Origin: a virus
Lineage: Duplodnaviria; Caudoviricetes
Reading direction: 5' to 3' (one strand)
DNA length: 26,030 nucleotides
IMG/VR virus record: IMGVR_UViG_3300029319_003723
Coordinates: 1 to 26,030 of that record
Shown: in pieces, positions 1 to 26,030 of the stretch
How the letters are laid out: each line of letters opens with the position of its first letter
Position numbering within the stretch: the stretch's first letter is position 1
Program-made: the position numbers and the translations under genes
The notes under the pieces: generated by a model
The model's database searches: none
What the model was told of the DNA's origin: nothing
Seen by the model: only the letters and a program-made list of their open reading frames with translations

Positions 1-692
1 CTAAAAGCCTTGGAAGCATTACCAAGAATAATATCTACTGATTGGTTTTTAAGATCCTGCCAGTCTTTTGCCATCTGTTGCTCTCTAGCTTTAAAGCCTT
101 TATCAACAGTGTCCAAAACTCTCAGTCTCATCTTGAAACGGTCGCTGCCACCAAGAAGCTGTAGATCTTTACGTCCCTCTCTGGTGGCATCAAAACCCAT
201 ATACTTGCCGCCCAACCAAGCTGCATCGTCATGCTGGAATCCACCAATCTTAATATATGTAGGCAATCCATCAGCGGTGTTAACGCCGTGGTGTACGCTC
301 ATCATGCTACCATAGCTAGGCCACTTGGAGCTTGTGCCAGCACCAAAGTTAGCCTCGCCAGTAACTACCCAGTGTACGGAAGATGCATGGTTTTGATCTC
401 TATGACCAAACGCTCTAGGAATGACGATCTTATCTGTGCGTTTTGCTAGTTCTTTAAACAGTCCGCCAACCTCGATACCCTGAACATTGGTTTTAATTGC
501 ACCAGTTACAGACCGCCTATCAGCAGGAGCAAGAGGTATAGGATTAAAAGTCTCAATATGACTAGCACCACCATTAAGGAATAAAAATAAAACTGCCGGA
601 TCATCTACCTGTTTCTCATTTGCGATAGTTGCTGTCACGTTACCAAAGGCGTATGTTCCTACGCCAAGTTTAACAAAATCTCGTCTCTTCAT
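1..692 (-). CDS. DUF1501-family protein with twin-arginine (Tat) signal; 3' end runs off the window
   Basis: Not in the ORF track. Manual translation from ATG at 692: MKRRDFVKLGVGTYAFG...VLFLFLNGGASHIETFNP...RAFGHRDQNH...WPSYGS, open to the edge. RRDF is a Tat motif; LFLxGGxSHxETFxP and PSxGS are typical of Planctomycete-type DUF1501 proteins. AGGA RBS upstream. Confidence 0.85.
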   Translation of the reverse strand, partial: MKRRDFVKLGVGTYAFGNVTATIANEKQVDDPAVLFLFLNGGASHIETFNPIPLAPADRRSVTGAIKTNVQGIEVGGLFKELAKRTDKIVIPRAFGHRDQNHASSVHWVVTGEANFGAGTSSKWPSYGSMMSVHHGVNTADGLPTYIKIGGFQHDDAAWLGGKYMGFDATREGRKDLQLLGGSDRFKMRLRVLDTVDKGFKAREQQMAKDWQDLKNQSVDIILGNASKAF

Positions 693-714
693 TTTGTTTA
701 TCCTGTTGTAAAGA

Positions 715-1755
715 TTAACCCGGAGCTTCGTAAAAGCCAATATTAAAGTCCGGGGCTGTTCGTTTTTTCACCACCTCATCTATGCCAAGCTGAACTAGTT
801 CCTTCTCTATAGTTATACACATATTATCCGTCTCGCCTTCAAAGCTGTTCTTACAAAAATGACATAAATATTTACATCTAAAGTCAGTTCTGGTGGGATC
901 TAATACAGATGGATTGGTATTTTGTCTAATTTCTTCTACCCGCTTCCTGAGCATACCTAGAAATCTGTCTTCATCTTCCTTGGTAAAACAGAAACTATAC
1001 GGTGTAGGATCTGGTTCCCCTTCAGTATCTTTATAGAAAAAAATACTCATAATTCTATTGGGGAAATCAGGAAACATCTTGGACATGGCGTAAAAATACA
1101 GCAATAACTGTGGGTCATTCATCATTTTTTCGTAGGTTTTTTCTTCGCCACTAGACCAATTTAGACGACGACCGCTTTTCCAGTCAACCACCTCAATCGT
1201 ATCTTCGTCAAGAAGTGTAACAAGGTCAATCGTGCCCTTGATAGCCAACTGCCCTTTTTGGGTGTTTCCGTTAGCATCTACGAAGTCGAACTTTGCCCAA
1301 TCTTCCTCGATTGGTAGGTCAAAATGTGGCTCTGGATAGTAGACATTTCTGAGTCTAGGATCGAATTGACCGTCATTGTGAGTAAGAAACGTATATACTG
1401 TATCTCTTACTTCCTGTCGCTCTTTGCGATAGAATTTATGGGCAGATGTTTCACCATAATCTTTGATGGATCTTTCGATCAATTCGTCTACAAAAGTGTC
1501 AGTATAGAGATCATCCTTGCTAACTCTGACTTTGCCACACTTGTCATCTTCAATTTCTAGCCATTTTCTACGAGGATTATCCTGTTGAAACTTTTTAAGT
1601 CCAGCAAGAATCTCCATGACTTTATGGGCCATAGTTCCCATGTCTGCTCGTTTGCCGCTAGAACCTCTCCAACCTAAATTGTAGGTGATGAAATACTGCA
1701 TTTGGCAAAAATCATAATTGTTATACGATGAACTTCTAACATAGGTTACTAGCAT
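715..1755 (-). CDS. PD-(D/E)XK exonuclease, RecB/Cas4-like, probable Fe-S cluster
   Basis: N-terminal SSYNNYDFCQMQYF, GTMAHKVME, catalytic E...KGTIDLV...VVDWKSG, QLLLY motif, C-terminal CKYLCHFC cluster. Confidence 0.85.
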   Translation of the reverse strand: MLVTYVRSSSYNNYDFCQMQYFITYNLGWRGSSGKRADMGTMAHKVMEILAGLKKFQQDNPRRKWLEIEDDKCGKVRVSKDDLYTDTFVDELIERSIKDYGETSAHKFYRKERQEVRDTVYTFLTHNDGQFDPRLRNVYYPEPHFDLPIEEDWAKFDFVDANGNTQKGQLAIKGTIDLVTLLDEDTIEVVDWKSGRRLNWSSGEEKTYEKMMNDPQLLLYFYAMSKMFPDFPNRIMSIFFYKDTEGEPDPTPYSFCFTKEDEDRFLGMLRKRVEEIRQNTNPSVLDPTRTDFRCKYLCHFCKNSFEGETDNMCITIEKELVQLGIDEVVKKRTAPDFNIGFYEAPG

Positions 1756-2488
1756 AAGATTCCTTTAGGTTACGGTAAAATTCTTTAACCTTCACCATCA
1801 GAATGTCGATGCTCTCAATTTTATTGTCAATATAATCTGTGAAGGGGTAGTCATCCAGAGCTACTTCGCTCGAATGGTTATCCTCGTGAACCTCGCGTGT
1901 TAGTCGCACAACCTTACCACTGGCTTGTTCAATAGCTTTCGCCTCGTTAGGGAAGCGAACGTCTGCAATAATTGCCAGTCCTGATTGTTCCTGTTGTATT
2001 TTTTTGATGCAAGCATTGACCCAAATTGGTTCATACATCTTACGCATAACGTCTGTGCCAAAGAACTGCATGAATTCACGAGCGGTCATTGGTCCTCTTT
2101 TGTTTGGATTGTTGAATATTTCCAAACAAGGCATATTTTGCCAGAGCAGATGCGATTGATGCTGATTCTTTTGTTCGTCTGTGCCGTATACACACTCAAA
2201 CGGAACATCAAACAACTTAATACAAATCCATTTAAGATGGTCTGCAAAGCTGTAAACCTTTACAAACGGCCACATATTGTGTTCAGCCCATTCTGTGAAC
2301 GGCTTATCTTGGCGTGTAACATCAAACTCGCCCCAACCGCCACCATCACCATTATCAACAAGTAGCTCACCGCTATCACCAATATTCCAATCTTTAATGA
2401 GCCCTTGTTCTTGAAGGATGACTCCATGTAGAATATTAGCAGTAGTGTTTTTACCCGCCTGCTTACGTCCTGAGATTCCTAGAATCAT
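1736..2488 (-). CDS. Deoxynucleoside monophosphate kinase (T4 gp1-like)
   Basis: P-loop ISGRKQAGKNT, SFADHLK, REFMQFFGTDVMR, IADVRFPNE, HSSE. Confidence 0.9.
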   Translation of the reverse strand: MILGISGRKQAGKNTTANILHGVILQEQGLIKDWNIGDSGELLVDNGDGGGWGEFDVTRQDKPFTEWAEHNMWPFVKVYSFADHLKWICIKLFDVPFECVYGTDEQKNQHQSHLLWQNMPCLEIFNNPNKRGPMTAREFMQFFGTDVMRKMYEPIWVNACIKKIQQEQSGLAIIADVRFPNEAKAIEQASGKVVRLTREVHEDNHSSEVALDDYPFTDYIDNKIESIDILMVKVKEFYRNLKESYASNLC

Positions 2489-3540
2489 TAATAGTACCCT
2501 CTTAAATCCTGTAAAATATTCTTATCAATTTGTTCGCACATCATGCTTCCCAAGTCTTTTGTATGCATCTTGGGGAACACCAACTTAAATAATCTTCCTA
2601 ATTCCCGTTTGATCTTGATCTTCGACTCTCGTCCTGCTTGATCGTTATCAGTGAGGACAACAAGTCTGGTCGCACCACTGTCAAGCAATAACTTACGTTG
2701 TTGTGATGATACGTCTTTACCAAATAATCCCACCGCATTTTTGACTCCGCACTCCCATAACCTCCAAACATCGCCCTGCCCTTCTACCAGAAAAAGTGTG
2801 TCATTTCTTCCGGTTGCGTTGTGGTAGTTGTATAGGTAGTCTGTTTTCCTGATTCCTTTAGAAAAAATATATTTGGGTTGTATAAAATCTCTTGTAGACC
2901 TCCCGATCCAACCACAGTATCTTTTATCAGCGTCCCAGATGGGTATAATTGCCCTGTATCTGAGAACGCCCTTGGTTCCTCTGGGTGTTTCTTGAACTCC
3001 AAAAAATCGCAGCGTTTCCGGTTCGTATCCTCTAGCAATGAAATACGGTGAAGGGCACGATTCAGTTTTTGGTCTTGCAATATTGTCAACTGCACATGTG
3101 CTTCTAACCGTTGTTCTAGATCCTTTAATTTGGCGTACAAGCTGGTTGAAATCACCAGTAGAATTATTGCCATCATTATTGCTATTACTAGGTCCATTTT
3201 TGGATGCTCCATTTACATCGTATAATTTACAAACATACTTGAGTGCATCAGAGAATGAGTCTGTCTGTAGACAACCTTTGATGAATCCCCAAATGTTACA
3301 ACTGTAGTGATCGTGACATCCACGAGTCCAGCAACGCCAAACCTGCTTATCAAGTGCAATAGACACACCGAAGGGGTTGTCGCTGCCCTCATGAATAGGA
3401 CACTTCATAAAAATGTTTTCTGCATCCTGAGTGTACTCTAAATCAAAACTATCCAACAACTTATAAATATCTTGGAAGATGATCTCTCTTACTTTGTTTA
3501 GATCTAACGTTGTGTTTTGACGTACAGTCTTGCCACACAT
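2488..3540 (-). CDS. dnaG: DNA primase (DnaG-type, CHC2 zinc finger plus TOPRIM)
   Basis: CPIH...WRCWTRGC zinc finger; TOPRIM motifs LVEGQGDV and LTDNDQAG, then KDLG. Exact start uncertain (overlaps the GNAT gene). Confidence 0.92.
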   Translation of the reverse strand: MCGKTVRQNTTLDLNKVREIIFQDIYKLLDSFDLEYTQDAENIFMKCPIHEGSDNPFGVSIALDKQVWRCWTRGCHDHYSCNIWGFIKGCLQTDSFSDALKYVCKLYDVNGASKNGPSNSNNDGNNSTGDFNQLVRQIKGSRTTVRSTCAVDNIARPKTESCPSPYFIARGYEPETLRFFGVQETPRGTKGVLRYRAIIPIWDADKRYCGWIGRSTRDFIQPKYIFSKGIRKTDYLYNYHNATGRNDTLFLVEGQGDVWRLWECGVKNAVGLFGKDVSSQQRKLLLDSGATRLVVLTDNDQAGRESKIKIKRELGRLFKLVFPKMHTKDLGSMMCEQIDKNILQDLRGYY

Positions 3541-3968
3541 TTACAATTACCCCCACAGTATTTACAAGCCTGTCTAGTATTATTATAGTATTCGGGAAGT
3601 TCTTTTGCAAGCTCAAAACCGAAATTTTCTAGATTTTTACACGACATACATCGACCATCTGGACGAATCCAAGCATAAGAGATCACTTCTTTGCAATCTC
3701 CTAAATACTTTAATCTTTCTTCTGTTAATCTTTTTCCGACACCTTGTCCTCGATAGTCTGGATGCACAACGATACATCGTAGAAGACAATCTCCTACTGC
3801 TGCCCATCCTACTACTTTGTCACCATCAAGTGCTATCCATGCACACTCGATTTCTTCTAGATGGTTTTTAAAATAACCAACAGCAAACGCTTCATCTACA
3901 AGTTTAATTGCGTCGAACATTTGTTTGTAACCAAACAGCGGGCTAGGTATCGCTGTGTATATAATCAT
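3504..3968 (-). CDS. GNAT-family acetyltransferase with Cys-rich C-terminus
   Basis: Acetyl-CoA motif A IVVHPDYRGQGVGKRL, ENFGF motif, C-terminal CKYCGGNCKC. Confidence 0.85.
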   Translation of the reverse strand: MIIYTAIPSPLFGYKQMFDAIKLVDEAFAVGYFKNHLEEIECAWIALDGDKVVGWAAVGDCLLRCIVVHPDYRGQGVGKRLTEERLKYLGDCKEVISYAWIRPDGRCMSCKNLENFGFELAKELPEYYNNTRQACKYCGGNCKCVARLYVKTQR

Positions 3969-5029
3969 TAGACACTCTGATCGTTATGAGTACGATTGAC
4001 ACGAACGAAACGTGCCGTTTTACTAAAATCTTTTAGTGACGTAGCACCAGTATAAGCACAAGCACTACGAACACCCCCGCAGATATCTCGCACAATCCCA
4101 TCAACTTTCCCCTTGTATGGAACTTTCTTGACTCTACCTTCGCTGGTAGCGTAATTATTCATACCATCGTTATGTTTGTTTTGAGCTTTCTCTGAGGACA
4201 TACCATAAAAGATCAAGCTCTTTTTAGCTTTTTCTTCGTATTCCCATTCGCCCTCGCACTCGTCTGCTCCTGCAAGCATACCGCCCAGCATCACAAAGTC
4301 TGCCCCAGCAGCGTAGGCTTTAGCTACATCACCAGCATTTCTACAGCCGCCATCTGCACAGATGAGGCCAAGTCTACCAGCATCAGATCTTAAACCATGT
4401 GCTGTGTGGGCACACTCTGCAATAGCTGAAAGCTGTGGATATCCAACACCAGTCTTCAGTCGGGTCGTACATGCAGAGCCGGGACCAATCCCAATCTTTA
4501 CAATGTCAACTTCACCATGCAGGATGAGTTCTGACACCATCTCTGGTGTACAAACATTTCCCGCCATAATAATTGAATTAGGAAATTCTAATCTGATCTT
4601 AGCACAATAGTCAACAAACCTCTCTGTGTAACCATTGGCAATATCAATACAGATATTAGGTTGAATATATGAATTATCTTCGATATAGAATAAACGCTCT
4701 AATTCATGCTCAAGATCCATACCAATACTAATCCAAACATTATGCTCTACGTTATAATATTTGTAGTAGTCATTAATTACATCAGCGTTATAATGCTTAT
4801 GTAAACAAGTCACCATCTCATGATTGTTAAGGGCAGTTCCCATCTTGAATGTGCCAGTAGTGTCCATATTGGCAGCTACTAGCGGTACACCATGCCATTC
4901 TTTTGGTGAATGATAAAACTTAAACCTTCTAGTTAAGTCTACTTCTTTTCTACTTGCCGCTCTCGATCTTTGTGGTACGAGTAGGACATCATCAAAGTCT
5001 AGTTTTGGTTCTGGGTCAATCTTCAGCAT
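3968..5029 (-). CDS. guaC: GMP reductase
   Basis: LDFDDVLLVP, AANMDTTGTF, CIDIANGY, KIGIGPGSACTTR with catalytic Cys, ADGGC, FYGMSS, SEG; no CBS domains. The GuaC-type motifs favour GuaC over IMPDH. Confidence 0.92.
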   Translation of the reverse strand: MLKIDPEPKLDFDDVLLVPQRSRAASRKEVDLTRRFKFYHSPKEWHGVPLVAANMDTTGTFKMGTALNNHEMVTCLHKHYNADVINDYYKYYNVEHNVWISIGMDLEHELERLFYIEDNSYIQPNICIDIANGYTERFVDYCAKIRLEFPNSIIMAGNVCTPEMVSELILHGEVDIVKIGIGPGSACTTRLKTGVGYPQLSAIAECAHTAHGLRSDAGRLGLICADGGCRNAGDVAKAYAAGADFVMLGGMLAGADECEGEWEYEEKAKKSLIFYGMSSEKAQNKHNDGMNNYATSEGRVKKVPYKGKVDGIVRDICGGVRSACAYTGATSLKDFSKTARFVRVNRTHNDQSV

Positions 5030-6467
5030 CTTCTTCCTCTATGTCGAATGGTATATCGGAACCTTCAATTACATCACCATCGGGTGATGATCTCATTTCA
5101 TCTCTAGTTCGCAACTCAAGCAGTTGTGCATGTTCGCCAACCATGTTCATATTAATGTAATTACCGTCAAGTAATCCAGCACCGTGACGAGCCTTTAACG
5201 TGACAACTTTCCTGTTACCACCGTTTGGACCGTCCTCTGCTAGTTCCTCTGCGGACTTTAATTTAAATATAGAGAAAGACGTACACAACCAAATGATACG
5301 GTCAGAACCGCTCACAGCGTCCGTAGATTCCTTTGTAATACCATCACGGTTCAACTGAACAAATGATAAACATGGGAAGTCATACTTGACTGTTAGGTTA
5401 TGTAATTCTGTGATCTGGAAACCAAGAGCTTGATACTCTTGAAGATTGTTTGTAATGCCAGACGACGACATGAGCTTGAGATAATCGTACACAACAAGGC
5501 AGTCGTTGGTTCTGCCGTTCTCGTCCTGACCCACCTCACGAAGAATCCATCGCTTGATGATATTCATAATGGTTTCAAACGGGGCACCAGCTACACTGAC
5601 ATAGGTGTAGGGGATATCTCTAATTTCTTCTGCCGCATTTTTAACGGCAATAGCTTTCTCGTCATCTTCTGAAAATTTGCCCGTTGCAATGTCCTGAATA
5701 GGAACACCACTGATGTTGGCGAGGACTCTGTTGAGATGATCCTCTTTACTCATTTCAGTATCGAGCATAAGTACAGGAATTCCATTCCTAGCATTATGCA
5801 GAGCAACATTATCTGCAAAAACAGACTTGCCCACTCCGGGCCTTGCGGATACGAGATCCACACACTTACGACGTAAGCCACCACCAATGACGGAATCAAA
5901 TCGGGGAAATCCACTGGACAGTCCTATTTGGTCACATTTGTTTTCGATTAGAAATTCGATGTATTCGTCAAGATCATCACCAAGCATCTCTGGTTTTTGA
6001 CCCGACTCATCGTCACGCAAGAAATCCATGAGTGGAGTTTCTACGAGATTGATAATGTCATCAATACTCTCGTCACCAACTATGGAGTCAATATCTTTAT
6101 CTATTTTTTTAGCAATACGTTTTGCATTACGGGCAAACTCAAACTTTTTAACCTGTGCAGCAAAATGCAGGACGTTATCCTTCTTTACGGGATAGTCCAT
6201 AAGGTCACGAATATAGTCTAGCTCATATTCGGTCTTGACTACTTCTGTAAGGTTAAGTTGTTCAGCAGCGGAGAGAATTGCTGGAATGTCAGCTACAGCA
6301 TCATTCTCCAGTACCTTTTCGATACACTTGTAAATGACTTGATTGTTGCGGTTAGCGAAACTGCTATGCGTAAGGAAGTCACTTATTTCAACGTAAGATT
6401 CAAGGCCGTATGCAAATAGACCAGCTAGAACTGCCCTTTCCGCACCGACATCAGCAAGCTGATCCAT
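5016..6467 (-). CDS. dnaB: Replicative DNA helicase (DnaB family)
   Basis: AERAVLAGL N-domain, Walker A ARPGVGKS, TEM, YDYLKL, QLNR, KARHG. Start moved to ATG 6467 (GGAAGG RBS, just after the upstream stop at 6469); ORF track start is 6506. Confidence 0.95.
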   Translation of the reverse strand: MDQLADVGAERAVLAGLFAYGLESYVEISDFLTHSSFANRNNQVIYKCIEKVLENDAVADIPAILSAAEQLNLTEVVKTEYELDYIRDLMDYPVKKDNVLHFAAQVKKFEFARNAKRIAKKIDKDIDSIVGDESIDDIINLVETPLMDFLRDDESGQKPEMLGDDLDEYIEFLIENKCDQIGLSSGFPRFDSVIGGGLRRKCVDLVSARPGVGKSVFADNVALHNARNGIPVLMLDTEMSKEDHLNRVLANISGVPIQDIATGKFSEDDEKAIAVKNAAEEIRDIPYTYVSVAGAPFETIMNIIKRWILREVGQDENGRTNDCLVVYDYLKLMSSSGITNNLQEYQALGFQITELHNLTVKYDFPCLSFVQLNRDGITKESTDAVSGSDRIIWLCTSFSIFKLKSAEELAEDGPNGGNRKVVTLKARHGAGLLDGNYINMNMVGEHAQLLELRTRDEMRSSPDGDVIEGSDIPFDIEEEDAED

Positions 6468-6468
6468 G

Positions 6469-6888
6469 TTACCTTCCTGTACATCGGTTACATCTAAAGT
6501 ATTCACCGTGGACTAAAGCGGGATTGACTTGGAAATCACGACCGCAGACATGACATTCAACAGTCCGCTTCTTTACTTTACCCCTATTTCTTGACGCTCT
6601 ACCCATACGCTCAAATTTAGCGGGATCAAAATCTGGATCACGATCCTCACCCTCGTCTACCCATTGGTTTTTTCTGGCTTTCACCGGAGTTTTCCTTTTT
6701 TCTAATTTATCGTTCTTAACTACCTTAAAGTCCTCTGTCACATTTGACCGAGGTTTTGAGGAAACCGCTTCCTCTTTTAACACTGGAACTTCTTCATTTT
6801 CATTTGACTTTAACAAGCCTTGCACCAACTGAGCCTTTTGCTCATCTGTCAATGACTCTAACAATGTTTTTACAATGTCATCACTCAT
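6469..6888 (-). CDS. Hypothetical protein with C-terminal zinc ribbon
   Basis: CHVC...CNRC at the C-terminus; tightly coupled to neighbouring genes. Confidence 0.7.
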   Translation of the reverse strand: MSDDIVKTLLESLTDEQKAQLVQGLLKSNENEEVPVLKEEAVSSKPRSNVTEDFKVVKNDKLEKRKTPVKARKNQWVDEGEDRDPDFDPAKFERMGRASRNRGKVKKRTVECHVCGRDFQVNPALVHGEYFRCNRCTGR

Positions 6889-7346
6889 TTTCTCTTCCCT
6901 TTTTCAATTAAGATATCAGCCTTGCGGCGAACGTTGTATTCTCTACTTTTTAATAGCTCAAGTCTGCTCTCTGCTGTTATCAACCAATCGTTAATGCTTC
7001 TCGCTATGTCGTTTTCTCTTTTAATGAGGTCAACTTTAGTTTCATATTTCATAAACTGTACTTCGATCTGTGATACCTCGCTCGCTAGGATGCTACCAAG
7101 GTTTTCTCTACACCATCTGGCAACATTCTCACTTTTTGATCGACACCAAGCTACATGGTCTGCATATTGGTATAGTTGATAAGCGTAGTTGAAGCAGTCG
7201 TCCTGAGTTAGCTTTTCCATCTTCTCTAACGTTAGAGTCTCTGCGATGGCAAACTCTGGATTAAATTTGGTTGGAGAAACATTCTCTGCTGTAATGTATC
7301 TTTCAATACCTTCAACAAATACTTTTAATCTATCTGCTGCGTTCAA
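6885..7346 (-). CDS. Helical/coiled-coil protein, possibly UvsY-like recombination mediator
   Basis: All-helical character, size, position two genes after RecA/UvsX, and C-terminal LELLKSREYNVRR reminiscent of UvsY. Start guessed at TTG 7346 after a GGAGAG RBS (ORF track 7376). Function is inference. Confidence 0.5.
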   Translation of the reverse strand: MNAADRLKVFVEGIERYITAENVSPTKFNPEFAIAETLTLEKMEKLTQDDCFNYAYQLYQYADHVAWCRSKSENVARWCRENLGSILASEVSQIEVQFMKYETKVDLIKRENDIARSINDWLITAESRLELLKSREYNVRRKADILIEKGKRK

Positions 7347-7743
7347 TTTTCTCTCTCCAATATTCTGGGTCTTCATCCCAGCGTAGCTCTACGAGCATGA
7401 TGTCGTTAATCCTGCACCATTCTTTCTTATCTAAGTCTCGCTTCTTTGCCTGTGCAAAACCAATCTTAGATTTATGAAAGTACGGCACATATTTAAAGTG
7501 TTGTTCGCCATGCACCTCAATACCCATTGTACACGATGGAATCAAAAAGTCAAGGGCTAATTTGGATTTTCTTGTAGAAGAACCGGGAAGCGTAACTTCT
7601 TCAAGTACCTGATAGGGATGGAATAAATCTACTATAAGTTCCCTAGCTTGTAAGTGGTAGAAGCTACGCCTCGTCCGATTGTTCACTAAATATTTTTTGG
7701 TATCAAGATTATACTCTCTACCATTTAAGCCTGTGACTTTCAT
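7330..7743 (-). CDS. Vsr/DUF559-like PD-(D/E)XK endonuclease
   Basis: EEV..., LALDFLIP...IEVHGEQHF, RDLDKKEWCRINDIMLVEL. Confidence 0.8.
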   Translation of the reverse strand: MKVTGLNGREYNLDTKKYLVNNRTRRSFYHLQARELIVDLFHPYQVLEEVTLPGSSTRKSKLALDFLIPSCTMGIEVHGEQHFKYVPYFHKSKIGFAQAKKRDLDKKEWCRINDIMLVELRWDEDPEYWREKIERSR

Positions 7744-8849
7744 TAGAACAAGTCTCTTACTTCCTCGATAACAATATCTCTGAGTTCTTCGTTCTCGTTC
7801 AAAAAGTTCACCAGCTTCTCCATACCTTGAAACTTGAACGCTTTGGTTACAGCTTCTTCATCTGATGGATCAACTTCGTTGGTTGAGAGGTATTGGTGTA
7901 CGATAGGATGCGTAGCCTTATCGACTAAACAAGAAATTGTGTACCATGCACCTTTAGCCTGAATCAATGCGAAGTCTGTAGCAATAGTTGCAATCTCTTG
8001 TGACTCATCAATGCCGATACCGTAACGAATCCAACTTGCGGCTGTACTCATGGGCGTGCCACCAGCAGCAGAAGTTTTGATTACCCAGTTAGCAACTTGA
8101 CCAACATGATTGCCTGACTCTTTGGGTACTTCCCACTTGCCACGGTGTGTGATAACCATGTTGGTTCCAGCTTGGAACTGTAGCATGTTACCACAGTCTG
8201 CCATTTTACTGGGTGCAAAACGTGATCCACCAGTATTAGCAATATTGTGGGTGATAAACACGGCGATAGCTTTCATGCGTGATACGTCACCGCTGATACG
8301 CTTGAAGAACATAGACAATAAGCGTGGCAGAGCATTACGAACACCTGTGCGGATCTCTCCATCAATCTCGTCCTGTGGAACCATATTGGATGTAGAGTCA
8401 CAGATCAAGAACAGGTTCTCTTCCTCTTTAAGAAGTCGCTCCATAATATTAAGATATGTCTCAGCAGATACGATAGGTGTATCATCTGTAGCTTGGACAA
8501 TTTGGATAGCATCAACATCTAAACCTTTGATGCCACGAAAGTTTTGTTTGGTTAAACGACCTTCGGTATTTAGATAGTATACTTTCTTACCCTTAGCTTG
8601 TGCCTTAGCAGCAGCATACAGAGCGGTCGTTGTTTTCCCAGTCTTCGGGTCGCCGGTCATTACAACAACCTGCCCCTCACGCAATCCACCACCGAGTGCC
8701 ATGTCCAGTGCCGGACTAACGCTGATGGTATCATACGTTTCTAATGACTCTAATACTTTAGTGCCAGACTCAATAACATTCCCATACTTCTTGCACAATG
8801 TTGCGACGGTAGGATCGTCGTATTCAACAGTCTTCTTCTTTTTCGCCAT
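7743..8849 (-). CDS. recA: RecA/UvsX-like recombinase
   Basis: SPALDMALGGGL..G, Walker A GDPKTGKTT, TEGR, Walker B LICDS, IRYGIGID, KGAWY; divergent phage-type sequence. Confidence 0.9.
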   Translation of the reverse strand: MAKKKKTVEYDDPTVATLCKKYGNVIESGTKVLESLETYDTISVSPALDMALGGGLREGQVVVMTGDPKTGKTTTALYAAAKAQAKGKKVYYLNTEGRLTKQNFRGIKGLDVDAIQIVQATDDTPIVSAETYLNIMERLLKEEENLFLICDSTSNMVPQDEIDGEIRTGVRNALPRLLSMFFKRISGDVSRMKAIAVFITHNIANTGGSRFAPSKMADCGNMLQFQAGTNMVITHRGKWEVPKESGNHVGQVANWVIKTSAAGGTPMSTAASWIRYGIGIDESQEIATIATDFALIQAKGAWYTISCLVDKATHPIVHQYLSTNEVDPSDEEAVTKAFKFQGMEKLVNFLNENEELRDIVIEEVRDLF

Positions 8850-9285
8850 TCTCTAATTTCCTAAGTTTATTTAAAAGGTTCTTCCCGCCATAACTCTTTT
8901 TCCTAGTCTTGGCGTTTTTGTTTACTTTAATTTCTTGCTTCGGCTTTGAATTTTCATCTTCAATCTGTAACTCATATTTCTTGACAATCCCAATGACCTT
9001 TGGATGGTTTAGTGAAAAGATACCTTTGAACTCTGGTGACTCAATGGCTTTGACAAGTGCTTCTTCACTATAGTTCTTTAGTATACTATTAGCTTTAAAA
9101 AGCTGTTTCTTATACGTCCAGTCCCAAGGTTTTTTGTTCCAAAATTTATAGGGTAAAGATCCCTCATTCTTGTTTTCTGCGTTACGTTGACACATGATCG
9201 CAGCAACATATTGGGCACAAGTGCAGTAGTCTCCTGTTGTCAGGTGTTTGTATTTACTCTTTTCGCTTCTTTTCCTTTTGTTCAT
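8824..9285 (-). CDS. Hypothetical basic protein
   Basis: 153-aa ORF in the operon, overlapping both neighbours. Confidence 0.65.
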   Translation of the reverse strand: MNKRKRSEKSKYKHLTTGDYCTCAQYVAAIMCQRNAENKNEGSLPYKFWNKKPWDWTYKKQLFKANSILKNYSEEALVKAIESPEFKGIFSLNHPKVIGIVKKYELQIEDENSKPKQEIKVNKNAKTRKKSYGGKNLLNKLRKLENGEKEEDC

Positions 9286-9688
9286 TATAGATTATAGCCT
9301 CGCTAAAACATCCAGATAAATCATCTTCGTACTGCTTGTCTAAAATTAATTCTGGAGTCAACCACATTTGCTTATGAACCACTCCATCGTTTAGTGTTCC
9401 CACGGTGAAGTAATTTTTTGTCGGTTGACCGATAGCACCGAGAGCAGATCTCACTAAATATAGTGCCTCACACTCTCCTATATCTATTATACATTTGTTA
9501 GACCGAAATTGCAAGTGCAAATCCTCAATAAACACAGAATTTTTCTCACAATAGTCTTTTACTTCGTACCACACATCGTAATCAGAAAAGAACCAATGCT
9601 TTTTATCGGTCGTCATAACCTTGACGAAGATTTTGCTTATATTTTTTCTGTCCGACGAATAAAACTCGCCCCATTTCTTATCGTCCAT
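9254..9688 (-). CDS. Hypothetical protein
   Basis: 144-aa ORF in the operon. Confidence 0.65.
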   Translation of the reverse strand: MDDKKWGEFYSSDRKNISKIFVKVMTTDKKHWFFSDYDVWYEVKDYCEKNSVFIEDLHLQFRSNKCIIDIGECEALYLVRSALGAIGQPTKNYFTVGTLNDGVVHKQMWLTPELILDKQYEDDLSGCFSEAIIYNEQKEKKRKE

Positions 9689-9691
9689 TTG

Positions 9692-9997
9692 TCACCTGAT
9701 ATTCGTGGTACATTTGGAACTTCTCCTCGTTCCATTATTTGTAAACTTAGCACGTTTTTCATCTGACATTTCTGCTGCATTTTGGGTCATAACCGTAGAT
9801 CCTTTTCCATTTCTAGCAAACTGCTGTAGCAGCAGAGTCTCTGCCTTTTGCTTATCGTCAACTGGAATGGTCTTAATGTGTTTCTCAATGCTAGACTTAG
9901 CTCTATCTAAATCCTTGCATAAATCTTCCATCGGTTTTTCTAGATGGCTTTCAATGTAAAATTTCTCTGCCTTACTGAGCGGTCCCTTCTTAGTCAT
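9692..9997 (-). CDS. Hypothetical protein, possible N-terminal helix-turn-helix
   Basis: LSKAEKFYIE...MEDLCKDLDRAKSSIEKHI resembles an HTH; GAGGA RBS. Confidence 0.65.
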   Translation of the reverse strand: MTKKGPLSKAEKFYIESHLEKPMEDLCKDLDRAKSSIEKHIKTIPVDDKQKAETLLLQQFARNGKGSTVMTQNAAEMSDEKRAKFTNNGTRRSSKCTTNIR

Positions 9998-10322
9998 TTA
10001 AAAATCCTCGTTGAGCCTTGGTTAAGTAAATTGAATTATTAGTTTTTAAATATGTAACATAAAAATCAAAAGTGCTTCTTGAAACCTTTTTAATTTGCGT
10101 ATCTAGATTTCTCTCTCTTCTGCCGTATGGACCCATTGGGTCGAATGGTGAACTTTGATAAATTCTAATATAGCAAGTTTCCCTGCCTTCTGAGTTCCGA
10201 ACAATTTTAGCATAGTGCGGCAATTTATACTGCTCATCTTTATCTAATACTTCTCCAGTTTTTCCAAACAGAAATACAGTTTTGTCCTCTTGTGGTAAAA
10301 ATTTTCCGTCAATAAATCTCAT
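9990..10322 (-). CDS. Hypothetical protein
   Basis: 110-aa ORF, ATGA overlap with the upstream gene, GGAGG RBS. Confidence 0.65.
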   Translation of the reverse strand: MRFIDGKFLPQEDKTVFLFGKTGEVLDKDEQYKLPHYAKIVRNSEGRETCYIRIYQSSPFDPMGPYGRRERNLDTQIKKVSRSTFDFYVTYLKTNNSIYLTKAQRGFLND

Positions 10323-10672
10323 TTACGGCCCTCCATAATATATCTAGTTTTTTGTTGAGGTGTCATTTTATTAATTTCTTTTGGTGTAGCAGTTCCATAT
10401 TTGTCGTACCAAGCCTTTGGTGCTTCTGGTGTTGACTCACGTTTTTTTGCTTCTGCTTCTGCAATTTTGTTTTTGTTCTCCCTAGCGTTTTTATCTGCAA
10501 GACCTCCAATAGTTTCGCTTCCAGAAACAAATCCGTGAAGACCACCAGTCAAAACTTTAAACAGTTTCTTCTTACCACACTCAGGACATTTCTTGAGTGG
10601 GTCGTCAGTCATCTTTTGCCACTCTTCAAAAGAGTGTTCACATGCACTGCACTCGTAAATATATGTTGGCAT
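10319..10672 (-). CDS. FmdB-family zinc-ribbon protein
   Basis: MPTYIYECSACEHSFEEWQKMTDDPLKKCPECGKKKLFK matches the FmdB CxxC-CxxC N-terminus. Confidence 0.88.
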   Translation of the reverse strand: MPTYIYECSACEHSFEEWQKMTDDPLKKCPECGKKKLFKVLTGGLHGFVSGSETIGGLADKNARENKNKIAEAEAKKRESTPEAPKAWYDKYGTATPKEINKMTPQQKTRYIMEGRK

Positions 10673-11344
10673 TTAATTCTCCAATGCTCTTAAAAATCTT
10701 CCTATAATCCCATTCCTCTGAATATCCTCGTAGCCTAGTTTGCAGATTGCAATTCCGTCAATACGATCTAGTCTATTCATGCAAAACTCCAGACCACTCC
10801 GACCACGCAAATCATTTTGTTCAATGTCTCCATTGATAATAACTTTACTGTTTTCGCCCATGCGAGAGACAAACATTTTAATCTGGTCTTCAGTACAGTT
10901 TTGTGCTTCATCCAAAATCATGTAAGAGTTATGAAATGTAGATCCTCTCATAACTTCTAAAGGTTTGTATTGGATCTGCCCTTCATTGGAATAAAGACCA
11001 TAATATGCTTGACCAAGAAAGTGCTTTAAGTTCTCTTTCATTGGTAAGAGATATGGTGCGATTTTTTCACCCATCTCTCCGGGCAAAGACCCGATGTCTT
11101 TACCAGTACAAACTAATGGTCTAGTTACAATGATCTGCTCAATCCTATTCTGATGTAGGTGTTGAGCGGCAATTCCTGCTGCTATAAAAGACTTACCAGA
11201 ACCCGCTGGGCCAGAACAAAGTATAATATCGTTCTCTACGATTGCTCTGATGTAGTCTCTTTGGTTTTCTGTTTTTGCTTCTAAAGATTTAATTTTGTGA
11301 TTAGGTTTCTTGCTGTCTTCTCGTCTTTGTCGTTTAGTTCTCAT
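10673..11344 (-). CDS. phoH: PhoH-family ATPase
   Basis: GPAGSGKS, TRP, GSLPG, MRGSTF, ILDEAQN, GDIEQND. Confidence 0.95.
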   Translation of the reverse strand: MRTKRQRREDSKKPNHKIKSLEAKTENQRDYIRAIVENDIILCSGPAGSGKSFIAAGIAAQHLHQNRIEQIIVTRPLVCTGKDIGSLPGEMGEKIAPYLLPMKENLKHFLGQAYYGLYSNEGQIQYKPLEVMRGSTFHNSYMILDEAQNCTEDQIKMFVSRMGENSKVIINGDIEQNDLRGRSGLEFCMNRLDRIDGIAICKLGYEDIQRNGIIGRFLRALEN

Positions 11345-11366
11345 ATAAAACCTTTATGTGGAAAGT

Positions 11367-11741
11367 TTATAGATCGGCCTCCTTAACGAACACACCGTCA
11401 ACCATCTTACCTTTCCTATCCTTAATGTCATTCCATGCCTTCGAAAGACATTTAGAAATGCTCAATTTGTTTCTCTCTGCGATATTGATTAGTACAACAA
11501 TCATGTCGCCAATATCGTCAGAGACATCCTTACCTTTACAAATACTGTCAGAAAGCTCACCAGCCTCCTGCATTAATTTGCAAAACTGATCCTTGTCTGT
11601 AGACCCTTCAATAAGATTACGTTCGTGATGCCACCGTGTAATCTTTTCAATATAAGATTTAGTTCCAATATTTCGTGGAACATTATTGGTAGTACCCAAC
11701 ATTGACTGTCTTACTAAATAGTCTTTACATATATCACTCAT
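11367..11741 (-). CDS. mazG: MazG-like nucleotide pyrophosphohydrolase
   Basis: WHHERNL, KLMQEAGEL, DDIGDMIVVL, IKDRKGKMVDGVFVKE, typical of phage single-domain MazG. Confidence 0.88.
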   Translation of the reverse strand: MSDICKDYLVRQSMLGTTNNVPRNIGTKSYIEKITRWHHERNLIEGSTDKDQFCKLMQEAGELSDSICKGKDVSDDIGDMIVVLINIAERNKLSISKCLSKAWNDIKDRKGKMVDGVFVKEADL

Positions 11742-12810
11742 AAGTGAAGCCTCCTAAGTCCATATCATCTAAGTCGTTCTTACTAGCACCGATTTTGTAG
11801 CTAGTAATTTCATGTTCCTGTGGAGCTACTTGAACACTTTCACTTTGCATCCAAGCCTGCGTCCAACCTGCGATTGGGTTCTTTCCAACGTTTTCGTATG
11901 GAAGCCCAATAGCTTTTCTTCGAGACATACAGAGCCAATCAATGTATTGGTGTAGTACAGTCTCGTTGAGTCCAATGATTGATCCGTTTTGGAACAGGTA
12001 CGATGCCCATTCTTTTTCTTCTACTGCTGCTCTATTAAACATTTCAATGGCGTCATCTTGACACTTGGCGGCTGTACTAACAAATCCTTCTGACTCTTCT
12101 GTATGGAGAATCTTTAGAATCTGCTGAGTATTTGCTAAATGTAAAGCCTCATCACGCTTAATGAGCTTGATAATATCTGCGTTGCCGACCATCTTCTTGT
12201 TCTCTGCAAATGCAAAGCTACAAACAAAGCTAACATAGAACCGGATAGCCTCAAGAATGTTGATACTAACAACGGTCATATAGATTTGCTTCTTGAGATC
12301 GGACGGTTTGGTTGCATCGCAAGCCATACCCATCAAGTTATTATAGTCCGCAATGGCACTATTTGCCCGCTTCATAATCTCTTTGTCTTCATAAATTCCG
12401 CCAAAAATTTCGGAACTGTCAGCAAAAACATTCTGAATGATATAACTATAACTCTGAGAATGAATCTTCTCAAAGAATTGCCATGTCATTAGGCAGGCTT
12501 CTAACTCTGTGTTCGTGACAAACTCTAGCAAAGTAGGAACACCACGGCAGATTACACTATCAAGCATAGTCTGATATTTAAGATTAGACGTAAAGATAAA
12601 CTTCTCATTGTCCGACATCTCTTTAAAGTCGCCACGATCTTTTTTCAGTTCAATCTCTTCTGGTCGCCAGAAGTTCATCATCTGCTTACTGTCAAGATCC
12701 TTGAAGATGGGATACTTAACAACGTCATATCGCTGAACTCCAAGGTCTTTACCAAGGAAAAGCGGTTGTGACATCGGATCGACATTCTTGGTATTAAAAA
12801 TCGTTTTCAT
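11734..12810 (-). CDS. nrdB: Ribonucleotide reductase class Ia beta subunit
   Basis: FWRPEE, QTMLDS, EKIHSQSY (radical Tyr), LEAIRFYVSF, RDEALH, VAPQE. Start 12810 gives an ATGA overlap with the nrdA stop. Confidence 0.96.
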   Translation of the reverse strand: MKTIFNTKNVDPMSQPLFLGKDLGVQRYDVVKYPIFKDLDSKQMMNFWRPEEIELKKDRGDFKEMSDNEKFIFTSNLKYQTMLDSVICRGVPTLLEFVTNTELEACLMTWQFFEKIHSQSYSYIIQNVFADSSEIFGGIYEDKEIMKRANSAIADYNNLMGMACDATKPSDLKKQIYMTVVSINILEAIRFYVSFVCSFAFAENKKMVGNADIIKLIKRDEALHLANTQQILKILHTEESEGFVSTAAKCQDDAIEMFNRAAVEEKEWASYLFQNGSIIGLNETVLHQYIDWLCMSRRKAIGLPYENVGKNPIAGWTQAWMQSESVQVAPQEHEITSYKIGASKNDLDDMDLGGFTYE

Positions 12811-15035
12811 ATTGCACATGCTCCAGATTCGCAGTTCATCTCTTTTTCAGTCTCTCCATCACCATCCGGTGTGTTAGCATAATAAAAATTCTTTAGTCCA
12901 TACTTATAACCATAGATTTGATCTTTAATTAGAACGCTCAATGGAATATTTCCATCCTCATAATGAGAGTAATTATAGTACAAGTTTGTACTCATACTCA
13001 TATCCACAAACTTCTGGATCACAGCCGCCACGTTGAGCATAGCTTGATTGCTTGGCATGTCCCACGCAAGTGTATAGAAGTTTTTTCTCATGTGATAATT
13101 TGGCACCAACTGTTTAAGCACACCGTTCTTTGCTTTCTTATGAATCAATAAACTTCTGACTGGTTCGATTCCGTTAGTGCTGTTTTGAATAACGCTACTA
13201 GACTCGCAAGGCATAATAGCAGATAAAGTAGAGTGCCGTAAGCCGTGTTTTTTAATGCGTTCACGAAGCCCCTCCCAATCCATGTTATAATTTGGTTTAA
13301 TTAATTCATCTACAGTTTTCTTGTACCAGTCAATGGGTAAAAGACCATCTGAGTATTTAGTCTCATCAAACTTAGAACATGCACCTTTTTCTTCTGCCAA
13401 TTCGCAACTTGCATTTAGCAGATTCCACTGAATCTGTTCCATAGTCTCATGAATCAACTCTAACGCTTCGGGATCTTCATACTTTAGTTTGTTCTTAGCC
13501 AAAAATCCAGCAAGGTTAGTAATACCAATTCCAAGTGATCGTCTGTTCTTGGTAAAGTTCTCACCGGCAATTACAGGGTAATCTTGGTAATCAATAACAG
13601 AGTCAAGAGTCCGTACAGCAATTCGACATGCTTCTTCAATATCTTTCTCATCGTTCATCTCCAACAGGTTCAAAGCCGACAAAATGCAAATACCAATCTC
13701 ACCTTCTGCATCATCAATAGCCTGAATGGGATTTGTCGGATGGATAATTTCTTGACAAAGATTTGACATATAGCATGGTACACTCCACGATCCGTGTTCA
13801 TTAGCTGAGTCAATATTCATGCTGTAAATACGTCCAGTTTCCAAACGTTCACGAGCAAAGATTTCTGCCAGCTTTCGTGCAGGAACTTTCTTCTTAAACT
13901 TTAAAGATGTTGCTCTTTCATATTTAAGGTATAGCTCTTCAAACTTTTCATTGTCGCCAAACGATTCGTATAACCCCTTAGCCTCATCTGGGCTGAATAG
14001 TGTAATATCCTCGTTAGCAATTAGACGATCATAGAACAGCTTGCAAAACTGAATACTGTAATCCAATTTACGCACTCTGTTATCGTCTGTACCGGCATTG
14101 TTTTTAAGAACCATGATGTCCTCAATCTCGTAGTGCCAGAATGGTACATGCACCGTAGCAGAGCCTCCACGAAGCCCGTTCTGAGACGTTGATTTAACTG
14201 CCGACTCAAAGTTCTTTAAGTATGGGATGAGTCCTGTGTGGATGACCTCTCCACCCCTGATAGGTGAGTTGATTGGTCGCATACGTCCGATGTTGAGTCC
14301 GATTCCCGCACGTCTCGCAGTATACTTGCCAACCGCATGAATACTAGAAAATATAGCGTCAAGATTATCGTCAACATCCACCAGAACACAACTGGCGAAT
14401 TGACGTATATTAGTCCTAACACCAGCCATGATAGGAGTGGGTAAGTTAATTTGGAACGTGGAGTAGCAGTCATACGCTTGCTTTACCTCGTTAATATCAT
14501 CGAATAGACACATGGCAATAGCCATATAAGCAAACTGAGGTGTCTCATAAATATCGCCCGTACTTCTATTCTTTACCAAGTATTTATCAATCATCTGCTG
14601 TAGACCAGCATATGTAAACATATCATCACGATTGTGACTTATGTACTTACCAAAGGCATCAATTTCTTCTTCATTCCACTTCTTCTCCAGTTGTGGATCA
14701 TAGATGCCATTATCTACGTTTCTACGGATGAACATTAGGAAGTCAGTGGGTTGATCTCCATAACCCCAAACCTCTTTTCTGAGTTGCATGTTTAGCAGTC
14801 TAGCAGCGACATACTGATAATTGGGTGCAGATGTTGATATCAAATCGTTTGCTGACTTAATCAGAATCTGATGAATCTCTGAGCTAGTAATCCCATCATA
14901 CAGGGACAGGTTGGCGTTCATCTCAACGTCAGAAAGTGACACACCATTAATACCTTTAACCGCCCAGCTTACAACCTTATGGATCTTTTCTACTGAGAAA
15001 TCTTCTTTAGATCCATCACGTTTTGTAACCTGCAT
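12807..15035 (-). CDS. nrdA: Ribonucleotide reductase class Ia alpha subunit with ATP cone
   Basis: VTKRDG ATP cone, PTPIMAG, FASCVL, SNLCQEI, GICILSA, MPCESSS, YY, C-terminal CESGACAI; no intein or intron visible. Confidence 0.97.
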   Translation of the reverse strand: MQVTKRDGSKEDFSVEKIHKVVSWAVKGINGVSLSDVEMNANLSLYDGITSSEIHQILIKSANDLISTSAPNYQYVAARLLNMQLRKEVWGYGDQPTDFLMFIRRNVDNGIYDPQLEKKWNEEEIDAFGKYISHNRDDMFTYAGLQQMIDKYLVKNRSTGDIYETPQFAYMAIAMCLFDDINEVKQAYDCYSTFQINLPTPIMAGVRTNIRQFASCVLVDVDDNLDAIFSSIHAVGKYTARRAGIGLNIGRMRPINSPIRGGEVIHTGLIPYLKNFESAVKSTSQNGLRGGSATVHVPFWHYEIEDIMVLKNNAGTDDNRVRKLDYSIQFCKLFYDRLIANEDITLFSPDEAKGLYESFGDNEKFEELYLKYERATSLKFKKKVPARKLAEIFARERLETGRIYSMNIDSANEHGSWSVPCYMSNLCQEIIHPTNPIQAIDDAEGEIGICILSALNLLEMNDEKDIEEACRIAVRTLDSVIDYQDYPVIAGENFTKNRRSLGIGITNLAGFLAKNKLKYEDPEALELIHETMEQIQWNLLNASCELAEEKGACSKFDETKYSDGLLPIDWYKKTVDELIKPNYNMDWEGLRERIKKHGLRHSTLSAIMPCESSSVIQNSTNGIEPVRSLLIHKKAKNGVLKQLVPNYHMRKNFYTLAWDMPSNQAMLNVAAVIQKFVDMSMSTNLYYNYSHYEDGNIPLSVLIKDQIYGYKYGLKNFYYANTPDGDGETEKEMNCESGACAI

Positions 15036-15092
15036 CTAGTTGTTCCTTATCTTTATACAAATGTTGTCGAATATAGCGGGTTCTTGTACTAT

Positions 15093-15121
15093 ATTATAGT
15101 CTATGAAACCGGTTTTGTCAA
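15093..15121 (-). promoter_or_regulatory. Consensus sigma70-type promoter upstream of nrdA
   Basis: Minus strand TTGACA (15121-15116), 17-nt spacer, TATAAT (15098-15093), followed by ATAGTA. Confidence 0.85.
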
Positions 15122-15132
15122 GGGTAAAGTAC

Positions 15133-15176
15133 AAAAAAACCTCTCTAAAGTAGGTATTATTCTACTAAAGAGAGGT
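15133..15176 (-). terminator. Rho-independent terminator ending the membrane/peptidase cluster
   Basis: Minus strand ACCTCTCT-TT-AGTAG-loop-CTACT-TT-AGAGAGGT followed by a T run. Confidence 0.8.
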
Positions 15177-15183
15177 CAGATTG

Positions 15184-15357
15184 TTATTGCTTAATGGACA
15201 GTTCGATTCCGTCACCAATGTCGATAACCATATAGTTTTCGCCATTACGTTTTACGAACTTAACTTTATCCATTATTCTTTTTACTTTGTCAATATCTTG
15301 CTGCTCAATGCCATACTTGCTCATTACTTTGTCAAGTAACATATCTATTAAGCTCAT
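15184..15357 (-). CDS. Small hypothetical protein
   Basis: MSLIDMLLDKV...; ATG 15357 overlaps the upstream stop (ATGA). Confidence 0.6.
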   Translation of the reverse strand: MSLIDMLLDKVMSKYGIEQQDIDKVKRIMDKVKFVKRNGENYMVIDIGDGIELSIKQ

Positions 15358-15833
15358 TGATTTACACCCCAAGCTACTGCTTCGAGGACATCTACAAGAT
15401 CTTGACGCTTATCATCAGTTAAAGATTGGTTCTCCAAACCGATTGCATTTTGAACTGCATATTCTACAGCGGCACCGAAACCTTCGTATTTACCGGAAAA
15501 TTCTGTATCAAAATGCAGGATACCTGCCATTACATTAAAGTTTGCAAACTGGCCGGTTGTTTTGATGATCTTATCGTCATCCCCTACAACGTCTGCTAGT
15601 TCTAGGAAGAAGCAAGAAACTAGGTCTGCATCTTCTTTAGAAAATTCGATCTTAACAATATCGTCAACTAGTTCTTTATTCTCTAGAGATGGTTCGTCTA
15701 CCTTTACATTTGGATCGTCCGGTATAACATCAACAATCTCTACGTTATTTTTAACCCATTCGAAAACAGGTTCACCAAACAGTGCAACCGCACATAAAAT
15801 AGAGGCAAGAATAATTCTAAGCTGATCGCTCAT
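15354..15833 (-). CDS. Membrane-anchored or exported acidic hypothetical protein
   Basis: Start at 15833 (AGGAGG RBS); hydrophobic IILASILCAVALFG, then an acidic helical domain. Confidence 0.7.
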   Translation of the reverse strand: MSDQLRIILASILCAVALFGEPVFEWVKNNVEIVDVIPDDPNVKVDEPSLENKELVDDIVKIEFSKEDADLVSCFFLELADVVGDDDKIIKTTGQFANFNVMAGILHFDTEFSGKYEGFGAAVEYAVQNAIGLENQSLTDDKRQDLVDVLEAVAWGVNQ

Positions 15834-16101
15834 CGTCACCCTCCTGAATTGCAAATAGTGGGAAGATCTTTTTGAGTTCTCTGGCAGCATCCTTCATACC
15901 TTGACCTTCGCAACAATCAACCAAGTGTTTCCAACACTCGACAACATCCACCAATCCATCGCAAGTATCTATATGCTCTGGTGTGGGTGGTGCAGGTGGT
16001 GGTGTAGGGTCAGATGAAACAGCCCCTTTAACCTTTTCGATAATCATGGGTGCAACCAAAATGGCAGCTAATCCAAGCATTACCCACTGAAATACATTCA
16101 T
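15817..16101 (-). CDS. Small membrane protein with Pro-rich linker and Cys-containing domain
   Basis: N-terminal TM WVMLGLAAILVAPMII, PTPPPAPPTP linker, four Cys. Confidence 0.7.
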   Translation of the reverse strand: MNVFQWVMLGLAAILVAPMIIEKVKGAVSSDPTPPPAPPTPEHIDTCDGLVDVVECWKHLVDCCEGQGMKDAARELKKIFPLFAIQEGDDERSA

Positions 16102-16433
16102 TACTTTCCTCCAATTTCTTTCAAAATATTGTTAAGTTCTTTATCCGACAAATTTTTGCCAACATCAATGAAAGCACCATACATCGCATCTCTATGACTG
16201 CTTCCTTTAACGTGTTTTCTAATTTCTCTTTTGAGAAATAGTTTAAATAACCAAGAAGGATTCCGCAGTTCCCCACGAACCTTCTCTGAGCTTCGACACT
16301 GCCACCATAGTCTAATCAAGTTTATAATTATACTTATGATTAGTGTTATAGTAGCTGGGTCAATACCAAAGTTCTTGTCTTTGGCCGCAACATGAGAAGA
16401 TATTCTTGTCGCTACTTTGTTTAGGTCACTCAT
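16101..16433 (-). CDS. Single-TM membrane protein
   Basis: GIDPATITLIISIIINLIRLWW hydrophobic helix followed by a basic tail; start at 16433. Confidence 0.7.
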   Translation of the reverse strand: MSDLNKVATRISSHVAAKDKNFGIDPATITLIISIIINLIRLWWQCRSSEKVRGELRNPSWLFKLFLKREIRKHVKGSSHRDAMYGAFIDVGKNLSDKELNNILKEIGGK

Positions 16434-16434
16434 G

Positions 16435-17037
16435 TTAGTTTTCCAAGACTGATTTAGGAATGGTTTCATCCAGTTTTTTGATTGCTGTTTCTGAGTTCAT
16501 AAAACCTGCCGACTTGAACATAACTTTTGATAGTTTGTCTACGTCAACAAGAACAACCGTTGGATAACTTGAAACCTTGTAAAATTCAAAAAACTTTTCA
16601 TGCTCTTTGTTGTCAGCATCGAACATAAATAGTTTCACTTTATTTTCTTTCAAAAACTTGACCATCTTGGGATCGGCCCAAGTCTCTTTCTTCATCTTAA
16701 CGCAGGGGCCGCACCATTCAGCACCAAAGTGGTACACGTTGTACTCTGGTTCCATATCGGCAGTCATTGGTTCCTGCCCATCTTTACTTTCGCAAGCTGC
16801 ACAACCCGGACATTTAGTTTTATGTCCATCTCCATGAGTAATGTATCCAGATCCATCACATAACTCCTCGATTTTGTCTGGTGTGGTATCTGGATTATTC
16901 ATAGTGACAATCGCCAAACGTGTGGATTGGTAGGCTCTCATTTTTTTAGAGTGCCTGTCGCAATCTTGTGCAGACGTTCCACTACAACCAACAACCAGTA
17001 AACATAATACTGCTAAATATAGAAAATTTTTATACAT
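16435..17037 (-). CDS. Lipoprotein with C-terminal thioredoxin domain
   Basis: Signal peptide with lipobox LLVVG|C; Cys motif CDGSG...CPGCAAC; FGAEWCGPC active site; cis-Pro motif SYPT. Confidence 0.85.
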   Translation of the reverse strand: MYKNFLYLAVLCLLVVGCSGTSAQDCDRHSKKMRAYQSTRLAIVTMNNPDTTPDKIEELCDGSGYITHGDGHKTKCPGCAACESKDGQEPMTADMEPEYNVYHFGAEWCGPCVKMKKETWADPKMVKFLKENKVKLFMFDADNKEHEKFFEFYKVSSYPTVVLVDVDKLSKVMFKSAGFMNSETAIKKLDETIPKSVLEN

Positions 17038-17048
17038 TGTGATGTGCC

Positions 17049-17975
17049 TTATAGGTATGTATTGAATCCGTAATTTGGAAGTTTTCTGGCTGGAAAACCG
17101 TCTACGTCACTAAAGACCCAAGATCCCCAGTTACCTGACAGCATACCTCTTGCATCTCGTTCCCTGATCCAGAAACTACCATCTGGTTGCCCATGAACTT
17201 TGGGGCCACTATTCCATTTACCCCAACTGTTTTGTACCAAGAACAGCATTTCATTGTAACGCTCTCTTGTGTCATCACAGGCTATCCAAGCCATCGCATG
17301 TGCCCAGCCACCAGATTTCTTTGCGATACCCTTTGAGTCTCGCCTACTTGAGAATCCGTAGCCAGAACAGACAGAAACACCGTAACCATTGGCTAGAGCA
17401 TCTCTGGCTTCTTCGACGGTTGTGATTGCGGAAATAGTCTTAACCTGATGCTTACTAGCTTCATCAATATAAATACTCTTGGGAATATTATGTTTTGCAC
17501 CCAAGCTAGAATTATATTTTGATAGGTCTACTTTTCCATAGTCTTTTCTTAAAAGAATTCCACCTTTCTCGTGGACGTATTTAGCGGCACCAGAACAAGT
17601 CATTCCCTGACCCTTATGCCCTCTGCTTTGATAGATAGCTTCCGTTGCACTTCTAACTATAAAATCTTCTGACTCGCCTTTGATATCAATTTCAACTGCT
17701 CTTGTTATATCTATAGCATTTCTAGTAGAATGACTTACACAATCACCAGTTGTCTGCTTTTCTGCTGGGCCAAACCCTTTATCGAATTTAAGCAAAGAAA
17801 GAAAAGGCAGGGAAAGTTTACCTTCCCCTGCTCCAAATAGCTTATAAGCAGTAGCACCAAAGAGTGGAGTCTTTAACCGGCCTAATAATTCTGCGGTTTC
17901 TTCTGGGTCACATACAGCACCATCAAAACCGTTGCGATATGCGTTAAGCAAATCGCGTGGCGTGTTAAAGTCCAT
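17049..17975 (-). CDS. Papain-like (C1 family) cysteine peptidase, no signal peptide
   Basis: Oxyanion Gln and catalytic Cys in KQTTGDCVSH, His in WAHAMAW, Asn in VQNSWG, C-terminal GSFWI. Confidence 0.85.
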   Translation of the reverse strand: MDFNTPRDLLNAYRNGFDGAVCDPEETAELLGRLKTPLFGATAYKLFGAGEGKLSLPFLSLLKFDKGFGPAEKQTTGDCVSHSTRNAIDITRAVEIDIKGESEDFIVRSATEAIYQSRGHKGQGMTCSGAAKYVHEKGGILLRKDYGKVDLSKYNSSLGAKHNIPKSIYIDEASKHQVKTISAITTVEEARDALANGYGVSVCSGYGFSSRRDSKGIAKKSGGWAHAMAWIACDDTRERYNEMLFLVQNSWGKWNSGPKVHGQPDGSFWIRERDARGMLSGNWGSWVFSDVDGFPARKLPNYGFNTYL

Positions 17976-17989
17976 TGTTTACTCCTGTC

Positions 17990-18208
17990 TTAATCTTTCG
18001 GTGAAGCGTCTTTGAGCCACTTGATAGCGGTATCAAGACCAACAGCGATGATTGGAACAAAAAGCGGAGTATAAAGTCCGATGTCAACAACATCTAAATT
18101 TTCCGCAACAACGGTTAGTGCCGCTGCACCGCCCACTAAAAGAGCGTTCTTAACGACACCAGAGATGTCGCTCCAATTTAAACTAAATCTTTTACTACCT
18201 TCATTCAT
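17990..18208 (-). CDS. Small two-TM membrane protein, holin-like
   Basis: 72 aa with two hydrophobic segments (ALLVGGAAALTVVA; LYTPLFVPIIAVGL) and charged termini; directly upstream of the peptidase. Holin role is inference. Confidence 0.6.
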   Translation of the reverse strand: MNEGSKRFSLNWSDISGVVKNALLVGGAAALTVVAENLDVVDIGLYTPLFVPIIAVGLDTAIKWLKDASPKD

Positions 18209-18786
18209 TATTCATTCTCCTCATAAAGATGGATTAAAAAGCCTTCATGAACACCTTTATTGATTTTGTATGGAAACCCAATAAAGTGTATTCTTCTTCC
18301 GTGAACCGATTTGGTTTCGATGTCTACTTTGCGACACATTTTTAAACAGGAATTAAATTCTTTTAAAAACTCTGTACGATCAGTATCATCAATTATTGTA
18401 AGCCAATCAAATCCTTCATCACAGCTACCATTATCCTTTGTCAGATCTTGAAAACTCTCGTTGCACCAAGTCATGCCGCCTTTAACGTCTGTTTCAAAAA
18501 GCGGCCTGTTTGTATAATGTAGTGCAGCCTTTGATCTTTGATCTAAAACTTTTTGTCTAACTTCTATTCTTTCACATGTTTTCTTCAACGAATTCACAGT
18601 ATCTTTTAATGACTTGCCGCTATTGGGGGTCACTTCTGCTTTAATTGTTTCAATAGATTGCTTAATCTCTTCGTGATCTTTAAGAAAAACTCCTGTTACC
18701 TTAAAAATCCTCCACACAAATGCTAGTATTGCTATTCCAGCACCTACGAGTGTTGCTATAGCTCCTGCAAATTCTGGCGTAATCAT
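18208..18786 (-). CDS. Membrane-anchored PAS-domain protein
   Basis: N-terminal TM, coiled coil with PNSGKSLKD, then PAS-like LFETDVKGGMTWCNESFQDLT...GFDWLTIIDDTDRTEF; no output domain. Confidence 0.75.
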   Translation of the reverse strand: MITPEFAGAIATLVGAGIAILAFVWRIFKVTGVFLKDHEEIKQSIETIKAEVTPNSGKSLKDTVNSLKKTCERIEVRQKVLDQRSKAALHYTNRPLFETDVKGGMTWCNESFQDLTKDNGSCDEGFDWLTIIDDTDRTEFLKEFNSCLKMCRKVDIETKSVHGRRIHFIGFPYKINKGVHEGFLIHLYEENE

Positions 18787-18797
18787 GATAACCTCCC

Positions 18798-18831
18798 AAA
18801 AGGAAACCTAGCCCCCATTTCTGAGGGCTAA
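18798..18831 (-). terminator. Probable (possibly leaky) intrinsic terminator
   Basis: Minus strand TAGCCCTCA-GAAA-TGGGGGCTA then GGTTTCCTTTT (interrupted U tract). Confidence 0.6.
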
Positions 18832-18850
18832 GTAAATTTAATTTAGGAGT

Positions 18851-19507
18851 TTATCCTTCAGGAGCTTCTTTTGATTTGAAGTCATCCTGAATTGGGTTCG
18901 CTGAACCATCTCTGTAAACAAACTCGCCGGGAATAGCACGAGTGGTATTCGCAGCAGAGTCAGCAGAGTTGGTTGAGCCACCAGCAACGGCGGGATTGAT
19001 GTAATTCTTCTCAGATCCACCACCAGTAATAGTTCTGAAAGACTTGATACCTGAAGCTGGAGCAGCCAATAGATCAATAGTCATAGAACCATAATTACGG
19101 GTCGTTTCAAGAGCGGCGGTATTGTCACGAACTGGGTCAGGACCGGCTTGACCACCAACCAAGGTCGTGTTAGCAACACCACCAAGAGTAGTGGAAACAT
19201 TACCACCCTTCATGACCCATTGTGTAGCACTGGCATCAAACCCAAGCTCAGTGGTTCCAGCAGTACCAGACGTGCCAACAGCAGTAATAACGCCAACACG
19301 ATCCGTAAACTCACTACCATCACCATGATTAGCGATAACCTTCGAACCAAAGCTCTGACCGAGATCGTCAGCGATATCGGCCAAGCTAAGGTTCTTAGTC
19401 ATGACACCGGCAGCGTTTGAGCCACCTTTGAGGACGGTTCCACCGTCTCGGACTTCTCCGGTTCCAACAGCTTCATCGCCAGCACCGGAAGGACGTACAG
19501 TAGGCAT
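18851..19507 (-). CDS. Gly/Ala/Thr-rich hypothetical protein, possibly virion-associated
   Basis: 218 aa, AGGAG RBS, followed by its own hairpin; composition resembles structural proteins (inference). Confidence 0.65.
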   Translation of the reverse strand: MPTVRPSGAGDEAVGTGEVRDGGTVLKGGSNAAGVMTKNLSLADIADDLGQSFGSKVIANHGDGSEFTDRVGVITAVGTSGTAGTTELGFDASATQWVMKGGNVSTTLGGVANTTLVGGQAGPDPVRDNTAALETTRNYGSMTIDLLAAPASGIKSFRTITGGGSEKNYINPAVAGGSTNSADSAANTTRAIPGEFVYRDGSANPIQDDFKSKEAPEG

Positions 19508-19582
19508 AGTAAATCTCCTAATGAAATAAATAAAAAATTGTTAGATTTCCTGATGTCCTGATCGTAGTCCAAGTCCGTTATA

Positions 19583-20050
19583 TTATACACTTTTTTTGAG
19601 TGAGATCCTCATCTTTTCAAGATTTTTCCCAATTCTTATTCTGACAGTCTCTCCACATACTTTCCTGCTCTTCGCAATCTCTGTAATTGTCATATTTTTA
19701 TAGAATCTGTCAAAAATAAGCTCAGGATCGTCACAAACTGACTCAATTACGTCTTTTATTTCAAATTCTAGCATGGGATTTCGCGGATCAGGAATAGCAT
19801 TGGTTAGTTGTTGCTTGTCGCTTTTGTTAATTTTAGCCTGACCAAGACACTCAAATCGTACTCCGTTATATAGGTATGATGTAAATTTTACATTACTGGA
19901 TTTATCATACTTATTCACGGCCCTGAACAGTGCTTTTAAAACACAGCTTTGAATCTCTTCTGAGGTCAGAATATTTCTGAATGAAGATGCTGCATTGTAT
20001 GCAATTTTCATAGTGTCAACGTCATTTAGGTACTGTTCGTATTTGTCCAT
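19583..20050 (-). CDS. Sigma70-family RNA polymerase sigma factor (regions 2 and 4)
   Basis: EEIQSCVLKALFRAVNKYD...VKFTSYLY (region 2); DRFYKNMTITEIAKSRKVCGETVRIRI (region 4 HTH). Start 20050 after a GAGGA RBS. Confidence 0.85.
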   Translation of the reverse strand: MDKYEQYLNDVDTMKIAYNAASSFRNILTSEEIQSCVLKALFRAVNKYDKSSNVKFTSYLYNGVRFECLGQAKINKSDKQQLTNAIPDPRNPMLEFEIKDVIESVCDDPELIFDRFYKNMTITEIAKSRKVCGETVRIRIGKNLEKMRISLKKSV

Positions 20051-20051
20051 A

Positions 20052-20492
20052 TTAATCTTTATCCTCAAAGTTAGTAAGTAGGGTTTCAATATTATTTCTA
20101 ACGTCTGTGAAATCAAACATTCTGCCAACGCCAAGGAAGAATCTGTATCTACTGCATATCTTCAATACTTCAACGCCTTCGCTTTTTTCAATTTTGTCTT
20201 TAATTTCTCCTGTTATATTAAAATTAGTATGACCCATCCAGCAATCGAAGTTTTGTGCCATAGAAACTTTTTCCATAAGTTGGTCATCAACCGGAACCAT
20301 TAAATTAGCTTCAGGTTGTGGAAAAATATCTTCTAATTGCTCTAATTCTTCTTCATCTAAATCTTCCATAGGGATCTCTGAACCCATACTTTTCTTTACA
20401 ATCATCTCTAAAAGAGGGCTATCTAGTTGGGATTCTATTATGTCTTCATATTTCTGCCATCCTATCTGCATTTTTTTGTTTATCTTTTTCAT
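20052..20492 (-). CDS. Hypothetical protein
   Basis: 146-aa ORF with AAGGAG RBS. Confidence 0.7.
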   Translation of the reverse strand: MKKINKKMQIGWQKYEDIIESQLDSPLLEMIVKKSMGSEIPMEDLDEEELEQLEDIFPQPEANLMVPVDDQLMEKVSMAQNFDCWMGHTNFNITGEIKDKIEKSEGVEVLKICSRYRFFLGVGRMFDFTDVRNNIETLLTNFEDKD

Positions 20493-20502
20493 GATAGACT
20501 CC

Positions 20503-20841
20503 TTACATCAGGTCAGTTGGTTTAATTAATGGGTCATCCTGATTACTTTCCTCCTTCTCGACCACATCTTCTTTATTTAATTTGTTCAAAATCTTTTGTT
20601 TTTCGAGCATTTCTTGAACAAGAATAAACATTTCTTTTTGTCTACCGTCTGCAAGAAAAGCGTCTTGTGCCACTTTAAGTGTTTGAACTTGGAAACTTGT
20701 TGTGGATATTGAAGCCAATAAAACTGCAAACTTCTTAAGTATTTCTTCTGAATAATCCTCTAAGGCTATATCTATGTATATTTCACCACTGGCATCAATA
20801 CTATACTGAAGGCTTGCAAGCGTGCTTCTTTCATCTTCCAT
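20503..20841 (-). CDS. Hypothetical acidic protein
   Basis: 112-aa ORF with GGAG RBS. Confidence 0.65.
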   Translation of the reverse strand: MEDERSTLASLQYSIDASGEIYIDIALEDYSEEILKKFAVLLASISTTSFQVQTLKVAQDAFLADGRQKEMFILVQEMLEKQKILNKLNKEDVVEKEESNQDDPLIKPTDLM

Positions 20842-20843
20842 TT

Positions 20844-21893
20844 TTACTCCAGTATCTTTAGGATTTGATTAGCTGTATTTTCCCAAGAGAACTTTTTGGC
20901 CGTTTCAATTCCAGCTTCGTTCAAAGTACCCTTCTTGTCAAGGATATACTTCATCATTTTCATAGACAAATCAAACTCAACGTGTTCTGTGATTTTTGCC
21001 CAGTTGCCCTGACCAAAGAACCACTTCCCATCAAACGCTGGTTCTACATCACTTATCGTCACAAGCCCGCTGTTTTCTTTAGTGCAAAACTCAGTATGAG
21101 CAGAATAGTTGGTAGTTACTACATGCTTACCAGCGGACATCATTTCTAAAAGTTCCAGATTCCAGCCCTCTCCACGAGAGGGAAACACACCGCAATCTAC
21201 TTGAGACATAATATTATACACTTCTGCTTGTGTCTCAGCCCTTGGAATTAGCTTGACTTTTGGGTGATTATAAAGCTGATTCCATCTGGCATCTTCTTCA
21301 GGGGAGTTAAATGGATTGCTACACATCATCCATAACTCTGCGTCCTCTCCATGACCTAAAACTTTTTCAAAAGCCTTAATGAGAATATCGTGACCCTTAC
21401 GGATTTCCCACTTGCCACAGTTAAAGAAGATCGTTGTATCGCCCTGTCTCACTGGTGCTGGCGGAAATAGTTTTGCGTCTACACCAAGCGGGACAACGTG
21501 TATGAAGTTTGGGAAATGGTCAGTTTGCTTATTGGCTACATCCCAAGCCCATTCTGAACAAACAATTAATTCATCACAAGAATTTAGGTGATGCTTTTCT
21601 AGGCTATTAAACGTATCTAACTCAAAGATAGGAAAACCAAAAAACTTTCCTGACCCTACACGTTCTGCCATCTGGTTCTGATGCCATATCTTAACGCAGG
21701 GTGCTTTATGGTCAAACGTGTTCGCAACCTCTATACCCTTCCTGACCGCAGTTGCATCTTCCTGATTGGTGACTTGCGGTTGCCCGATAGGAAATAAGGA
21801 AACCTCTGCTTTATCCTGTAATGCCTTAAGTATGTTTAGTCCAGCTACGCCGTAGCCAAGCTGATTGATTGGTGCTTGTAGGTTAATTTTCAT
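20844..21893 (-). CDS. Glycosyltransferase, GT-B fold (GT4-like)
   Basis: HVVPLGVD, GKWEIRKGHDILIKAF, VFPSRGEGWNLELLEMMSAG (E-x7-E motif). Confidence 0.9.
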   Translation of the reverse strand: MKINLQAPINQLGYGVAGLNILKALQDKAEVSLFPIGQPQVTNQEDATAVRKGIEVANTFDHKAPCVKIWHQNQMAERVGSGKFFGFPIFELDTFNSLEKHHLNSCDELIVCSEWAWDVANKQTDHFPNFIHVVPLGVDAKLFPPAPVRQGDTTIFFNCGKWEIRKGHDILIKAFEKVLGHGEDAELWMMCSNPFNSPEEDARWNQLYNHPKVKLIPRAETQAEVYNIMSQVDCGVFPSRGEGWNLELLEMMSAGKHVVTTNYSAHTEFCTKENSGLVTISDVEPAFDGKWFFGQGNWAKITEHVEFDLSMKMMKYILDKKGTLNEAGIETAKKFSWENTANQILKILE

Positions 21894-22402
21894 CTCTCAA
21901 ATACTCCTTTGATAAACTCGTCTACGGTTTTGGTGTTTGGATTGTTTGCAAAATATTCACGAACTGTAGCTCTAGCTACTGATTTTGTCTCACCAAGAGC
22001 TACCAAGGAATTAATACATTCTGAAATTAATGGGTTAGATTGAGTTCCGCTTATATCTTTTTTCTTTACAGGTTGTTTAGTAGGTTTGTTTTTAAGGTCT
22101 GCAATCTGCTGCTCTACTTTCATCCTTGCGTATTTGTTTCTAAGTTTCTGAATTTCCAACTTCTCATTTTGAATCTGTACCTTTGGATCAAGCGTACAAT
22201 GTGCAGCTAGGTATTCTTCATTACCTGTAGCGATAGCAAAGAGGTCTTGGTCATCTACATTTCCCGCCTTATCTGAAAATCTGAGTGGTTCTACTCCACC
22301 CTCTTCTCCAGCAATAAGACCAATAAGAAAGCAAATACCCATAAACACGGCTATTGCTGTACCCAACATCTTAGCAGTAAACATTAAAGTTTCTGGTGAC
22401 AC
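21890..22402 (-). CDS. Membrane protein with coiled coil and C-terminal RuvA domain III-like helical bundle
   Basis: N-terminal TM; C-terminus ECINSLVALGETKSVARATV...TVDEFIKGVF resembles RuvA_C (EAxxALxALGY...AxxAV...VEELIKxAL). GTG start with AGGAG RBS. Confidence 0.65.
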   Translation of the reverse strand: MSPETLMFTAKMLGTAIAVFMGICFLIGLIAGEEGGVEPLRFSDKAGNVDDQDLFAIATGNEEYLAAHCTLDPKVQIQNEKLEIQKLRNKYARMKVEQQIADLKNKPTKQPVKKKDISGTQSNPLISECINSLVALGETKSVARATVREYFANNPNTKTVDEFIKGVFER

Positions 22403-22417
22403 TAATTTTCTCCTAAA

Positions 22418-22528
22418 CTATCCGTAAAATCCACCTACCCAGAACATATAATATATTATTATCCAAGGCAACTTTGCACCAAGGAGAAAAAATATACCAA
22501 CGATTATATCTTCCTTTAAATTACTCAT
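22418..22528 (-). CDS. Small hydrophobic protein (36 aa)
   Basis: Not in the ORF track: MSNLKEDIIVGIFFLLGAKLPWIIIYYMFWVGGFYG*; AAGGA RBS; first ORF after a promoter. Confidence 0.55.
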   Translation of the reverse strand: MSNLKEDIIVGIFFLLGAKLPWIIIYYMFWVGGFYG

Positions 22529-22555
22529 GTGTATCATCCTTGACTTGATAATCTC

Positions 22556-22583
22556 ATTATACCATGTATCGGCTATTTGTCAA
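22556..22583 (-). promoter_or_regulatory. Sigma70-type promoter
   Basis: Minus strand TTGACA (22583-22578), 16-nt spacer, TATAAT (22561-22556), just downstream of a terminator. Confidence 0.75.
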
Positions 22584-22605
22584 TGGGTTCTTTAGTATTT
22601 TTACT

Positions 22606-22641
22606 AAAAAACCCCATCAAGCATCCGGCTCGACAGGGTTT
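22606..22641 (-). terminator. Rho-independent terminator
   Basis: Minus strand AAACCCTGTCGAGC-CGGAT-GCTTGATGGGGTTT-TTT. Confidence 0.85.
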
Positions 22642-22702
22642 CGTCTTGGCTGTTTATTATGCAGTCGTTTAACCTGACTGTTAACCAAGAATGTGTAAAA
22701 AA

Positions 22703-22857
22703 TGGAAGGGTGGGATTTACTTTTTACCCACAAATCGGCACTATTCCAAGTAGTGCAAGTGGCCTTTTACTCCTATCTCTCTGGTCAGGCAGTTGCCCCT
22801 TCCTCAAGATTCGGATACCTTATCGGGCTTGGACCCCCGATTATTCAGTCACCTTCC
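22703..22857 (-). ncRNA. Expanded tRNA-like structured RNA (155 nt), family unknown
   Basis: GGAAGG/CCTTCC-A closing stem; ACTGAAT...TAAGGT D-arm-like flanks; GCACTA/TAGTGC arm; GTGGG/CCCAC T-like stem directly abutting the closing stem; no credible minus-strand ORF. Confidence 0.6.
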
Positions 22858-22886
22858 TATGGGTGGGAGCTACCCACTCCATATAT

Positions 22887-23222
22887 TTATGATTGGCTTC
22901 TAGGAGTGATTGTTGAAGGATCAGGCCCAAGAGAAATCTCGTCTGCCATAATGCAAACAGAACTCTTCTTCTGTTGGTTTTCATCTTCATAATCGTCAAT
23001 CTTGAGCTTTCCTGTGATCGAAACTAGACGACCCTTAGTGAGCATGGGATTGAGGTTCTCTGCCATTTTTCCAAAGCACAAAACATTAACAAACAGAGTG
23101 TCGTCATTACGACGATCATTAACTGCCAAGCGAAACTTAGACATTGGTGTACCTTTCTTGGTTTCACCGAAGTCTGCATCCTTAGTCAAACGTCCTGCAC
23201 CATTCCAACAATTCTGATTCAT
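22887..23222 (-). CDS. ssb: Single-stranded DNA-binding protein (OB fold only)
   Basis: GRLTKD, FRLAVN, FVNVLCFGKMAE, KGRLVSITGKL, YEDENQQK; lacks the acidic C-terminal tail. Confidence 0.9.
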   Translation of the reverse strand: MNQNCWNGAGRLTKDADFGETKKGTPMSKFRLAVNDRRNDDTLFVNVLCFGKMAENLNPMLTKGRLVSITGKLKIDDYEDENQQKKSSVCIMADEISLGPDPSTITPRSQS

Positions 23223-23224
23223 AA

Positions 23225-23536
23225 TTAAACTCCTAAAGCTGATCGAATTTTTCCACGTACTACTTGTGTATTACCACGATTTGAAACGCCCGTGATAGCG
23301 TTGTAAACTGTTTCAGTAAAGTGCCGGTTCAAACCCAAGGCTTTGCCAGCCCTAAGAGTTTCCCGCTTATTGGTTCCATAAACCGTACCAGTAGCTTTGT
23401 ACGCAACTGCGGTAACTGGATTTACTGTTTCGCCACGGTACTGACCGCCAGCGATTGAGCCAGTAAGCTCACCATTATTGCTGAAATAACTGTTTGGCAA
23501 TCGCGTGAGTGCCGTATAAAACTCATTACTTTCCAT
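23225..23536 (-). CDS. Hypothetical protein
   Basis: 103-aa ORF with GGAGG RBS. Confidence 0.7.
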   Translation of the reverse strand: MESNEFYTALTRLPNSYFSNNGELTGSIAGGQYRGETVNPVTAVAYKATGTVYGTNKRETLRAGKALGLNRHFTETVYNAITGVSNRGNTQVVRGKIRSALGV

Positions 23537-23541
23537 TAAGT

Positions 23542-23760
23542 TTATCCTCCTAAAGTGGGACTAAATACTGTGGATGCAGGTGCATCCTGTTTAACTTCTT
23601 GTGTACTCGTTGATTCCGTAAGGGTAGCTGAACCTTCTGTCAAATACCCCTCCAGCTTTTCAATTTCTGCGTCGATTGCCACCTTTCTTTCTTGTAAGGT
23701 TCTAATTTCACGCTGCACATTCATTAGATGTGCTTCTACCATTTCCGCCATACTCGGCAT
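23542..23760 (-). CDS. Small coiled-coil hypothetical protein
   Basis: 72 aa, heptad pattern, AGGAG RBS, first gene after a promoter. Confidence 0.7.
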   Translation of the reverse strand: MPSMAEMVEAHLMNVQREIRTLQERKVAIDAEIEKLEGYLTEGSATLTESTSTQEVKQDAPASTVFSPTLGG

Positions 23761-23811
23761 TTCTTTGTACTCCTGTAAAAATGTTTGACTAAGTATCGTT
23801 TGCTTTACTAT

Positions 23812-23840
23812 ATTATATTCTACGAATCACGATTTGTCAA
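23812..23840 (-). promoter_or_regulatory. Consensus sigma70-type promoter
   Basis: Minus strand TTGACA (23840-23835), 17-nt spacer, TATAAT (23817-23812), followed by ATAGTA. Confidence 0.85.
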
Positions 23841-23848
23841 GTGGTTTT

Positions 23849-24382
23849 TCATAAATTTTCAAACTTTTCTGCGGACTCAATCAATGGAAAGTTACACAGA
23901 TATTTTTTAGGAAAAAACCGAAACTCAATCCTGTCATCAATCTGTTTAAGTATTTCATTGTACCCATCACCCCACATGCACGACTTAGGTGAAGAGACAT
24001 TAGTGTAATAGATTTCATATATACCACATTGCCAGAGCATTTGTAGGCATCCTCGGCATGGGATAGCTGTAATATACGCTCTTGCGTTCACCGTAGATTG
24101 TCCTTCGCGGGCCGCATTATAAATAGCGTTTGCTTCTGCATGTATCATAAACGGATACTTAGCAGGTCTTGTATTGGGCAACATGAAATCATCTATACCT
24201 CTGATGAAACCATTATAACCTGTTGCTATAATTGTTTTATTCTTTACTAATACGCAACCGCACTGTGTTTCGGAATCATGACTCTTACGCGACCACAAAG
24301 TTGCAGTTGCAAAGAACATATTATCCCAATCATCAGGTCGATTCTCTTGCATTAGATAAGACAATATAAGTTTCTCTGACAT
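23849..24382 (-). CDS. dCMP deaminase
   Basis: IATGYNG, IHAEANAI, PCRGC zinc-binding motifs. Confidence 0.93.
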   Translation of the reverse strand: MSEKLILSYLMQENRPDDWDNMFFATATLWSRKSHDSETQCGCVLVKNKTIIATGYNGFIRGIDDFMLPNTRPAKYPFMIHAEANAIYNAAREGQSTVNARAYITAIPCRGCLQMLWQCGIYEIYYTNVSSPKSCMWGDGYNEILKQIDDRIEFRFFPKKYLCNFPLIESAEKFENL

Positions 24383-24399
24383 AATAATCTCCGAATAAA

Positions 24400-24636
24400 G
24401 CCCGTTTGGGTAATAAGGTCGGGCAACACCCCAGACAGCTTACGCCGCCAAAGCTAAACAAGGTTCAGCAGTTAAAATTTAGTCAGCTTTTAACGAGGCC
24501 AACTGACCAACCTCGACATGCAGTTATTACCTACGCAACCAGTCGATACCATTACGCCCCCGTAGTTTGGGAATGGAGGCGGCGAGAATCGAACTCGCGT
24601 CCTGCATTGTTTCAATAACAACGTCTACATGCTTAG
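24400..24636 (-). ncRNA. ssrA: tmRNA gene, circularly permuted (two-piece)
   Basis: Acceptor piece first (about 24636-24574: TAAGCATGTAG...GGAC-GCGAG-TTCGATT-CTCGC-CGCCTCC-A), 12-nt intervening segment (24573-24562), then coding piece from 24561 (GGGGGCG-TAATGGTATCGAC, PK1, tag ORF 24469-24440 AEPCLALAA*). The acceptor stem has the G3-U70 alanine determinant. Confidence 0.93.
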
Positions 24637-25037
24637 TCTTTCTTACGAAAGAACTTCTTTATTTGTTCAGGCATGGATTTCATTTTATCCTTGCCCATAT
24701 CTGTCAATGTATAGTAAAAGTTACCATCCTCTCCGATTAATTGGTCTACATATCCTTTATTCATGAGTTCCATAACGGCCTGCTGTATTCCATCCTGTAA
24801 TAATTGCATTTCTTTTTTAAGAAAACCTAATATCAAAGGTTCTTCATCAAGATCAAACTCAAATATGTCATAAGCTGTTTCGCTATACATCTTGGGGTCT
24901 TGATATGTATTTTTTTCTAATTCATTAACATAATCCAATGCTTTTTCAAGAGTTGAGCATACACTAACTGGTTCTACTGAAAAGTTAGTGAGAACTTTAC
25001 CCTCTGCTGTAATCGAAACGATAACATATACTTTCAT
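24633..25037 (-). CDS. Hypothetical protein, possible C-terminal winged helix
   Basis: ELMNKGYVDQ...YYTLTDMGK resembles a wHTH wing; its stop codon overlaps the start of the tmRNA acceptor piece. Confidence 0.65.
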   Translation of the reverse strand: MKVYVIVSITAEGKVLTNFSVEPVSVCSTLEKALDYVNELEKNTYQDPKMYSETAYDIFEFDLDEEPLILGFLKKEMQLLQDGIQQAVMELMNKGYVDQLIGEDGNFYYTLTDMGKDKMKSMPEQIKKFFRKKD

Positions 25038-25048
25038 GGTGATACACC

Positions 25049-25282
25049 TTAGCCAAGAAATTCTTCGTAATATCTTTTTAGTGTTTCGATTCGATCATCT
25101 GCATCTGCCAACTGAGACAAAGCCTCATTCAGATTATCGTGCAAGTCAGTTGTACTGTGATCTCCAATACCGGCTGGATGATTCAGAATAATCTTCAACG
25201 AGGTCAATGCCTGATAACGGTCTGTTTCAGCTTTGTTGCGAAGTGCATCCAAAGCGTCTGATCTAAAAGAACTGTAGCTCAT
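25049..25282 (-). CDS. Small helical phage hypothetical protein
   Basis: 77 aa with a PAGIGDH turn between two helices; GAGGAG RBS. Confidence 0.7.
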   Translation of the reverse strand: MSYSSFRSDALDALRNKAETDRYQALTSLKIILNHPAGIGDHSTTDLHDNLNEALSQLADADDRIETLKRYYEEFLG

Positions 25283-25614
25283 TTCTTCTCCTCATAAGGC
25301 CAAGTTTTAGCAAGTACATCCGTAACACCGTTGATCTCCACCAACCAACGCCCGTACTTGCCCTGTTTATGTGTTTTAATTGTTAAATAATGTTCTGGAT
25401 GACCAACTTCTGCACCCTTAACATCTGCGACTACAGCGATTAGTCTAGCACATTCGGCGGTCGCTTTTTTCCAGTCTGGATGTCCTCGCTCTGGCGTATC
25501 AACTCCCAGTAATCTGGTTCGTATATCCATATGCACACTAAAACCAAGATCCACCACAAAATCGACAGTATCTCCGTCCACAACCCGTTTGAGTTTAGCA
25601 CGATATTCATACAT
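25279..25614 (-). CDS. Thermonuclease (SNase)-like protein
   Basis: YRAKLKRVVDGDTVD..DLGF, RLLGVDTPE, GKYGRWL. Confidence 0.88.
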   Translation of the reverse strand: MYEYRAKLKRVVDGDTVDFVVDLGFSVHMDIRTRLLGVDTPERGHPDWKKATAECARLIAVVADVKGAEVGHPEHYLTIKTHKQGKYGRWLVEINGVTDVLAKTWPYEEKK

Positions 25615-26030
25615 TAGTCTCTCCCATTCTTAATTGCTTCTAGCGTAAACTTAAACGGTTCGCCTTCAATATTCTTAACCAAGTCCCACATCTGTTGTGC
25701 GATCTCACGAATCTCTTTCTGTGCGTGTTCACTATTTCTCAGTTGTATAAAATTAGCAAAGCTACGAATATTAAACATTATATCTGCCTGAATCTGTGAG
25801 TTGTAAGTCTTGAAGAATCGTGCCGACTCCTTTGCTCGCTTACGCCCCAATACTGGTTCAAGGTCTGCGATACATTGATGGTAAAGTTGATTACCCTCCT
25901 GAGTATAAAGAGAAAGTTTCCTTGCCCACTCATCAGACCAATCATCAGGAATATAATACTTATCTTCTTTTAACTCTTTATACCTAGCTGATTCAGCATT
26001 AAGGCTACTAATGCGATGTTTAAGAAGGTG
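25614..26030 (-). CDS. thyX: Flavin-dependent thymidylate synthase, 5' end outside the window
   Basis: Frame is open from the edge: HLLKHRISSLNAESARY (ThyX RHRxxSxxxxSxRY motif with K for the first R)...KESARFF...NIRSFANFIQLR..HAQKEIREIA. Confidence 0.92.
   Translation of the reverse strand, partial: HLLKHRISSLNAESARYKELKEDKYYIPDDWSDEWARKLSLYTQEGNQLYHQCIADLEPVLGRKRAKESARFFKTYNSQIQADIMFNIRSFANFIQLRNSEHAQKEIREIAQQMWDLVKNIEGEPFKFTLEAIKNGRD

Follow-up and report, generated by a model that had tools for sequence, protein, structure and literature searches.

The window analysed here, a stretch of 26,030 nucleotides, is an IMG/VR virus record with an estimated completeness of 16%. Its long genes lie on the minus strand and serve replication or the metabolism of nucleotides (primase, DnaB, RecA, ribonucleotide reductase, PhoH, MazG, SSB, dCMP deaminase and ThyX); a related record, G011, comprises 166,833 bases and is rated complete. 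The minus strand of the window also carries a circularly permuted tmRNA gene, which extends from a short upstream hairpin to the end of the last pseudoknot (24400–24652, with the ends taken from the alignment). In its tmRNA mode, ARAGORN returned a permuted tmRNA (tmRNA*) at 24349–24663 of the minus strand with the tag peptide AEPCLALAA, and the Rfam model RF04321 (tmRNA_permuted) matched 24440–24632 with 88.6 bits against a gathering score of 47 (E 4.6e-16). These two calls and a direct reading of the sequence agree on the permuted order, with the 3′ tRNA-like part first, that the original prediction had given, and the tag called by ARAGORN is the one proposed there. The junction is real, since a 103-kb contig from another, independent assembly (L102) is identical to the window across the tmRNA gene; this identity, and the recurrence of the permuted order in 40 distinct sequences, rule out a misassembly.

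Upstream of the tmRNA gene is a gene for a 134-aa protein with no assigned function (24633–25037, minus strand), the stop codon of which abuts helix 2 of the tmRNA. A weak homologue of this protein (47% over 32 aa) precedes the one-piece tmRNA gene of another locus, L163. The downstream neighbour is a dCMP deaminase gene (23849–24382, minus strand; PF00383, phrog_174), and such a gene lies next to the tmRNA gene in many relatives. A manA RNA was detected just after the SSB gene (22700–22877, minus strand; 59.5 bits against an Rfam cut-off of 55.2). When the window and L163 were compared by blastn with 50,697 phage records, only short matches to the T arm or to a pseudoknot were found.

All parts of the gene are on the minus strand and are given here in the order of transcription. 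The short hairpin 5′ of helix 2 (24637–24652) is followed by the acceptor-piece strand of helix 2 (24603–24632), the T arm with 5 bp and a 7-nt loop (24582–24598), and the 3′ strand of the acceptor stem (24581–24575) with the discriminator A24574, which together span 24574–24581; no CCA is encoded after the discriminator. A 12-nt intervening sequence (24562–24573), evident from the sequence and predicted from known two-piece tmRNAs to be excised, leads to the 5′ strand of the acceptor stem (24561–24555) and a D-loop-like segment, which span 24542–24561 and were located from the sequence and the Rfam alignment. Among relatives the intervening sequence measures from 5 to about 123 nt. G1 of the acceptor stem is at 24561, where the coding piece is predicted to start, and the G3-U70 pair is 24559/24577. 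The coding-piece strand of helix 2 (24516–24541) was placed by covariation; beyond it are pseudoknot 1 (24482–24515), the ARAGORN-called tag reading frame AEPCLALAA with its stop codon (24440–24469), helix 5 with the stop codon in its loop (24434–24449, from folding), and pseudoknot 2, the last one (24400–24433). The T arm, the acceptor stem with G3-U70, the discriminator A, the 12-nt spacer, the lack of an encoded CCA and pseudoknot 1 at 24515–24482 had all been predicted and were borne out.

Covariation was analysed in an alignment of 28 of the 40 distinct permuted sequences, those of full length with a short spacer. Over 54 named base pairs, 98.1% of the cells were paired and 25 of the 54 pairs had changed on both sides. 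Shuffled controls gave 89.4% paired and 11.0 ± 1.8 such pairs, and none of 500 shuffles was as high, although related sequences can exceed such shuffles even without a structure; controls with slid pairings fell to 38–47% paired. Compensatory changes were spread over nine of the ten helices. The 7-bp acceptor stem is 100% paired with four of seven pairs compensatory and G3-U70 in 28/28 sequences, the T arm is 100% paired with three of five pairs compensatory, and both stems of pseudoknot 1 are 100% paired at nine counted pairs, seven of them compensatory. In helix 2 the three segments are 100, 98 and 91% paired (28 sequences) and eight pairs have changed on both sides; the outer three pairs of helix 5 are 100% paired, and the stems of pseudoknot 2 are 100% and 92% paired with one compensatory pair each.

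Two of the pairings first proposed had to be revised. Helix 2 does join the two pieces as predicted, but its middle register was wrong: the pairing 24622–24615/24523–24530 is better, with 26–28 of the 28 sequences paired per position against 20–28 for the register three bases over, which covariation rules out. Likewise, a second pseudoknot is present but its first stem had been misplaced. The corrected stem 1 (24433–24429/24418–24414) is paired in 28/28 sequences at all five pairs, whereas the earlier stem, paired in 10–28 of 28, is ruled out by covariation; stem 2 is 24424–24421/24403–24400. The hairpin just before helix 2 (24652–24637) had been missed altogether. It folds in all 40 permuted sequences, the sequences themselves being unrelated, and a hairpin is found at the same place in most of 19 one-piece relatives; alone it has a z score of −1.9. 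It is likely what is left of the stem that closes the pseudoknot ring, and the acceptor piece may have its 5′ end there. When the gene was folded freely over its entire length, the result was mildly better than shuffles (z −2.3), the weak score being an expected effect of the pseudoknots.

By score, the gene of the window is of the permuted tmRNA kind and is outside the three lineage families. The standard one-piece model RF00023 matched in two pieces of swapped order with 34.9 and 26.5 bits, both below threshold, and since membership of that family is one continuous match above its gathering score of 47, the gene does not belong to it. The three lineage models, which the original prediction had proposed as checks together with ARAGORN, were all below their cut-offs: 47.7 bits for alpha_tmRNA (RF01849; gathering score 50, a shortfall of 2.3 bits), 76.5 for beta_tmRNA (RF01850; gathering score 84), the best-scoring of the three, and 51.6 for cyano_tmRNA (RF01851; gathering score 70), the last over model positions 56–120 only. 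All of 14 permuted relatives exceeded the RF04321 gathering score. None passed the beta or the cyano cut-off, while six passed the alpha cut-off with 52–73 bits, mostly through matches to a portion of that model. Other permuted genes in viral contigs pass the beta or cyano models at 95–150 bits. The gene is compact and two-piece, as predicted, but to call it minimal goes too far, since a cyanophage-type permuted gene (L029) has 242 nt including its spacer and the size range given for tmRNAs in a review is 230–400 nt (PMC3968760).

Two-piece tmRNAs in phages were known before, contrary to the premise of the original prediction that phage tmRNAs are one-piece. A two-piece ssrA was reported in the Methylophilales phage Melnitz by a study in which 53 of 133 unique phage tmRNAs were called two-piece and such genes were tied to the alpha, beta/gamma and cyano host lineages (Buchholz 2022, PMC9004378); early phage tmRNA cases were catalogued by Hudson (2014, PMC4131195), and permuted genes of other types were also present in the viral contigs used here. 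According to a review, two-piece tmRNAs have fewer pseudoknots and retain tagging (PMC3968760). The genes of Melnitz, Mosig and cyanophages resemble that of the window in being permuted ssrA genes of large aquatic phages, and in the record of Pelagibacter phage Mosig, as in the window, the gene is near thyX; however, the Mosig core is only 50–54% identical to those of the family of the window. Gene order and tRNA-like domain are also shared with RF04321 (Nawrocki 2025, PMC11915505), the seed of which holds only alpha, beta and cyano sequences, whereas the window passes none of the models of those three lineages. The betaproteobacterial two-piece tmRNA (RF01850) has a pseudoknot 1, a tag and a pseudoknot after helix 5 as in the window, but the sequences of helix 2 and pseudoknot 1 differ. 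The literature that we searched gave no description of this clade, and three supplements of Buchholz (2022, PMC9004378) have no Planctomycete entry; bacterial-bin entries in the tmRNA database (PMC11915505) may already include it.

Relatives were collected by pattern scans over viral contigs, metagenomes (37 stretches) and species genomes (1 stretch), which yielded 40 distinct permuted sequences, some of them partial, and 19 similar one-piece sequences. Three further permuted genes were found later (L024/G040, G045 and G051). The single match in 185,579 species genomes, which were scanned with one exact pattern that diverged copies would escape, was L071 (VFHP01000007.1), a 153-kb phage-like contig in a SAR202 bin. 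Its tmRNA gene equals that of the 167-kb viral record G011, and the contig is likely misbinned. A scan with a pseudoknot 2 pattern gave two loci, both already known. A search for RecA homologues found 714 relatives, and RecA and DnaB were each matched in 18 of 33 tmRNA-bearing records. For a sample free of any RNA pattern, the best 80 DnaB relatives led to 29 longer records, 28 of which were scanned: three carried two-piece genes, four full-length one-piece genes (351–358 nt) and two compact one-piece genes (277 nt), and in the remaining 19, mostly fragments, no tmRNA gene was found. The size of the whole family is estimated at about 2,500 stretches.

Several other loci came to light in these searches. 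The DnaB match in two near-identical records (L193/L194, that is G019 and G010) contains one in-frame TAG. In L063, around 2284–2543 of the minus strand, the T loop of a one-piece viral tmRNA is apparently split by a long insert that may be a group I intron. The GenBank phages L169 (PV340856.1), L170 (OR576727.2) and L171 (PP885688.1) have tmRNA genes that are unannotated in those records. Synechococcus phage Sf-FS3 has a permuted tmRNA gene and Myxococcus phage Mx1 a one-piece gene; in Tunturiibacter phage Tunturi_5, tmRNA-like ends occur in permuted order and ARAGORN makes no call.

The phage family contains one-piece genes as well, either full-length (351–381 nt) or compact (259, 277, 277 and 283 nt). 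In the larger RNA set, the nearest neighbours of the four compact genes are permuted genes of the family. The likeness extends to one-piece genes of the RF00023 seed: the rows BX294141.1 and CP001744.1, although in one piece and 380 and 361 nt long, have by eye a pseudoknot 1 very like that of the window, and the tag AEENFALAA of the former resembles the tags AEENFALVA and VEENFALAA of the family. We take these rows to be Rhodopirellula baltica and Planctopirus limnophila, respectively. Mean identity points the same way for the permuted genes. With the cores of 24 permuted genes of the family put in standard order, the mean is 61% against nine one-piece genes of the same phage family and 59% against a further 15 one-piece viral genes that are similar; it falls to 52% against 11 permuted types from elsewhere and to 51% against four outgroups. 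L171 is labelled a one-piece outgroup in the RNA trees, a label that may be wrong. In the smaller tree set, the 13 nearest non-members of the permuted genes are all one-piece.

Phylogenies of the RNA itself bear on this with less power. The trees have about 200 columns and are poorly resolved, known types are represented by phage sequences, without cellular Planctomycetota or alpha- or betaproteobacterial sequences, and in the larger tree the 3′ piece of G051 is 6 nt short. Plasmid records, searched for Planctomycete sequences to include, yielded none. In the free trees the permuted genes of the family do not form one clade, and in the larger tree three members adjoin other permuted types (support 81/66). 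The AU tests, which are underpowered on such data, did not reject a single clade of all permuted genes (p 0.31 for the smaller set and 0.18 for the larger) and rejected no other grouping either in both sets. The independent permutation in a phage lineage that had been predicted thus has the missed cut-offs and the one-piece neighbours on its side, but a shared origin is compatible with these tests. On balance, the sequences argue that this permutation probably arose apart from those of the three known two-piece lineages, and the gene was likely permuted within the phage family and not taken from one of those lineages. A one-piece gene of Planctomycete type would have entered the phage family and then lost pseudoknots 3 and 4; the permutation would fall between pseudoknot 2 and the last hairpin, and the permuted gene would afterwards have moved sideways between phage branches.

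How often the order changed within the family is a further question. In the tree of RecA and DnaB, G020 and G025, the genes of which are one-piece (259 and 352 nt, respectively), branch among carriers of the two-piece form. The DnaB tree, built from 24 phages with the near-duplicates G019 and G009 and the distant G030 excluded, has at least five changes of form on well-supported branches, a count that does not tell gain from loss, and rejects a single clade of two-piece carriers (p 1e-23). In this tree the one-piece carrier G046 and the two-piece carrier G045 are sisters (100/100), and G044 is placed among two-piece carriers. It is possible, but we hold it only tentatively, that the family switched order several times, either by multiple permutations or because the compact one-piece genes are two-piece genes that were rejoined. 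Besides the tree, this reading is favored by the compact one-piece genes, in which the same region is missing and which have the permuted ones as nearest neighbours, and by the D and T loops of L134, L153 and G051, which are unlike those of the main group. However, sideways exchange would account for this pattern with a single event, a single origin of the permuted genes of the family was not rejected (p 0.25 for the smaller set and 0.37 for the larger), and the outgroup G021 too has a compact one-piece gene.

Sideways exchange of the tmRNA gene between phage branches is indicated by G013, in which RNA and marker identities disagree: its tmRNA is 90% identical to those of G011 and G012, with marker proteins that are only 49–50% identical, but the tmRNA of G013 is 62–64% identical to those of its own marker sisters. 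The contigs are metagenomic, and such discordance could include chimeras. Two genes found later have features of their own. In G045 (L293 1070–1311, plus strand) the spacer repeats the acceptor 3′ end of the gene, in the manner of a footprint of integration or duplication. In G051 (L292 1501–1691, minus strand) the spacer is just 5 nt; its tRNA-like half is like those of L134 and L153 while pseudoknot 1 and the tag are like those of the main group, which suggests that the gene is a mosaic.

A precedent for rejoining is the mitochondrial tmRNA of Jakoba libera, for which a reversion from permuted to standard order has been published (PMC11915505). The compact one-piece genes may be a parallel, although the jakobid RNA is mitochondrial and without a tag frame. 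That these phages represent a fourth bacterial-type two-piece origin in a family that holds every stage, with repeated switching that includes a return from two pieces to one, may be entertained but is less likely than not. To our knowledge, such a return has been described so far only for the jakobid mitochondrion.

Two other origins of the gene are less probable still. It could have arrived already permuted from the alpha, beta or cyano lineages or their phages, or be a mosaic that took its tRNA-like half from one of them. This agrees with the failure of the AU tests to reject a shared origin, with the beta model being the best of the three lineage models (76.5 bits) and its pseudoknot 2 motif being similar, and with the six relatives above the alpha cut-off. 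We consider it unlikely, since identity to the known permuted types (52%) is no higher than to unrelated outgroups (51%), and pseudoknot 1, helix 2 and the tags match those of the Planctomycete-type rows and of the one-piece genes in the family. It is more doubtful yet that the permutation arose in an unsampled cellular host lineage from which the phages merely acquired the gene. The host is known by inference only and the genome scan with one exact pattern misses diverged copies, which leaves room for this reading, but the single match in 185,579 species genomes is phage-like, the compact one-piece forms sit in the phages themselves, and both Planctomycete-type rows examined are in one piece.

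The host itself is likely to be from the Planctomycetota. A DUF1501 gene at 3–740 (minus strand) in the window is a phage-borne member of a family common in Planctomycetota, and its protein groups with clusters in which Planctomycetota is the most frequent phylum; this grouping and the likeness of the RNA to the Planctomycete-type rows are the grounds for the assignment.

Returning to the gene as one permuted within the phage family, the cutting and action of two-piece tmRNAs are established for other lineages, and the steps proposed here follow them by analogy. The gene would be transcribed within a longer phage message, from which the tmRNA is likely cut: there is no consensus promoter directly 5′ of the gene, and two perfect sigma-70 promoter matches (12/12) lie downstream of it at 23840–23812 and 22583–22556 of the minus strand. 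These two are likely early phage promoters, and L071 has a comparable site after its tmRNA gene. Host RNase P would cut at G24561, the 12-nt trailer would be trimmed to A24574, and CCA would then be added. The products would be an acceptor piece, 62 nt long or about 82 nt if the hairpin is included, and a coding piece of about 162 nt. Three contig sets compared with the gene for signs of expression did not extend over it. The two pieces would stay paired through the acceptor stem and helix 2, and alanyl-tRNA synthetase would charge the acceptor piece through G3-U70. Together with host SmpB, the charged RNA would enter stalled ribosomes and add the protease tag (A)AEPCLALAA, so that the predicted product is a pair of RNAs that rescue stalled ribosomes. 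No SmpB gene was found in 14 phage records, three of them near complete. For the phage the likely gain would be extra capacity for rescue during the breakdown of host messages. The hairpin at 24637–24652 falls within the final codons of the 134-aa gene, and we may speculate that a cut 5′ of it would leave the message of that gene without a stop codon, as a substrate for the tmRNA itself. That the RNA serves as a decoy, by binding SmpB or by diverting the trans-translation of the host, with no rescue for the benefit of the phage, is very unlikely: in phage DS6A a form reduced to the tRNA domain inhibits the tmRNA of the host (PMC4131195, PMC11915505), but relatives throughout this family keep the tag frame with its Ala-rich tail, the resume context and pseudoknot 1 while codons vary, and a decoy would need none of these.

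In summary, two-piece tmRNAs in phages were already known; the gene of the window is outside the three lineages by score and belongs to a phage family of mixed gene forms. The gene provides a marker for uncultured large phages that probably infect Planctomycetes, and some records of permuted tmRNA that come from bacterial bins, such as SAR202 here, can belong to phage contigs. Two-piece tmRNA arose more than once, with loss of pseudoknots, and we know of no intermediates in the known two-piece lineages. In the phage family, one-piece genes of 351–381 nt, one-piece genes of 259–283 nt and two-piece genes coexist among close relatives. The family thus makes it testable, both in vitro and by comparison, whether the pseudoknot ring was lost before or after the permutation and what is gained by opening the ring, and it likely offers insight into the way in which rearrangements of this kind come about.
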